A stretch of DNA of 64,000 bases from an uncultured Bacteroidales bacterium. GTDB lineage: Bacteria > Bacteroidota > Bacteroidia > Bacteroidales > JAADJA01. The notes beneath the pieces are model-generated. The model saw only the letters and a list, made by a program, of their open reading frames with translations. It was not told the origin of the DNA and ran no database searches. The stretch spans positions 7,285 to 71,284 of the forward strand of contig CAVXGA010000018.1 of NCBI GenBank assembly GCA_963761195.1. Reading direction: 5' to 3'. Shown one piece after another: positions 1 to 64,000 of the stretch; positions within the stretch are counted from its first letter, which is position 1, and every line of letters starts with the position of its first letter. Both the position numbers and the translations under genes were made by a program.

Positions 1-1444
1 CTCGTGAAAGTGCATTTTCCGTCTGAAATCCGTCATCCGGCCAACCTTTCAAATCTTTTCTTGCTACCGCTGCATAAAAGGTATATAGAGGATTGATGTC
101 TTCGATCGGAAAATCCGTGCCAAGCGGTTCCCACCCGTTTTCATCCAATAGTTCTTTATAAGCATATGCGCCTTTTATCCGTTCCTGCCCTAACCTGTCC
201 TCAGCCCAGTACATATCAGAAGTAGCATGTGTTGGCTGAACCGACGGAATGATGGAATACTCGCCGAATAATTTAAAATCTTCAGGCGCAACTACCTGCG
301 CATGTTCGATGCGCCAACGCAAATCGTTTTTACCTTTTAAAAATTCCGAATACAGCTGAAGAACAAACCGGTTGGCACCGTCCCCAATGGCGTGCGTATT
401 TACCTGGTAATTGTATTGGAGGGCTATTTGGCAATATTTTTTATAAAAATCTTCCTTAAAAAGAAACAGTCCCATATTTCCAGGATCATCGGAATAGGGT
501 TCGATAAGCCTTGCACCTCTGGACCCTAATGCACCATCGGCATAGAGTTTTATAGATCGAACCGTCAATTTATCTGTTTGATAAGGACCTTTTTTTATGT
601 AATATTCAACGTTTTCCGAATTCGGTGTCAGCATCGCATTGATCCGCATTTTCAGGGAACCTTCATGCTGCAGTTCATCGATCAGTTTTACCGTATCCCT
701 ATCAAGTCCGGCATCTGTAACCGAAGTAAGGCCTACAGCAAAACAACTGTCCTGTGCAATCAGCAACGCTTTTTTTATAAATGCTTTATCCGGTTTAGAA
801 ATGATATTGTTGATGAGTTCCATTGCATTATCGAGCAGAAGCCCGGTAGGTTCTCCATTATGAACAAAAATTTCACCTCCATTTATTTTTGTATCTGCTG
901 TTATTCCGGCAATTTTAAGTGCCTTTGAATTGACAACTGCAGCATGTCCGTCAATCCGCACAAGGTATACAGGATTATTGGGAAAGGCTTTATCCAGTAA
1001 TATTTTGGTCGGAAATTCTTTGACCTTCCAGTCATTCTGGTCCCAGCCCCGTCCTTCGATCCATTCCGTCTCATATTTTTTATGATGCTACTGTAATTTT
1101 TCAATAACTTCTTCGAATGATTTTGTTCCAACCAGATTAACCCTTTTTAACAGTCCATAACCGTAACTAAAAAAATGACAATGCGCATCATTGAATCCCG
1201 GATAAACCGGTTTTCCCTGTGCATCGAAAACTTCCGGTGATTGATAATGATTAAGAATATCCTTGTTTGATCCAACTGCTATGAATTTTCCTCCTTTTAC
1301 AGCAAAGGCCTGAACGGTATCGAATTTTTCATTTACCGTGTATACTTTCCCGTTTAAAACAATCAGGTCGGCTTTTTCTTTAATATTGCTGCAAGCGCTC
1401 ATAACAATAAAGGTTATTAAAGCTATTAAAATTCCATTCTTCAT
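1..1444 (-). pseudogene. Amidohydrolase 3 (YtcJ-like) lipoprotein, interrupted by one in-frame TAG at 1088-1090; runs off the left edge
   Basis: Signal peptide MKNG...MSAC and the motif PGFNDAHCH. The same frame continues past the TAG with GRGWDQNDW, RIDGHA, KLYADGALGSRGA, THAIGD, RIEHAQ and GTDFP. Confidence 0.85.
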
Positions 1445-1544
1445 AATCACCGGTTTTAAGCAAAAATAAGAAGAAATCATGACTCGCAACATTTCAATAT
1501 AAAGATCCGATCTTATTCATTACTCATAAATTACAGGAATTGTG

Positions 1545-1552
1545 TATTTTTG
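1545..1552 (+). promoter_or_regulatory. Bacteroidota sigma-A -7 element for rnpB
   Basis: TATTTTTG matches TAnnTTTG, a few nt upstream of the RNase P P1 helix. Confidence 0.65.
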
Positions 1553-1558
1553 CATGTG

Positions 1559-1980
1559 TATTAACAGCCTGTTCTATCGCTCCGGGTAATTCCGGGGAGG
1601 AAAGTCGGGACAACACAGAGCACCGTACTTCCTAACGGGAAGGTCCCGCTAAATGCGGGAACAGCAAGTGCCACAGAAAATTACTTCCCTGCAAATGCGG
1701 GGTAAAGGTGAAAATGTGAGGTAAGAGCTCACGTCCTGTTTTGGTGACAAAACAGGAGGGTAAACCTTACGGGTTGAAAGGCCATGTATATTCCGAATGT
1801 TTCTTCCTTTTCAGCAAAGTCTGGCCTTGAAGGAACAATTAAGTTGCTCGCTTAAATGTCTTTTCAGACAATCGGAAGGGGTTGGCTGCTAGATCATGTC
1901 AGTGATGACATGAGCAGAGAAATGATAGATACTCCGGATTATTTCCGGAGAACAGAATCCCGCTTACAGGGCTGTTAATA
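1559..1980 (+). ncRNA. rnpB: RNase P RNA (bacterial type A)
   Basis: Conserved GAGGAAAGTC..GA at 1597-1610, AGTGCCACAGAAA, GGTGAAA..GGTAAGAGC, GGTAAACC and ACAGAATCCCGCTTA at 1952-1966. The ends TATTAACAGCC and GGCTGTTAATA pair as P1. Confidence 0.95.
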
Positions 1981-2019
1981 CTTTTTAAGGATTTTATTGT
2001 TTAAACCGGTAAATGAATC

Positions 2020-4470
2020 TCAGTTTATGATGACCGGATTTTTCACTTTCTCTTTCAACAATGCATAATCCACAACCTCTATCATTTGGTCAACGTAATG
2101 GAATTCAAGACCTTCCCGATAGATATCACGGATATCCTCAATATCTTTTTTATTTTCGACTGAAAGGATGATATCCTTTATTTTTGCTCTCTTGGCAGCC
2201 AAAATTTTCTCCTTTACTCCACCTACAGGTAATACTTTACCCCTCAGCGTTATTTCGCCGGTCATAGCCAGTTTTGCGCGAACTTTACGCTGCGTAAAAG
2301 CAGATGCCAATGCTGTAAACATGGTTACACCAGCTGAAGGACCATCTTTTGGCGTAGCTCCTTCAGGCACATGGATATGAACGTTCCATTTCTGAAACAC
2401 ATCCGGATCAAGATCCAGATATTGAGTGTGTGATTTCAGGTATTCGAGTGCAATGGTGGCTGATTCCTTCATAACATCACCCAAATTCCCTGTAAGCGTA
2501 AGAGTTCCTTTTCCCTTGCTGAGACTGACTTCGATAAACAAAATTTCTCCTCCCACTGACGTCCAGGCTAAACCCGTCACAACACCGGCCACTTCATTTG
2601 ATAAACCTTTTTCCCGCTGAAATCGCGGAGGACCTAAAATTTTTAAAAGATCGGCATTATTGATCTTTTTTAGATAATCCTCGCCTTCGACAATATGTTT
2701 AACTTTTTTTCGAATGGTTGTTGCAATATTCTTTTCAAGTGTTCGCACCCCGGCTTCCCGGGTATAATCTTCAATGATCTTTTCAATAATATCTTTACTA
2801 AATTGCAACTGACTCTTCTTCACACCATGTTCCGCCAACTGTTTTGGAATCAGGTGACGCTTCGCTATTTCTATTTTTTCTTCAAGCAGATAGCCACTGA
2901 TATCGATGACTTCCATCCTGTCAACCAGTGCCGGATGTATAGTACTTAATGTATTTGCTGTGGCTATAAACATCACTTTTGAAAGATCGTAATCAACCTC
3001 AAGGAAGTTATCGTGGAAAGCAATGTTCTGCTCCGGGTCAAGTATTTCAAGTAATGCGGCCTGCGGATCACCACTCACATTTGCGCCCAATACTTTATCT
3101 ACTTCATCCAAAACAAATACAGGATTGGATGATTTTACTTTTTTCAGACTTTGTAAAATTCTGCCCGGCATAGCACCAATGTATGTCTTTCTGTGTCCAC
3201 GTAATTCTGCTTCATCCCTTACCCCTCCCAGCGACATTCGGATATATTTACGATTCAGAGCCCGTGCAATGGATTTCCCAAGGGATGTTTTACCGACTCC
3301 CGGAGGTCCAACCAGGCAAAGTATCGGTGATTTCAAATCATTTTTTAGCTTGATCACAGCAAGATGTTCAACAATTCGCTCTTTTACCTTTTCCAGGCCA
3401 TAATGATCTTCGTCTAAAATTTTTTCAGCACGTCTTAAGTCAAAATTATCCTTAGTGTATTCATTCCAGGGTAAATCAACGAAAAATTCAAGGTAATTCA
3501 GTTGCACAGAATAATCGGCTGCCTGCGTATTCATTCGCTGAAGCTTTTCCATTTCTTTTAGAAAAGTCTCTTTCGAATCTTTCGACCACTTTTTTTTCTC
3601 TGCTTTTTGTCGTAATTCTTTGATATCCTGAGTACCGGGAGCATCTCCGAGCTCTTCCTGAATCGTCTTTAATTGTTGGTGTAAAAAAAAGTCGCGCTGC
3701 TGTTTATCGAGATCTACTTTTACTTTATTCTGAATTTGAGCCTTTAATTCAAGCATTTGCAATTCCCTCGTCAACGCTGATAAAACCTGTTGCGCCCGGG
3801 CGTGAAAATCAGAAATTTCAAGTAGTTTTTGCTTTTCCTTAATTTCGATATTCAGGTTAGAGGATACGAAGTTCACTAGAAATACGGGACTCTCAATATT
3901 TCGGATGGCAAAAGCGGCGTCGGAAGGAATATTTGGTGATTGTTTTATAATCTGGATTGACAGATCTTTCAGAGATGCAATTAAAGCGTTAAATGCTTTG
4001 TTCTTTTCAAGATTTTCAATTTTATCAAACTCGGAAATTCTGGCCTTGAAATAAGGTTCGGTTTGAACGAGGTTTTGCAATTCAAATCTTTTTTTCCCCT
4101 GGATGATAACAGTGGTATTCCCATCAGGCATTTGCAGAATTTTAATAATATTTGCAACGGTTCCAATCCTGTTCAGATCTTCTATTTCAGGTTCTTCAAC
4201 ATCTGCATCTATCTGTGCTACCACACCTATCAGTTTTTTATCCTTATAGGCATCTTTTATGAGTTTGATTGATTTATCTCTTCCTACTGTAATTGGGATT
4301 ACCACACCCGGAAACAATACCGTATTCCGTAATGGCAAAATGGGAAGGATTTCAGGTATTTTTTCTGCTTTGATAAGCTCCTCATCCTCTGAAGATAATA
4401 ATGGTATGAATTCTGTGTCGCTATCAAGCATGTCAGAAATCATAAAAATATTTTGATCCGTATTTTTCAT
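2020..4470 (-). CDS. lon: Lon ATP-dependent protease
   Basis: LON N-domain, Walker A GPPGVGKTS, Walker B VLDEVDK, catalytic PKDGPSAG and KEK. Confidence 0.98.
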   Translation of the reverse strand: MKNTDQNIFMISDMLDSDTEFIPLLSSEDEELIKAEKIPEILPILPLRNTVLFPGVVIPITVGRDKSIKLIKDAYKDKKLIGVVAQIDADVEEPEIEDLNRIGTVANIIKILQMPDGNTTVIIQGKKRFELQNLVQTEPYFKARISEFDKIENLEKNKAFNALIASLKDLSIQIIKQSPNIPSDAAFAIRNIESPVFLVNFVSSNLNIEIKEKQKLLEISDFHARAQQVLSALTRELQMLELKAQIQNKVKVDLDKQQRDFFLHQQLKTIQEELGDAPGTQDIKELRQKAEKKKWSKDSKETFLKEMEKLQRMNTQAADYSVQLNYLEFFVDLPWNEYTKDNFDLRRAEKILDEDHYGLEKVKERIVEHLAVIKLKNDLKSPILCLVGPPGVGKTSLGKSIARALNRKYIRMSLGGVRDEAELRGHRKTYIGAMPGRILQSLKKVKSSNPVFVLDEVDKVLGANVSGDPQAALLEILDPEQNIAFHDNFLEVDYDLSKVMFIATANTLSTIHPALVDRMEVIDISGYLLEEKIEIAKRHLIPKQLAEHGVKKSQLQFSKDIIEKIIEDYTREAGVRTLEKNIATTIRKKVKHIVEGEDYLKKINNADLLKILGPPRFQREKGLSNEVAGVVTGLAWTSVGGEILFIEVSLSKGKGTLTLTGNLGDVMKESATIALEYLKSHTQYLDLDPDVFQKWNVHIHVPEGATPKDGPSAGVTMFTALASAFTQRKVRAKLAMTGEITLRGKVLPVGGVKEKILAAKRAKIKDIILSVENKKDIEDIRDIYREGLEFHYVDQMIEVVDYALLKEKVKNPVIIN

Positions 4471-4635
4471 AATCAATATTCAGTAAAAGTGACAGATTAT
4501 TTGTTTTTAAAGCAAATAATCGGTTATTTTGACCTGTTGTCTTTTAATTAACACATTATATTTCAGTATTTTGCTTTATTACCTGAAATTTAAATATGCC
4601 CGGACTTATTGTTGACAATATACATGCCAAATGGG

Positions 4636-5823
4636 TCAAAGGTTACGGTTGGAGGCAGTGACGTCGTACACATTAACCAGAATTTCTTTTTCCGTTTCAT
4701 CAAATACTTTATCACGACGCTTGTAAACCGCCTCGGCGACCTGGAGGGCTTTTTTAATATCATAAATTTTAAATCCGGAAGTACCACCCCATGAGAAGGA
4801 AGGAATAAAATTGCGTTGAAATCCTGAACCGAAAACATTCACATTTACACCAACTACCGATCCGGTGTTAAACATTGTATTTATTCCTGTTTTCGTATGA
4901 TCGCCCATGATGGTACCGCAAAATTGCAAGCCTGTGTCTACAAATGATTTTTGAGGATAATTCCAGATTTTAACGGTATCGTATGAATTTTTCAGATTTG
5001 AGTTGTTCGTGTCAGCACCGATATTGCACCATTCACCAATTACAGAATTGCCAATGAAGCCATCATGCACTTTATTCGAATATCCGAAAAATACCGAATT
5101 ATTTACCTCACCTCCAATCTTGCAATAAGGGCCAAACGTTGTTGGACCATAAATTTTTGCAGACATTTTCACAACAGCATGATCGCACATGGCAAAAGGT
5201 CCACGGATGACTGCATTCTCCATAATTTCAGCATCTTTGCCAATATAAATAGGGCCGGTAGACGCATTTAAAATTGTAAATTCGACTTTTGCACCTTTTT
5301 CGATAAAAATATTCTTTTCATTTACTACTCTGTTTGTATCACTGATTTTCTGACTCTTTCTTCCGTGTGTGAGTAATTTGTAATCATGGAGTATGGCTTC
5401 TTCGTTTTTACTAAAGATTTCCCAAACATCATTTATTTTCATGAATTCATTCTCGGTATCCGTTTCTTCAATATTCGAAATATCCATTTCACCTGATTCA
5501 TCCAAATCCTCCTCTTTAATATGCAATGCGATAATAAATTCATCGGTAACCAGGGCGTGATTTGGTTGCAGGTTATTGATCTCCTTCACCAAGTCCTGAT
5601 TTGGACATACTGAGCCATTGATTAAAATATTATTTTCTGCTTTTACGATCGGGTATTTGATACTAAGATATGATTCGGTCAAAGTAGACGTTTTTGCCTT
5701 CAGATAAATTTCCCATTTTTCCCTTATGGTAAGAATTCCGATCCTGATATCTGCCACAGGCCGCATAAATGTTAATGGGAGAAGGTTATTTCTGCTTTGA
5801 TCATCAAACATTATGTAATTCAT
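4636..5823 (-). CDS. Bacteroidota GlmU-like sugar nucleotidyltransferase/hexapeptide-repeat acetyltransferase family protein
   Basis: N-terminal LLPLTFMRPVADIRIGILTIREKW; C-terminal left-handed beta-helix (NKVHDGFIGNSVIGEWCNIGA). Confidence 0.85.
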   Translation of the reverse strand: MNYIMFDDQSRNNLLPLTFMRPVADIRIGILTIREKWEIYLKAKTSTLTESYLSIKYPIVKAENNILINGSVCPNQDLVKEINNLQPNHALVTDEFIIALHIKEEDLDESGEMDISNIEETDTENEFMKINDVWEIFSKNEEAILHDYKLLTHGRKSQKISDTNRVVNEKNIFIEKGAKVEFTILNASTGPIYIGKDAEIMENAVIRGPFAMCDHAVVKMSAKIYGPTTFGPYCKIGGEVNNSVFFGYSNKVHDGFIGNSVIGEWCNIGADTNNSNLKNSYDTVKIWNYPQKSFVDTGLQFCGTIMGDHTKTGINTMFNTGSVVGVNVNVFGSGFQRNFIPSFSWGGTSGFKIYDIKKALQVAEAVYKRRDKVFDETEKEILVNVYDVTASNRNL

Positions 5824-5923
5824 AAATTAGTTCTGGTATTAGTATTAAATGAAAAATTAATATTTAATCAGACAATAATACAAAAAATATCGAATAAAGT
5901 TTTATTTGTTCTGCTAATTTTAT

Positions 5924-5959
5924 AAAAAAAGCCCTAATCAGTGGATAAGGGCTTTTTTT
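5924..5959 (-). terminator. Rho-independent terminator after rpmE2 (T-tracts on both strands)
   Basis: AAAAAAAGCCCT...AGGGCTTTTTTT inverted repeat. Confidence 0.8.
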
Positions 5960-5984
5960 CACTATAAAGTTAATGATAATCAGC

Positions 5985-6251
5985 TTATTGCTTATTTTTA
6001 TCAAGGTGTTTTTGATACCTGCTTTTGAACTTATCAACACGTCCGGCAGTATCAACCAATTTCATTTTACCTGTAAAGAATGGATGCGAAGTATGAGAAA
6101 TTTCAAGTTTTACCAGAGGGTACTCTTTTCCATCTTCCCATTGAATCGACTCTCTTGTTTTGACAGTAGATCGTGTAATAAATGTATAATCATTCGACAT
6201 ATCTTTAAAAACAACGAACCTGTAATCTTTTGGATGAATATCTTTCTTCAT
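5985..6251 (-). CDS. rpmE2: 50S ribosomal protein L31 type B
   Basis: [33 protein letters not shown]; no CxxC; TACTTTTG promoter element at 6281-6288 (-). Confidence 0.97.
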
Positions 6252-6326
6252 TATAATACAACTTTTAATTTTCGGGAGTGCAAAAGTATAATTATCCTGG
6301 CAAAAAACAAAATTTGTTAATTTATT

Positions 6327-6812
6327 TTAATTGATAAAATAATGAAAATATAAAATTCCTAAAACCGAAATCAAGATAATAGCGATTATTACAATGATCT
6401 GAAATCTTATTATAGAGCGGCTTTTTGCCCTTCTGTCGTTTTCTTCCGATATCTTTTTAAGCAAATGACGAATTCTGATAAAAGCGGTGTCCCCTTTTAC
6501 TATATAATCGTAGGCTCCGTTACGCATGGTATCGACAGCAATATTTACATCATCTGACCCGGTGAGAAAAATAACCTGTGTATCAGGAAATCTCTTTTTC
6601 AGTTTCTTTAAAATATCCATACCTGTCAAATCCTTTTCAAGAAAATAATCAAGTAGTGCAATATCCGGCTTGGAATTCAGATTTTGCATTGCATCTCTTC
6701 CGGTTGAAAATGCCTTGACATTTGTATATCCCATTTTTTCCAGCTCCTTGGTTATCAGGTTCAGATATAGGATATCATCCTCAACTATGAATATTGTTTC
6801 TGCTCGTGCCAT
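6327..6812 (-). CDS. Response-regulator receiver protein with C-terminal membrane anchor
   Basis: IVEDD, LLD (phospho-Asp), FLT and GAYDYIVK motifs; hydrophobic C-terminal helix; no DNA-binding domain. Confidence 0.85.
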   Translation of the reverse strand: MARAETIFIVEDDILYLNLITKELEKMGYTNVKAFSTGRDAMQNLNSKPDIALLDYFLEKDLTGMDILKKLKKRFPDTQVIFLTGSDDVNIAVDTMRNGAYDYIVKGDTAFIRIRHLLKKISEENDRRAKSRSIIRFQIIVIIAIILISVLGILYFHYFIN

Positions 6813-6885
6813 TTGTCAATTTTACTCAGATAATATGTTGTTTAATGCGAATATTTCTTTTTAAACTGATTTTTGTAAAGAGGGT

Positions 6886-8562
6886 TCAACCCCTCTTAAC
6901 AAAAGTACTTACTATTTCCTTATTGTCCGCTTTAATCTTCACAAAATAAACACCCGGTGGAAGCCTGTCAATTTTGATTTCATTGTTTTGTGAAGATCGA
7001 TTAACATCAATTTCTTTAACAGGTTGTCCTAAAAAATTAAAGAAGGAAATGCTATAATCCTGAGGATCAAAATTAATAAATCTTATGTTTACAATTTCAT
7101 CCGCTGGATTGGGAAATATCGTACAACTTATTCCATCTTTCACTTTGTGATAAGCTACATTAACAGAAGTGCCATTTAAAAAAGTTACACCCGTATTATC
7201 CGGATCAAGCCATGGCTTTAATTGCGTTGTATCCTCCGTGCCGTTCGATTGCCAGTGGTATGAAAATTTGCCATAATAATCAGGAAGTGTTTGAGTATTA
7301 CATGTAGCCTGTCCTCCTGTGAGGGTTCCGATAATTCTTCCGTCAGAATCAAAAAGAGGTGAGCCTGACGAACCACCTTCAGTAACCCCCCAATTATTAA
7401 AAGTTTGTGACCAAAATACTTTCCAGTGCGATGGTAACCCATTGGAATTCCAGCTTGACGTTACAGGAACTACTGTGTAGGTAGATATTTTTTTAATATC
7501 TCCTTCGGGATGATGAATGGTAACACCGCTGGAACCGGGTGAATTGGTTAATGTCCATCCGTTAAAAAAAGGATGATAAGATGATGGCACGGGTTGTTTA
7601 AGCACTAAAAGAAAGAAATCTGAACCGTCATTTCCCCGGTGACCTCCACTTGCGACTTTAGTAGCCCCTGTAAGTGAAAAAAGCTGTGGTTCGGTTAACG
7701 GATTTTCACAGGCAGGAGATTCATAATTAAAATAAAATACCCATTGGCTGATGTCATCAGTTGAGGCATAATGAGAATTCTGAAAAGCACAATGATCAGC
7801 CGTTAGCAAATAAGGTGTCTCATCATTTCTTACATTATTTACCAGTGATCCTGTGCACCAGTATTCCGACTTTCCTACTTTAACTTTTATCCGTACCACT
7901 CCCCTTTTCTCATTCTGCCAGTTATCACCTTCCGGTGAGCAATTCACGTTAACTTCGCAAGGATCGGAACCTCCAAATCCTTTACCGTAAAAATATTGTG
8001 GAATATCACGATATCCATATCCCAATTCAGATATATTTATAGAAATTGAGTCATTATTATATTCAGGAACATCGAGTTCTACAGTAACTGCATCGCCATA
8101 AATCATTTCGGTAGCGAAAAGCCGGCTTACGTCGTTATTCATAAACGTAAAAGCACCCTTAACCTGTTGATTGTTCTCATCATACAAAAACATCCTGACA
8201 CCCTCTGGCAGATAAAATTTGTTAAAATACAAGCTTATCGCAAGAGCTCCTTCTGACTTGATGCTAAGTCTCCAAATCCGTCCACCCGCTTTCAAATTCT
8301 CCCATGTACCTGCATTATACGGATTTAATCCAACAGGAATAATTTCACCAATTCGTCTTGGTAGTGAATTCTCGTCATTGATTTTATCTTCCTCGGTCAA
8401 AACTGATTGATCGGGCGGATTGATGGAGACTTCCTGGCAATTAACCATAAAGTGCTTATTTTCAAAACTTTCCGGTAATCCTCCGGCACTAACTTGTGCA
8501 CTTAACACGTGTGGGATAAAGAACAGGAGAAGGATATATATATAAATAAAGTATGCTTTCAT
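6886..8562 (-). CDS. T9SS-secreted lysyl endopeptidase-like (trypsin-fold) serine protease
   Basis: Signal peptide; triad motifs LTADHC, SDFFLL and GGSSGSPLF; CTD IFPNP...GVYFVKI. Confidence 0.9.
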   Translation of the reverse strand: MKAYFIYIYILLLFFIPHVLSAQVSAGGLPESFENKHFMVNCQEVSINPPDQSVLTEEDKINDENSLPRRIGEIIPVGLNPYNAGTWENLKAGGRIWRLSIKSEGALAISLYFNKFYLPEGVRMFLYDENNQQVKGAFTFMNNDVSRLFATEMIYGDAVTVELDVPEYNNDSISINISELGYGYRDIPQYFYGKGFGGSDPCEVNVNCSPEGDNWQNEKRGVVRIKVKVGKSEYWCTGSLVNNVRNDETPYLLTADHCAFQNSHYASTDDISQWVFYFNYESPACENPLTEPQLFSLTGATKVASGGHRGNDGSDFFLLVLKQPVPSSYHPFFNGWTLTNSPGSSGVTIHHPEGDIKKISTYTVVPVTSSWNSNGLPSHWKVFWSQTFNNWGVTEGGSSGSPLFDSDGRIIGTLTGGQATCNTQTLPDYYGKFSYHWQSNGTEDTTQLKPWLDPDNTGVTFLNGTSVNVAYHKVKDGISCTIFPNPADEIVNIRFINFDPQDYSISFFNFLGQPVKEIDVNRSSQNNEIKIDRLPPGVYFVKIKADNKEIVSTFVKRG

Positions 8563-8736
8563 TTTAATTAAATTTTACATCGACCATCTTACAGGTTCAA
8601 CAAATGCGGCAACTTCTAAATTGTTCCAAAAGTAAGAATTTTCAATTGATCATGTTTTGAACCACATGTAATTTTAAACTATTTGCTAACAACATTTTAT
8701 TGTAATTTTGTCGTTGATTTTTAATGGAACACATGT

Positions 8737-9811
8737 ATGTTAGAAAAGTTAAATGCTATATATAAACGGTGGAACGAGATTGCTGAACAAATTAATGATC
8801 CGGCTTTAATGTCGGATATGAAAAGATACGTCAAATTAAACAAAGATTACAAAGATTTACAACCTATTGTAAATGCTTATAAAGAATATAAAAATGTCCT
8901 TGAAAACATAACCTCAACGAAAGATTTGCTAAAAACCGAAAAAGATGAAGAGTTTAGGGAAATGGCCAAGGATGAATTGACAAAACTCAATGAACGAAGA
9001 GATGCGCTGGAAGAAGAAATAAGGATTATGCTCATTCCCGAGGATCCTGAAGACAGCAAAAATGCAATTATTGAAATAAGAGCAGGTACCGGTGGTGATG
9101 AAGCCAGCATTTTTGCCGGTGATCTGTATCGCATGTATTCCAAATTTTTTGAGGCTAAGCGATGGAAAATGGAACTTGTTCAAATGACTGAAGGGACTGT
9201 TGGCGGATTCAAGGAAATAATTTTTGAACTCAGAGGACAAAATGTTTACGGACAGATGAAATATGAATCGGGCGTTCACCGGGTTCAGCGTGTGCCAAAA
9301 ACAGAAACGCAGGGAAGAATCCATACTTCAGCTGCTTCAGTGGTGGTGTTGCCCGAAGCCGATGAATTTGATGTTGTAATTCTGCCAAATGACATCCGTA
9401 AGGACCTTTATTGTTCGTCAGGACCCGGAGGCCAATCAGTGAACACAACCTACTCTGCTGTAAGGCTGACGCATATTCCAACCGGTATTGTTGCAACCTG
9501 TCAGGATCAAAAATCACAAATTAAAAATTATGAAAAAGCATTATCTGTGCTTCGGACAAGGATTTATGAGCTTGAATATCAGAAATACCTGGATGAGGTT
9601 TCATCGAAACGTAAAACAATGGTTGCAACCGGTGACCGCTCGGCTAAGATAAGAACCTACAACTGGCCACAGGGACAGGGTAACCGATCACCGCATCAAC
9701 CTTACGCTTTACAACCTGCAATCGATCATCGACGGAAATATCCAGGAACTGATTGATCAATTGCAGCTTGCTGAAAATGCCGAACGACTTAAAGTAGAAA
9801 TCGGCTCATAA
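8737..9811 (+). CDS. prfA: Peptide chain release factor 1, with one extra base near 9675
   Basis: PKT (PxT) motif and GGQ. After RTYNWPQG, the shifted frame gives [14 protein letters not shown]...ERLKVEIGS* (TAA 9809-9811). TAATTTTG promoter element at 8703-8710. Confidence 0.95.
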
Positions 9812-9907
9812 AAAGTGAAAATTCTGATTATAGAAATAGCAAACACATAAATAATTCTTTCAGAAAGGTTTAGCTATTACATTACTTTTTTATAAAAAAT
9901 AAAAAGC

Positions 9908-10735
9908 ATGAACCGATCACAGCTTTTCAATCTTATTCAGCGCAAAAAGTCATTTCTATGTATAGGGCTGGATTCAGATATTTCCAAAATTCCGGCAAAA
10001 CTATTAAACCTTGAGGATCCCATCTTCGAATTTAATAGAGAAATCATTGATCATACACATTCATATTCAATTGCCTATAAACCTAACTTAGCCTTTTATG
10101 AAAGTCGGGGTCATGATGGCTGGGTAAGTCTGGAGCGAACCCTTGAGTATCTTAAACAGTTTGATGTTTTTACAATTGCTGATGCAAAGCGGGGTGACAT
10201 CGGCAATACATCTGCTCTTTACGCCAAATCATTTTTTGAACACCTGGATTTCGATGCCGTTACAGTAGCACCGTATATGGGAAGTGATTCAATAAAGCCT
10301 TTTCTTGTATATCCGGATAAATGGGCGATAGTACTTGCACTTACTTCAAACGCCGGAGCCTCCGATTTTCAATTGACAGAAAGTAAAAACTCTTCAAGAA
10401 AACTTTATGAAGAAGTACTTTATAAATCGATGGAATGGGGCTCGTTTGAAAACATAATGTATGTGGTAGGTGCAACAAAAGCTCAGTTGCTGCAAAGTAT
10501 AAGGAAAATAATACCCAACCATTTTCTTCTGGTGCCCGGTGTAGGTTCGCAGGGTGGCAGTCTTAAAGAAGTAGCAACGTTCGGGATGAATGGACAATGC
10601 GGCTTAATTGTAAACTCGTCCAGAGGGATAATCTATGCTTCGAACGATGATGATTATGGGAAAGTTGCCGGGCAGAAAGCGAAAGAGTTACAACTTGAAA
10701 TGGAAAGCCTTCTTAAGGTGAATAAATTAATCTGA
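9908..10735 (+). CDS. pyrF: Orotidine-5'-phosphate decarboxylase
   Basis: [44 protein letters not shown]. Confidence 0.96.
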
Positions 10736-10736
10736 A

Positions 10737-11246
10737 ATGACCCGCACATCAAAATTTTGGATCGAATACCTTCAACTTTCAAAACATCCTGAAGGGGGTT
10801 ATTTCAAGGAAATATACAGATCAAACGAATTCATCCATAAAAAAAGCTTACCAGACAGGTATACCAGTTTTCGCTCCTTTTCGACTTCTATTTATTATTT
10901 GCTCGAAAGTTCTGAGTTCTCAGCATTTCATCGCTTAAAATCGGATGAAATCTGGCATTTTTATGAAGGTTCAGCCATCACCATCTATGTTATTATTCCA
11001 GGTGGAGAATTTAGAAAATTAAATCTTGGGAGTCAACCCGAAAATGGTGAGATTTTCCAAGTACTTATTCCCAAAGGGTGCTGGTTTGCAGCTCATGTAA
11101 ACGAACCCGGTTCCTTTGCATTAGTAGGTTGCTCCGTTTCTCCGGGTTTCGATTTCGAAGATATTGAATTAGGGAATCGGGAAAAGCTTTTAAAGCAGTT
11201 TCCCCAGCATTCTGAATTGATTAAGAAATTTACAAATATCGACTGA
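10737..11246 (+). CDS. Cupin superfamily protein (DUF985)
   Basis: HPEGGYFKE, TSIYYLL, FHRLKSDEIWHFY, VSPGFDFED. Confidence 0.92.
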   Translation: MTRTSKFWIEYLQLSKHPEGGYFKEIYRSNEFIHKKSLPDRYTSFRSFSTSIYYLLESSEFSAFHRLKSDEIWHFYEGSAITIYVIIPGGEFRKLNLGSQPENGEIFQVLIPKGCWFAAHVNEPGSFALVGCSVSPGFDFEDIELGNREKLLKQFPQHSELIKKFTNID

Positions 11247-11269
11247 TGGCAGAAATTGAACTATTCAAT

Positions 11270-12985
11270 TTATTTTATCATTGCCAGACGAATGGTTTCT
11301 GAATGTTCGCCTGCTATCAAACGGCAGTAACAAATGCTTCCTGCTATTTCATTCGCAACAAAATCCACTGTATACGAACCTGCAGGCTGTGTTTTATTTA
11401 CAAGAGTTTTGATCTCTTTTCCCATCACGTCGTAAATAACCAATTTGACATTATCAGTGGCTTGTAAACTATATCGAATCGTCGTTTTGCCGGCAAAGGG
11501 ATTTGGGTAACTAGTGAGTGATTGAAAATGCTGATCTCCTGCTATACTTCCCGTTCCTGTAAACTGCAACATAATATGACCATAATAAACATCCTCCTCA
11601 CCATTAAGTGTATTGGCCCAGGCGAGATGAGCACCTGTCTCATCCGATTCCATTTCAAAGTAATCACCCATTTTTTGCTGATTTGGCCAGCCAACATGAG
11701 GATCAAAAGAATCTGAAAGTTTCTCATTTGCCGACCATGTAAATCCCTGATCAATGGAATACGAATAATAAAGAGCCGACATATACGGATTAGAAGTTGC
11801 ATCACGTGTATCCAGCCATATTACATCTATCCGGCCGGTTGGGGCTACCGACATGGTTCCAAACCATTGATAATTGCTTGTTCCTATATCATCATTAATA
11901 CGTATTGCCGAACTCCATGACAATCCTCCATCTGTACTCCTTACAAACATAACGTCAGCAGGATCCGGGTTCGAATTCCGCTCGACAGAAGCGAGTGCAT
12001 ATACATTGCCATTTCCCGGTCCGCCTGAACGATCGACATCAATACTAACCTGACCAAGTATACCTTCCGGATTAATATTTGTCCAGCCTGTAACATAGCC
12101 TCCAATATCAACAGATGTATAGTAATCCCAATTTACTATTTCACCTGAATTCTGAGCACTGGTCGACTTGGCTACAACAATACCATCCCATCCTCCGGCA
12201 CCGCCAATATACAATTCTCCATTGGGTCCGATAGCCATTGTACCCCAATAAGGATCACCATCAACACTAACACAATCTTCATAAAAGTTACCACCGTCGG
12301 TTGACCGGGTAAAATTTTCGGGATAACAAATACTATAAGAAGATGTCCAGAATGAATAAATATTTCCAGCACCAGCACTGGCAGTTTTATCAATAATCAT
12401 CCATTGCTTATCTCCACCCTGGGCGAATGTTCCGCCATCCCAATCAAATCCGCCTTCCCCACTTCTATATACGTTACAAGTATAATTATTAAAGTCATCA
12501 ACTGTAAGGCTGTTGTAATAAAATATTCCCTCTGAATCACAATCCAGTACCGGATCAGAACGAAAGATACCGGGATTGATCACTCCTGGAAAGGTCCAGG
12601 TTTGTCCACCATCGTCAGAATATCCATACCCCGCCTGTCTGAAATTATTATTCACATCATCAAATTGTCTCCAGCCGATAACAATCCGGTTAGGATTTGT
12701 AGGGTCGACAGCAATGGAGGGCTCATTGGCTGCATCGCCAATAATATTATTTCCGTTTTCGTCAACATTTACCTGTGTCGTAAAAAAGGTAGTACTCTTA
12801 TATGTATAAGCTGGTGAAGTTGCGTGGTTTTTATTTGAATTGGGAAGGTATTTATCACCCGGCGTTTCATGATGCATGTAAGATTTGTTTTTAGGTGAAT
12901 CATCAGTATTTTGTCCTGATGAGATCGCTGGTAAACAAACTACCAAACCAATCAATAAATAATCCTCAATTTTAAATTTTTTCAT
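11270..12985 (-). CDS. T9SS-secreted Asp-box (BNR/sialidase-like) beta-propeller protein
   Basis: Asp-boxes SDDGGQTW, STDGGNFY, STDGGLSW and SIDQGFTW; CTD YPNPF...IYDVMGKEI. Confidence 0.8.
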   Translation of the reverse strand: MKKFKIEDYLLIGLVVCLPAISSGQNTDDSPKNKSYMHHETPGDKYLPNSNKNHATSPAYTYKSTTFFTTQVNVDENGNNIIGDAANEPSIAVDPTNPNRIVIGWRQFDDVNNNFRQAGYGYSDDGGQTWTFPGVINPGIFRSDPVLDCDSEGIFYYNSLTVDDFNNYTCNVYRSGEGGFDWDGGTFAQGGDKQWMIIDKTASAGAGNIYSFWTSSYSICYPENFTRSTDGGNFYEDCVSVDGDPYWGTMAIGPNGELYIGGAGGWDGIVVAKSTSAQNSGEIVNWDYYTSVDIGGYVTGWTNINPEGILGQVSIDVDRSGGPGNGNVYALASVERNSNPDPADVMFVRSTDGGLSWSSAIRINDDIGTSNYQWFGTMSVAPTGRIDVIWLDTRDATSNPYMSALYYSYSIDQGFTWSANEKLSDSFDPHVGWPNQQKMGDYFEMESDETGAHLAWANTLNGEEDVYYGHIMLQFTGTGSIAGDQHFQSLTSYPNPFAGKTTIRYSLQATDNVKLVIYDVMGKEIKTLVNKTQPAGSYTVDFVANEIAGSICYCRLIAGEHSETIRLAMIK

Positions 12986-13191
12986 AATAGATGAAATTAT
13001 TCGTTATTATATGATAATTGACAAAAGTATTTAATTTTATCAGATATCCAAGGACGTGAAATTTAAAAATAAGTTGACTATCGTGCTACTCTTATATCAA
13101 TTTTGCTTAAGCAGAAAAGTATGGCTAATTCCACTCTCAAATAACAATAGAATTTAATTTTAAGTGTATAAGCTGGAGAAAGTAATCGTGG

Positions 13192-14268
13192 TTAGCATTT
13201 ATAGGTTATGGCATTGATGTTCATTCCTGCACCCACAGACGCAAATACAATTACATCGCCGGGTTCAAGAGCATGATCACCAAATTTTTCCTTTCTCACC
13301 AGGTCGAGTAGTGTAGGTACAGTGGCAACGGAATTGTTTCCCAGTTTATGAATGCTCATTGGCACCAAATTTTCAGGCACCTGTCGGATTCCGTACAATC
13401 TGTACAAACGGTTCACGATTTCCTGGTCCATCTTTTCGTTGGCCTGATGAATGAATATCTTCTTTACATCAGTGATTGAAAATCCTGCATTATCAATGCA
13501 TGATTTCATTGCTCCCGGGACATATTTCAATGAAAACTCATAGATCTTGCGGCCGTGCATTTTTAGATACCTGATATTGGGATCGGCATTCTGAATGTTT
13601 GATTTTCCAAGGTAAAGGTAAAAAGCTTCTTCCTTGGTGTAGGATTCAGATATAAAAGACAAGAATCCTCTTTTATAATCTTCCTTGACGACCTCAACTA
13701 CAGTAGCACCTGCACCATCGGAATAGATCATTGTATCACGGTCATGAATATCCACAACTCTTGATAATGTTTCGGTACCAATAATAAGGCATTTTTTTGC
13801 AACGCCATTTCGGATAAAGGAATCGGCATGAATAAATCCCTGAATCCAACCCGGACATCCAAATATTAAGTCATACGCAACACATTTGGGGTTTTGAAGC
13901 CCGATATTATGTTTAATTCTGGCAGCCATGCTGGGAAGGATATCAGTCTGTATGGTATCTTTTCTGACATCACCAAAATCGTGAGCGACAATGATTTGAT
14001 CCAACTCTTCCGGATCAATTCCGGCATCTTCAATTGCTTTTTGTGCTGCAATTGTCCCTATATCCGAAGCATTAAGATCATTGGTAACATACCGTCGTTC
14101 AAAAATTCCAGTTATGGCAGTAAATTTTTCAGAAATTTCGTCATGTGTCTGATCGAAAGCGACACTGTTGGTATCGTAAAATTTATTTTGTGCAAAATCA
14201 GGATTTGTCACAATTTCCGTAGGAATATAGCTTCCGGTACCCGTTATTACCGTATTTAAATAATTCAT
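13192..14268 (-). CDS. fabH: Beta-ketoacyl-ACP synthase III family protein
   Basis: ITGTGSYIP, TGIFERR, catalytic Cys (FGCPG), HQAN, GN.S, GAGM. Confidence 0.88.
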   Translation of the reverse strand: MNYLNTVITGTGSYIPTEIVTNPDFAQNKFYDTNSVAFDQTHDEISEKFTAITGIFERRYVTNDLNASDIGTIAAQKAIEDAGIDPEELDQIIVAHDFGDVRKDTIQTDILPSMAARIKHNIGLQNPKCVAYDLIFGCPGWIQGFIHADSFIRNGVAKKCLIIGTETLSRVVDIHDRDTMIYSDGAGATVVEVVKEDYKRGFLSFISESYTKEEAFYLYLGKSNIQNADPNIRYLKMHGRKIYEFSLKYVPGAMKSCIDNAGFSITDVKKIFIHQANEKMDQEIVNRLYRLYGIRQVPENLVPMSIHKLGNNSVATVPTLLDLVRKEKFGDHALEPGDVIVFASVGAGMNINAITYKC

Positions 14269-14406
14269 CGCAATTTAAACAGATTAAAAGGACTAATGTT
14301 GGTTACAAATTTAATAAATATTCAGAATAGGTTATCCCAAAATTCGATATCAGAATTAACTATAAAACTCATAAATAAAAAGTGGACCATGATTGCCTTA
14401 TGGAAA

Positions 14407-15429
14407 TTATAGCTTATCAAGATAATTTGTCCAATCAGTCTTCTTTCTGCTTTTCCAGTCTCCCTGATGGTAAACATAGCTGATCATCAGTGGCAGAACC
14501 GTTGTCGCTTCAGCATAAACCATTTGCTCATATACCGTTTCGACCTTCCCCCAGGAAGAGGCTTCTTTTAATGTTGAGCTGGAACATGCCCCATCACGTG
14601 GATCGGCAACTGTTATCTGAACGGCATATTTGTGCATAGGTACATTTGAACCAAGCATTTCGGCACAAATTACTGTATCCTGAACAAAATTCTTGGGTAC
14701 CCCACCGCCAATCATAAACAACCCGGTAATTTTTGCAGCCATTTTAATTTTTGTGAGTTCAAGAAAGTCCTTAACAGAGTCAATTGATAAATGCGAATCC
14801 GGGTTGTCCCATTGATGTTTCACCAGCCCGAAACCAGCACTGCTATCTGTAAATGCAGGACAAAATATGGGGACATTATTTTCAAAACAAGCTTGCACCA
14901 ACGAATCCTTCTTTTTGGAATTTTTAGTAAGATAGCGGCCCATCTCCCTGATAAACTCTCTTGATGAATATGGCCTTTTTTCTAGGCTTTCAGCTATTTT
15001 ATTGACAGTGAGATCACATACCTGCAATTCTTCTTCATCAATGTATGTGTCATAGATCCGGTCGATATAATGATCACGAAGATCCTTATCATCAGCCGTA
15101 GCAATGCCTTTGTAATGTTTAAATCCGAGTGCTTCGAAAAAGTCCATGTCTACAATTGATGCCCCGGTTGCTACTATGGCATCTACCATTTTATTTTTCA
15201 CCATATCCACGTATACCTGCATACATCCACCGGCACTTGTGCTTCCGGCAAGCGTCAATATAATCGAACAATCTTTATCCCTGATCATACGGTTCAGAAT
15301 ATCTGTTGCATTGGCTGTATCGCGCGATGTAAATGACATTTCACGCATGGCATCGACAATCGGGGTCGAATCAAATGACTTGATATCGATGTGTTTAATG
15401 GTTTTTTTAAGGTAATCTTTCTTTTCCAT
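14407..15429 (-). CDS. Deoxyhypusine synthase-like protein (SpeY-type, homospermidine pathway)
   Basis: DRIYD, IFCPAFTDSS, IGGGVPKN, DGACSSSTLKEASSWGK (catalytic Lys). Confidence 0.92.
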   Translation of the reverse strand: MEKKDYLKKTIKHIDIKSFDSTPIVDAMREMSFTSRDTANATDILNRMIRDKDCSIILTLAGSTSAGGCMQVYVDMVKNKMVDAIVATGASIVDMDFFEALGFKHYKGIATADDKDLRDHYIDRIYDTYIDEEELQVCDLTVNKIAESLEKRPYSSREFIREMGRYLTKNSKKKDSLVQACFENNVPIFCPAFTDSSAGFGLVKHQWDNPDSHLSIDSVKDFLELTKIKMAAKITGLFMIGGGVPKNFVQDTVICAEMLGSNVPMHKYAVQITVADPRDGACSSSTLKEASSWGKVETVYEQMVYAEATTVLPLMISYVYHQGDWKSRKKTDWTNYLDKL

Positions 15430-15431
15430 CA

Positions 15432-16278
15432 CTATTTATTTAAAAATTTATAGCTCAAAATTTTATAAACAAGCTTTGCTGCAAGAAAATCGGAAGCTTT
15501 GTCTCGGCTATCCGGGCAAAGTTCTACCACGTCGAAACCCACAAGGTTTCTATTTTCGATAACCTTTTTTAGAAATTTCAACGTTGGATACCACATGAGG
15601 CCTCCCGGTTCAGGGGTTCCTGTAGATGACAGAATTGAAGGATCGAACCCGTCAAGATCAAATGTAAGATATACATTTGCGCTTAATCGACTCAGGGCTT
15701 TCTCCATCCATTCCACATTGTCATGAATATCACGCGCATAAAAGATATTATTTGCCACAACAAACTGCATTTCTTCCACATCCATGCTACGGATACCAAC
15801 CTGCACATAGGAGCACCATTCCCGCACTCTTGCCATAACGCAAGCATGATTATACTTGCTTCCCTCATATTCGGGACGAAGGTCGGTATGAGCATCGATC
15901 TGTAGAACGGTTAAATCCTGAAAATGTTTCGGTATGCGCTTTAATAGCTCCAATACTGACAGAATGTTCACCACCGATGGTAACTGCAAATTTATTTTTG
16001 GCAAGATGGTTTTTGACCCTTGCATACACAGCATCTGTCATTAATTCGGGTGAACGATTCTCCGAAATGGATTCTTCTGTAAAAATACCCTGTTTATAAA
16101 CTTCGGTATTCGTCTCGATGTCATATAATTCCATATTCGCTGAAGCATCCAGTAAAGCTGCGGGACCTTTATCCGCACCTTTAATCCAGGTACTCGTTCC
16201 GTCATAAGGAACCGGAATAATGACAATCGCTGAGGATTCTAAACGTGAATAATTTTCTGAAATGCCTCCGTAATTCAT
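15432..16278 (-). CDS. speB: Agmatinase/ureohydrolase, with one extra base in the homopolymer at 15921-15924
   Basis: GGEHSVS in the first frame; DAHTD and TFDLDGFDPS..TGTPEPGG in the second. Removing one base joins them. Confidence 0.92.
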
Positions 16279-16290
16279 TTTACAAAAATA

Positions 16291-17688
16291 TTAATATCCA
16301 AGGATTTTAAACATGGACTTATAACTCTGTTCTTTTGCAAATAGTTTTGTGATAATTTCACCATCTTTATCTTTATCGATGATAATATGTTTTGGAGCTG
16401 GTATCAGACAATGTTGAATTCCACCATAACCGCCGATTGATTCCTGGTAAGCTCCTGTATGGAAAAGTCCGATATACAATGTTCCGTTATCTTTCAATTT
16501 GGGCAAAAACACCGCATTCGCATGTTCTTCAGAATTATAATAATCCTCACTGTCACATGTAAGCCCTCCTAAGAAGACCCGCTCATACTCTTTGTCCCAA
16601 TTGTTTATAGCCAACAAAATAAATCGTTTGTTTATGGCCCAGGTATCAGGCAAAGTAGTCATAAAAGAACTATCGATCATATTCCATGATTCACGGTCAT
16701 TTTGTCTTTTCTGGTCAAGAATCGAATAAAGCACTGCGCCGCTCTCACCTACTGTATAGGAACCAAATTCAGTAAAAATATCTGGTTCCGGTGTATTATT
16801 CTGAACACAAATATTTTTTATTTGCAATACAATTTCTTCCGTCATATATTCATAATCATAGTTGTATGCAAGACTGTTTTTTATAGGAAATCCTCCACCA
16901 ATATTGAGTGAGTCTACTTCAGGACAAACTTTTTTCAGTTCGCAATATACATTAACACTTTTGGTAAGTTCATTCCAGTAATAGGCACTGTCCTTTATCC
17001 CTGTATTGATAAAAAAATGAAGCATTTTCATTTCCAGGTTGGGGTTGTTTTTAATATTTTCGAGGTAATAAGGGACGATATCATTATACCTGATTCCTAA
17101 ACGCGATGTATAAAATTCAAATTTGGGTTCTTCTTCAGATGCAATTCGCATTCCGATTTTTAATTTTTTTCCTTTAGGTAATTCCGATTTATAAAAATGC
17201 AACTCCGACATGTTATCTAAAACAGGAATAATATTCTCAAAACCATCACCTGCAATTTTAAGAATATTTTCAAGGTATTGAGAGCGTTTGTATCCATTAC
17301 AAATAATGTAAGTATCCTTCGATACCTTTCCTTGTTCAAATAATGTTTCAACAATGTTCAAATCAAAAGCCGAAGAAGTTTCAATATGTACGTCATTTTT
17401 TAATGCTTCATCCAGAACAAATGAGAAGTGCGAGCTTTTTGTGCAATAGCTATAAAAGTAATTTCCATTGTAATCCGCTTTAGCCATGGCTACATTAAAC
17501 ATTTTTTTTGCCCGCTGTATTTGCATCGAAATTTTGGGCAGATAACTAATTTTCAAGGGGGTTCCATATTGCTTAATAATGTCCATCAGGGATATTTCAT
17601 GGAAGTAAAGTTCCCCATCAATTACTTCAAATTCATCCTGTGGAAAGTCAAAAGTCTGCTCAATCAGATCGATATACTTGGTTTTCAT
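16291..17688 (-). CDS. speA: Arginine decarboxylase (PLP fold type III, short Bacteroidota form)
   Basis: YCTKSSH (PLP Lys), NIGGG, TEFG, GLTCDSED, TGAYQE; first gene upstream of speB. Confidence 0.9.
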   Translation of the reverse strand: MKTKYIDLIEQTFDFPQDEFEVIDGELYFHEISLMDIIKQYGTPLKISYLPKISMQIQRAKKMFNVAMAKADYNGNYFYSYCTKSSHFSFVLDEALKNDVHIETSSAFDLNIVETLFEQGKVSKDTYIICNGYKRSQYLENILKIAGDGFENIIPVLDNMSELHFYKSELPKGKKLKIGMRIASEEEPKFEFYTSRLGIRYNDIVPYYLENIKNNPNLEMKMLHFFINTGIKDSAYYWNELTKSVNVYCELKKVCPEVDSLNIGGGFPIKNSLAYNYDYEYMTEEIVLQIKNICVQNNTPEPDIFTEFGSYTVGESGAVLYSILDQKRQNDRESWNMIDSSFMTTLPDTWAINKRFILLAINNWDKEYERVFLGGLTCDSEDYYNSEEHANAVFLPKLKDNGTLYIGLFHTGAYQESIGGYGGIQHCLIPAPKHIIIDKDKDGEIITKLFAKEQSYKSMFKILGY

Positions 17689-17907
17689 TTTATAAATTTA
17701 AATTAGTTACTCGTCATTTTTTTACTTAATGTAAATAAACCCGATTACTGAAAAAAGTATGAACTAAGGGTTGCAAAATTAAGGTTTTAAGGCGGTTCGG
17801 AAACAAATAATTAATAATTATTTTATTATAGATTCAACTTTTTTTAACACTTCTCAAAGAAGTGTTATTGGCTAATTTTATACTTTTGCTTCTGGAATCT
17901 TCATTTT

Positions 17908-18663
17908 ATGCGAAAACTAATATTATTGCTCTTGTTGAATTTTGCTTTTTGCTCGTTGACTTCTGGGCAAAATGAAAATCAGCAATATAATTTGTTTGGT
18001 AAAGTAAATGATGATACAGGAAGTACACTTTCGGAGGTAAACATCATTAACCTTTCCCGACTTACAGGTACAACTACCAATGATGTTGGTTTGTTTGGCA
18101 TTCATGTGAAAGAAAGAGATACTGTACAAATATCTGCTATCGGATTTAAAACTGTTCTCTTTATAGCCCCTACACCTACAGGCTCCGATCTTTACAAAAC
18201 ATTTACCGTTTTTAAAGACACGGTTAATCTATCAGAGGTCATTATTTATCCATATCCGTCAACATTGGAAAGCCTTAAGAAAGATTTTCTGACATTGGAA
18301 TTACCCAATGACGAACCAATAATGGATCTTCATCTGGAGGATATACCCATTGAACCTGAGCCTCAAACAGGTGCTATCATCCAGGGACCTTTCACGATGC
18401 TGTACGAAACAATTAGTCGCCATGGAAAAATTTTAAAAAAATATGGAGATATTGTCGGTAATGATCAGCTTAAAACAATGGCTGCCAAAACCTATACAAA
18501 GGAGCTTGTAAAAAAAATAACGGGACTCCAAAAAGCAGAGGATATCAGCAAATTTATGGAATTTTGTAACCTTGAACCTGAGTTCATTTTAAATTCAAAA
18601 AGGTATGAGCTCTATCTCGCGATATCCAATTGCTTTAAAGAATTTACTAACAAAAAGGAATAA
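17908..18663 (+). CDS. Secreted protein with carboxypeptidase-like regulatory domain
   Basis: Signal peptide; GKVND..G..L..VNI...GTTTN..G.F.I, ISAIGFK, L.EV.I pattern. Confidence 0.8.
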   Translation: MRKLILLLLLNFAFCSLTSGQNENQQYNLFGKVNDDTGSTLSEVNIINLSRLTGTTTNDVGLFGIHVKERDTVQISAIGFKTVLFIAPTPTGSDLYKTFTVFKDTVNLSEVIIYPYPSTLESLKKDFLTLELPNDEPIMDLHLEDIPIEPEPQTGAIIQGPFTMLYETISRHGKILKKYGDIVGNDQLKTMAAKTYTKELVKKITGLQKAEDISKFMEFCNLEPEFILNSKRYELYLAISNCFKEFTNKKE

Positions 18664-18795
18664 GTTTTCACACTTTTTTTATCCCAATAATATAATTTTC
18701 CTTATTTAGTTCTTCATCCTTTACGGGATTTTCGTAACTATTATTTATAATTAAAGTACAATTCACTAATTTATTGATCATTAACTTATTTAAAA

Positions 18796-19146
18796 ATGAA
18801 AAAACAAATTGTATTATTAGGTATAGTAATCGCTGTATTTTTTTCTGTAAATTCCTGTTCATTTGAGGATGAAATTGTACTTGATCCTGGCAATATTACG
18901 GTATTTAATGACACTCCTTCCCCCTATGAAATTTCAATCCAGAATATTGATCTTAACAACCAAATAACGCTGCCGAATTTACTTATTGATTCAGGCAACA
19001 ATCACACTTTCCCTTTGGATAAGGGATACTCCTACCAACTTACCGCCACTGAGGCCACATTTGGCAAGACTGTGAAAAATTCATTTACAAAAGTTTTTTT
19101 AATAGGTCCTTACTCGGATAATACCTGGCATATTTTAGGAAAATAA
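18796..19146 (+). CDS. Hypothetical lipoprotein
   Basis: MKK plus hydrophobic segment plus VNSC lipobox; 116 aa. Confidence 0.7.
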   Translation: MKKQIVLLGIVIAVFFSVNSCSFEDEIVLDPGNITVFNDTPSPYEISIQNIDLNNQITLPNLLIDSGNNHTFPLDKGYSYQLTATEATFGKTVKNSFTKVFLIGPYSDNTWHILGK

Positions 19147-19266
19147 TATTCCGGATAATTTGTACCATTTTTTAATTTTCTGATAAAAGCTTTTTAATCA
19201 GAATTAATGGATCATTACTATTGGCTTTTTCCCTAATTTTGCCTTTCAAACTATAATTTCATACCT

Positions 19267-20139
19267 ATGAAAAATCTAACACTGTGCCTGATGATTGGTA
19301 TTCTTATTTCAGGAATAAATACATCTATATATGCCCAGTTAAAAAAAGGGATAAATGAGGTTTCCGTTGAAAAAATTTGGGAAACTCCAAATGAGCTGAC
19401 TACTTGCGAATCGGTATATTTTGATGAACAAAGAAACGTACTCTATGTGAGTTGTATCAACGGAAACCCTGTTGAAAAAGATCAAAACGGATTTATTGCG
19501 AAAGTATCGCCCGAAGGTAAGATAATCGTGCAAAAATGGATTACAGGATTAAATGCTCCTAAAGGAATGGGGATTATTGGGAACAATCTCTATGTTGCTG
19601 ATATCGACAGGATTGTTGAGATAAACATTGATAAATCGACGGTTTCAAAAGAATATCCGGTTGAAGGAGCAAAATTTCTGAATGATATTACTACCGATCC
19701 TCAGGGAAATGTTTACGTGTCGGATATGGCGACAAATATTATTCTTCGATTAAAAAATGGAATCGTCGAGCAATGGCTTCAAGATGATCAGATTAAAAGC
19801 CCAAACGGATTATGTTATGAAAATAATGACCTGTTGATTGGGACCAGTTCAGGAATTTACAGTGTAAGGATATCTGACAAGAAATTCTGGTTGACGGTTA
19901 AAATTTCAGGTGGAATAGATGGCCTGGAAGCAGATGGACAAGGGAATTATATCATATCGGACTGGAAGGGTAAAATTCAGGTTGTCAATTCGACTGATGA
20001 ACCGGTGGTGCTCTCAAATACTACGGAGGAAGGCATTAATGCAGCCGATATAAAGTATTTACCCGGAAAAAGATTGCTTTATGTTCCAACCTTTGGTGAT
20101 AACAGGGTTATGGCTTATAAAGTTATGTTCAGGCAATAA
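19267..20139 (+). CDS. Secreted SMP-30/gluconolactonase-like beta-propeller protein
   Basis: Signal peptide; ESV, LYVS.ING, GLNAPKGM, FLNDI, PNGL, IDGLE, AADI blade motifs. Confidence 0.82.
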   Translation: MKNLTLCLMIGILISGINTSIYAQLKKGINEVSVEKIWETPNELTTCESVYFDEQRNVLYVSCINGNPVEKDQNGFIAKVSPEGKIIVQKWITGLNAPKGMGIIGNNLYVADIDRIVEINIDKSTVSKEYPVEGAKFLNDITTDPQGNVYVSDMATNIILRLKNGIVEQWLQDDQIKSPNGLCYENNDLLIGTSSGIYSVRISDKKFWLTVKISGGIDGLEADGQGNYIISDWKGKIQVVNSTDEPVVLSNTTEEGINAADIKYLPGKRLLYVPTFGDNRVMAYKVMFRQ

Positions 20140-20299
20140 ATACCATTGCCAAATTGTTCTGGATAATAAAATGGCTGGATAAAAAACACATATAGCCGGG
20201 ATAATAATTATCAGTATCCATAGTTTTTGGTCTGATATATGCATTGTGTTAAAAGTTCAAAAAAAACAAATAAGGATTAACACATTAATAAACAAACAA

Positions 20300-20809
20300 A
20301 TGAAAAAGATTCTTTTAGGAATTTTGGTGCTGATATCTCAGGTGGGTCTGACCCAGCGAATGGCTTATATCCAAACAGACTCAATTGTAAGTCGAATGCC
20401 GGAATACAAAAAGGCAGCCGATGAGGTAGATGCACAAATAAAAAAATGGAATGATGAAATCGATGCCAAATTCAAAGCATTGGATCAGCTTTATCAGGAT
20501 TATGTCAAAAATGAATCTCTTTACCCGGATGATGTTAAAAAAGAAAAGCAGGATAATATCGTTGAAACTGAGAAAAAGGCGAAAGAGTACAGAGAGCAGA
20601 TATTTGGAAATAACGGCGAGCTTGCCAAATTGCAGGAATCAAAGTTAAAACCTTTTCTCGACAAAATTTTCGCTTCAGCAGCAAAGGTGGGAAAAGATAA
20701 TAAATACGATTATGTCTTTGAAAAAACACCTGAAATAAATTGGATTTATACAAATCCCGAAAATGATATTACCCAACTGGTAATAAAAGATCTTGGATTG
20801 GTTAAATAG
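20300..20809 (+). CDS. OmpH/Skp periplasmic chaperone family
   Basis: Signal peptide, AYI..DSI...MPEYK, coiled coil, IFG.NGEL, YDYVF, DIT..V...LG. Confidence 0.88.
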   Translation: MKKILLGILVLISQVGLTQRMAYIQTDSIVSRMPEYKKAADEVDAQIKKWNDEIDAKFKALDQLYQDYVKNESLYPDDVKKEKQDNIVETEKKAKEYREQIFGNNGELAKLQESKLKPFLDKIFASAAKVGKDNKYDYVFEKTPEINWIYTNPENDITQLVIKDLGLVK

Positions 20810-20845
20810 TATCGGACCGACAGTATTAACCGGATTTATTTTGGA

Positions 20846-21688
20846 TTAAAAGTCAAAGAATACATGTCCTAATTCCCTGGGATTTATACACATAACAGGT
20901 ATCTGAGCCTCATTGAAAATAATTTTTTCATTCCATGGACCCAGACTGAAATAAGATGTCCCAAGCTGTGGTTCGGTCAAAATCATAATCAGATCCATAT
21001 TATGTTCGATCGCGTATTCAACAACAATAATTGCTGATTCCCCTGATTTTTCTGCTGTTTCAACCGAATAAGCTATATTTGCTTTATACAAAGCTTCAGA
21101 AATTTGTTTTGTGATAATGTTGATCCTGGCCGCTTCAGCGGGTTCTTTCACATTTTCCTTAAGAATATGAACACTGGATTTAAATATTGAAGCAACAGAT
21201 ATAGTATGACTAACTTTTTGCCTTGCTTCGGTAAATGAATTGACCGGCAATAAAATATGTTTATAACCGGTAAATGATTTATGCTGAACTACGAGTGTCG
21301 GTACCTGAGCTTTGGTGATCACTTTTAAGGCATAACTTCCCATCAAATGCTGAATTCCCTTTTTACCGTGCGTTCCAAGCACAATTAAATTGGCACCCAA
21401 TGCTTCAGCCTTTTCATGAATCAAATCAAAAATGCTACCTTCTTCATAAATATAATCGATCTCGGTTTTGTATGTTTTCTTGAATCCATCAACAATCTCT
21501 TTCAGCTTTTTATCAACTTCAGTTTGTACATTTTTCCCCTTAAATAGTTCTTGAGTTTCTTTATTGATTACATGAAAAATAGTTACTTTAAAATTAATAA
21601 GCTCAGCAATCTTCAAACTGTGATCAATCGCATTATGGCATACTTCTGAGAAATCAGTCGGGACTAAAATGATATTTTTTAATTTCAT
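20846..21688 (-). CDS. Universal stress protein (tandem USP domains)
   Basis: ILVPTDFS, LIVLGTHGKKG...GS.A..V, second degenerate USP domain; TATTTTTG promoter element at 21709-21716 (-). Confidence 0.9.
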   Translation of the reverse strand: MKLKNIILVPTDFSEVCHNAIDHSLKIAELINFKVTIFHVINKETQELFKGKNVQTEVDKKLKEIVDGFKKTYKTEIDYIYEEGSIFDLIHEKAEALGANLIVLGTHGKKGIQHLMGSYALKVITKAQVPTLVVQHKSFTGYKHILLPVNSFTEARQKVSHTISVASIFKSSVHILKENVKEPAEAARINIITKQISEALYKANIAYSVETAEKSGESAIIVVEYAIEHNMDLIMILTEPQLGTSYFSLGPWNEKIIFNEAQIPVMCINPRELGHVFFDF

Positions 21689-21952
21689 ATTGCTTTTATT
21701 TTGAATTGCAAAAATAATCAAAAACTGTAATGTGCGATTAAAAGTCTGTCCGTAAAGTTGTAGGATTTGTAAGCTTTAAATTAAGAATCCATCCAAGAAA
21801 AACTCGGTTAACCTAATAACAGAACTTTAGGATGAGACCTTCAATAGTTGACATGCAACACAGTAAATGAATTAATGCAAACTTCACCAGCGATTAAAAG
21901 CCAATTGAAAAAATTAGTCAGCATCATCCGCAATTGGGCTCTATTTTACCTA

Positions 21953-21983
21953 AAAAAATAGGCTGTCAAAATTGACAGCCTTT
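21953..21983 (-). terminator. Rho-independent terminator after the tricorn protease gene
   Basis: AGGCTGTCAA/TTGACAGCCT stem followed by a T-run on the minus strand. Confidence 0.75.
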
Positions 21984-21991
21984 GTAACTTA

Positions 21992-24900
21992 TTATTTGCT
22001 TTTATCCGGATACGGCGGTACTTCCGGTAACCCTTTTGGCCAGGTTTTCAATTCATCCAATGCCTCCTGAATAGCCCTATTCAATTGCTGGTCATCGCCT
22101 GCATATTCTTTAGCCGGATCATTTTCAACAACAATATCGGGATCAACACCATGTCCTTCGATTACAAATCCCTTACCTTCTCTGTCGTAAGTTGAAAATT
22201 CAGGTTTTGTCAGACTTCCTCCATCGATAAAAGGCAGTGAACCACGGATACCTGTTACACCGCCCCAGGTTCGTGTACCGATAAGCTTACCGATTTTAAG
22301 TACTTTAAATTGATAGGGAAATAAGTCACCATCAGAAGCTGAATATTTATTAATCAGCATTACTTTCGGCCCATATTCCATACCTTCGGGTGAAGTCCGG
22401 GGTGAACCATTTCTGCTTATCCGTATCAAGGTAAGTTCTCTTCTTAATCGCTCAATAATCATAGGAGAAACATTCCCTCCCCCATTTCCGCGATCATCAA
22501 TGATCAATGCTCTTTTAGTCAATTGCGGATAGTAGTATTTTACAAATTCATTTAATCCCTGCGAACTCATATCCGGAATATGAATATAACCAACCTGTCC
22601 GTCAGTAGCTTTGTTCACAACATCAATATTGTGCTGAACCCAATTGTAATAATAAAGATTGCTTTCATCAGCCACCGGTACTACAATTACTTTCTGACTC
22701 CCATCCATTTCCGGCTTACTATTAACGGTCAGCTGAACTTCGCGTCCGGCTGCTCCAAGCAATGAAGCATAGATGTCATTCATTGTTTTGGTTGAATTTC
22801 CATTTACCGCAAGAATATAATCGCCTTCTTTAACATCCACCCCTACTTCAGTTAAAGGCGAGCGGGTTTCTTTATCCCAGTTTTCACCTTTCAGAATTTT
22901 ATCAATTTGATAGAACCCTGATTCATCGCGACTCAGTTCAGCTCCCAAAAGGCCGGTTTTAATCCTTTCAGGTGCAGGTTTATCGCCTCCACTCACATAA
23001 GCATGACCAATATTCAATTCCCCAATCATTTCCCCGATAATATAATTCAGGTCATTGCGATTATTCACGTAAGGAACCAAGGGCTCATATTTAGTATGTA
23101 TAGCTTTCCAGTCGACTCCATTCATATTCGGATCATAAAAGAAATCGCGCATTTGTCTCCACGATTCATCAAAAATCTGCTTCCATTCTTTCTTCAGATT
23201 TACCCAAACTTTCATATCCGATAAATCAACATAATCCTGATTATTAATCTTTCCATTTGGAAGGTCAATCACTGCATATTTACCCTTGTCATTTAAAACC
23301 ATTTTTTTATGGTCAGCAGAAATGATAAAATTTCCATAATCCCCCAATTCAGTTTCCTTTTTATTTTTCAGGTCAAAGAGCTTTAGCTTTGTTTTATCAG
23401 TGGAAGAGCTGTTCATCGCATAATATACAGTGTTTCCAATGGCATTAATATTCCAGTAAACACCAGCTTCAATGGGTAAGTCAACTACACGATTAAAAAT
23501 CCCGTCAAAGTCAATCTTAACGTCCGGCTGTTCTTTTTCGGAATTTTTATCGCTTTTTGTATCTGATTCGCTGGTAGAATCTTTGTGATCTCCAGATTCT
23601 TTTAGACTTACTTCATCATTTTCTGCCTTGAGAGGATTTTCAGTGTTTTTTGTAAGAGGAATAAAATAAATTTTCATCATATCGCGATAAGCCGTATTCC
23701 ACTCAGTCCAGCTATAAATCGGATTAAAATCTCTGAGTGAAACAAAAAACAAATATTTCCCATCGGAACTAAAGGATGCGTCACTTGAACTGTACCAGGT
23801 ATCAGTTACCGGTTGTTTTTCCTTTGACCCAAGGTTATAAACCCAAATCCTCGAAATTCGTTCATCTGATGGTTGACTATACACGATCCATTTGCTATCG
23901 GGTGACCAGGAATATTCACGAATTTCACCATTTTTCGTTTCATCCACAAGAACGATTTCTTTCGTATCAATATCTACATATTGTAACCGTTGCATACGAT
24001 CCGACCAAAGCAGCTTTTTGCTATCGGGCGACCAATTCGGATTGTATTTATAATTGTGGCTATTGCTCGTAATTTCTATAGCGGGAATTGTTCCTTCCTG
24101 ATCCTGAATAAAAATCTCATCCTCACCCGTTCTATCAGAAATGTACGAAATGTATTTACCATCTGGCGACCACTCAACATTTCGATCGTGGACACCAGGA
24201 GATTGTGTAAGATTTCTTGTTATTCCATTTTTGGCTGGTACAGTGAAAACATCACCCCTTCCATCAAAAGCAAGCCGTTTACCATCGGGTGAAATTGCAT
24301 AGCTGTTAATCAATTTAGATGCATCTTTCTGCTCATCACGTCCTGTAACAAAATCATCGGCAATTTTAATCGTAAGTTTTGCTGTTTGTTGTGTTGCAAT
24401 TGTGAAAGTATAAAGGAATCCAGCGTTTTCGTAAATGATAACGCCATTTCCTAACGAAGGAAATTTAATGTCGTATTCGGTATAATTAGTGACTTTTTTC
24501 GTTTCTCCGCTTACAATATTGTAAACAAAAAGGTTCATGATCCTATCCCGATCAGAAAGGAAATAAATTTCATCGCCGTACCACATTGGAAAAATGTCCT
24601 GAGCCTCATTGTTAGTGATATCGTTTACCTGTTTGGTTTTAAAATCATAAATCCAAACATCATCAGCCATACCGCCACGATAATATTTCCAGGTTCTGAA
24701 TTCACGAAAAACCTGGTTGTAAGCCATCTTATCACCTTTAGCAGAAAAGCTGCAAAAACCTCCCGAGGGAAGAGGCAATTCTTCAGAAAGTCCGCCCTGA
24801 GTGCTTACCACAAATAACTGTCCGATAAACGAATTAAATGATTTTTTTCTTGACCGGTATACAATATGATCATTGTCCTTCCAGGTCATAACGATGTTGT

Positions 24901-25255
24901 TTGGTCCCATCCTGTCCGAAATGTCGTCCCTGTCGAGCGTCGCCGTATAGGTAAGTCGTTTGGGTACACCACCTTCAGCAGTCATTAAATAAACCTCCGT
25001 ATTGCCATCGTATTGCGCAGTAAATGCAATATTCTTACCATCAGGTGAAAATCTTGCAAACATTTCGTAGCCAACGTCACTGGTCAATTTCCTTGCGATT
25101 CCCCCTGTTTTATTCACCGTATATAAATCCCCTGCATAAGAGAATATAACCCGATCCCCATAAATAGCCGGAAACCTCAACAATCGGGTTTCATCCTGGG
25201 CCATTACACCAGAAACAATAAACCCTGCTAAAAGCAACACATAAAATTTTTTCAT
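21992..25255 (-). CDS. Tricorn protease (peptidase S41) with beta-propellers and PDZ domain
   Basis: Signal peptide, PD40 repeats (FSPDGK, WSPDSK), GYIHIPDM, DDRGNGGG, SASDGD, GTRTWGG, EGHGVDPDI. Confidence 0.95.
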   Translation of the reverse strand: MKKFYVLLLAGFIVSGVMAQDETRLLRFPAIYGDRVIFSYAGDLYTVNKTGGIARKLTSDVGYEMFARFSPDGKNIAFTAQYDGNTEVYLMTAEGGVPKRLTYTATLDRDDISDRMGPNNIVMTWKDNDHIVYRSRKKSFNSFIGQLFVVSTQGGLSEELPLPSGGFCSFSAKGDKMAYNQVFREFRTWKYYRGGMADDVWIYDFKTKQVNDITNNEAQDIFPMWYGDEIYFLSDRDRIMNLFVYNIVSGETKKVTNYTEYDIKFPSLGNGVIIYENAGFLYTFTIATQQTAKLTIKIADDFVTGRDEQKDASKLINSYAISPDGKRLAFDGRGDVFTVPAKNGITRNLTQSPGVHDRNVEWSPDGKYISYISDRTGEDEIFIQDQEGTIPAIEITSNSHNYKYNPNWSPDSKKLLWSDRMQRLQYVDIDTKEIVLVDETKNGEIREYSWSPDSKWIVYSQPSDERISRIWVYNLGSKEKQPVTDTWYSSSDASFSSDGKYLFFVSLRDFNPIYSWTEWNTAYRDMMKIYFIPLTKNTENPLKAENDEVSLKESGDHKDSTSESDTKSDKNSEKEQPDVKIDFDGIFNRVVDLPIEAGVYWNINAIGNTVYYAMNSSSTDKTKLKLFDLKNKKETELGDYGNFIISADHKKMVLNDKGKYAVIDLPNGKINNQDYVDLSDMKVWVNLKKEWKQIFDESWRQMRDFFYDPNMNGVDWKAIHTKYEPLVPYVNNRNDLNYIIGEMIGELNIGHAYVSGGDKPAPERIKTGLLGAELSRDESGFYQIDKILKGENWDKETRSPLTEVGVDVKEGDYILAVNGNSTKTMNDIYASLLGAAGREVQLTVNSKPEMDGSQKVIVVPVADESNLYYYNWVQHNIDVVNKATDGQVGYIHIPDMSSQGLNEFVKYYYPQLTKRALIIDDRGNGGGNVSPMIIERLRRELTLIRISRNGSPRTSPEGMEYGPKVMLINKYSASDGDLFPYQFKVLKIGKLIGTRTWGGVTGIRGSLPFIDGGSLTKPEFSTYDREGKGFVIEGHGVDPDIVVENDPAKEYAGDDQQLNRAIQEALDELKTWPKGLPEVPPYPDKSK

Positions 25256-25462
25256 TCGTGATAGAATTTACAATTCAACATTAAAAAATCAGATAAAGTG
25301 GTTGATTTACCATTATTATGCCAATAAAATCAAATGATTATGAATGAACAGGATTTGAATGACTTTACCCCTAACATGAAAGGAAATTGTATAAAGACGA
25401 ACAGTTTATGTTCACCATTGAACAAGTTAAAAACTCCTTAATTTAAGAAATCCGTTAGATGA

Positions 25463-26083
25463 TTAATTGCAGGAATCTTTATATTGATCAATATTAGTGG
25501 AAATAAGATCAATTGCAGCGGGATCCATGTCCCTTTTTAAATTGGTATTATTTCTTACCTGATCACAGGTTTTCCATGCCTCGCATTCTTTTTTTTCACC
25601 TGCAAGAACCTCAGCATGAGCAAGTGCATAAATCATATTCACCGTATAACTTTTGGGATTTAATATCCTGGCCTTTTCGAGATAAGGAATTGCAAGCTTT
25701 ATGCTTTTATTGTTATCCATTGTCATCATGTAACCAAGGCAAAATACCTCGTCACCTGCCAGTTCATCAGGATTCAGCTTATCATACGATTTACCGTATT
25801 TACGGCCAAGGTACATTTTGTACGTATCGGCATTGTTTTTCCCTTTTTCATTCCAAGCTAATGCATTTATCACTGCAGCTTTCAAACCAATGGCATTATT
25901 ATCATCTGCCAGGAAAGAATAAATTTCGCCGGTTACGATTCCTTTTTCATATGCAATTTGTACCTTTTCATTTGACAGGTATGCGTTATAAAAACTTGTT
26001 TTAGCTAAAGGTGAACCCGCAAAGAGACTGACCGCTAAGAAAGTAAACAAGCACAAGCTAAGGATTATTTTTGTCTTTTTCAT
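25463..26083 (-). CDS. Hypothetical secreted helical protein
   Basis: 206-aa ORF with a signal peptide; TATCTTTG promoter element at 26106-26113 (-). Confidence 0.7.
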   Translation of the reverse strand: MKKTKIILSLCLFTFLAVSLFAGSPLAKTSFYNAYLSNEKVQIAYEKGIVTGEIYSFLADDNNAIGLKAAVINALAWNEKGKNNADTYKMYLGRKYGKSYDKLNPDELAGDEVFCLGYMMTMDNNKSIKLAIPYLEKARILNPKSYTVNMIYALAHAEVLAGEKKECEAWKTCDQVRNNTNLKRDMDPAAIDLISTNIDQYKDSCN

Positions 26084-26226
26084 AAGGATGTTATTTGTTT
26101 GGAAACAAAGATATGAATTAAAAGTTTACCTAAAGACAACATTATTGTCTTTTTGGTTTGCAGCCCGGGTGATTTACGCTAATACAAAATTCTTAAATTT
26201 ATCTTTACAAAATTGAAATTTCTTGA

Positions 26227-29200
26227 TTAAATCCATTTTACGAGATTAAAATCCTGCCGGTGCGGTAAAAAGTCAGCTTGTGGAAATATCCTGAACGCAA
26301 AATCAAAAACTCCAGAAAAACTAATTGCAATTGAACAGGAATAGGTAGCCTTGGATCCATTGCTTTTAATCAGTTTAAGCATTTCGACATACGATGTTCT
26401 CCTCACTTTATCATTTACTTTTTGTCCGAACACGATCTCGATACCAATATTTTCAGCAGGGATATTATTTGTGTTAAGAATAATGTCGACGACAAACTCT
26501 TCTCCCAGGTTTAGTGGTTTAAGCGATGAATCAGGGAGTCTAACAGAAAGTACTTCTACATCACTCCATTTACTTTGGATGAATTGTTTCCAGCTTTCTA
26601 TTTTTTTTGCGAATTCAAAATTATTTTTTCTGATTTCTTTACTTCTTTCAAATAGCCGATTATAATATTTACTGTAATAATCATCCAGCATTCTTTTCAT
26701 TGTAAAATGGGGTGCAATTTCAGATAGTGTATTTTTTATATACGAAACCCATTTATGTGGAATTCCTGAATCATCCAAATCGAAAAATGCAGGAATGATC
26801 TCGTCCTCAAGCAACTGGTAAATGGTCTCTGCATCAAGATCATCCTGAAATGCTTGATTTCCATACGTTCGGGTTTCCTTAATACTCCATCCGGCATTCT
26901 CCCTATAGCCTTCTGCCCACCAACCATCCATCACACTAAGGTTTAACACCCCGTTCATTACTGCTTTTTCGCCACTTGTTCCGGAAGCTTCAAGTGGGCG
27001 TGAGGGTGTATTTAGCCAAACATCTACGCCAGAAATCAGTTTGCGGCCTACCGACATATCATAATTTTCCAGGAAAATGATTCGGCCAATAAATTTTGGC
27101 ATTTTTGAAATTTCAATCACCCTTTTTATAAGATCTTTCCCGGGATTATCGTTGGGATGTGCTTTACCTGCAAAAACAAAACGTACTGGTGTCTTTTCAT
27201 TATTAATAAGCGAGTCCAGTTTTTCAAGGTTATTGAATAACAAAGCGGCCCGTTTATATGTAGCAAATCTTCTGGCAAATCCAATGTATAATGCATTTTG
27301 GTCAATGCTCTCAATTGTCTTAAGTATAATTTTTGGATTTTCCTGCCGTACCATCAGGTCGTGTGAAATTTTTTCCCTGATATAAATAAGAAATTCCTTT
27401 TTAGCCCTCAATCGCTGATTCCAAACCATTTGATCTGATACCTGGTGAATTCTTTTCCATATTTCAGGATTGGATTCATTTTTCAACAGTTCATCTCCAA
27501 AATTTGAGAGATAAAAGCTTTGCCAGTTCTTGGTTGTCCATGTTGGATAATGTACGCCATTGGTAACATATCCAATATATAATTCTTCAGGAAAATATCC
27601 GGGATATAAATCACTGAACATTTTTTGTGTAACCCCTCCATGAATTTTACTAACCCCGTTCATTTCCTGCGAAAGCTTAGAAGCAAGCACGCTCATCGAA
27701 AATTTTTCATTTTGGTTATTCTTATGGAACCTGCCCAGATTCATAAAATCTTCCCAGGAAATAGTGAGTCTTTCTGGATAATGAGGAACATAGGTTCTCA
27801 ATATATCTTCCGAAAAAGTATCATGTCCGGCTGGTACAGGCGTATGGGTTGTAAAAAGAGTGGTTGACCTGACTACTTCAATAGCCGTACTATATGCGAT
27901 ACCATAATGTTCCATCAGGTGTCTGAGTCTTTCGAGGCTGGCAAATGCAGCATGTCCTTCATTCAAATGATAAATATCAGCATGGATACCCAGTTTAAAT
28001 AAAAGCCTGATTCCACCCACACCCAGCAATAATTCCTGCCGGAATCTGTTATTCCAGTCGCCACCATACAATTGGTGGGTTACTGTCCTGTCTTCAGGAG
28101 TGTTTTCTTCAATATCGGTATCCAAAAGGTACAGGGAAATTCGACCAACCTTTAAAAGCCAGGCTTTTGCTGTAAGGATACGAACAGGGGTATCAATCTG
28201 AATTTTGATCCATTCACCTTTCTCATCTCTAAGAGGAATTAAAGGTAGTTCTGAAAATTTTTGAGGCAACGATTCCGCAATCTGATCACCAAAAAGGGAA
28301 AGGCTTTGATTGAAATACCCATAACGATAAACCAGGCCAATACCCACAATATTTTTATTCGAATCGCTTGCTTCCTTCAAATAATCACCAGCTAATATTC
28401 CAAGACCTCCTGAATAAATTTTTATCGATTCATGCAAACCATATTCCATGCTGAAATAAGCCACCTGCTGTTCTGGAATCTTTTCCGCATCTTCCATATA
28501 TTTAGTGAAAGAAGCGTAAACTTTATTCATTTTATTCATGAAATCTTCATCCTGCTTCAATTCTTGTAACCTACTGAATGATAGCCTGTTTAAAATTGCT
28601 ACCGGATTGTGATCAGTTTCTTTCCATAATGCACCATCAATGCTTTTAAAAAGATTTCGCGCACTATTATCCCACGACCACCAAAGATTCATGGAGAGTG
28701 CTCTTAACGGTTCCAACTCATCAGGAATATTTGCCTGAACATAAATTTTTTTCCAATCAGGTTTGGCGATAAATCCACTTCCTGAAAATGTATACTCTAC
28801 TGATTGTTTGCCTTTGAAAAGATCCGAACGAAGGTTAGCCTCCTCTAATGCTATTTTATAAGCCTCTATATATTTTTTCGACAATATTTTCCAATCCAAT
28901 TTTGACGCGATTGAAAAAGCCTCTTCTCTTGCAGCTTCCATGTGACTTTCATCAAAAGACGCGAATAATTTAAGCTTGCGGGCAACATTAACGACCACTT
29001 CAGAATAATTATCTTCATTTCTTTCGATGGTAGTCACGGCATGATGCACCACATGGCATTCCGATTTTGCCCATAATCCAAAACCAGCCAGCGAAGTTGT
29101 TATGGTTGGTATTTTATAGGCGATGCTTTCGAGTGGAGTGTATCCCCAAGGTTCGTAATAAGATGGGAAAACTGTAATATCAAACCCATTCAGGAACTCG

Positions 29201-30468
29201 TAATAGTCCATATTAAAAATTCCATCGCTACCATTCAGATAAACAGGAAGAAAGATTACGATTACCTTGCACTCGGGACCATTCGTTAATTTATTTTCCT
29301 TTAAACGATCAAGCACCGGATCATGCATACGATTGTAAATAACATGCGTGAGGTACTCACCTGATAAAGGCTTGTCAAAATCTGGCTTGCCGATCATTTC
29401 CTGTAAATCTTTCCTTGCACCGGCATTGCTGGCAGGAACGGCAATATAAGCCACAACTTTCTTAATGAGGCCTTTATCCGCATTCAGTTTACCCAAGGCA
29501 TCAATGTATACATCAAGTCCTTTATTCCTGAATTCATAGCGTCCGCTAGTAAGTAAAAGAAGGGCATCGGAATCAATTTTCTGGTTAATGACTGCTTCAG
29601 TCACCTCAATGATTTTATTCCGTGCATTTTTTCTCTTGACTTCAAAGTCTTCATTAATCGGGAAGAGATCATCCGAAAATCCATTGGGAGTCACAACATT
29701 TACTTCTGTCGAAAGAAGGTATTTACATTCTGTCGCAGTAATATCACTTACTGTAGTAAAACAATCGGCTTCCCTGGCTGCATTATATTCAAGTGAAAAC
29801 TTTGATGCAATTCCCAGTTGTTTTGCCAGTTCAAATGAATTGATTTTTTCAAGTTCACTATACAACCGCATATTGTTTCCCGATATTGACCGGCCAAGAA
29901 CTGTAGCATGTGTTGTGAAAACTGTTCCTATCTGGGGTGTATTTTCTTTGAGGTATAAAATACCTGATCCTGTCATCCATTCATGAAAATGACTGATTAT
30001 TTTTTGATTGGCAGAAAGGTAGAAATTATAAAAGCTTTCGATCACTTTTCCGGCAGCATAGCCAAATAAGGCAGGTTCAATATAATCCCAACCTCCCGAA
30101 AGGGAATCGAGTTGATAGGTTTCCCAGAATTTAGCAAAAATTTCATCCTTTTCAACAAAGAAAGGAGTGAAATCAATCAGTACTGCAATCGGTTTCCCGG
30201 GAATATTCCATCGCCCGATACGAATTCGTAAACCACTTTTTTCTGCATTTTCGTGCCATGCCTTATAAAGTGAATTGTCTTCAAGAAAATCGGGATTTAC
30301 ATTCGTTTCCTTCCACACATCAGGTCCAACAAATATATAGCGATCGTACAATTCATCAATCATTGAAAGGTATTTGGACGACAGAACAGTATAAATACCA
30401 CCTACTTTATTACAAACTTCCCAGCTTACTTCAAAGAGATAATCGAGTTTTAATGATTCTTCAGCCAT
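26227..30468 (-). CDS. Fused glycogen synthase (GT3) and alpha-glucan phosphorylase (GT35)
   Basis: N-part: FEVSWEVCNKVGGIYTV, HEWM, FTTHAT, GRYEFRNKG, FPSYYEPWGYTPLE. C-part: YFSMEYG...YSGGLGILAGD, HLNEGH, ARRFATYKR, EASGTSGEK. Confidence 0.93.
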   Translation of the reverse strand: MAEESLKLDYLFEVSWEVCNKVGGIYTVLSSKYLSMIDELYDRYIFVGPDVWKETNVNPDFLEDNSLYKAWHENAEKSGLRIRIGRWNIPGKPIAVLIDFTPFFVEKDEIFAKFWETYQLDSLSGGWDYIEPALFGYAAGKVIESFYNFYLSANQKIISHFHEWMTGSGILYLKENTPQIGTVFTTHATVLGRSISGNNMRLYSELEKINSFELAKQLGIASKFSLEYNAAREADCFTTVSDITATECKYLLSTEVNVVTPNGFSDDLFPINEDFEVKRKNARNKIIEVTEAVINQKIDSDALLLLTSGRYEFRNKGLDVYIDALGKLNADKGLIKKVVAYIAVPASNAGARKDLQEMIGKPDFDKPLSGEYLTHVIYNRMHDPVLDRLKENKLTNGPECKVIVIFLPVYLNGSDGIFNMDYYEFLNGFDITVFPSYYEPWGYTPLESIAYKIPTITTSLAGFGLWAKSECHVVHHAVTTIERNEDNYSEVVVNVARKLKLFASFDESHMEAAREEAFSIASKLDWKILSKKYIEAYKIALEEANLRSDLFKGKQSVEYTFSGSGFIAKPDWKKIYVQANIPDELEPLRALSMNLWWSWDNSARNLFKSIDGALWKETDHNPVAILNRLSFSRLQELKQDEDFMNKMNKVYASFTKYMEDAEKIPEQQVAYFSMEYGLHESIKIYSGGLGILAGDYLKEASDSNKNIVGIGLVYRYGYFNQSLSLFGDQIAESLPQKFSELPLIPLRDEKGEWIKIQIDTPVRILTAKAWLLKVGRISLYLLDTDIEENTPEDRTVTHQLYGGDWNNRFRQELLLGVGGIRLLFKLGIHADIYHLNEGHAAFASLERLRHLMEHYGIAYSTAIEVVRSTTLFTTHTPVPAGHDTFSEDILRTYVPHYPERLTISWEDFMNLGRFHKNNQNEKFSMSVLASKLSQEMNGVSKIHGGVTQKMFSDLYPGYFPEELYIGYVTNGVHYPTWTTKNWQSFYLSNFGDELLKNESNPEIWKRIHQVSDQMVWNQRLRAKKEFLIYIREKISHDLMVRQENPKIILKTIESIDQNALYIGFARRFATYKRAALLFNNLEKLDSLINNEKTPVRFVFAGKAHPNDNPGKDLIKRVIEISKMPKFIGRIIFLENYDMSVGRKLISGVDVWLNTPSRPLEASGTSGEKAVMNGVLNLSVMDGWWAEGYRENAGWSIKETRTYGNQAFQDDLDAETIYQLLEDEIIPAFFDLDDSGIPHKWVSYIKNTLSEIAPHFTMKRMLDDYYSKYYNRLFERSKEIRKNNFEFAKKIESWKQFIQSKWSDVEVLSVRLPDSSLKPLNLGEEFVVDIILNTNNIPAENIGIEIVFGQKVNDKVRRTSYVEMLKLIKSNGSKATYSCSIAISFSGVFDFAFRIFPQADFLPHRQDFNLVKWI

Positions 30469-30694
30469 TACATGCGTTTTAAGTATAGAGATACTTCAAA
30501 ATTTTAATTTAAAATGGGTTGCAAATATATTGTATTACGTTATTTCAAAAAAAAGTTATTTGTTAAGTTGTTATAATTTTCTAACAATTTTAAAACGAAT
30601 AGTTTCAATTTAACATTATCCTCTGCAACCTCATAGAGTCATATTGAAAAAAAAATTAACTTCGTGGTGTAAATGACCAAATAAAACCTTAGTT

Positions 30695-31636
30695 ATGAAT
30701 ATCAGTTACATTGATCCGCTGTCAGGAGCATGGAGGCGAATGAAAAAAGCACTCTTCCGGCCTTTTGATATTACCAAATGGTTTATGATAGGTTTTACAG
30801 CCTTTTTGGCAGGCCTTACTGATTATAAAGGCGGGAATTCTTTCAACTCATCACACCGGTGGAAAGAATCCTATTCGGGCTGGAATGATATTTTGAATTT
30901 TCCGTATACGGCTTGGGATTGGCTGAACAGTCACCCGTTGTGGTTTTCACTAATTATTTTTGGTCTGTTTTTTTTAATTGCGTTGTTCATTGTTTTAACA
31001 TGGCTGAGTTCAAGGGGAAAATTCATGTTCCTGAGCAATGTAATTAATGATAAAGCCGAAGTCAGCAAACCCTGGACAGAAAATAGAGCAGAAGGCAATT
31101 CTTTGTTTATCTGGCGAATTGTTTTTGGTTTTATTTTCTTTATTCTTTTCATCTTGCTGCTTTTCTTTTCCTTTATATTGATCACAAAAATATTTTCCGG
31201 TTATTATTCCGTCCCTGCCAAATTTCTGGTTATTGTTGCCATGGTGCTGCAATTCGTAATATTGATCATTATCGCCGGTTATATTTCACTTTTTCTCAAT
31301 GACTTTGTGGTTCCCATAATGTTTAAATACCACATTTCCACTAATCGGGCATGGTTGCGATTTTTACCCTTGTTATCCAAAAATATTGGAACGTTCATTG
31401 TCTACGGGCTTTTTCTTTTTGTCCTGATGATTGCAGTAGCCATTTGCATTGTGATTTTTGGGTTGATGACTTGTTGTGTTGGTTTTCTCCTGCTGATTAT
31501 TCCTTACATTGGTTCTATATTGCTTTTACCTATATCGTATACATACAGAGCTTATAGTGTAAATTTTCTTGAACAGTTTGGACCGGAGTACCAACTTTTT
31601 CCGCCAACGGAAGATATTACTTCTGAAAATGTTTAA
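30695..31636 (+). CDS. Multi-pass membrane protein of unknown function
   Basis: 313 aa with about 6-7 hydrophobic helices; TCC motif in the last helix pair. Confidence 0.75.
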   Translation: MNISYIDPLSGAWRRMKKALFRPFDITKWFMIGFTAFLAGLTDYKGGNSFNSSHRWKESYSGWNDILNFPYTAWDWLNSHPLWFSLIIFGLFFLIALFIVLTWLSSRGKFMFLSNVINDKAEVSKPWTENRAEGNSLFIWRIVFGFIFFILFILLLFFSFILITKIFSGYYSVPAKFLVIVAMVLQFVILIIIAGYISLFLNDFVVPIMFKYHISTNRAWLRFLPLLSKNIGTFIVYGLFLFVLMIAVAICIVIFGLMTCCVGFLLLIIPYIGSILLLPISYTYRAYSVNFLEQFGPEYQLFPPTEDITSENV

Positions 31637-31647
31637 CAAATAATTTC

Positions 31648-32061
31648 ATGAATTCGCCTGGAATTTCCACGGATCAGCGGATTATAAAAGGTTCAATTGC
31701 TGTACTTTTATTTTCAATTATCATTGGCTCCGTTTTTTACAAGCAGGGTTCTGAAACAATTACCGACTGTGCTTTCAAGCATATTACAGGATTAAGCTGC
31801 CCCGGTTGCGGATTGACCCGGTCATTTCATGCCGCTACTTTGTTTCATTTTCGTGAAGCCTTTGGATATCACCTGTTAGGTCCTTTGTTTATTCTGGGAT
31901 TTTTACTTTTAGCAATCAAATACAGCTATGAAGCTATGATGGCTCATAATGTAATATTCAAAATTCAACCGAAAACCTGGAGAATTGGCCTTTACATTAT
32001 TGCTGCAATTTGGTTGCTATTTTGGTTAGTACGGATGGGTATTGAAATCCGGGGGCACTGA
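31648..32061 (+). CDS. DUF2752 family membrane protein
   Basis: C.F...TG..CPGCGLTRS signature. Confidence 0.88.
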   Translation: MNSPGISTDQRIIKGSIAVLLFSIIIGSVFYKQGSETITDCAFKHITGLSCPGCGLTRSFHAATLFHFREAFGYHLLGPLFILGFLLLAIKYSYEAMMAHNVIFKIQPKTWRIGLYIIAAIWLLFWLVRMGIEIRGH

Positions 32062-32066
32062 ATCAT

Positions 32067-33638
32067 TTACTTTTTCCAAATATTTCGCAATTCCTGCTCA
32101 ATCTTATCAGTAAACTTTTTAACGTCGGATTTTTTTACTTTTTTCACTTCCTTTTCCAGCTTTTCAAATTGAGCTTTAGCTGTTTTCGTCAAGTTTGGAA
32201 CAATTTTATCTCTCACTTCATCCCCAGCATCTTTCATTACCTTAGCCAGGTCTTCAAGGTCAACCTGTTTGATTAACTCCTTCACTTTTGCATTCGACAT
32301 TTTAACAATGTCATCAAGCGTATAATCCTTTACATCGTCCCATTTCTCCTTTGCATTTTGTTTTGCTTTCTTCCCGGCTGCGGTTGCTTTTTCCTTAACC
32401 GAATCGACAAAATCATCCAATTTTTCTGTTGCCATAGTATGGTTGGTTTTAGAATAACTGTCTTCCACCCTTAACGTAAGGTCGGAAAGCACATTCATAT
32501 AATTTATAAATGCCTCATAAGGCGATGGATAGGGATTAAAATACCGATGTACATCACCATCTGAAAACCATTTTGTACACATATAGTAAAAATGATCACT
32601 TGATTGCAAAAAATTCCAGTCTTTACGAATACTCTTATCTTCACAATGTTCCATTTTACCTTCGAGAGAATAAAGCTTATCAAATGCTTCATCCTGCATT
32701 TCATTACCAAGCCAGGCTGTCAGGTCGCGCTCCTCATCAGCCCAGGAAATCGGTTGTGTAACATAAATTTCTCCAATGGATTTAAGTTTACTAACAATAT
32801 CTTTTGGTTTTTCGAAAATAAAATCGGTTCCCTTTAAGACAATACCGGGCAAAGAAGACATGAAATCGAAAATGCCTGTGCCCGCCCACTGATGCTCGCC
32901 AAATGTTTCATAATCCATAAACAGATTGATGACCGGCTGTTTTTTATCATTAATTTTCAACCATGAAGCATATTTTTCAGCGGTAAGCGGCCATTCACCC
33001 CAGCTTTTATTTGAAAACCGGAAAGCGATATCATCGCTTAACCTAAAATTTTTCAACAACAATTTTAGCTTCGGATTATTCGCATGATTGTATACATAAT
33101 TGGGACTTTTCCAGCCCAAAATATGCTTTGGGCCTTCGGTCAGCATTGTGTTGTATCCCATTTCAGCAACCATTTCCCCGATTTCATCCGAATAAATAAG
33201 TTCCGTATTTCTGAATGTAACCGGAACCTGCCCGAAAAGGTCTTCAATTTTATTACTATGTTTTCTTACCTGCCTGAAGAATTCATTTTTATTTATAAGA
33301 GAAACAAGTGAATGGGAATAAGTTTCAGCCAAAAACTCAACATTTCCAGTCTTTGCAAGTTTTGCAAAACTTTCAAGTACTTCGGGTGCATAGTTCTCAA
33401 ACTGTTCGATAGCAAGGCCCGAAATTGAAAAAGCAATGTTAAAGGACTTTCCATACCTTTTGATCAAATCAAGCATCATAGCATTGGCAGGAAGATAACA
33501 GTTTTTCGCTATTCGCTGGACAATGGATTTGTTCAGAAAATCATCATAGTAATAGTGGTTTACACCCATATCGAAAAAGCGGTATGTGCGGAGCCTTAAT
33601 GGCTGGTGTACCTGGAAATATAAGCAGATTGATCTCAT
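32067..33638 (-). CDS. GH57 alpha-amylase-type protein with C-terminal FliG-C-like extension
   Basis: YFQVHQP, ETYSHSL, FRNTELIY, LSDDIAFRFS, FMDYETFGEH, SWADEERD, QSSDHFYYM, then a roughly 130-aa extra tail. Confidence 0.92.
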   Translation of the reverse strand: MRSICLYFQVHQPLRLRTYRFFDMGVNHYYYDDFLNKSIVQRIAKNCYLPANAMMLDLIKRYGKSFNIAFSISGLAIEQFENYAPEVLESFAKLAKTGNVEFLAETYSHSLVSLINKNEFFRQVRKHSNKIEDLFGQVPVTFRNTELIYSDEIGEMVAEMGYNTMLTEGPKHILGWKSPNYVYNHANNPKLKLLLKNFRLSDDIAFRFSNKSWGEWPLTAEKYASWLKINDKKQPVINLFMDYETFGEHQWAGTGIFDFMSSLPGIVLKGTDFIFEKPKDIVSKLKSIGEIYVTQPISWADEERDLTAWLGNEMQDEAFDKLYSLEGKMEHCEDKSIRKDWNFLQSSDHFYYMCTKWFSDGDVHRYFNPYPSPYEAFINYMNVLSDLTLRVEDSYSKTNHTMATEKLDDFVDSVKEKATAAGKKAKQNAKEKWDDVKDYTLDDIVKMSNAKVKELIKQVDLEDLAKVMKDAGDEVRDKIVPNLTKTAKAQFEKLEKEVKKVKKSDVKKFTDKIEQELRNIWKK

Positions 33639-33679
33639 ATCAATTTAATTTCAAGTTTCACAAAAACATATTCAATTTA

Positions 33680-34993
33680 CTACCTACCAATATCCTTTTT
33701 CAAAGGTAAATTCGCTTGAATGCCTCTGTAAACATCCATAATTTTAGTAGCCGCATGGTCCCATTTAAGATTGTCTACTTCCTCTTTACCGTATTTTATA
33801 AATATTTTAGAAACTGCATTATAATGTAAAAGTCCCCAAATAGCATCCGCCATTCCATTCACATCCCAAAAATCAACTTTAATGGCATGTTTGAGCACTT
33901 CTGCTACCCCCGATTGCCTGGAAACAATAACCGGAACATTTGTCCGCATTGCTTCAAGCGGAACCAGACCAAAAGGTTCTGAAACCGATGGCATAACAAA
34001 AACATCACTTAATGCAAACATATGATCCACATCAGCTCCCTGAAGAAAACCTGTGAAGTGAAACCGGTCAGCTATCTTCAACCGGGCAACCCTTCTGATC
34101 ATGCTGTTCAGCATATCTCCCGAACCTGCCATTACGAAGCGGACATTTCTGTCCTTTTCAAGAATTTTATAAGCAACTTCAATAAAATATTCCGGTCCTT
34201 TCTGAAAAGTAATTCTACCTAAAAATGTGACGACTTTTTCTTTCAGAACCTTTTTTATTTCCAAAATCTCAGGCTTATCAACGGGATCAATGGCATTGTG
34301 AACGGTAAATACTTTTTCAGCTGGTATACCATATCGTTCGATAACAATATTCCTGGTCAGGTTACTTACTGCAATTACTCTGTCAGCTACTGTCATACCG
34401 GTCCGTTCAATATCATAAATGATATTGTTGACATTTTCACCTGTTCTGTCAAATTCGGTGGCATGGATATGAACAACCAACGGTTTTCCGCTGATATTTT
34501 TTGCTGCAATTCCCGCATAATAGGTCAGCCAGTCATGAGCATGAATAATATCAAAATTATATTTAGCGGCTATGGCACCTGCAACGAGCGCATACCTCGA
34601 CACTTCCTCCATCAGATTGTGGCCATATTTCCCTGAAAACTTATAATTCTTCCCAAAAACAGTTTTTTTCCGAAGGAGACTCTCTTTTTTTGTTTGGGTA
34701 GAAATCTTCTCAAACTCTTCCGGATCAAGATAAGGAATAAGATTTGAACCAATTTCTATATAGGTCAGGTTTTTTGCAAATTCAATAAATTCGCTATCTT
34801 CAGCGTCAATAAGTACATCGCTTGCATTGATCAGTCTCACCGCCCGCTGGTCTTCATCACCATAAGCCTTGGGAACAACAAACAATACTTCTGCACCCTG
34901 TTTCAGGAGTGCTTTTGTCATTCCATAACAAGCTGTTCCTAGTCCCCCGGTAATGTGAGGTGGGAATTCCCATCCAAACATTAATACTTTCAT
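33680..34993 (-). CDS. GT4 glycosyltransferase of the glycogen locus
   Basis: MFGWEFPP..GGLG, IHAHDW, HATEFDR, GRITFQKG, PSVSEPFGLVPLEA. Confidence 0.92.
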   Translation of the reverse strand: MKVLMFGWEFPPHITGGLGTACYGMTKALLKQGAEVLFVVPKAYGDEDQRAVRLINASDVLIDAEDSEFIEFAKNLTYIEIGSNLIPYLDPEEFEKISTQTKKESLLRKKTVFGKNYKFSGKYGHNLMEEVSRYALVAGAIAAKYNFDIIHAHDWLTYYAGIAAKNISGKPLVVHIHATEFDRTGENVNNIIYDIERTGMTVADRVIAVSNLTRNIVIERYGIPAEKVFTVHNAIDPVDKPEILEIKKVLKEKVVTFLGRITFQKGPEYFIEVAYKILEKDRNVRFVMAGSGDMLNSMIRRVARLKIADRFHFTGFLQGADVDHMFALSDVFVMPSVSEPFGLVPLEAMRTNVPVIVSRQSGVAEVLKHAIKVDFWDVNGMADAIWGLLHYNAVSKIFIKYGKEEVDNLKWDHAATKIMDVYRGIQANLPLKKDIGR

Positions 34994-34996
34994 TGT

Positions 34997-36955
34997 TTAT
35001 GGTTGGTTTTTTTGTTCGTACTTATTGATTAAATCATTGGTTCTTAACAATTCGGCAACATTCCATGCCTGCGATATTGCACCTTTACCTCTGTAAGGAG
35101 GATCGCCGTAATACAGTTCCGAAACGGTTCCAATTCCGGCAATAAACATCTCGTCTTCAAACCCGCCAAGTATTTTTTTCACCAAAGGCAACCCGCTTTC
35201 GCCGTGGATTTTCAGGTATGCGTCTGCAAACTGCCCGAATAACCATGGAAATACTGAACCCTGATGATAGGCAAGATCTCGTTGCATGATGCTTCCCCGG
35301 TAAATCCCTTTGTAATTAGGATCTTTGGGTGACAATGTTCGTAATCCTCTGGGAGTTAGCAATTCCGCTTCAATCATATGCAATACTTCATGCTGGATTT
35401 CATCCGTAAGTGGGCTGTAAGGCAAAGAGGTTGCAATAACCTGGTTCGGCCGTATCGTGAAATCTTTGTATTCATTCCTTACGACATCGGCAAGATAACC
35501 TTTTTCTTCATCCCAAAATGTATGAATAAAAGAAGTCTTTGCAATCTCTGCAATTTTTTCCCATTTATTGGCCAGCGTTTTTTCTTTAAATTTAGATGCC
35601 AGTTCAACAAAAAAGCAAACCGCATTGTACCAGAGAGCATTAATTTCAACAGCCAACCCGCTCCTGTTAATAAGGGGTTTGCCATCGATTCTTACATTCA
35701 TCCATGTTAATACATCATTATCATCACCCGCATGTAACAATCCATCCTCCTGCATATAAATATGAAAAGAAGTTCCATTCCTGAATTCATCAAGAATTTT
35801 AATCATTACCGATTTATATTTTTCCCAGATAATTTGAGGATCATTGATATAGATTATAAATTGCTGCAAGGCCCAGAAAAACCACAACGGGGCATCCACT
35901 GAATTGTAAATGAACTCATTGTTAATCCGGTTGTTGGGGAAAAACGGTCCCTGCATATAACCGACAATGGTATCCATCGTTTTAAGGAAAAGTTCTGAAT
36001 TGCCGTCCAATAGCGTAAGTCCGGGTAACGCTATAAAAGTATCACGACCGCTGATAGCAAACCAATGATAACCGGCAATCAGTTCAGTCCGGTCATTTTT
36101 TTGTACAAAAAACTGGGTAGCTGCATTTCTCAGGCAATTAACAAAATTGTCTCTCGGTATCCTTCTTTTTACTTCTCGCTTAAAAAGATCTTTGAGCTTG
36201 CCTGGATCCATTTCGTTTAAACCAGCAGAAATCAGTATTGTTTCCCCCACTTCTACATGGATTTCAAAATATCCCGGTACCAGTAAATCCTCTTTATAAT
36301 TATAGCCTCTGCTAATTTCTTTCGAATATTCTATTCCGTAATACCAATTTGGATCGTGGATATATTCAACTTTTTTTGAAAATTGTATAAATAAGGTCGA
36401 ATAGGGTTGATACATTTTTACGCCTATTCCGTTATTAACAGGAATATATGAAGTATCCACATCATTATTTTGTTTACTCAATGAATGGACACTTCTAAAC
36501 GCCAGGAAAGGTTTAAACCTGAGAACGGTTGGAAGATGAGAATTTACAAGTGTATACCTAAACAAAACCCGGTCATCGTTGAAGATAAAAACCCGTTCTT
36601 TAGCCAATACTGTACCACCAACTTTGAAAACTGTTTTAGGTACTGGTTCTGCATCATAACTCTGAAGATATTTATGACCACCTGGTTCATAAAAATCACC
36701 GGCATATTTATGAATCCCAAGATTAAATTCCTGATTATACTGAATTATTGTTTCATCAAATGAGGATAGGAGCACATGGTGCTGATTATCAATTTGGGGT
36801 TGTAATGATACCAGTAACCCATGATACTTTCTGATATTGCATCCTGCAAGAGTTGTACTTGCGTAAGAACCGGCTCCATTCGCTCTCAAGACTTCTCTTT
36901 GCAGGGAAAATTCAAGATTAATCAGTTGCTTTTTCTCAAATTTGATGTAACTCAT
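34997..36955 (-). CDS. Glycogen debranching enzyme/amylo-alpha-1,6-glucosidase (GH133)
   Basis: RKYHGLL, IAGYHWF..GRDTFIALPGL, VDAPLW, TWM, VEINALWYNA, RPNQ, YHQG.VFPW, SQAW. Confidence 0.92.
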   Translation of the reverse strand: MSYIKFEKKQLINLEFSLQREVLRANGAGSYASTTLAGCNIRKYHGLLVSLQPQIDNQHHVLLSSFDETIIQYNQEFNLGIHKYAGDFYEPGGHKYLQSYDAEPVPKTVFKVGGTVLAKERVFIFNDDRVLFRYTLVNSHLPTVLRFKPFLAFRSVHSLSKQNNDVDTSYIPVNNGIGVKMYQPYSTLFIQFSKKVEYIHDPNWYYGIEYSKEISRGYNYKEDLLVPGYFEIHVEVGETILISAGLNEMDPGKLKDLFKREVKRRIPRDNFVNCLRNAATQFFVQKNDRTELIAGYHWFAISGRDTFIALPGLTLLDGNSELFLKTMDTIVGYMQGPFFPNNRINNEFIYNSVDAPLWFFWALQQFIIYINDPQIIWEKYKSVMIKILDEFRNGTSFHIYMQEDGLLHAGDDNDVLTWMNVRIDGKPLINRSGLAVEINALWYNAVCFFVELASKFKEKTLANKWEKIAEIAKTSFIHTFWDEEKGYLADVVRNEYKDFTIRPNQVIATSLPYSPLTDEIQHEVLHMIEAELLTPRGLRTLSPKDPNYKGIYRGSIMQRDLAYHQGSVFPWLFGQFADAYLKIHGESGLPLVKKILGGFEDEMFIAGIGTVSELYYGDPPYRGKGAISQAWNVAELLRTNDLINKYEQKNQP

Positions 36956-37193
36956 ACTTTAGTTAACCTTAATAGTTATAAACGGCGCTACAAAATTAGA
37001 TATTATACTTATATAGCCACGTGAAAATCTGAATGTTTAGAAATTTATTAAAGTAAATTTCTTAATACGTATTGAAGGAAAGGTAATAGAACATGACACT
37101 CCTATCCCAGCAAAGAAAATGAAATAAATAATTATTTATTTCATCACTGAGGAGCCTTAATGAATGAATTTGATGAAAGTATTACCACAAAAA

Positions 37194-37424
37194 TTATTCA
37201 ACAACTGTATTCCAGTTTTTATAAATTTTATAAGAGCTGTAGCTAACGCCGAGCGATATCAAAATAATCAATCCGCAACCAACAGGAGATCCGCCTCCTA
37301 CAGGATCATCCCCTGTCCCTGGACCACCTGTACCCGGGTCGGGAGGTAAATCCGCCTTTGAAATTAACGTAAAGCACAGGAAAAGGAGAATGAAAAGTAG
37401 TGATTTCATTGTAGCTTTAATCAT
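37194..37424 (-). CDS. Small secreted protein with Pro/Gly-rich linker and PID-CTERM-like sorting tail
   Basis: Signal peptide, PPDPGTGGPGTGDDPVGGG, then P-V-G-C-G-hydrophobic-G..Y..YK. Confidence 0.7.
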   Translation of the reverse strand: MIKATMKSLLFILLFLCFTLISKADLPPDPGTGGPGTGDDPVGGGSPVGCGLIILISLGVSYSSYKIYKNWNTVVE

Positions 37425-37543
37425 GACGCCTATTTTTAAAGTAATAATGTAGTCTATTCTACGGTGATTCGAATTAAAAGATTCATAAATTTTAATAATT
37501 TTGTAAGCAATCGAATAATTACATTAATTCCGGGACACTATTC

Positions 37544-39922
37544 ATGAAAATGAAGCTTCTTTATATCCTCTATTTTTTAACCATTACATCAATTTCAGCC
37601 CAAAATATTTCTACAATCGAAGGACATGTTTTGGATTCAGAATCAGCAGAGCCAATTGTAAATTGTGAGGTATTTATCTCTGTTATCGGAACAGGGGTCA
37701 CAACTGATTCCAGTGGGTTTTTTCAATTTCTCAATCTTGAACCTCAAAAATACACCGTTACAATAAATCATGTGGGATTTAAGAAACAAACAATAAACTT
37801 GAACCTAAAAAGAGGAGAAGTGCAGGAACTTAAAATTGTTCTGGAAACAAAGGTTGAACAACTTAGCGAAGTTATTATTGTAGAGCAAAAAGAAAGGGAT
37901 TTGCTGAGAAGCAAACAGCCTTACATTGAAACAAAGATTGGCCGGTCACAGATTGACGAAAATAGTGCAAGAGATGTCGGGGATTTTCTTCGCGGATCAA
38001 ATAATATTTCGGGTATTCGTAAAGGCGGAACTTCCATTGACCCTGTAATCAGAGGGTTTAAATTCAGTCAGTTAAATGTTCAGATGGATAACGGGCAGAA
38101 GATTGAAGGAGGTTGCCCAAACAGGATGGATCCTGCAAGTGCGCATGTTGATATTGACAATCTCGAGATGATTGAAATTATAAAAGGTCCTTATGCTTTG
38201 AAATACGGGCCGGTGCTGGGTGGGGTAATCAATTTGCAAACCATAAATCATGGATTCTCCGATACGGCTCATCTTCATGTCAAAGCTATGAAAGGTTATG
38301 AAACCAATTGGAACGGTAATAAGGAGCAGATCGGGTTAAATGGTGGAATCAAATTTGGGTTTTTCAATATTACGGCAGATAGAAAAGACTATGGCAATTA
38401 CAAGGATGGTAATGGGAATGAAGTCAAATCAGGATTTACTAAATACAATTACGGAGGTAAACTGGGGCTAAAGCCATTTAAAAATCAGACAATTATTGCG
38501 GGTTATGAAAAATCAGTTGGAGAAAATATGTTGTTCCCAACACTTCCGATGGATGAACGCAAAGATGATACCCAACTATATTCGCTTGATTATAATATTA
38601 TTGGTATTCCGTCAGCATTGAAAAACCTGAAGATCAAATTGTATAAGTCGGATGTAAAACATGAAATGGATAATAAAAACAGACCATTTTCAGATACTGT
38701 TGTCGCAGTCTCCACTATTAAGGCTGTTGATCAGGGGGGCAGAATGGAAGCGGCTATAAAAATATCAGAATCCTGTTCACTGACTACCGGAGCTGATTTT
38801 GAGCAAAGTGGAAAAGACGGGGAGCGAATCAAATATATGATCCTTCAGCCAGGACTTCCGGTAAAAAAAGAACAACTTTGGAACAACGCATTGATAAACA
38901 ACACAGGAATATTTGCTGAAATCACTGGTGAAAACAAGACCCTGGAATATATTGGAGCTGTGCGGATCGATTTCAATGTAGCCAATTCAGACGAAATTCT
39001 TGTCAGCAATAAAAACCAGGAAGGCCAAATGGTGACCATCTATAATTATGGTATCGATTCCATCAAATCAAACTACACCAATTACAGTTTCAGTTTTGGA
39101 TTAACCAAACATATCAGTAATAATTTTTCCATCTCGGTTGCAATCGGAAGGGGTGTCAGAAGTCCTGATATTACCGAACGGTTCATTATTTTGCTTCCGA
39201 TCGGATACGATAATTTCGATTATCTTGGAAATCCGCAATTGAAACCGGAGACAAATAATCAGGCGGACCTGACATTTAAGTTTACCACTGACCGGTTCGG
39301 ATTATTTCAGTTAAACGGATTTTACTCTGTTGTGAACAACTATATTGCAGGAAAACAATTGGCACCTGTCCAACAAAAACCGCTTACTGCAGGTGTTTTA
39401 GGAGTGAAGCAATTTAATAATGCCGGAAATGCCAGACTCACGGGCTTTGAGTTTTCGTATTCAACACCGGTAAAATATTTTTTTGGAGGAGATATCCTGG
39501 CTTCATATACCTACGGAATACTTGATAACGCAATCAAATATATGCTGAATGAGCAGGGTGAAGTGGTGGATAACGTTACAATTCAACATGATGCTTTAAC
39601 CGAAATACCACCTTTTGAATCGACCATCATGATTCATTATAATTTTTTTAAAGGTAAATTTATACCGAGAGCCACAGTACGGATGGTAGCTGCTCAAAAC
39701 CATGTATCAGATGCCTTTTATGAAAAAAGTACACCGGGATTTGTCGTTACCGGAGTTTCGTTTAATTTCATTTATAATAAGTACTTTTCGGTTAGTTGTG
39801 GAGTGAATAATATTTTTAATCATGCCTATTATGAGCACCTTAACCGAAATATTGTCGGAAGTACACAAAACTATTTTGAACCGGGACGGATTTTTTATTT
39901 AAACCTCTTCTTTAAACTGTGA
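37544..39922 (+). CDS. TonB-dependent receptor, OprC-like copper transporter
   Basis: Carboxypeptidase-like N-domain; plug DPVIRGF...GGCPNRMDP (CxxxM); HEMDN (HxM); GNPQLKPE; YYEHL; aromatic C-terminus. Confidence 0.88.
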   Translation: MKMKLLYILYFLTITSISAQNISTIEGHVLDSESAEPIVNCEVFISVIGTGVTTDSSGFFQFLNLEPQKYTVTINHVGFKKQTINLNLKRGEVQELKIVLETKVEQLSEVIIVEQKERDLLRSKQPYIETKIGRSQIDENSARDVGDFLRGSNNISGIRKGGTSIDPVIRGFKFSQLNVQMDNGQKIEGGCPNRMDPASAHVDIDNLEMIEIIKGPYALKYGPVLGGVINLQTINHGFSDTAHLHVKAMKGYETNWNGNKEQIGLNGGIKFGFFNITADRKDYGNYKDGNGNEVKSGFTKYNYGGKLGLKPFKNQTIIAGYEKSVGENMLFPTLPMDERKDDTQLYSLDYNIIGIPSALKNLKIKLYKSDVKHEMDNKNRPFSDTVVAVSTIKAVDQGGRMEAAIKISESCSLTTGADFEQSGKDGERIKYMILQPGLPVKKEQLWNNALINNTGIFAEITGENKTLEYIGAVRIDFNVANSDEILVSNKNQEGQMVTIYNYGIDSIKSNYTNYSFSFGLTKHISNNFSISVAIGRGVRSPDITERFIILLPIGYDNFDYLGNPQLKPETNNQADLTFKFTTDRFGLFQLNGFYSVVNNYIAGKQLAPVQQKPLTAGVLGVKQFNNAGNARLTGFEFSYSTPVKYFFGGDILASYTYGILDNAIKYMLNEQGEVVDNVTIQHDALTEIPPFESTIMIHYNFFKGKFIPRATVRMVAAQNHVSDAFYEKSTPGFVVTGVSFNFIYNKYFSVSCGVNNIFNHAYYEHLNRNIVGSTQNYFEPGRIFYLNLFFKL

Positions 39923-39935
39923 TACTAAAATAAAA

Positions 39936-40295
39936 ATGAAAAAGTTACTATATTTATTTGCATTTATACTGATACTTTTGGCATGCGAAAAGGAAAACAG
40001 CAACGTTAAGGTTACCTATAAAGTAAGTAATGCAGTAGCAGAAACAGAAATCGTTTTCAGAAATAGCGATCAGAATATTCAGACGATAAATGTCAATTTT
40101 CAAAGCGCTACAGATGTTTGGTCATATTCATTTGAAACGAAGAAAGGAGAAATTCTTTATGTTTCTGCGATATACCAGGACTCAACTTCAGGAGTAAATG
40201 TTCAAATTTTAACAGATGGAAAAGTCTACAAACAGGGATCGAGCAAAAATGAACCGGGCAGATATGTCACCGTTTCAGGTACTGTCCCCTATTAA
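39936..40295 (+). CDS. Small lipoprotein in the copper-receptor operon
   Basis: LLAC lipobox; beta-rich 119 aa; tight operon spacing. Confidence 0.75.
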   Translation: MKKLLYLFAFILILLACEKENSNVKVTYKVSNAVAETEIVFRNSDQNIQTINVNFQSATDVWSYSFETKKGEILYVSAIYQDSTSGVNVQILTDGKVYKQGSSKNEPGRYVTVSGTVPY

Positions 40296-41107
40296 ATGAT
40301 TACCGAATATCTGCAGTCCTATTGCTGCTCATTGTAACAGTTCTGATCACAAACTCCTGTAAAAAGTCCGAATCGGATCAAAACACTGAAACAACAGGCA
40401 AAATCACGATCCAATTCGCTCATAAAATCGATGGCAACGATATTGTCTACGATACGCTGATATATGTAAATGCAGCTGGAAATCCATATCTGGTAAATGA
40501 AATTCAGTATTTTATTTCGGATGTCGCCTTGTACAAAAATGACGGTTCAACAGTAAAGATCAAAGATTGGAATGACATTTATTATGTTGATACGAATATT
40601 CCCTCCACCTGGAAATGGGAAGTCTATGATAAAATCCCTGAGGGGACTTACGACTCAATCGCATTTATATTTGGAATAACCAAGGAGGAAAACATTTCCT
40701 ATATGTTTGTAAATCCGCCTGAGCGGGATATGTTCTGGCCGGAATTTCTTGGCGGAGGTTATCACTACATGAAGTTAAACGGCAAATGGCTGGCAACCGG
40801 ACAAACAACAGAAACGACTCCGTTTAATTTTCACCTGGGAATCGGACAGATATACTTCAGTTACCCGGATTCAATTTCATCCTTTGTACAAAACTATTTC
40901 CGTGTATCTTTGCCGGGTTCCGGCTTTACTCTTATAAACGGTGAAAATAAAATTATCCATCTGAATATGAATGTAGAAAATTGGTTTCAAGATCCAAATC
41001 TATTCGATTTTAATAGTTGGGGCGGTTATATTATGCAAAACCAGGAAGCCATGCAAATGGCCAAGGAGAATGGTCACAATGTTTTTTCTGTCGATAAAAT
41101 TGAATAA
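40296..41107 (+). CDS. MbnP-like lipoprotein; true start probably ATG 40296 with a missing base
   Basis: NSC lipobox, YFIS.V.L, IPEGTYDSI.F.FG, MFW...GGGYHYMKLNG, FHLG. Confidence 0.75.
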
Positions 41108-41758
41108 ATGATCGGAAGAAATTATTATATACTGATCCTTTTAGTGGGGATTTTAATTATTTTATCCTGCCAGCAGGCAGATGATGTTCCCCCAATTCTT
41201 ACACTTAATGGTAACGATTCCGTTAATCAAATACTAAACTCCCCATATACTGATCAGGGAGCAACGGCAATAGATGAGACAGATGGTACCATTACAAAAA
41301 ATATCTTCGTTGATAATACAGTGAATGTAAATAAAGTAGGTGAATACACTGTGACTTATCATGTAATTGATAAAGCCGGGAATGAGGCAAATCCTTTGAT
41401 AAGAAAGGTAAATGTTTATAACCAAAGCGATGTTTATGCCGGTTATTATTATTTGACCGAAACACAGAAATACCCTGAATCTATATTTTGCGAGTACCAA
41501 ATATCCGTATTGTACGATTCAACAGTTAATAACCGTTTGGTTTTTGATGATTTCGCGTGTAATTTCGGTAAACAGGTTTACTCTGATGTTGAAAATTCGG
41601 CGTTGATCATGCCCTATCAGGTTGTGAGCGATACATTGATATCATTGGTATTACAGGGAAGTGGTAGTATAAATGACACCTCAATGATTTTGGATTACAC
41701 CATTCAATCCGACACCATTAATTCATTGTGGCAAGCAGAAATGAAAAGATTAAAATGA
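41108..41758 (+). CDS. Lipoprotein with DUF5011/Ig-like domain
   Basis: LSC lipobox; PP.LTLNG, YTDQGATA.D..DG, GEYTVTY.V.D.AGN. Confidence 0.82.
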   Translation: MIGRNYYILILLVGILIILSCQQADDVPPILTLNGNDSVNQILNSPYTDQGATAIDETDGTITKNIFVDNTVNVNKVGEYTVTYHVIDKAGNEANPLIRKVNVYNQSDVYAGYYYLTETQKYPESIFCEYQISVLYDSTVNNRLVFDDFACNFGKQVYSDVENSALIMPYQVVSDTLISLVLQGSGSINDTSMILDYTIQSDTINSLWQAEMKRLK

Positions 41759-42864
41759 AAAGGGCTGCTCTTTACCGGCTGGCATTGCTTTTGTTTGTTT
41801 TACCTTCTTGTTCACAAAATAAGGATGCAGATTTGGTTCCAGCCTATAAACCCACGCCATACAAGATCTCGGTCCCGTTTGGGTTTCCTACAAAATTGAA
41901 TTTATCTGAAGATAATCCCATGACGGTTGAGGGAATCGAGTTAGGCAGGTATCTGTTTTATGATGACCGGCTTGCCGGAAGAGCTGATGAAGGAAAATAC
42001 ATGTGCTGCGCTTCATGCCACATTCAGAAAAATTCCTTTACCATCGGTGCACCAAGACCTTATCCTGTTGGACTTGACGGAACTTCAACTCATCATGCCA
42101 TGCTGCCGCTAATCAACCTGGTATGGAATCCGGGCAATTACACCTGGAACGGAAGTTTAGGTTCGATTGAAGATGTTGTACTGGCTGTGATTGGCGATCC
42201 CAATGAGTTTGGTAGTTCCAATATAAAAGTTGAGAACGCAATTTCTTCTGTTTCCGGCTATCCCGAATTGTTTGAAAAAGCATTTGGAACGAGAGAGGTT
42301 ACAGCTGACCGTATTGCAAAAGCCATTGCACAATTTGTACGAACATTGATCTCCTCAAATTCTAAATTCGATCAATACCTTCGGGGAGAGGTTCAGTTGT
42401 CTTCGGCTGAATTAAAGGGATTTGTGCTGTTTACTACAGAAGAAGGTGCCGATTGTTTTCACTGCCATGGCGGTGATGGAAATCCATTGTTTACAACCAA
42501 TCTTTTTTACAACAACGGGAAGGATAGTGTTTTTACCGATCCGTATGACCGGTATTCCATCACAGGTAAATATCTTGATCTCGGAGCTTACAAGGCAACC
42601 ACCTTACGAAACATTGAATTCAGAACCCCTTTTATGCATGATGGACGCTTTAACACCCTGGATGAAGTAATCGATTTTTACAGCAGTCACCTCATTTGGT
42701 CGCCATCCATCCATCCCCTCATGCATCATATTGCAACAGGGGGAGTTCAGCTAACACCTTCTGAAAAGGAAAATCTTAAAGCATTTTTACTTACCTTATC
42801 CGATACAGCTTTCATCAATTCCACTGCATTCAGCAAGCCGGATAAGTTTCCGGATGAGAATTAA
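41755..42864 (+). CDS. Di-heme cytochrome c peroxidase family lipoprotein (MauG/MbnH-like)
   Basis: DNP.T..GIELGR.LFYD; two heme motifs CASCH and CFHCH; TLRNI..PFMHDG; ATGA overlap with the upstream gene. Confidence 0.88.
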   Translation: MKRAALYRLALLLFVLPSCSQNKDADLVPAYKPTPYKISVPFGFPTKLNLSEDNPMTVEGIELGRYLFYDDRLAGRADEGKYMCCASCHIQKNSFTIGAPRPYPVGLDGTSTHHAMLPLINLVWNPGNYTWNGSLGSIEDVVLAVIGDPNEFGSSNIKVENAISSVSGYPELFEKAFGTREVTADRIAKAIAQFVRTLISSNSKFDQYLRGEVQLSSAELKGFVLFTTEEGADCFHCHGGDGNPLFTTNLFYNNGKDSVFTDPYDRYSITGKYLDLGAYKATTLRNIEFRTPFMHDGRFNTLDEVIDFYSSHLIWSPSIHPLMHHIATGGVQLTPSEKENLKAFLLTLSDTAFINSTAFSKPDKFPDEN

Positions 42865-42928
42865 GTCAGAAAACAAACCTTTGCTCGTTTCTATCGTGTA
42901 AAACTTAACCTTTAATGATCTCGCGGCG

Positions 42929-44651
42929 TTATAGAATTTTTTCAAACCAGGCTTGTACATCTTCAATTTTTAAAGCAGGTACTTCCAGCTTTAGTTTTTT
43001 TCTCAATCCGCTTAAATCATTGATAAGTTTATTTGGATTAGCCAGTTTAAGATCAGCAACTGATTTAATGCCTGTTTTCCGGATTACAGCTATCCATTCA
43101 GCCGGAATTCCAAGCGCTGAAAACTCTTCATCTGCTGAAGCTTCAGCTTTTTTCTCCGGCCTCATTTGTGGAAAAAAGATCACATCCTGGATTGAAGGCT
43201 GGTTTGTGAGGATCATAGCTAAACGATCAATCCCGATACCTAAACCGGCTGTTGGGGGCATTCCATATTCCAGTGCCCGAAGAAAATCTTCATCCAAAAC
43301 CATCGATTCCATGTCTCCCCTTTTACCCAATTCGAGTTGAGCTTCAAAACGCTTGCGCTGGTCAATGGGGTCGTTTAATTCTGAAAATGCATTACAGATC
43401 TCTTTCCCGTTACAGATGGCTTCAAAGCGTTCAACCAGACCCTTCTTGCTTCGGTGCTTTTTTGCCAATGGAGACATTTCAACAGGATAATCGGTAATAA
43501 ATGTTGGTTGAATAAGATTCGGCTCAACGGTTTCACCAAATATTTCATCGATAAGCTTTCCTTTTCCCATTGAAGGATCAACCTCAACACCAACCTTTTT
43601 AGCCACTTCGGTTAATTGATTTTCATTCATCTCCGAAATGTCGATCGAAGTGTATTCCTTAATCGCTTCATACATGGTATATCGTTTCCAGGGTCTCTTA
43701 AAATCAATTTCCTTATCCCCTGCTTTAACTCTGGTCCTGCCATGTATATCGAGCGTGATCCGTTCAACCATTTCTTCAACAAGACCCATCATCCATTCAT
43801 AATCTTTGTATGCTACATACAGTTCCATTTGCGTAAACTCCGGATTATGAAAGCGATCCATTCCTTCATTTCTGAAATCTTTTGAAAATTCATATACACC
43901 ATCAAAACCCCCTACAATCAACCGCTTCAGGTAAAGCTCATTCGCAATTCGAAGATAGAGCGTCATGTCCAGCGAATTGTGATAACGTTTTGAACGGCCG
44001 TGCCGCGGCTCCACCGTATAAGGGTTGAAGAACGGGTGTTTCGACTTCGAGGTAACCTTTCTCATTCAGGTACGAACGCATGGAATTTACCAATTTTGAC
44101 CGTTGAACAAAAATATCTTTTACTCTGGGATTAACGATCAGGTCAAGATAACGCTGGCGGTAACGCTGCTCAGGGTCAGTAAAAGCATCCCACACTTTAT
44201 CTTCCTTTTCCTTTACTACCGGAAGCACTTTAAGAGATTTGCTCAGTAATTTAAATTCCTTTACATGAATGGTTATTTCACCCATCTGAGTTGTGAACAC
44301 ATATCCTTTTACACCAATAATATCTCCAATATCAAGCAGTCGCTTAAAAACGATGTTGTACATCGTTTTATCTTCACCTTCACAAATATCATCGCGCTTA
44401 AAATACAATTGTATCTTTCCGGAGGCATCCTGAATTTCAGTAAACGAAGCCGCGCCCATAATCCTGCGTTGCATTATTCTTCCGGCAATACATACATCCT
44501 GAAACGCAGATGTATCCGATGGAAAATTTTTTTGAATTTCCTCAGCCGAAACATTCACTTCAAACAATTCAGCCGGATAGGGATTGATTCCCAGCTTTTC
44601 AAGTTCCTGCAAAGCTTGCCTTCGTACAACTTCCTGTTCGGTTAACTCCAT
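42929..44651 (-). CDS. lysS: Lysine--tRNA ligase (class II) with C-terminal helical extension; one extra base near 43985
   Basis: OB fold, RYRQRYLDL and GGAAARPF; the other frame gives [25 protein letters not shown] and [14 protein letters not shown]. Confidence 0.96.
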
Positions 44652-44753
44652 TATTTATTATGCTTTTATTAAACTTTTATTGATTGTAAATTGAGTGGTG
44701 CAAAGATAGAAAAGAAGATGAATACCGCTCTGAATTTTTGATCTGTTCCGCTA

Positions 44754-46418
44754 TCAATGGGTTATGACCAGCTTTTCGGAAAACTGTCCCTTATTCGTAT
44801 ATATTCTTAGCAAATAAATTCCCGGAACAAAGGAAGATGTATTTATAGTATTAATGTTATCTGCAAATATTTCAGTTCCTGACTCGTATACCTCAGATCC
44901 TGCATGATTCAAAATAGAAATATTCGTTATCCTATCATCCGTGCTTTTAGGAGAAATAATCAGAAAGTCCGAAACAGGATTTGGATAAATTTCAAAGCAT
45001 TGGGCCAATTGATTGTTTATTCCATTTCCTTCAACAAAAATATCGACACTTGCAAATAAATCCGGTTCAGTCCCAATATAAACAGGCCTCACTTTATATT
45101 GATGCGATCCTGCAGGTACATCTGAATCAGAATATTCTGTGCCAGCAGTTATTGTCAAATTCACCAGGATTTCATCACGGTAAACATTATACCCAAGCAA
45201 TTCAAGAGTTCCTGCATAAGGTGCCGCATCCCAAAGAAGCAAAACGTCATTAGTATTAATGGAAGCAGTTAGGTTTTCTGGGGGAAACAGGTACAATTCA
45301 TCCGGGATATCGGGTTGCAAACCAACGATTGCATCATGTTGTATATTGAAATTATTACCTCCTGCACTTAACGAATCAATATAAAAATAGCCATCGTAAC
45401 TACCGTTCCATCCCCAGTTGAAATGAAAAAAATCGGTATCCTGATAACCATCACAAATAAAGGTATGACCTGCATTAGTTTCGTTATCCACACCCCCATA
45501 AATCACCGGTCTGTGTTGATCCAGTTCTGAACGCAGTAAACTTTTCCAATCACCCGAATAGATAGCTCTCCATAGAAATTGAGCGCTGTTTTTATAACTA
45601 AAATATTCTACCATAGCATCTCGCGCATCAAAATCCCACGCTCCTGTTCCGTAAGGGAAAATCTGGGAATCGACACTAACGGCACATTGAAATAATAATT
45701 CTGCAACTGCATTATTTTCACTCGTAACATGGTAATTCATTGAAGTCCAGTCATAAAAAGTATTCCCAAAATCGGCAGTTAACAATCCATAGGGAGTATT
45801 ATAGGAATGAGTTCCAGAACCGTTTTTCGGGAAATTGTAGTATTTCATTAGCTGACCCATTGCCGTTGCAACACAACCCACCCACACATGATTACATGGA
45901 CCACTGGTATCAGATGGAAAGAAGCTGTTGTAATAGCAATCCTGGCTCCATTTTGTATGTAACAATGGTTCGACCTGTGAAAAGCCGTTATCCGGTTTAA
46001 ATGTCTCAGAGGAATAATTATTCCAGGCTTTTTGAATTTTATTTGTTGCTTTCAGATTTTCCTTAATGGATTTAAAAATTTGAGTTTTGTATTGTTCCAT
46101 CCAAAACTGAAATTCCGGAGGAAAGCTGTTTTCATTTATTACATTATTTTTACCGTAAGCAATTACGGGATATACAGCATCAGCAGCTGAAACAATAACG
46201 AATTCATTTTCAGCTATAAAAACATAGTATAATTTCAAGTGCTGTTTTGAAACAATAAAATTTTTATTAAATCGGATAACTGAACCGGAATTAAAATGTT
46301 CTGATAAAAAATTTTCAGCTACAACTTTGGCTTTGGACATTGAAACTTCTTTCGCCAAACTATTGGTTCGGGCAATTAAAGTAATAAGCAGCATCCCAAG
46401 TATACCTGGTTTTCTCAT
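44754..46418 (-). CDS. T9SS-secreted C10 (streptopain-like) cysteine protease
   Basis: Propeptide FVIVSA, WSQ..YN, GCVATAMGQ, GHTFICDGY, HFNWGW, FN3-like domain, CTD IYPNP...GIYLL. Confidence 0.92.
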   Translation of the reverse strand: MRKPGILGMLLITLIARTNSLAKEVSMSKAKVVAENFLSEHFNSGSVIRFNKNFIVSKQHLKLYYVFIAENEFVIVSAADAVYPVIAYGKNNVINENSFPPEFQFWMEQYKTQIFKSIKENLKATNKIQKAWNNYSSETFKPDNGFSQVEPLLHTKWSQDCYYNSFFPSDTSGPCNHVWVGCVATAMGQLMKYYNFPKNGSGTHSYNTPYGLLTADFGNTFYDWTSMNYHVTSENNAVAELLFQCAVSVDSQIFPYGTGAWDFDARDAMVEYFSYKNSAQFLWRAIYSGDWKSLLRSELDQHRPVIYGGVDNETNAGHTFICDGYQDTDFFHFNWGWNGSYDGYFYIDSLSAGGNNFNIQHDAIVGLQPDIPDELYLFPPENLTASINTNDVLLLWDAAPYAGTLELLGYNVYRDEILVNLTITAGTEYSDSDVPAGSHQYKVRPVYIGTEPDLFASVDIFVEGNGINNQLAQCFEIYPNPVSDFLIISPKSTDDRITNISILNHAGSEVYESGTEIFADNINTINTSSFVPGIYLLRIYTNKGQFSEKLVITH

Positions 46419-46485
46419 AAGTGGATTATCTTTGTCATCAATTAATAGTAACAAAATTAATAAAATTTGGGTTCTCGATATGGTT

Positions 46486-47130
46486 ATGAAACTCACACAG
46501 GAATTTTACACGCGCGAATCCGTAACACAAATTGCCAGGGAATTGCTTGGAAAAATAATTTTCACACAAATCAACGGTAAGCTTACCGGTGGAATGATTA
46601 CCGAAACGGAAGCCTATGCTGGAGTGACTGATAAAGCTTCACACGCCTACAATAACCGCCGGACTAAACGCACCGAAATTATGTATTCGAAGGGTGGTGT
46701 GGCCTATATTTATTTGTGCTATGGAGTGCATCATTTATTCAATTTTGTCACGAATCAAAAGGATATTCCCCATGCCGTACTTTTACGGGGTATTTTCCCT
46801 GTTACGGGGATTTCTGAAATGGAAAATAGAACAGGAAAAAAATTCCAAATCAGTGGTTTTTCTGACGGACCCGGTAAACTATCAAAAGCGCTCGGAATTT
46901 CGATTATTTATTCAGGAGAAAACCTTGAAAGAAACAGAATTTGGGTTGAGGACCATGAAATTAATATTTTGGATGGGGATATTAATATTGGTCCGCGAAT
47001 AGGTGTTTTTTATTCGGGGGAAGATGCTTTTCTTCCATACAGGTATTTATTAAAAAAAGATGCTATTCAAAAGTACATAGAAAAAAAATCCCGGGATGAA
47101 CCCGGGATTTATCATGATTTTTACAAATAA
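46486..47130 (+). CDS. mpg: DNA-3-methyladenine glycosylase (AAG/MPG family)
   Basis: ARELLGK, ITETEAY, D.ASHA, AYIYLCYG.H, AVLLRG, GPGKL, PRIGV. Confidence 0.93.
   Translation: MKLTQEFYTRESVTQIARELLGKIIFTQINGKLTGGMITETEAYAGVTDKASHAYNNRRTKRTEIMYSKGGVAYIYLCYGVHHLFNFVTNQKDIPHAVLLRGIFPVTGISEMENRTGKKFQISGFSDGPGKLSKALGISIIYSGENLERNRIWVEDHEINILDGDINIGPRIGVFYSGEDAFLPYRYLLKKDAIQKYIEKKSRDEPGIYHDFYK
47081..47110 (-). terminator. Terminator for the HU gene, overlapping the mpg 3' end
   Basis: AAATCCCGGG-atgaa-CCCGGGATTT with a T-run on the minus strand. Confidence 0.75.
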
Positions 47131-47131
47131 A

Positions 47132-47404
47132 TTATTTAACAATACCTGTTAAATCGCTTCCGGCTTTAAATTTAACAACCTTTTTAGCTGCAATTTTAAT
47201 TTCTTTACCGGTTTGAGGATTCCTTCCAGTTCTAGCTGCACGTTTTGCAACTGAGAATGAACCGAAACCAACTAAAGCGACTCTGTCGCCTTTTTTCAGT
47301 GACTTTGAAGTTGCACTAATAAATGCATCTAAAGCCCTTTTAGCATCTGCTTTTGTTAGTTTAGCATCTGCTGCCATTGCGTCAATTAATTCTGCTTTAT
47401 TCAT
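47132..47404 (-). CDS. hup: DNA-binding protein HU
   Basis: [25 protein letters not shown]; TATATTTG promoter element at 47436-47443 (-). Confidence 0.97.
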
Positions 47405-47606
47405 TTTTCAAAAATATTAAATGGTTAATACGCTGCAAATATACGCTATTATTATAAAATAGCAAGTTAAAAACGCTAAAACCCTTGATTTTGTTAATAA
47501 TTTGGAGTTTTTGTTAATAACTTTGATCCTGTATGCCTTTATTTATGGGGATTATAGAAATATATAACTAGTCGCTATGTGAGTTTTCACAAGACTGAAA
47601 ACATTA

Positions 47607-48593
47607 TTATTCAATCTGCCATTCGTCGTCAATACTAAAACCTCTTAAAAATTCATTTGTTTTCATTCGTCGTCTGCCTTCAAGTTGCAATTCAATTAGT
47701 TCGATAAATCCATTTCTGCATGGCACCATGATTTGATGGTTATCAATAATGCGAATAAATCTGCTTTTTTGCATCCCAGCTAATAAATCTGCAAATACAA
47801 CTTCTGATTTTTGAGTTTTATAAATCTTCACGATATATTTTTTCCCCTGAGGAGAAACAAAAACTGAAAAAGCTCCGGGATGCGGGCTGAGACCTCTTAT
47901 TAAATTATGGATTTCATCTTGATTTTTATTCCAGTTTATCCGGCTATCTTCTTTTGTCAGCCGAGGTGCAGTTTTTAACACTCCTAATCCATCCCTTGTG
48001 GGGTTTTGATCTACCGGTCTTGCAGTCTGCTGAGTGATCGCCTCAACAGTTTTAAGGACTAATTGCGCACCAGTCACTTTTAACCGGTCATGTAAATCTC
48101 CTGCACATTCTTCATCACCGATTGTGATTCTTTCCTGAAATAAGATTTTGCCTGTATCAATTTGTTCGTCAATAAAAAAAGTCGTCAAACCGGTTTCTTT
48201 TTCACCCTTGATTATCGCCCAATTTATGGGTGCTGCTCCACGATATTGAGGAAGCAGGGATGCATGCAAATTAAATGTTCCTAAATGCGGTATTTTCCAT
48301 ATAACCTCAGGTAACATCCTGAAGGCAACAACAACCAGAATGTCCGGCTTCAGCTTTTTTAAACGTGTAACAAATTCTTCCGACTTAAGATTTACAGGCT
48401 GAAATACAGGAATATTAGCTTTAATGGCAAATTCTTTTACCGGAGAATAGTTGATTAATTGGCCTCTGCCGGAGGGTTTATCAGGAGCTGTAACTACGGC
48501 ACAAATGTTATATCCTGATTTTTTTAGGAGTTCAAGACTGGGAACCGCAAATTCGGGTGTTCCCATAAAAACTATTTTGACACTACTTTTCAT
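47607..48593 (-). CDS. fmt: Methionyl-tRNA formyltransferase
   Basis: IVFMGTPEFAV, NLHASLLPQYRGAAPINWA, DTG. Confidence 0.97.
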   Translation of the reverse strand: MKSSVKIVFMGTPEFAVPSLELLKKSGYNICAVVTAPDKPSGRGQLINYSPVKEFAIKANIPVFQPVNLKSEEFVTRLKKLKPDILVVVAFRMLPEVIWKIPHLGTFNLHASLLPQYRGAAPINWAIIKGEKETGLTTFFIDEQIDTGKILFQERITIGDEECAGDLHDRLKVTGAQLVLKTVEAITQQTARPVDQNPTRDGLGVLKTAPRLTKEDSRINWNKNQDEIHNLIRGLSPHPGAFSVFVSPQGKKYIVKIYKTQKSEVVFADLLAGMQKSRFIRIIDNHQIMVPCRNGFIELIELQLEGRRRMKTNEFLRGFSIDDEWQIE

Positions 48594-48605
48594 GGACTAA
48601 CCGAT

Positions 48606-48634
48606 AAAAAAACCTGTCCGAAGCGAACAGGTTT
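48606..48634 (-). terminator. Putative terminator between the TPR gene and fmt
   Basis: AAACCTGT.cg...cg.ACAGGTTT stem with a T-run on the minus strand. Confidence 0.6.
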
Positions 48635-48652
48635 ACAAAAGTATATTTTCTA

Positions 48653-49345
48653 TCAGATTTCCTTTAAATGCGCTTTGGCTCTGGCAATATATTTATCAAT
48701 GTCCCTCGCTTCACGTGATTTGGGAAAGTCTTTCTTTAGTTTTTCATACGAACTTAATGCTTTTTCCCAATTATTTAAAATCTCATACGTCCATCCGGCT
48801 TTTAATAAAAACGTAGGGGAACTGAATTCATTGGCATTTTTATTAGCCGCATCCATATAATATTCGGCTGCTTTTTCAGCATTGCCTAATTGCATATATG
48901 AATCACCAATAGCACCCAGCGCCATAGCAGGAGTAATTAAATCGCTGCTGCCGAATTTCTTAAAATAATCAATGGCTTTATTATAATTACCTTGCTTGTA
49001 ATAACAAACACCTGCGTAATATTTAGCAAGGTTTCCGGACTTCGTTGAACCGTACTGATCAATTATATCCAGAAAACCGCTGTTTTCTCCATCTCCGTTC
49101 AATGCAAGGTTCAATGAATCCTTGTCGAAATAATATTCTGCCCTGAACATTGCAGTTGCTGCTGATTTTTCTCTGGGATGCTTAATAAATTTGTTATAAC
49201 CGAAGAACAGAAGAATTATTACGATAATTCCGCCAATTACGTAAGTAAGAATTTTCTGGTTGCTTTCTATAAACTGTTCTGTTTTACTGAGGGCTTCCTC
49301 TACCGCTACAATCCGTTCTTCTGTTGAGTCTTTCTTTTTTGCCAT
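48653..49345 (-). CDS. Membrane-anchored TPR protein (YfgM-like, conserved in Bacteroidota)
   Basis: N-terminal TM, ALNGDG..GFL.I..Y..TK.GNLA.YYAG, TPR repeats; TATCTTTG promoter element at 49366-49373 (-). Confidence 0.85.
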   Translation of the reverse strand: MAKKKDSTEERIVAVEEALSKTEQFIESNQKILTYVIGGIIVIILLFFGYNKFIKHPREKSAATAMFRAEYYFDKDSLNLALNGDGENSGFLDIIDQYGSTKSGNLAKYYAGVCYYKQGNYNKAIDYFKKFGSSDLITPAMALGAIGDSYMQLGNAEKAAEYYMDAANKNANEFSSPTFLLKAGWTYEILNNWEKALSSYEKLKKDFPKSREARDIDKYIARAKAHLKEI

Positions 49346-49781
49346 TACCGATTGAAATTTGGGCGCAAAGATATATTTTTTTATTAAAAGCTGATATTTT
49401 ATTTAAAAAAACATTCACACAAGATTACCACGAAATGGTTGAAGCACTATTACAAATAAACTTCTATAATTATATTCTTTGTTCTTTTAATATAATGAAA
49501 AATTTCAATGACAGGATTTGCTAGAAATTTTCAAACCCATGTAGATTGGTCAAAAGTCTGAACATCATAACCTGTTTACCTGATAACCTATAAGTAATGT
49601 ATCAAATACAACATGTCGGCTTAAAAACCAAAATCAGAATATTCCGGGTTTTAAAATGAAAAGCTTTCGGATTTCATTTTATTTTTGAAGATAATTATAT
49701 TCCGTTCAGATTCTTTCAGAAGAACATATATTTTCCATTATTTTGCATTGAATTATTCTGCAATAACGTTTAGACTTTTTG

Positions 49782-50468
49782 ATGAAAAAACTGGAAACAA
49801 TTGAAGAAAAACTAAAATTACTTAATTATTTAAGTGAATTCATTACGGTAGGCAGGAGAGCAATATTTGACGAAATAATTCAAAACAGGACCGACTTTAT
49901 TACAGTTGTGCTTGAAGATATCTTTCAGCCACATAATGCAAGCGCTGTATTAAGAACCTGCGATTGCTTTGGTATACAGGATGTTCATATCATTGAAAAT
50001 GAAAATAAATACAGGGTAAATCCCGACGTCGCTTTGGGTGCTTCAAAATGGCTAAGTATTTATAAATACAATGCTGAACAAAATAATACAATTGCAGCTT
50101 TGACCAATCTAAAATCACAAGGCTACAGAATATTTGCCACAACCCCTCATACAAATGACTGCCTTTTGGAGGACCTGAACTTCGACTCAAAAATTGCACT
50201 GGTCTTCGGTACAGAATTAAATGGCTTGTCGGATATCGCAAAAGAAAATTCGGATGGGTTTGTGAGAATACCGATGTTTGGATTTACCGAAAGTTTAAAT
50301 ATATCTGTATCAGCAGCTATTTTTCTTCATTACCTGATCGGGAAACTACATAAATCAGCTATTAATTGGCATCTATCTGAACAAAAAATTATTGATATTA
50401 AATTGAATTGGCTGAGAAGCTCAATTAAAAGTTCTGATTTATTAGAGAAAAAGTTTTTGAAAATTTAA
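49782..50468 (+). CDS. trmH: TrmH/SpoU family RNA 2'-O-methyltransferase
   Basis: VVLEDI..HN.SAV.RTCD.FG, LVFGTE..GLS, IPMFGFTESLN.SV. Confidence 0.9.
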   Translation: MKKLETIEEKLKLLNYLSEFITVGRRAIFDEIIQNRTDFITVVLEDIFQPHNASAVLRTCDCFGIQDVHIIENENKYRVNPDVALGASKWLSIYKYNAEQNNTIAALTNLKSQGYRIFATTPHTNDCLLEDLNFDSKIALVFGTELNGLSDIAKENSDGFVRIPMFGFTESLNISVSAAIFLHYLIGKLHKSAINWHLSEQKIIDIKLNWLRSSIKSSDLLEKKFLKI

Positions 50469-50514
50469 TAGCTTTGCTGCAAATTAATTTACTAACCTTA
50501 TAAATACATAGCTT

Positions 50515-50820
50515 ATGGGAAAAGGTGATAAAAAATCCAGGCGAGGAAAAATAATCATGGGTAGTTTTGGTGTCAGAAGGCCAAAAAGAAAGAAAAATCC
50601 AACGATAACAGCTACCAACGTTCCGGTTATAAAGAAAGCTGCCGTTACCAAAGCTAAAGAGGAAAAACCGGCAACTGAGACTAAGAAACCGGAAAGGAAA
50701 AAAACCACTGCTAAAAAAGCAACCGATCAACCTGAGATAGCTTCTAAAAAATCTTCAACTAAGAAATCTGAATCTCCAAAAAAGGAGAAAAAAGAGAAAG
50801 CTAAAGAAGAGAAGAAATAA
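50515..50820 (+). CDS. 30S ribosomal protein THX (bTHX) with long Lys-rich tail
   Basis: MGKGDKKSRRGKI..GSFG.RRP signature; TAGCTTTG promoter element at 50469-50476. Confidence 0.88.
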   Translation: MGKGDKKSRRGKIIMGSFGVRRPKRKKNPTITATNVPVIKKAAVTKAKEEKPATETKKPERKKTTAKKATDQPEIASKKSSTKKSESPKKEKKEKAKEEKK

Positions 50821-50871
50821 AGTTAACCAAGTGAAAATTAAAGGGTCCCATGATAAAAAAATAGCAGTAAA

Positions 50872-52252
50872 TCAAATGGTTTCTGCTATTTTTTTAAATT
50901 GATCGCCCCTTTCCTCAAAATTATTAAACATGTCGTAACTGGCTGCTGCCGGAGATAGCAGACAAATCGTACCGGGTCGGGTATATTTTTTAATGTAGTA
51001 ACGGATCTCATCAAATTGCTTTACAGGAAAGACATTCTTGCCATGATTTGGATTAAATGATATAAACTCATTTAAAATACGGTTGCCTGCAACTCCAATA
51101 AAAATAATGGTTCGGATATCGGAATGAGACAAAAATTTTACCAGTCCCTGATAATCAACTCCCCGGTCCTTTCCTCCGACCACGAGCGTATCAACATTTT
51201 TTAATGTATTTACTGCTTCAATTGTGGCCTCAGGAATAGTCGCAATTGAATCGTTGTAAAAAGAAATCCCCGAAAATTCACCGACAAACTCAAGACGGTG
51301 AGGAAGTCCTTTAAATTCATTCACTGCATTTTCGATTATTTGATCCGGGACTCCATGTATTTTACTAATACAGACCGCAGCCATAATATTCATCAAATTA
51401 TGCTGACCTGGTAAATATCTACGTTTAGTGAAATCAAATTCAGAAATCGAATTTCCGGAATGATAAACAACCCTACCTGATGAATTGAGATATGCTCCAT
51501 CTTCAATTATCCTCTTCGCTGAAAACTTAAAAACAGTCGAAACAATGTTTATCTTAGATAACAATTCTACAATCGACCCATCATCTGCATTTATTATAAG
51601 AAAGTCATTGCTTTTTTGATATCGTGCGATATTGAATTTAGTCATCTGGTAACTTGAATAACTTGAATAATGGTCAAGATGTTCCTGATAAAGATTCAAT
51701 AAACAGGCTGTATGCGGAGAAACTGAAATATCCTGAAGCTGATGTGAAGACAACTCAAAAACGATTCTGGTTTCATCTTTAATTTGTTCTATTCGATCAA
51801 ACGGTGGGATACCAATATTTCCCAATAAAATTACATCTTTATAATGGCAAGAGAGGATATGTTTTATCAGACTTGAGGTGGTGCTTTTTCCTTTTGTACC
51901 TGTAACTCCCAATTGTTTGAGCTGCAAAAAGTTTTAAAAATAATTCGGTTTGTGAGGTCAATTTCCCTCGATCCAAAATCCCCGTCAATAAATTAGTTGG
52001 AATTCCCGGAGATTTAATAACCAGATCATAAGTGTCAATATCACTAAGGTAATTCCTGCCGAAAGCGGTATGACAAGCTTTATCAATTGGGAAATCAAGC
52101 TTTTTTGTTAAATTTTCATCCTGATCGGCAATTGTGAGAAATTCTGGTGCGACTGTCTTAATTAACAATTTGTAGCACGAAATTCCCTCTTTCCCGAATC
52201 CAAGAATCAGAATTTTCTTGTTATTAAATAAATCAGCTATTTGTCCTTCCAT
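50872..52252 (-). CDS. murD: MurD-family ligase (MurD2-like), with one extra G at 51908-51910
   Basis: ILGFGKEG, KSPGIP; the corrected frame gives IGVTGTKGKSTT, GNIG.P, ELSS.QL, EHLD, LPHRLE, NDSIAT, LSPAAASY..F.NFEERG. Confidence 0.9.
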
Positions 52253-53618
52253 GAACGGATGCTTTTAAAAGAGTAAGAAAATCATGATTTAAAAAGTGGT
52301 TTTTATCAGACAGGCCTGTTGTATCAGATAAGTTTAAGTTCTTGTATTTTTTAAAAACAGACAAGGTCTCATAATAGGCAAGAAGGTACGGATAAGGCTC
52401 TTTATTTTTTTTGATGGTTTGAGAAAGTGCAACATTTACTTCATCTATTGTCCCGACACACTCAAAAGGCTTGTTTTGGCTCATCCCGATAAGCTCATTA
52501 AAATAGTCGGACAATGAAGGATCATTCAGTAAATCTTTTCCAAAAATATCGATCAGAACTTCTCTTTTAAGAAATGGAGAAAGTATGATATAGGTAAAAA
52601 GACATTTCGGACAGGTACCACACCAGGCATCCGTTTTACTGCCAACATTGCAACTTTTAAAAACATCGAAATAATGCGGAAATCCTGAAAATATTGAAGC
52701 AATAGATAATTCATTGACCGGCCTGAGAAAACTGAAATAGCTTATCGACCGTGTAATATTCGCCTCAGTATATTCTCTGAAATCTTTCTCAAATTCATAT
52801 GATTTTGAGTACTGATGATTTACTCCAGAAACTGGATGAGTTGGCTCATTGGCGCTTGATTCATTGGAAAGGGCGATATATTTACTTCCCGAAATAAAAG
52901 CTGCCATCAGGCTTACAAACGCAAGCAGTGCTGAAAACGGTGTGTGCCCGTTTAAAAATCCCCTGTCATTTAATTGCAATAATAAGGGATCTATCGTTCT
53001 ATCAATTTCAAAAACTGCGTCTTTTGAAAATCCCGCAACCCTTGTAGTTTCTATGCTTGCTCTTCGTGGATTCAAAATAAGGGGAATTATTTTATAGTGA
53101 CTTTTCAACAATTCAAGCGTAACTATTGAATCTTTTCCACCACCGACAGGAACTATTACTTGCCGTTTATCCGTTGAATTACTTGAAAATTTTAATTCTT
53201 TATCAGATTCGGATATTATTTCTACAAAATCATCAATCCTTGCAGGAATCTTATTCATGTAAAAAAATTCGCCCAAACCATTGTAGTATACTTTTTTCCA
53301 CCATTCAACCTGAGCCGAATTAAGTCGAAATGGCTTTATTATTATTTTGGGTGGACAAGCTGCTTTCCAATAACTGATCAATTCGATCATTCCGATATTA
53401 AAAGCGAATGTTTCAAGCTCCTGAGCGGTATAGAATGGATATGGATACGCACGTTTATGAAACTCAAGGGATGGATTGAAAAAATATTTATCTCCAAGAT
53501 TAAAATTATAAACAATACGTACCTTATCGCTGTTATCAATAACAGAATAACCATCAAATATAAAGTATTTGTATTCGGTTGATAGTTGTTTGTATTTTTT
53601 ATAATTATTTTTAATCAC
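52233..53618 (-). CDS. murL: MurL-like UDP-MurNAc-L-Ala-L-Glu epimerase
   Basis: ISYWKA, PP-loop-like VGGGKDS, NGHTPFSA, SNE.SA.E, VNHQYSKS, SCN, WCG.CPKCLF, KPFECVG; overlaps the murD-like gene. Confidence 0.82.
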   Translation of the reverse strand: MIKNNYKKYKQLSTEYKYFIFDGYSVIDNSDKVRIVYNFNLGDKYFFNPSLEFHKRAYPYPFYTAQELETFAFNIGMIELISYWKAACPPKIIIKPFRLNSAQVEWWKKVYYNGLGEFFYMNKIPARIDDFVEIISESDKELKFSSNSTDKRQVIVPVGGGKDSIVTLELLKSHYKIIPLILNPRRASIETTRVAGFSKDAVFEIDRTIDPLLLQLNDRGFLNGHTPFSALLAFVSLMAAFISGSKYIALSNESSANEPTHPVSGVNHQYSKSYEFEKDFREYTEANITRSISYFSFLRPVNELSIASIFSGFPHYFDVFKSCNVGSKTDAWCGTCPKCLFTYIILSPFLKREVLIDIFGKDLLNDPSLSDYFNELIGMSQNKPFECVGTIDEVNVALSQTIKKNKEPYPYLLAYYETLSVFKKYKNLNLSDTTGLSDKNHFLNHDFLTLLKASVHGRTNS

Positions 53619-53706
53619 TTTTTTGCAATGGTATTATTTTTGCAAGGGTTTAAAGGATTGCTATTTATTGTAATCCGGTGCAAATGAACAAAAAAAATTG
53701 CTGAAA

Positions 53707-54297
53707 ATGACAGATATAAATGACATACTCAAAATAAGAACCAACAATGTAAAACCTGCAAAAGGGAAAATACTTATATCAGAACCATTTTTAATGGATT
53801 ATTATTTCAAGAGATCAGTAGTTTTACTAGCAGAGCATAATGCAGATGGTTCATTTGGTTTAATCCTTAATAAACCTGTTAATCTATTGTTAAGCGATAT
53901 CTTGCAGGATTTCCCAGCATTTGAAGCACCGATTTTTTTGGGTGGACCCGTTAAAACAGATAGTTTGTTTTATATCCATACGCTTGGAAATATGATTGAA
54001 AACAGTATGGAAATCTCAAAAGGATTATTCTGGGGTGGAGATATTGAATTGGTAAAAGAACTTATTACAATTGGAAAAATTGAACCGGAAGAAATTAAGT
54101 TTTTTGTCGGCTATGCCGGATGGGTACCCAAACAACTCGATGGAGAACTTAAAAGGAATTCCTGGCTGGTAAGCAATATAAGAGCCAGACAAGTTATGGA
54201 AATAAATTCGGAAGCACTTTGGATTGAATCGTTGCGTAAACTTGGAGGTGATTATTCATATTGGATCAATTTCCCATCTGATCCGGCATTAAATTAA
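53707..54297 (+). CDS. YqgE/AlgH family protein
   Basis: F.RSVVLL.EH, GLILNKP, GGPV, FF.GYAGW..QL..E, SWL, P.DP.LN. Confidence 0.92.
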   Translation: MTDINDILKIRTNNVKPAKGKILISEPFLMDYYFKRSVVLLAEHNADGSFGLILNKPVNLLLSDILQDFPAFEAPIFLGGPVKTDSLFYIHTLGNMIENSMEISKGLFWGGDIELVKELITIGKIEPEEIKFFVGYAGWVPKQLDGELKRNSWLVSNIRARQVMEINSEALWIESLRKLGGDYSYWINFPSDPALN

Positions 54298-54347
54298 ATG
54301 CTAGTTTGCTCTTAGTCAAAATCATTAAATTTCATAGCTGAAATCAA

Positions 54348-54572
54348 TCAGGCAAAAATCTGGTTTCTTGTAAACCGGATTATTTTATTGGCAACCCACA
54401 CATCTATGTCATGGTTAACTTTCATAACGAAACCGTGAAGTTTATTATCTCCCAAATAAACATGGCAAGAGTCTCCCACTTTCAGATTTTTTCGTTTCTG
54501 ATTGGTTCGAAATATATGCAAAATAATATACATCGAATAAATAAGAAATAATATGCCGATTGTTATATACAT
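54348..54572 (-). CDS. Small membrane-anchored hypothetical protein
   Basis: 74 aa: N-terminal TM, then a basic segment and LKVGD plus beta strands (YajC/SH3-like pattern). Confidence 0.55.
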   Translation of the reverse strand: MYITIGILFLIYSMYIILHIFRTNQKRKNLKVGDSCHVYLGDNKLHGFVMKVNHDIDVWVANKIIRFTRNQIFA

Positions 54573-54811
54573 CTTACTGATAATCAGCCTGTAAATCCAC
54601 CTGAGAAATTAACGTATAAAATTACTTAAATATTTCTTTATATCGAATTTTTGATATGGCATTTATTATTAATTGTTAACATTGACGGACATTAAAATAT
54701 CTTTAAAAATCAATTAATTTTACTCGATTCAGTTTAGATAGTTACTCTGCTGATTTTTTGAATTTTAGAATTATAATTATACTGGTGAAATTAACAACGT
54801 AAACTTTAATT

Positions 54812-55801
54812 ATGAATCACATAGCAAAGAAAAATCGCTACCTCCAAATGATGTACAGGAGATGCGGTAATTCAGGATTACTTTTGCCCGAAATTTCCCT
54901 CGGGTTATGGCATAATTTCGGTAACGGTGACGATCCCGAAATTGCGAAGAAATTAATACTTACTGCCTTTGATTCCGGAATTTCTCATTTTGATATAGCC
55001 AATAATTATGGTCCACCACCCGGCTCAGCAGAGGAAAATTTTGGTAAAATTTTTAATCAGGAACTCAAACATTATCGTGATGAAATCATCATTTCAACGA
55101 AGGCTGGTTATTATATGTGGGAAGGTCCTTACGGAGAAGGAGGCAGCAGAAAGTACCTTGTATCAAGCCTTGATCAGTCGTTAAAAAGATTAAAACTGGA
55201 TTATGTTGATATTTTTTATTCGCATCGGTTCGATCCTCAAACCGACATTGAAGAAACGTTATATACCCTCGACAGCATTGTCAGACAAGGAAAAGCAATC
55301 TATGCCGGGATTTCAAATTATCCCCCTGAACAAACGGAAACAGCAATTCGCTTTTTCAAAGAATTAAAAACACCTTTTGTAATTCACCAGGTTAAGTATT
55401 CAATATTGAATAGAAAAATTGAAAAAGGATTGATCGAAGTCCTTGAAAAATACAATAAGGGATGCATCGTTTATTCTCCCCTCGCTCAGGGCTTGCTTTC
55501 AAATAAATATCTTAACGGTATTCCCGAAAATTCCAGGGCGGCTAAATCAACCGGTTTTCTGAGAAAGGATCAGGTCACAGAGGAAGTTCTTAGCAAAGTC
55601 AGAAAACTGAACGATATTGCAGAAAGCAGAGGGCAAAGCCTGGCTCAAATGGCCATTTCCTGGATATTGCGATTGAATCCTATTACATCAGTACTTTTAG
55701 GCGCCAGTAGTGTTAGCCAATTAGAAGAAAATATTAAATCGCTTGAAAAAAAGTCATTTACTGATGAAGAACTTTCAACTATTGATGAAATAGTAAATTA
55801 A
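54812..55801 (+). CDS. Aldo/keto reductase (YghZ/L-glyceraldehyde-3-phosphate reductase-like)
   Basis: SLGLWHNFG, FDIANNYGPPPGSAE, STKAGY.MW.GPYG, DYVDIFYSHR, SPLAQGLL. Confidence 0.93.
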   Translation: MNHIAKKNRYLQMMYRRCGNSGLLLPEISLGLWHNFGNGDDPEIAKKLILTAFDSGISHFDIANNYGPPPGSAEENFGKIFNQELKHYRDEIIISTKAGYYMWEGPYGEGGSRKYLVSSLDQSLKRLKLDYVDIFYSHRFDPQTDIEETLYTLDSIVRQGKAIYAGISNYPPEQTETAIRFFKELKTPFVIHQVKYSILNRKIEKGLIEVLEKYNKGCIVYSPLAQGLLSNKYLNGIPENSRAAKSTGFLRKDQVTEEVLSKVRKLNDIAESRGQSLAQMAISWILRLNPITSVLLGASSVSQLEENIKSLEKKSFTDEELSTIDEIVN

Positions 55802-55862
55802 TAACATTTTGCTTTAACAATTGAATATAAATAGATTCTCCATCATCTTAATAACTATAATC

Positions 55863-56351
55863 ATGAAAACAATTTTGACATTCTTAGTTCTTTCACTATT
55901 AGTAATCAGTTGCACACAAATTACCAATGATAAGAAAATTGCGTCCACACAACCGGATGAAATAAATGGTTACGATTCGCTGCTTGCCTCTAAATTAGGC
56001 GCCGATGAGTACGGTATGAAGCAATATGTGATGGCATTTTTAAAATCAGGACCGGAACAAAGCCAGGATTCAGCAACCCGAAGGAAAATTCAGCGCGCTC
56101 ACTTGGACAATATTACGCGTTTAGCTGCAGAAGGAAAATTGATTGTTGCAGGTCCTTTTCTTGATGACACGGAAATCAGGGGAATTTTTATTTTCAATGT
56201 CTCCACATTGGAAGAAGCAAGAGAATTAACCAATTCCGACCCTGCAGTACAGTCAGGCCGGCTGGTAATGGAATTACATCCCTGGTATGGATCAGCCGCG
56301 TTAATTCAGGTCAATCAAATTCATAACAAAATTGCAAAAATGAAAATATGA
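55863..56351 (+). CDS. YciI-family lipoprotein
   Basis: ISC lipobox; GADEYGMK.YV.AFLK.GP, AHL, AGPF, DPAV..GRL..E..PW. Confidence 0.85.
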   Translation: MKTILTFLVLSLLVISCTQITNDKKIASTQPDEINGYDSLLASKLGADEYGMKQYVMAFLKSGPEQSQDSATRRKIQRAHLDNITRLAAEGKLIVAGPFLDDTEIRGIFIFNVSTLEEARELTNSDPAVQSGRLVMELHPWYGSAALIQVNQIHNKIAKMKI

Positions 56352-56501
56352 AACAAAGCTGATTACGAAAACTCTTGTAAGAAATTTCTAAATTAATCCC
56401 TTAGGATTTAATCTGAGTTCTCAATCGCTCCTTCATGATTTTAGTATTAAAACATTTCTTACCGATAAAGCTTTAAATCCATTTTTTAGTAATTTTGACA
56501 G

Positions 56502-56681
56502 ATGAAAAAAATCGACAAAATCAAAAGGCAATGGTACGAGATTTCTATGAAAATTATTGAAATAGAATCTAAATCATCCATAAAAGGGTTGTCGAAAAAT
56601 GAAGCAAAAGAGCTTTCCATTCTAAAGGAAAAGGAAATAGAGTTGAGTAGGAAAATGAATACTTTTCCCCAAAACCAATAA
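56502..56681 (+). CDS. Unlisted 59-aa helical hypothetical protein
   Basis: ATG 56502 to TAA 56681 (MKKIDKIKRQWYEISMK...FPQNQ); TAATTTTG at 56490-56497; ends 3 nt before the DUF302 start. Confidence 0.55.
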   Translation: MKKIDKIKRQWYEISMKIIEIESKSSIKGLSKNEAKELSILKEKEIELSRKMNTFPQNQ

Positions 56682-56684
56682 TAA

Positions 56685-57070
56685 ATGAAATATTATCTGA
56701 GCAAACTTGTAAAGGGTGAGTTTATGGATATGATAAGTCAGGTAACATCTCTTCTGAATGAAGAAGGATTTGGGATTTTATCTGAAATCAATGTTCAGGA
56801 TACTCTGAAAAAAAGCTGGATATCGATTATAAGAAATACACAATTCTCGGAACTTGCAACCCACATCTTGCCATCCGGGCTTTTCAGGCTGAAGACAAAA
56901 TCGGAACTTTGTTGCCGTGCAATGTAGTATTGATAGAACAGGAAAATAATATGGTTGAAGTTGCTATTATGAATCCAGTAAAACAGATGGCGCACATTGG
57001 TAATCCTGAACTTGAAGTCCTTGCAATAGAGGTATATGAAATAATGAGCCGAATCCTCGCAAAACTTTAA
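56685..57070 (+). pseudogene. DUF302 family protein, frameshifted in the A-run at 56808-56814
   Basis: GFGILSEINVQ.TLKK; adding one A gives KLDIDY..YTILGTCNP...IGTLLPCNVV...ILAKL*. Confidence 0.85.
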
Positions 57071-57121
57071 TTCCTTTTTTTTGTCTTTTGGAAAATCACT
57101 AAGAACAAATTTAATCTTGCT

Positions 57122-58657
57122 CTAATCGTTATATTCTTTCTCATTGAAAACGATGGCCTGATAGGTATAAATTTCCGCATCTTTCCATCCATCCCATCCC
57201 AATCCGGCCTTATCACGGGAACAATGACCTAAAAATTCCTCCAATGTCCATCCAGTTTCATTTGCAACTTGTGGTAAAAATGTCCCTGTATTGTTACCTT
57301 TTTTAATATAAATTCCATCTATTCCGAGCTTGATCTGAGCAACTGAATCAATTTTTTGCATGGGAGACAACACGGAGATTTCAATTTCTATATCGCTGAT
57401 TTCATTTTGCTTTACAGGAGTAAAACGCGTATCCTGGGTTGCTGATGCAATGGTCATCTGTTGAACAACTTTATATAACGGATCATTTGCGTCAAACCTT
57501 CCAATGCATCCCCGAAGTTCTTTATTTTTTTTAAGTGTTACAAAGGCCCCACATGGAATTTTTAAGTTTTCGGAAAAGGAATTGATATTCAAAGCCGGAA
57601 CCTGATTATCAGAAATAAATTGGACAAGAGTTGCCCGTGCGACATCAAGTAAATCTTTTTTATCCTTTTCTGTAAGATTAAAATCAGTAGTCATAAGCGA
57701 CAAATTTTTTTTAGTAACCACTATTGCGTTATAACCGACAACTTTCGATTTGTCGCCAGATTCAGAGTCTCCGGAATTTTCATAAGCAACCAAACCATAT
57801 TCAAGATCCGGTTGTCCTTCTGTTAAATCGAGCAACGTCAGAATGGAAGTCCAGCCACAGGCACGAGTCGCGAGGTTCGGAATATTTTTATTTGTGGGAT
57901 CATTAATTGCAGACAAAAATTTTAGAGACGAATTTGAAAGGATTGCATTTGCGGTGTTTTTATCAATTTTTACAGCATCTGCGTAAGAAGGGTAATGTGA
58001 AAAATCGGAACTTATCACGAAAAGGTTATTTCCGTCAAAATAAGGCTTAAGGACTTTGGCAATTTCCTTACAAACTTCAGGCGATTGCGTGCCGAGAATT
58101 ACAGGCACTATTTTTAAATCACTCTGAAGTATGTATTGTAGAAAAGGTACCTGAACTTCTATGGTATGCTCGTTAATTTCAGCTTCCGGAAAGAAGGAGA
58201 AATAATCGCTCTCACCAATTAGTTTTTTTGCAAGTTCAACGTTGACCTTGACTTTGCCCAGGGGCGTGACATAATTCCCTGCTGAATACACAGAAGCTCC
58301 ATCAAAATAAATTCTGTGGCTTGAACCGATAATAAATACATTGTCATATGCTTTTGTTCTGTCAATCTGGTTGTACCCTGACGCTGCAATAATTCCAGAA
58401 AAAACATAACCTGCATGTGGAACAATCACTGCCTTTACATTTTTGTATTCTCGGGGTCTGGCTTTACCAAACAAATCTTTTAGCATGTTCTGCAGGTTCT
58501 CTTTATCCGAAGGATAGAATTGTCCAGCTACAACGGGTTGCCTGTCAACATCTTGATTCTCCTTTTCTGTATTAATTTTTCGGTTTTGCGCAGTGCAATC
58601 CGTAAATAATAAAACAATTAAACTAAGAATCGAAAAAATAAATTTTTCACCTCTCAT
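57122..58657 (-). CDS. AmmeMemoRadiSam protein B (Memo)-protein A (AMMECR1) fusion with N-terminal signal peptide
   Basis: R.P.VAG.FYP, VPHAGYVFSG, GSSH, EH.IEVQ.PFLQ, SSDFSHY, ACG, VVGY; then GAFVTL...LRGCIG, D.RF, EISVLSP, TFLPQVA. Confidence 0.93.
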   Translation of the reverse strand: MRGEKFIFSILSLIVLLFTDCTAQNRKINTEKENQDVDRQPVVAGQFYPSDKENLQNMLKDLFGKARPREYKNVKAVIVPHAGYVFSGIIAASGYNQIDRTKAYDNVFIIGSSHRIYFDGASVYSAGNYVTPLGKVKVNVELAKKLIGESDYFSFFPEAEINEHTIEVQVPFLQYILQSDLKIVPVILGTQSPEVCKEIAKVLKPYFDGNNLFVISSDFSHYPSYADAVKIDKNTANAILSNSSLKFLSAINDPTNKNIPNLATRACGWTSILTLLDLTEGQPDLEYGLVAYENSGDSESGDKSKVVGYNAIVVTKKNLSLMTTDFNLTEKDKKDLLDVARATLVQFISDNQVPALNINSFSENLKIPCGAFVTLKKNKELRGCIGRFDANDPLYKVVQQMTIASATQDTRFTPVKQNEISDIEIEISVLSPMQKIDSVAQIKLGIDGIYIKKGNNTGTFLPQVANETGWTLEEFLGHCSRDKAGLGWDGWKDAEIYTYQAIVFNEKEYND

Positions 58658-58696
58658 TATTTAATTAAATTTGAATTGTTATTACAAAGTTAGAAA

Positions 58697-60844
58697 ATGT
58701 TCAGCAAAACTGAAACAAGCCTGAAATTTTCAATTTTTATTTTAGGATTTACTGCCATTATTACCCAGGTAATTCTGTTGCGTGAATTCCTGTCTGTTTT
58801 CTATGGCAACGAATTAGTTATCGGGATTATTCTTGCAAACTGGATGTTACTGACAAGCCTGGGTGCTTATTTGGGTAAATTTTTTAATAATGTCAAAGAG
58901 AAATTAAACGTCATTGTTCCATCACAATTGCTATTGGGTATCCTTCCACTGCTAATTGTATTTGCCATACATTATTTAAAGAATAGATTATTACCTCCCG
59001 GTAAATTAGTCAGTTTAAATGAAATAGTTATCAGTTCCTTGATTCTTTTATCTCTTTTCTGTATTATTTCTGGAGCCTTATTTACTATTTTCAGTGTCTG
59101 GTTTTCTGGTACTGTTCATTTGAACAGCATCGATAAAGTATATTCATGGGAAGCAGTTGGAGGAATACTTGGCGGACTGCTTGTAAATCTATTGTTATTT
59201 CTTACGATAAGTACGTTTTACTGCCTTACGATCCTTATCATGATCAATTACCTTGCAGCAAGCCATTTACTTTATATTTCCGGAAGAAAAAGTTTGTCAG
59301 TTATATTTTCGGTTCTTGCCGTATTTTTCACAACATTTATACTCATAAGTGATATCAATTCAAGTTCCATACAATTTTTATATCCCGGACAAGAAGTTAT
59401 TTATTCAAAAGACACACCTTACGGGAACTTGGCAGTTACGAAATATGCGAATCAATTTAATTTCTATGAAAATGGGATTCCGCTGTTTTCGTCCGATAAT
59501 ACGATATCAAATGAAGAGAGTGTCCACTATGCAATGGTTCAGCATGCCAATCCGCATTCCATATTATTGATTTCAGGTGGGATATCCGGGACATTAAAGG
59601 AAATTTTAAAATATCCTGTCGAGTCAGTCGATTACTTGGAAATAAATCCGGCACTGATTGAAATTGGGAAAAATTATACAAGTAATATCCTGAATGATAA
59701 CAGGATAAGAATAATAAATGAAGACGCAAGGCTTTATATTAAGAAAACACACAAAAAGTATGACATTGTGTTAATTAACCTTCCTGATCCCAGCAATGCT
59801 GAAATCAACAGGTATTACACATTGGAGTTTTTTGAAGAATTAAAGAAGCATTTAAATAAATTTGCTGTAATCTCAACCAGCCTTATGCCAACCAATAATT
59901 ATGTAAGCGAAGTTGCTGCAGAAATCCATTCTTCTCTTTATTCAACGCTAAAGCTTCTTTTTCAGAATGTAATTATTATTCCGGGTGGAAGAAATTACTT
60001 CTTAGCCTCGGAACGATATCTTTCTTACAACATAACTCAGTTAATAGAATCAAAAGCCATTTCGACGGAATATGTTAATATTTACTATCTCAATGACGAT
60101 AAAATTAAACAAGAGAGTTTGATGATTGAAGATGCAATTTCAAAAAAAATTGAAATAAATTATGATTTAAAACCTACTACATATTTACTTCAGTTAAAAC
60201 TTTGGCTGAATCAATTCACGGAGAGTTACATACCCGTCGGCTTACTATTAATGTTACCATTGATAATTATCTTCCTTAAATTCAATATTTTTAGTACGGG
60301 TCTTTTTGTAACCGGGTTTTCTTCTTTATCCCTCGAAGTCATCATCATAATTGCTTTTCAGGTAATATACGGTTATGTATTTCAAATGCTTGGATTGATC
60401 ATTGCCTTTTTTATGGCGGGTTTGGCAATCGGCTCCTATTACTTTATCAAAAAACTAAATTATAATTTCAGAAGTTTTAGTTTAAATCAATATCTGATTG
60501 GCATTTTTGCGTTATTATTGCCATTGTTTATTGTTGAGCTAAGCCATTTTAGTGAAAATTATCTTTTCATAAACTTTGTTTTCATCGTTCTGATTTTAAT
60601 CATAGGCATTATTACAGGTGTTCAATTCGCACTTACCACAAAAATCAGGAATTCAGATATTTCCACCATTGCATCTGAATCATATAGTTCGGAGTTATTG
60701 GGTTCAGCTTTAGGTGCTTTGGTAGTTACCACATTTCTAATCCCTTATTTCGGAATTATTAAAGTTTCACTTATGATTGGAATTGTAAATATTGTAACGG
60801 GTCTCTTAATATTACTTAGCAAAAAAGATCGTTTATCTATGTAG
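58697..60844 (+). CDS. Fused membrane (MFS-like)/spermidine-synthase-like SAM-dependent transferase
   Basis: About 7 N-terminal TMs; soluble domain with EESVH, ILLISGG, YLEINP, EDAR.YI, NLPDP, RYYT.EFF; about 6 C-terminal TMs. Confidence 0.85.
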   Translation: MFSKTETSLKFSIFILGFTAIITQVILLREFLSVFYGNELVIGIILANWMLLTSLGAYLGKFFNNVKEKLNVIVPSQLLLGILPLLIVFAIHYLKNRLLPPGKLVSLNEIVISSLILLSLFCIISGALFTIFSVWFSGTVHLNSIDKVYSWEAVGGILGGLLVNLLLFLTISTFYCLTILIMINYLAASHLLYISGRKSLSVIFSVLAVFFTTFILISDINSSSIQFLYPGQEVIYSKDTPYGNLAVTKYANQFNFYENGIPLFSSDNTISNEESVHYAMVQHANPHSILLISGGISGTLKEILKYPVESVDYLEINPALIEIGKNYTSNILNDNRIRIINEDARLYIKKTHKKYDIVLINLPDPSNAEINRYYTLEFFEELKKHLNKFAVISTSLMPTNNYVSEVAAEIHSSLYSTLKLLFQNVIIIPGGRNYFLASERYLSYNITQLIESKAISTEYVNIYYLNDDKIKQESLMIEDAISKKIEINYDLKPTTYLLQLKLWLNQFTESYIPVGLLLMLPLIIIFLKFNIFSTGLFVTGFSSLSLEVIIIIAFQVIYGYVFQMLGLIIAFFMAGLAIGSYYFIKKLNYNFRSFSLNQYLIGIFALLLPLFIVELSHFSENYLFINFVFIVLILIIGIITGVQFALTTKIRNSDISTIASESYSSELLGSALGALVVTTFLIPYFGIIKVSLMIGIVNIVTGLLILLSKKDRLSM

Positions 60845-60865
60845 TTATTTTCTACTCATATAAAG

Positions 60866-62038
60866 ATGAAGAATCAGGATTTAACGCTATCCAAAAGGGA
60901 ATTTATAAAAAGGAGTACCTTGGGTCTTGCAGCTTTAGGTTGCGGTTTTTGTAGTTTCAATACGGCATCCGAAGTAATTGGCTCAGATTTTTCGTTTGCA
61001 GATGTCCCTTATTCTGATAAGCTCGATAAATGGACACTTGAAGCAATGTATTATATCGAAACCCCAAAGGGGTTGAAATGTCTGATTTGCCCGAACGAAT
61101 GTAAAATGCTTGAAGGTGAAACAAGCGAATGCAAGACAAAAACAAATATTGATGGCAAACTTTACAGCATTGCTTACGGAAATCCATGTGCAGTGCATAT
61201 CGATCCGATTGAAAAGAAACCACTTTTCCATTTTTTACCTTCAACAAACGCTTATTCAATAGCCACGGCGGGTTGCAACCTGAAATGCTTAAATTGTCAG
61301 AACTGGGAAATATCTCAAACCAGTCCAAAAAAAACGAAGAACTACGACTTGCCTCCAAAATATGTTGTAGAAAAATGTATTGAAAATAAATGTCAATCTA
61401 TTGCATACACGTATTCTGATCCTGTTGCATATTATGAATATTGCCTCGATACAGCTAAACTTGCAAAAGGAAAAGGAATAAAAAATGTACTCGTATCAGC
61501 GGGCTATATCAATGAAAAACCCTTGCGGGAATTATGTAAATATATTGATGCTGCCAATATAGACCTGAAATCATTTTTGCAAGAGGATTATGAAATGCTT
61601 AATGCCGGCAAACTCGAGCCAGTTTTAGAAGCACTCAAAATAATTAAAGAAGAAGGCGTCTGGCTTGAAATAACCAATCTGGTAGTTCCAGGATGGACTG
61701 ATGATTTGGACATGATACGTGAAATGTGCAATTGGCTTGTAAATAATGGATTTCGGGACTATCCGCTTTTTTTTAGCAGATTTTTTCCGAAATACCAATT
61801 GGCTAATTTGGCTCCTACTCCGGTTTCTATTCTTTTGGATGCAAGAGAAATTGCAATGCAAGCCGGATTAAATTATGTATATGTCGGAAATGTTCCTGGT
61901 ACAAATGCCGAAAATACAATTTGTCCAGGTTGCAAAAATATAGTTATTGAAAGGAAGGGCTTCCAGATTATCACTAACAACCTGAACAACGGAATGTGTA
62001 AGTTTTGTGACACTAAAATTAATGGTATTTGGAATTGA
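60866..62038 (+). CDS. amrS: AmmeMemoRadiSam radical SAM enzyme with Tat-like N-terminus
   Basis: C..CP..C, DPIEKKPLFHF, GCNLKCLNCQNW (CxxxCxxC), AYTYSDP, AANIDLK, YVYVGN, C-terminal CPGC/CKFC. Confidence 0.94.
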   Translation: MKNQDLTLSKREFIKRSTLGLAALGCGFCSFNTASEVIGSDFSFADVPYSDKLDKWTLEAMYYIETPKGLKCLICPNECKMLEGETSECKTKTNIDGKLYSIAYGNPCAVHIDPIEKKPLFHFLPSTNAYSIATAGCNLKCLNCQNWEISQTSPKKTKNYDLPPKYVVEKCIENKCQSIAYTYSDPVAYYEYCLDTAKLAKGKGIKNVLVSAGYINEKPLRELCKYIDAANIDLKSFLQEDYEMLNAGKLEPVLEALKIIKEEGVWLEITNLVVPGWTDDLDMIREMCNWLVNNGFRDYPLFFSRFFPKYQLANLAPTPVSILLDAREIAMQAGLNYVYVGNVPGTNAENTICPGCKNIVIERKGFQIITNNLNNGMCKFCDTKINGIWN

Positions 62039-62371
62039 TGTTTTTCTTTTCTTTGTATTCAATTAAAATTTCCCAGATATTTATTATAAATGTTTTTTTG
62101 CTTCGGCACTTTTTTGATATAAAATCAAACTTTCCTGTGTTTTAGATAAACAAATTTAATTTCCCTACGTAAAAGCAGGCATTAATGGTGAACGAGGAGG
62201 AGACAGAATTGAAAAGAGCATTTGGGGCAAGGTTATTTTTTATCTCAAACACAGAAAATAAAGCATCACTAATTAATTTCATATTAATAATCAGATATTT
62301 AAATAAAAAATGAAATAATTATTATAAATGAGGGTTACCTTTTTACAATTTACAGAATTAATAATTGAATA

Positions 62372-62947
62372 GTGCAGGAAAAAAAGGCAGACGAAATAAT
62401 AGACGGGATTTTTAAAAAAGACACTAAAGTTCTTGATTTTGTTTATGAAAACTTTTTTCATCAGATAAAAGCCTTAATAAATCAAAATAGTGGAACTGAT
62501 GAGGATGCAAGTGATATTTATCAGGATGCAATTATGGTAATTTATCAAAAAATTAGAAAAGAGAACCTGTCACTAAATTGTTCTTTTGGTACTTATTTAT
62601 ATTCCGTTTGCAGACTGCTTTGGTTAAAACAACTTGAAAAGAAAAAATTGGACAAAGTATTTGTTGAAGATTCAGTAATGTTTATCGAGCTAGCAGAAAA
62701 TGAAATTTTAACGTTTAATGATCTCAATGAAAGATATTTACTTTATCAGGATCATTTTCAACGATTAAGTTACAACTGCCAGAAAATACTTGAACTTTTT
62801 CTTGCTAAAATTCCTTTAAAAGAAATTGCAAGAATACTGGGATTAAAAAGCGAGTTGTATGTTAAGAAGAGAAAGCACCAATGCAAAGAAAAATTAGTAT
62901 CAAGCATTAAAAGTGATCCAAGATATTTGGAAATTATAAAAAATTAA
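62372..62947 (+). CDS. ECF-type RNA polymerase sigma-70 factor
   Basis: Region 2: DA.DIYQDA...F.TYLYSV..LW; region 4: L...CQ.IL.LF...EIA.ILG. Confidence 0.9.
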   Translation: MQEKKADEIIDGIFKKDTKVLDFVYENFFHQIKALINQNSGTDEDASDIYQDAIMVIYQKIRKENLSLNCSFGTYLYSVCRLLWLKQLEKKKLDKVFVEDSVMFIELAENEILTFNDLNERYLLYQDHFQRLSYNCQKILELFLAKIPLKEIARILGLKSELYVKKRKHQCKEKLVSSIKSDPRYLEIIKN

Positions 62948-62969
62948 TAAAATTCAAATAAACCATAAA

Positions 62970-63707
62970 ATGAATAAATCACAATTATTCGAGGACTTTA
63001 TCGATGGAAATTTATCAGGAGAAGAATTAAATTCATTTCTTGTACAAAAGAGGACAGATCATATGATTTCCTCTGAAATAGACTTTCGTCTTGAAATCAA
63101 TGAAGCTATTCAGGATAAGGGGCTCATGGAAATAAGAGAGCATTTAAGAGTTCAAATGAACAATTATTCCAATAATTTCCCTTTCTTTAATTTTCGAAAA
63201 GAAACATTGAAAACCTGGCAGTTAGCTGCAGCATCCTTTGCGCTTATTCTGGTAGCTGGAGGATTATGGTTTATTTTATCAAACAAACCTTATTCAACTG
63301 AAAAATTAGTCAGTAAATATTATAAACCAGCAAATCCTATTGGTCAACACAGGTCCGTTGATCTGAATGCTGATGATGCAATAAATGAGGCCTTCGCATT
63401 TTATGGAAAATCTGACTATACCAATGCACTAAAATATTTTAATGCATTGGAAAATCAGGTTACTGCCAGATTTTATACTGGTATTTGTTACATCGAACTT
63501 GAGAAATATAACCAGGCAATTGAATCATTTGATTTTGTAATTAAGGATGATGATAATCTGTTGGTTGAACATGCAAATTGGTATTTAGGCTTGATTTACC
63601 TTATGAATAATCAAAAGAAAAATGCAATTGATCAGTTTGAAAAAATAGCTAAAAGTGATAGTTATTATGCAAATCAAGCTACAGACATTTTGAAATATTT
63701 AAATTAA
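62970..63707 (+). CDS. Putative anti-sigma factor: N-terminal helical domain, one TM, periplasmic TPR domain
   Basis: F.DG.LS.EE..F N-terminus; TM WQLAAASFALILVAGGLWFIL; TPR-like FYTGICYIE and WYLGLIYL. Confidence 0.8.
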   Translation: MNKSQLFEDFIDGNLSGEELNSFLVQKRTDHMISSEIDFRLEINEAIQDKGLMEIREHLRVQMNNYSNNFPFFNFRKETLKTWQLAAASFALILVAGGLWFILSNKPYSTEKLVSKYYKPANPIGQHRSVDLNADDAINEAFAFYGKSDYTNALKYFNALENQVTARFYTGICYIELEKYNQAIESFDFVIKDDDNLLVEHANWYLGLIYLMNNQKKNAIDQFEKIAKSDSYYANQATDILKYLN

Positions 63708-63744
63708 TACTCTTTAGTGTTTCCTATTATAGAATCTTAACTTA

Positions 63745-63794
63745 ATAAAAAGAGAAAGAGAAATTCAGTTGTGAATTTCTCTTTCTCTTTTTAT
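63745..63794. terminator. Long perfect hairpin, bidirectional terminator between convergent genes
   Basis: 23-bp perfect inverted repeat ATAAAAAGAGAAAGAGAAATTCA-gttg-TGAATTTCTCTTTCTCTTTTTAT. Confidence 0.85.
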
Positions 63795-63812
63795 AACAAT
63801 TTAGTTCCTCTA

Positions 63813-64000
63813 TCAATTACGTTTTTTCTTATAATATTTCATTATTAAAACCATCGACCCTGCAAAAAATAGCATAAGAAATAAATAAAAATAAATCTGG
63901 TTAGTCGATTTGATTCTGACAGGAGATGTATCTCCAATTTGAACGTATGCTGCCCAAAAATAAGGGTGTGATTGAAGTTGATCCGCTGACTCGAGGTAAG
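63813..64000 (-). CDS. C-terminus of a CHAT (caspase-like) domain protein with C-terminal TM; starts beyond the right edge
   Basis: Reverse translation gives YLESADQLQSHPYFWAAYVQIGD (CHAT terminal motif), then a hydrophobic helix and KYYKKKRN*. Confidence 0.8.
   Translation of the reverse strand, partial: YLESADQLQSHPYFWAAYVQIGDTSPVRIKSTNQIYFYLFLMLFFAGSMVLIMKYYKKKRN

Follow-up and report, generated by a model that had tools for sequence, protein, structure and literature searches.

A candidate envelope-located AmmeMemoRadiSam system assembled on a membrane protein with a predicted MFS fold and a SpeE-like domain

Introduction

Memo and AMMECR1 are conserved from archaea to humans, and together with the radical SAM enzyme AmrS they make up the AmmeMemoRadiSam trio, whose function is, to our knowledge, still unexplained. 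Radical SAM enzymes are regarded as strictly cytoplasmic because they have oxygen-sensitive clusters and need both S-adenosylmethionine (SAM) and a strong reductant. The anaerobic sulfatase-maturating enzymes, for example, have no signal peptide and act on their clients before export. We know of no periplasmic pool of SAM or of a low-potential reductant, and of no description of SAM export to the periplasm. In work that appeared in the Journal of Biological Chemistry in 2019, Burroughs et al. reportedly linked Memo contexts to the modification of nucleotide bases and isoprenoids.

Extracytoplasmic Fe-S proteins are described as obtaining their cofactor in the cytoplasm and Rieske proteins as retaining an uncleaved Tat signal, and E. 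coli is described as tolerating poorly even the conservative replacement of Arg by Lys in the Tat motif (PMC7317946). TtrB provides a natural example of a Tat signal with KR (PMC1182353). FMN_bind, NapH-like and DsbD-like modules have been assigned to flavinylated extracytosolic electron-transfer systems (PMC8238504, Meheust et al. 2021); the main text of that paper makes no mention of radical SAM, Memo or AMMECR1.

Here we describe a three-gene AmmeMemoRadiSam set from an uncultured Bacteroidales bacterium, encoded in a 64,000-nucleotide stretch of DNA that we refer to throughout as the window. A preliminary description had proposed that this set is targeted to the envelope and coupled to a membrane SAM-dependent transferase.

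Results

The window encodes a Memo-AMMECR1 fusion, a membrane protein and AmrS

The open reading frames of the preliminary description correspond to a Memo-AMMECR1 fusion, a SpeE-like membrane protein and AmrS (Table 1), and their coordinates, the gaps between them and the two quoted peptides, LSKREFIK in AmrS and MRGEKFIFSILSLIVLLFTDC at the N-terminus of the fusion, were all recovered in the translated frames. The fusion and the membrane gene are divergent, with 39 bp between their starts (58657 and 58697), and the end of the membrane gene (60844) is separated by 21 bp from the start of amrS (60866).

The Memo and AMMECR1 partners form one protein encoded 2.2 kb from amrS, which matches TIGR04336 (239.6 bits, cut-off 26, residues 39-314) and TIGR04335 (161.3 bits, cut-off 99, residues 336-504), and for which the closest solved structures are AMMECR1 1zq7 and MEMO1 7kq8. 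AmrS matches TIGR04337 at 343.2 bits (curated cut-off 220), and since this match begins only at residue 69, about 68 N-terminal residues are additional; its closest solved structure is PFL activase (3c8f, E 3.5e-8). The membrane protein matches PF01564 over residues 272-396 and falls marginally under the cut-off of NF037959, "fused MFS/spermidine synthase" (39.4 bits against 40), a name that several of its homologs (42-57% identity) carry at NCBI.

Table 1. Features of the three-gene set, in window positions, with the basis for each assignment.
Feature	Position	Strand	Basis
Memo-AMMECR1 fusion protein, 511 aa (AmrB-AmrA part)	57122..58657	-	TIGR04336, TIGR04335; Pfam Memo and AMMECR1
Sec-type signal peptide of the fusion, residues 1-23	58589..58657	-	Sequence and homolog recurrence
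Membrane protein, 715 aa: MFS fold broken by a helical hairpin with a SpeE-like domain	58697..60844	+	AF2 model, VIA-align
First MFS half, TM1-6, residues 5-194	58709..59278	+	AF2 helices; hhalign
TM7, residues 198-217, outgoing hairpin arm	59288..59347	+	AF2 helix; outside the internal repeat
SpeE-like (class I Rossmann) domain, residues 226-490, predicted periplasmic	59372..60166	+	phmmer against PDB, Foldseek
TM8, residues 511-527, returning hairpin arm	60227..60277	+	AF2 helix
Second MFS half, TM9-14, residues 531-714	60287..60838	+	AF2 model, internal repeat, VIA-align
AmrS, AmmeMemoRadiSam radical SAM enzyme, 390 aa, with N-terminal extension	60866..62038	+	TIGR04337
Candidate Tat-type signal peptide or signal anchor of AmrS, residues 1-34	60866..60967	+	Motif S-K-R-E-F-I-K, hydrophobic stretch
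AmrS motif S-K-R-E-F-I-K, residues 9-15	60890-60910	+	Sequence
Radical SAM cluster motif C137-x3-C141-x2-C144 of AmrS	61274..61297	+	Invariant Cys columns; PF04055 over residues 133-281

AmrS and the fusion carry conserved N-terminal signals

All signal assignments were made with our own motif, charge and hydropathy rules rather than with a trained predictor. The S-K-R-E-F-I-K sequence of the window AmrS departs from the strict RR consensus, S/T-R-R-x-F-L-K, in having Lys for the first Arg. C-terminal of it lies a Gly/Ala-rich hydrophobic stretch, which is flanked by positive charges on the N-terminal side and acidic residues on the C-terminal side. This h-region is weakly hydrophobic, its best 12-residue Kyte-Doolittle mean being 1.74 (homolog median, 1.73).

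Comparison with homologs agrees with the earlier proposal of a KR-variant Tat signal. The motif x-[KR][KR]-x-F-[LIVMA], together with a hydrophobic stretch, is kept in 112 of the 120 closest AmrS homologs, and despite the intolerance seen in E. coli the KR form is near-universal among these motif-bearing Bacteroidota proteins (111 KR, 1 RR); an alignment of 46 sequences shows no variation at K10, R11 or F13. The canonical RR occurs in the AmrS of loci L124 and L010 and, at the same place, in 8 of 12 AmrS-linked Thermodesulfobacteriota loci, with RK in the remaining 4. A twin-basic, Tat-like N-terminus was also found in 35 of the best 150 50%-cluster representatives (RR 32, RK 2, KR 1). When the 2961 frames of at least 150 aa in the window genome were scanned with the strict pattern [ST][RK][RK]xF[LIVM][KRQ] plus a hydrophobic stretch, three N-termini were returned, namely those of two RR proteins and the window AmrS. 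This genome encodes TatC (226 bits) and TatA (53 bits); since 399 of the phylum's 401 genomes have TatC, the presence of the Tat machinery does not discriminate between readings.

The N-terminus of the fusion consists of the n-region MRGEK, a 13-residue hydrophobic core and then C-T-A followed by Gln24, before which signal peptidase I probably cuts. This would be a cleavage of the Bacteroidetes Q-rule type, in which signal peptidase I substrates have Gln at +1 (PMC5837995). A Sec-type signal is present in 16 of 16 fusion proteins with a readable N-terminus from the linked Bacteroidota loci, and the hydrophobic core gives way to C-x-[AS]-Q (Cys, with Gln three residues on) in the window as in most Bacteroidota loci, while the L117 and L124 fusions have classic lipoboxes. 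The peptide had been described as Sec- or lipoprotein-like. Its Sec character holds across these loci, whereas the window sequence looks like a Q-rule substrate rather than a classic lipobox, and lipidation at Cys residue 21 is possible though atypical, because Asp sits at -1. Judged from these alignments, the conserved signals of AmrS and the fusion are not a matter of chance, and KR is the Bacteroidota form of the RR signal found in other phyla.

The three genes form a conserved module beside a second, signal-less set

The full-length membrane protein occurs in 12 of the 401 genomes of the phylum. In all 12, an AmrS gene lies within 2 kb of it or at a contig break that matches, and the fusion gene is its neighbour in 10 of the 11 genomes other than that of the window, so the proposed linkage to the membrane gene is conserved. 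Three gene orders are seen across the linked Bacteroidota loci, no fourth conserved gene was found among them, and the trio is kept together in two phyla. The three genes are a conserved module.

Persistence of the trio through these gene orders and phyla bears on the reading that the extensions are gene-calling artefacts, arising from wrong start codons, and the neighbourhood a coincidence. The data are mostly metagenome-assembled genomes, and in 8 of the 120 homologs the called gene lacks the extension. Four of these eight begin within the hydrophobic stretch and so look like miscalled starts, and where the extension is present it is conserved between proteins of 40-80% identity, with invariant K, R and F. 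We consider an artefact scarcely credible.

Export signals co-occur with the membrane gene. AmrS has its signal in 6 of 6 and 10 of 10 readable N-termini in two Bacteroidota sets of loci with the gene; a sister clade, in trees of modest backbone support (SH-aLRT 85-94, quick search), has a signal-less AmrS with a signal-less fusion, and its four genomes gave no real match (0/4) to the membrane gene. All 12 membrane-gene genomes encode a second AmrS elsewhere, which is without a signal in 7 of 7 readable N-termini and in the window genome's own copy (the L127 frame is unreadable). Separate, signal-less Memo and AMMECR1 genes are also found in the window genome.

The membrane protein combines an MFS fold with an inserted SpeE-like domain

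The AF2 model of the membrane protein (pLDDT 85.5, pTM 0.83) has 14 predicted membrane-crossing helices, correcting an earlier count of about 13. Twelve of them make up two homologous 6-TM halves that share one orientation and are separated by the two additional helices, and the halves are detectable as an internal repeat (hhalign of residues 5-199 against 528-713, probability 95.8%, E 7.8e-9). VIA-align matches the model to VMAT2 (9kqa_A, Z 29.4, rmsd 3.8, 343 aligned, model range 3..714), with further MFS matches over model residues 1-715 to VAChT (Z 27.8), NorA (26.2) and SotB (25.7). Pfam MFS_1 gave no match in the window protein and a weak one, below cut-off, in a fused relative (25.3 bits). 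The domain between the halves resembles SpeE both in structure (1uir_A, Z 29.1, rmsd 2.5, 262 aligned, residues 231..504) and in sequence (phmmer against PDB, 1uir_A, 7e-21; Foldseek, 1uir_B, 1.1e-12). In the model, a two-helix hairpin carries the SpeE-like domain as an insertion in the MFS fold. The MFS fold, the internal repeat and the charge counts together predict that this transferase-like domain faces the periplasm: the SpeE side has a K+R count of 5.2, compared with 17.3 for the N-terminal side, which has the higher count in 45 of 45 sequences.

A transferase role, as first proposed for this protein, is unlikely, because neither the catalytic Asp nor the acidic residue that reads decarboxylated SAM (dcSAM) is conserved. 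GGGEG of 1uir aligns to SGGISG, and position 296, where we take the acidic residue of the GGG(D/E)G loop to pair with the aminopropyl amine of dcSAM, is Ile in the window; among 47 loci it is hydrophobic in 46 and Pro in one, and never acidic. Similarly, the Asp of IIDLTDP in 1uir, presumably the catalytic Asp of the aminopropyltransferase D-x-x-D-P motif, aligns to Asn361; 36 of 45 sequences have N there, and across the 47 loci the position varies among N, D, H, G, C, S, Q, A and V. The adenosyl contacts E315 and D343, on the other hand, are retained in all 47 loci.

The SpeE-like domain is predicted to dock AmrS

Complex prediction for AmrS residues 45-390 with the SpeE-like domain (residues 218-510) gave an ipSAE of 0.83 (runs 0.83, 0.81 and 0.84); the runs share at least 90% of contacts, partner pLDDT is at least 87, and the best ipSAE of three controls was 0.00. 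Of 157 solved complexes, 116 attain this ipSAE mark, as do 2 of 215 mismatched pairs, counts that hold only roughly here because our own alignments were used. No AmrS structure has been solved, the nearest being PFL activase, so the predictor is unlikely to have succeeded by having memorised a similar complex. The predicted interface includes AmrS residues 133 and 145-149, beside the radical SAM cluster loop. The SpeE-like domain is thus predicted, from these models, to bind the AmrS catalytic domain.

We infer that the MFS part, whose fold is nearest to cationic-amine antiporters, could carry a cationic adenosyl compound across the membrane, SAM being the likeliest, and that the SpeE-like domain would hold this compound or hand it over, since its adenosyl-binding residues are kept and its aminopropyltransferase residues are not. 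The membrane protein family is wider than the AmmeMemoRadiSam system, however: 16 of the best 30 Thermodesulfobacteriota membrane-protein loci have no AmrS or AMMECR1 within 1.5 kb, so its basic job cannot be specific to AmrS. This leaves room for a system that works outside the cell but is not supplied with SAM by its membrane protein. The MFS part would then move the substrate or a polyamine-like cation, the SpeE-like domain would be a substrate-binding or scaffolding element, and AmrS would arrive pre-loaded with SAM or obtain it from another source. The nearest amine and drug antiporters handle many different cations, and polyamine binding characterises the family from which the inserted domain comes, both of which fit such a division of labour. 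It accounts less well for the invariance of E315 and D343 next to variable polyamine-binding and deprotonating Asp positions and for an interface adjoining the cluster loop, and a radical SAM enzyme outside the cell needs some source of SAM. We find this alternative somewhat unlikely.

Relatives carry electron conduits, and some lack the AmrS signal

The window module itself has no electron-conduit gene, the FMN_bind and Fer4_5 genes of its genome lying on other contigs. In relatives, AmrS is fused to FMN_bind (P0252, P0257), to FMN_bind and Fer4_5 (P0247, P0256), to DsbD_2 (P0245, P0251) or to all three (P0264), and in three genomes it is the membrane protein that is fused to FMN_bind and Fer4_5. 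The NapH-fused AmrS proteins have 6 or 7 helices by crude counts, which fits either side of the membrane for the enzyme. Two relatives are Memo-AMMECR1-AmrS triple fusions, one (P0249) with a signal that is Sec-like and not Tat-like, and the other (P0253) with charges arranged so that the enzyme would stay on the inner side.

Three Thermodesulfobacteriota genomes count against a uniform model. Their AmrS belongs to the same clade (51-53% identical core) and is signal-less, and the neighbouring Memo-AMMECR1 is signal-bearing; in two of them (G549 and G668) a membrane protein fused to FMN_bind and NapH-like modules lies on the shared contig within about 2 kb. Such loci are what would be expected if AmrS were a cytoplasmic maturase or precursor-maker on the model of the anaerobic sulfatase-maturating enzymes. 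What works outside would then be no more than its client or product (Memo-AMMECR1, or a small molecule exported by the MFS part), and the KR peptide would serve as a weak or non-exporting tether holding AmrS close to the membrane protein on the inner face. The triple fusion P0253, whose charges suggest that it is membrane-anchored and faces inward, would fit as well, as would the similarity of AmrS to the protein-activating PFL activase and the general understanding that SAM and reductant are found only inside the cell. KR and RK are, moreover, poor Tat motifs in E. coli (PMC7317946). Set against this, many lineages have at the same position a canonical RR, and RR signals direct export; the flanking charges of the window signal, positive before and acidic after, would put the catalytic domain outside; the SpeE-like domain predicted to bind AmrS is itself predicted to be periplasmic; and the AmrS signal, the fusion signal and the membrane gene are present or absent together. 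On balance we judge a cytoplasmic AmrS unlikely.

Discussion

The conserved signals, their co-occurrence with the membrane gene and the predicted periplasmic position of the SpeE-like domain support the envelope targeting and membrane coupling put forward in the preliminary description, and the set is probably a second, envelope-located AmmeMemoRadiSam copy assembled on a dedicated membrane protein. In the scheme that we consider, AmrS would obtain its iron-sulfur clusters in the cytoplasm and be moved, folded, by Tat to the periplasmic face, there to be released or to stay tethered by an uncleaved signal as Rieske proteins are, and the fusion would cross by Sec with cleavage before Gln24. On the periplasmic side, the SpeE-like domain would dock the AmrS catalytic domain next to the loop of the radical SAM cluster. 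A membrane crossing is needed for electrons too, for which the FMN_bind, NapH-like or DsbD-like conduits fused to AmrS or to the membrane protein in relatives might serve, and the substrate may be an envelope lipid or another membrane-bound molecule. Taken as a whole, the proposal that the module and its relatives are radical SAM enzymes working outside the cytoplasm on an envelope or membrane-bound substrate, supplied with Fe-S clusters through Tat, with SAM through the MFS/SpeE-derived dock and, in relatives, with electrons through flavinylated conduits, is a tentative one, to which we give rather less than even odds.

These observations suggest oxygen-sensitive radical chemistry at the outer face of the cell membrane. 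The literature searched contained no account of a radical SAM enzyme located outside the cytoplasm, and the papers found to name AmmeMemoRadiSam do so incidentally. If export is real, the strictly cytoplasmic picture of these enzymes would change, given a conserved clade that spans several phyla and combines Tat signals with exported partners, a dock predicted to be periplasmic and electron-conduit fusions, and SAM export to the periplasm would be implied. A very widespread trio would also gain a place to look for its substrate: a membrane-tied version beside a separate cytoplasmic copy narrows the search to envelope or membrane molecules, and provides a genetic handle in that deletion of the exported set should leave the cytoplasmic set untouched.

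Compared with the canonical cytoplasmic AmmeMemoRadiSam system, the window set has all three families above their curated cut-offs and keeps the AmrS Cys motifs, but it differs in having an export signal on every part, in the fusion of Memo to AMMECR1 and in a linked fourth, membrane component; the same genome also keeps a dispersed, unfused and signal-less set. With Tat-exported Fe-S proteins such as Rieske proteins and TtrB of the Salmonella tetrathionate reductase, the latter with a natural KR, AmrS shares a twin-basic motif, a weakly hydrophobic stretch and presumptive Fe-S loading in the cytoplasm (PMC7317946, PMC1182353). As a radical SAM enzyme, however, this passenger has further needs, since every turnover takes SAM and a low-potential electron. 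The modules of flavinylated electron-transfer systems (FMN_bind with its SGAT site, the Fer4_5 membrane Fe-S protein and the DsbD-type membrane domain; PMC8238504) are the same as those fused to relatives of AmrS and of the membrane protein, whereas the window module has none of them.

The inserted domain shares its fold and its adenosyl-binding acidic residues with SpeE, for which the nearest solved structures are those of Thermus thermophilus (1uir/3anx), but it lacks the acidic residue of GGG(D/E)G and the catalytic Asp, and it is inserted between the MFS halves on a hairpin rather than appended. Finally, like the anaerobic sulfatase-maturating enzymes, AmrS is a radical SAM enzyme genetically tied to exported partners; unlike them, the window AmrS itself bears a signal.

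Three linked genes form a paralog of the AmmeMemoRadiSam system

The genes for the Memo-AMMECR1 fusion, the membrane protein and the radical SAM enzyme AmrS lie exactly where the preliminary description had placed them, with the same 39-bp and 21-bp gaps, in a genome assembly of 26 contigs that is 76% complete. Among 401 genomes of the phylum, the AmrS profile TIGR04337 scored above its cut-off in 100, and a full-length membrane protein was found in 12. An AmrS match lies within 2 kb of the membrane gene and on the same strand in 10 of these 12 genomes, and in the remaining 2 the genes are at contig ends, which is consistent with adjacency. With the window's genome set aside, the fusion adjoins in 10 of 11 genomes and was not found near the genes of the remaining one (G085). 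The gene orders are fusion-membrane-AmrS, fusion-AmrS-membrane and AmrS-fusion-membrane, in addition to the divergent layout of the window's clade. A search of 19 linked loci for further conserved genes, for instance an electron donor, found none beyond the three; the other gene clusters in these loci are antisense shadows or lineage-specific neighbours.

All 12 genomes with the membrane protein carry a second AmrS elsewhere. The second copies start directly at the core in the seven with a readable N-terminus (the frame in locus L127 was not readable and was left out) and in the window's own genome, and no Memo, AMMECR1 or membrane gene was found within 5 kb of the second AmrS in 8 second-copy loci. 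The second set of the window's genome is complete, dispersed and unfused, and none of its members bears a signal. The three genes in the window are one module, a paralog of the ordinary AmmeMemoRadiSam system.

The sister group of the signal-bearing clade of Bacteroidota consists of four Paludibacteraceae/Porphyromonadaceae genomes, which act as a natural control and in which both AmrS and the fusion lack signals and the membrane gene was found in none of the four, the sole match being one 27-bit partial. Hence the three envelope features occur as a set or not at all, and the co-occurrence of export signals with the membrane gene that the preliminary description had put forward as a check is borne out in homologous Bacteroidota loci by their joint loss in these four genomes.

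Features of the module, its surroundings and related genes (C7, C10 and C21 are contigs of the window's genome; L003 and L171 to L173 are homologous loci)
Feature	Location	Strand	Length	Remarks
YCII-domain protein (PF03795)	window 55821-56351	+		upstream of module; hydrophobic lipoprotein-like N-terminal start
Apparently frameshifted gene	window 56685-57000	+
Memo-AMMECR1 fusion	window 57122-58657	-	511 aa	TIGR04336 239.6 bits; TIGR04335 161.3 bits
Gap between divergent starts	window 58658-58696		39 bp
Membrane protein	window 58697-60844	+	715 aa	spermidine-synthase domain PF01564 at residues 272-396
AmrS	window 60866-62038	+	390 aa	TIGR04337 343.2 bits vs cut-off 220
ECF-type sigma factor (Sigma70_r2) and TPR protein	window 62372-63707	+		directly downstream of amrS
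Second AmrS	C21:70027-70995			signal-less
Second Memo	C7:343742-344554		278 aa	open frame, signal-less
Second AMMECR1	C10:107325-107831		178 aa	open frame, signal-less
Fusion in L003	L003:3254-4791	-	256 + 257 aa	two ORFs
Extended MFS-SpeE proteins	L171:2038-5931; L172:2291-5905; L173:2140-5709		~1200-1300 aa

The fusion and membrane genes, which diverge, start so close to each other that any promoters must overlap neighbouring coding sequence, and the window's clade (L003-L005, L007 and L013) shares this compact arrangement. In the closest relative, L003, whose AmrS is 80% identical, the break in the fusion ORF reflects either a frameshift or faulty assembly. The YCII-domain gene recurs beside the module in only 3 of the 19 linked loci (the window, L003 and L007) and is thus a lineage-specific neighbour outside the system. 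Downstream, the TPR protein has a central hydrophobic segment and is anti-sigma-like; the adjacency of the sigma factor and TPR pair to the module is not conserved in other loci. The gene at 56685-57000, which we would liken to DUF302, appears to be frameshifted, as a pseudogene or through an assembly error in an A-run: its frame starts MKYYLSKLV and shifts after DTLKK, and the other frame runs KLDIDYKKYTILGTCNPH to a stop.

AmrS carries a conserved Tat-type signal

In a profile search the match of TIGR04337 to AmrS begins only at residue 69. Among the 120 best AmrS homologs (59-80% identity, mostly from Bacteroidales metagenome genomes), 112 have, within 40 residues of the start, the motif x-[KR][KR]-x-F-[LIVMA] and after it a hydrophobic stretch; the other 8 are shorter gene calls, 4 of which start inside that stretch. 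The basic pair is KR in 111 motif-bearing homologs and RR in one, and K10, R11 and F13 are invariant in an alignment of 46 sequences. A strict motif scan of the window's genome returned only two further candidates, both RR. More distant AmrS proteins have RR at the same position, as in loci L124 and L010; where AmrS adjoins the membrane gene in Thermodesulfobacteriota (n=12) the pair is RR in 8 and RK in 4, and among the best 150 representatives of 50%-identity clusters it is RR in 32, RK in 2 and KR in 1. Judged from these sequences, one part of the AmrS family commonly bears a twin-arginine signal, of which KR is a lineage-specific form. The extension of the window's AmrS is, on the same grounds, a conserved Tat-type signal, and export itself is predicted. 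A natural KR Tat signal, that of TtrB, is on record (PMC1182353); the poor tolerance of E. coli for lysine substitutions in the Tat motif (PMC7317946) is a real caveat. The genome encodes TatC and TatA, which the preliminary description had singled out for a check; the presence of TatC was dropped as a test because it is found in 399 of the 401 genomes and has no discriminating power.

We abandoned the assumption that the whole AmrS clade bears the signal, as it is absent in the four sister-group genomes and in three genomes with a NapH-fused membrane protein (G549, G640 and G668). In some lineages at least, AmrS may act at the inner face of the membrane or before export, an explanation that we keep alive. 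In these three genomes the clade AmrS beside Memo-AMMECR1 is signal-less and that Memo-AMMECR1 is signal-bearing, and in two of them, G549 and G668, the signal-less AmrS lies about 2 kb or less from the extended membrane protein.

The fusion has a Sec-type signal

The preliminary description had assigned the fusion a Sec/lipoprotein-like peptide. A Sec-type start, in which positive charge precedes a hydrophobic core, is present in all 16 linked Bacteroidota loci whose N-terminus was read, and in most of these the core is followed by Cys-x-[Ala/Ser]-Gln. The Sec part of the assignment stands, and the classic lipoprotein reading was set aside as first choice owing to Asp at -1 and the Gln conserved three residues past the Cys. 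Because Asp is often at -1, these N-termini appear to fit the Bacteroidetes Q-rule for signal-peptidase-I substrates (PMC5837995, PMC10653852) better than a classic lipobox, and the cleavage site is a putative one. Two loci, L117 and L124, have classic lipoboxes on the fusion.

The membrane protein combines an MFS fold with a SpeE-like domain

An AF2 model of the membrane protein (pLDDT 85.5, pTM 0.83) has seven helices, a globular domain (approximately residues 226-490) and seven further helices. Homology between residues 5-199 and 528-713 (hhalign probability 95.8%, E 7.8e-9) reveals two identically oriented halves of six helices each, to which TM7 and TM8 are additions. Foldseek against the PDB with the whole model returned SpeE matches only, none of them informative on the membrane part. 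An independent fold search (VIA wide search, 48,161 PDB representatives) gave a match to VMAT2 that spans the whole model (Z 29.4, rmsd 3.8 A, 343 aligned), with further whole-model matches to VAChT (Z 27.8), NorA (Z 26.2) and SotB (Z 25.7), and matched the inserted domain to a Thermus aminopropyltransferase (Z 29.1). As modelled, then, the protein is an MFS fold that carries a SpeE-like domain on a two-helix hairpin. MFS proteins have both termini and the central loop in the cytoplasm, so that a two-helix hairpin inserted there would carry its tip, and with it the domain, across to the other side. Positive-inside counts are in accord with this placement: K+R averages 17.3 on the N-terminal side vs 5.2 on the domain side, with the N-terminal side higher in 45 of 45 sequences (we used AF2 helices and this 45-sequence count, as the helix count from single-sequence hydropathy was ambiguous).

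The preliminary description saw in this protein a possible transferase, a role that its residues argue against. In the GGG(D/E)G loop the acidic position is Ile in the window protein and non-acidic in all 47 loci, and the position of the catalytic Asp holds Asn in the window protein and in 36 of 45 sequences and is variable elsewhere; E315 and D343, at adenosyl-group positions, are kept in all 47 loci. The positions come from the alignment, and the roles are those that we take these residues to have from the SpeE literature. On sequence grounds, an aminopropyltransferase function is improbable for the inserted domain.

In Thermodesulfobacteriota the membrane protein family (matches at E <=1e-30 in 127 of 301 genomes) is far wider than the AmrS system, with AmrS or AMMECR1 within 1.5 kb at only 14 of the best 30 loci, a breadth that counts against a uniform picture and helps to keep action of AmrS at the inner face under consideration. 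Exclusivity of the membrane protein to the AmrS system was given up, the other 16 loci having a housekeeping-like context between putative mazG- and rsmI-like genes and a lipoprotein gene. One MFS-SpeE sub-family there (L142, L143, L146 and L152; frames of 760-800 aa, AmrS absent within 1.5 kb) has a conserved setting, with what we take from N-terminal sequences to be mazG- and rsmI-like genes on one side and a 258-aa protein and a presumably Slp-like lipoprotein on the other.

AmrS is predicted to dock on the SpeE-like domain

A complex of AmrS residues 45-390 (signal removed) with residues 218-510 of the membrane protein, each with its alignment, was predicted with ipSAE 0.83 (runs 0.83, 0.81 and 0.84), vs 0.00 for the best of three controls. 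Of 157 solved complexes, 116 attain this ipSAE mark, as do 2 of 215 mismatched pairs; both figures are only rough here because our own alignments were used. At least 90% of contacts agree between runs, and partner pLDDT is at least 87. On the AmrS side the interface takes in residues 133 and 145-149, to either side of the cluster motif C137-x3-C141-x2-C144; the predicted contacts include AmrS 145-149 and 316-321 and, in the domain, residues 250-255 and 400-404. The nearest solved relative of AmrS is PFL activase (E 3.5e-8), which makes it unlikely that the predictor had learned a similar complex. The prediction supports binding of AmrS to the SpeE-like domain; such a contact, if real, would require the two domains to share one side of the membrane.

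Relatives of AmrS are fused to electron-transfer modules

Among the best cluster representatives of AmrS relatives, 45-52% identical to the core, several have domains ahead of AmrS. An N-terminal helix and FMN_bind with an SGAT flavinylation site precede AmrS in P0252 and P0257, with no helix between; P0247 and P0256 have FMN_bind and a NapH-like Fer4_5 membrane domain, P0245 and P0251 a DsbD_2 membrane domain, and P0264 all three. A signal precedes a CBM_11-like domain in P0243 and a beta-propeller domain in P0244. The extended membrane proteins of the three Thermodesulfobacteriota genomes (Table) are themselves extended by FMN_bind and Fer4_5. FMN_bind, NapH-like and DsbD-like modules belong to flavinylated extracytosolic electron-transfer systems (Meheust et al., PMC8238504), in the main text of which radical SAM, Memo and AMMECR1 go unmentioned. 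These fusions suggest that electrons are delivered across the membrane. A quick tree gathers the signal-bearing and fused AmrS, without exception, in one 68-row group with modest support (SH-aLRT 85), and the ordinary copies lie outside it.

Crude helix counts leave either side of the membrane possible for AmrS in the NapH-like and DsbD-like fusions. Some other relatives suit action at the inner face or before export. AmrS, Memo and AMMECR1 occur as single polypeptides, in both orders, in P0249, P0253, P0258, P0303, P0309 and P0319; in P0249 a Sec-like signal precedes all three, and the N-terminal helix of P0253 is followed by Lys-rich sequence whose charges would hold the enzyme on the inner side. 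An electron-conduit gene is lacking from the window's module, and the FMN_bind and Fer4_5 genes of its genome sit on other contigs.

Proposed function and relation to known systems

We favour, with moderate confidence, an envelope-located paralog of the AmmeMemoRadiSam system. AmrS would leave by Tat with its clusters already in place and Memo-AMMECR1 by Sec, and both would act where the SpeE-like domain of the MFS protein offers a periplasmic dock. The MFS part could deliver SAM, a tentative proposal that we consider somewhat doubtful; it draws on the dependence of every radical SAM enzyme on SAM, the resemblance of the fold to cation antiporters, the adenosyl pocket that has been kept and the contact predicted next to the cluster loop. 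To our knowledge there is no known periplasmic source of SAM, a further point for action at the inner face or before export. Memo contexts were reportedly linked to isoprenoid modification by Burroughs and colleagues in 2019, and since the setting is a membrane one, a lipid-like envelope molecule is a reasonable first guess for the substrate of the envelope-located paralog.

The literature found on AmmeMemoRadiSam, and on AMMECR1 with Memo and radical SAM, contained only incidental or off-topic mentions; for radical SAM with twin-arginine nothing relevant was among the matches listed, and the phrase 'periplasmic radical SAM' was not found. Database annotations may already flag the Tat signals. 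None of the component families is new, and each of the three genes already has a name at NCBI; their apparent combination, in which a Tat-signalled AmrS clade goes with an exported Memo-AMMECR1, a linked MFS-SpeE protein and electron-conduit fusions, is one that we could not find in print. The module opens to testing both whether radical SAM chemistry takes place outside the cytoplasm and where to seek the substrate of this old trio.
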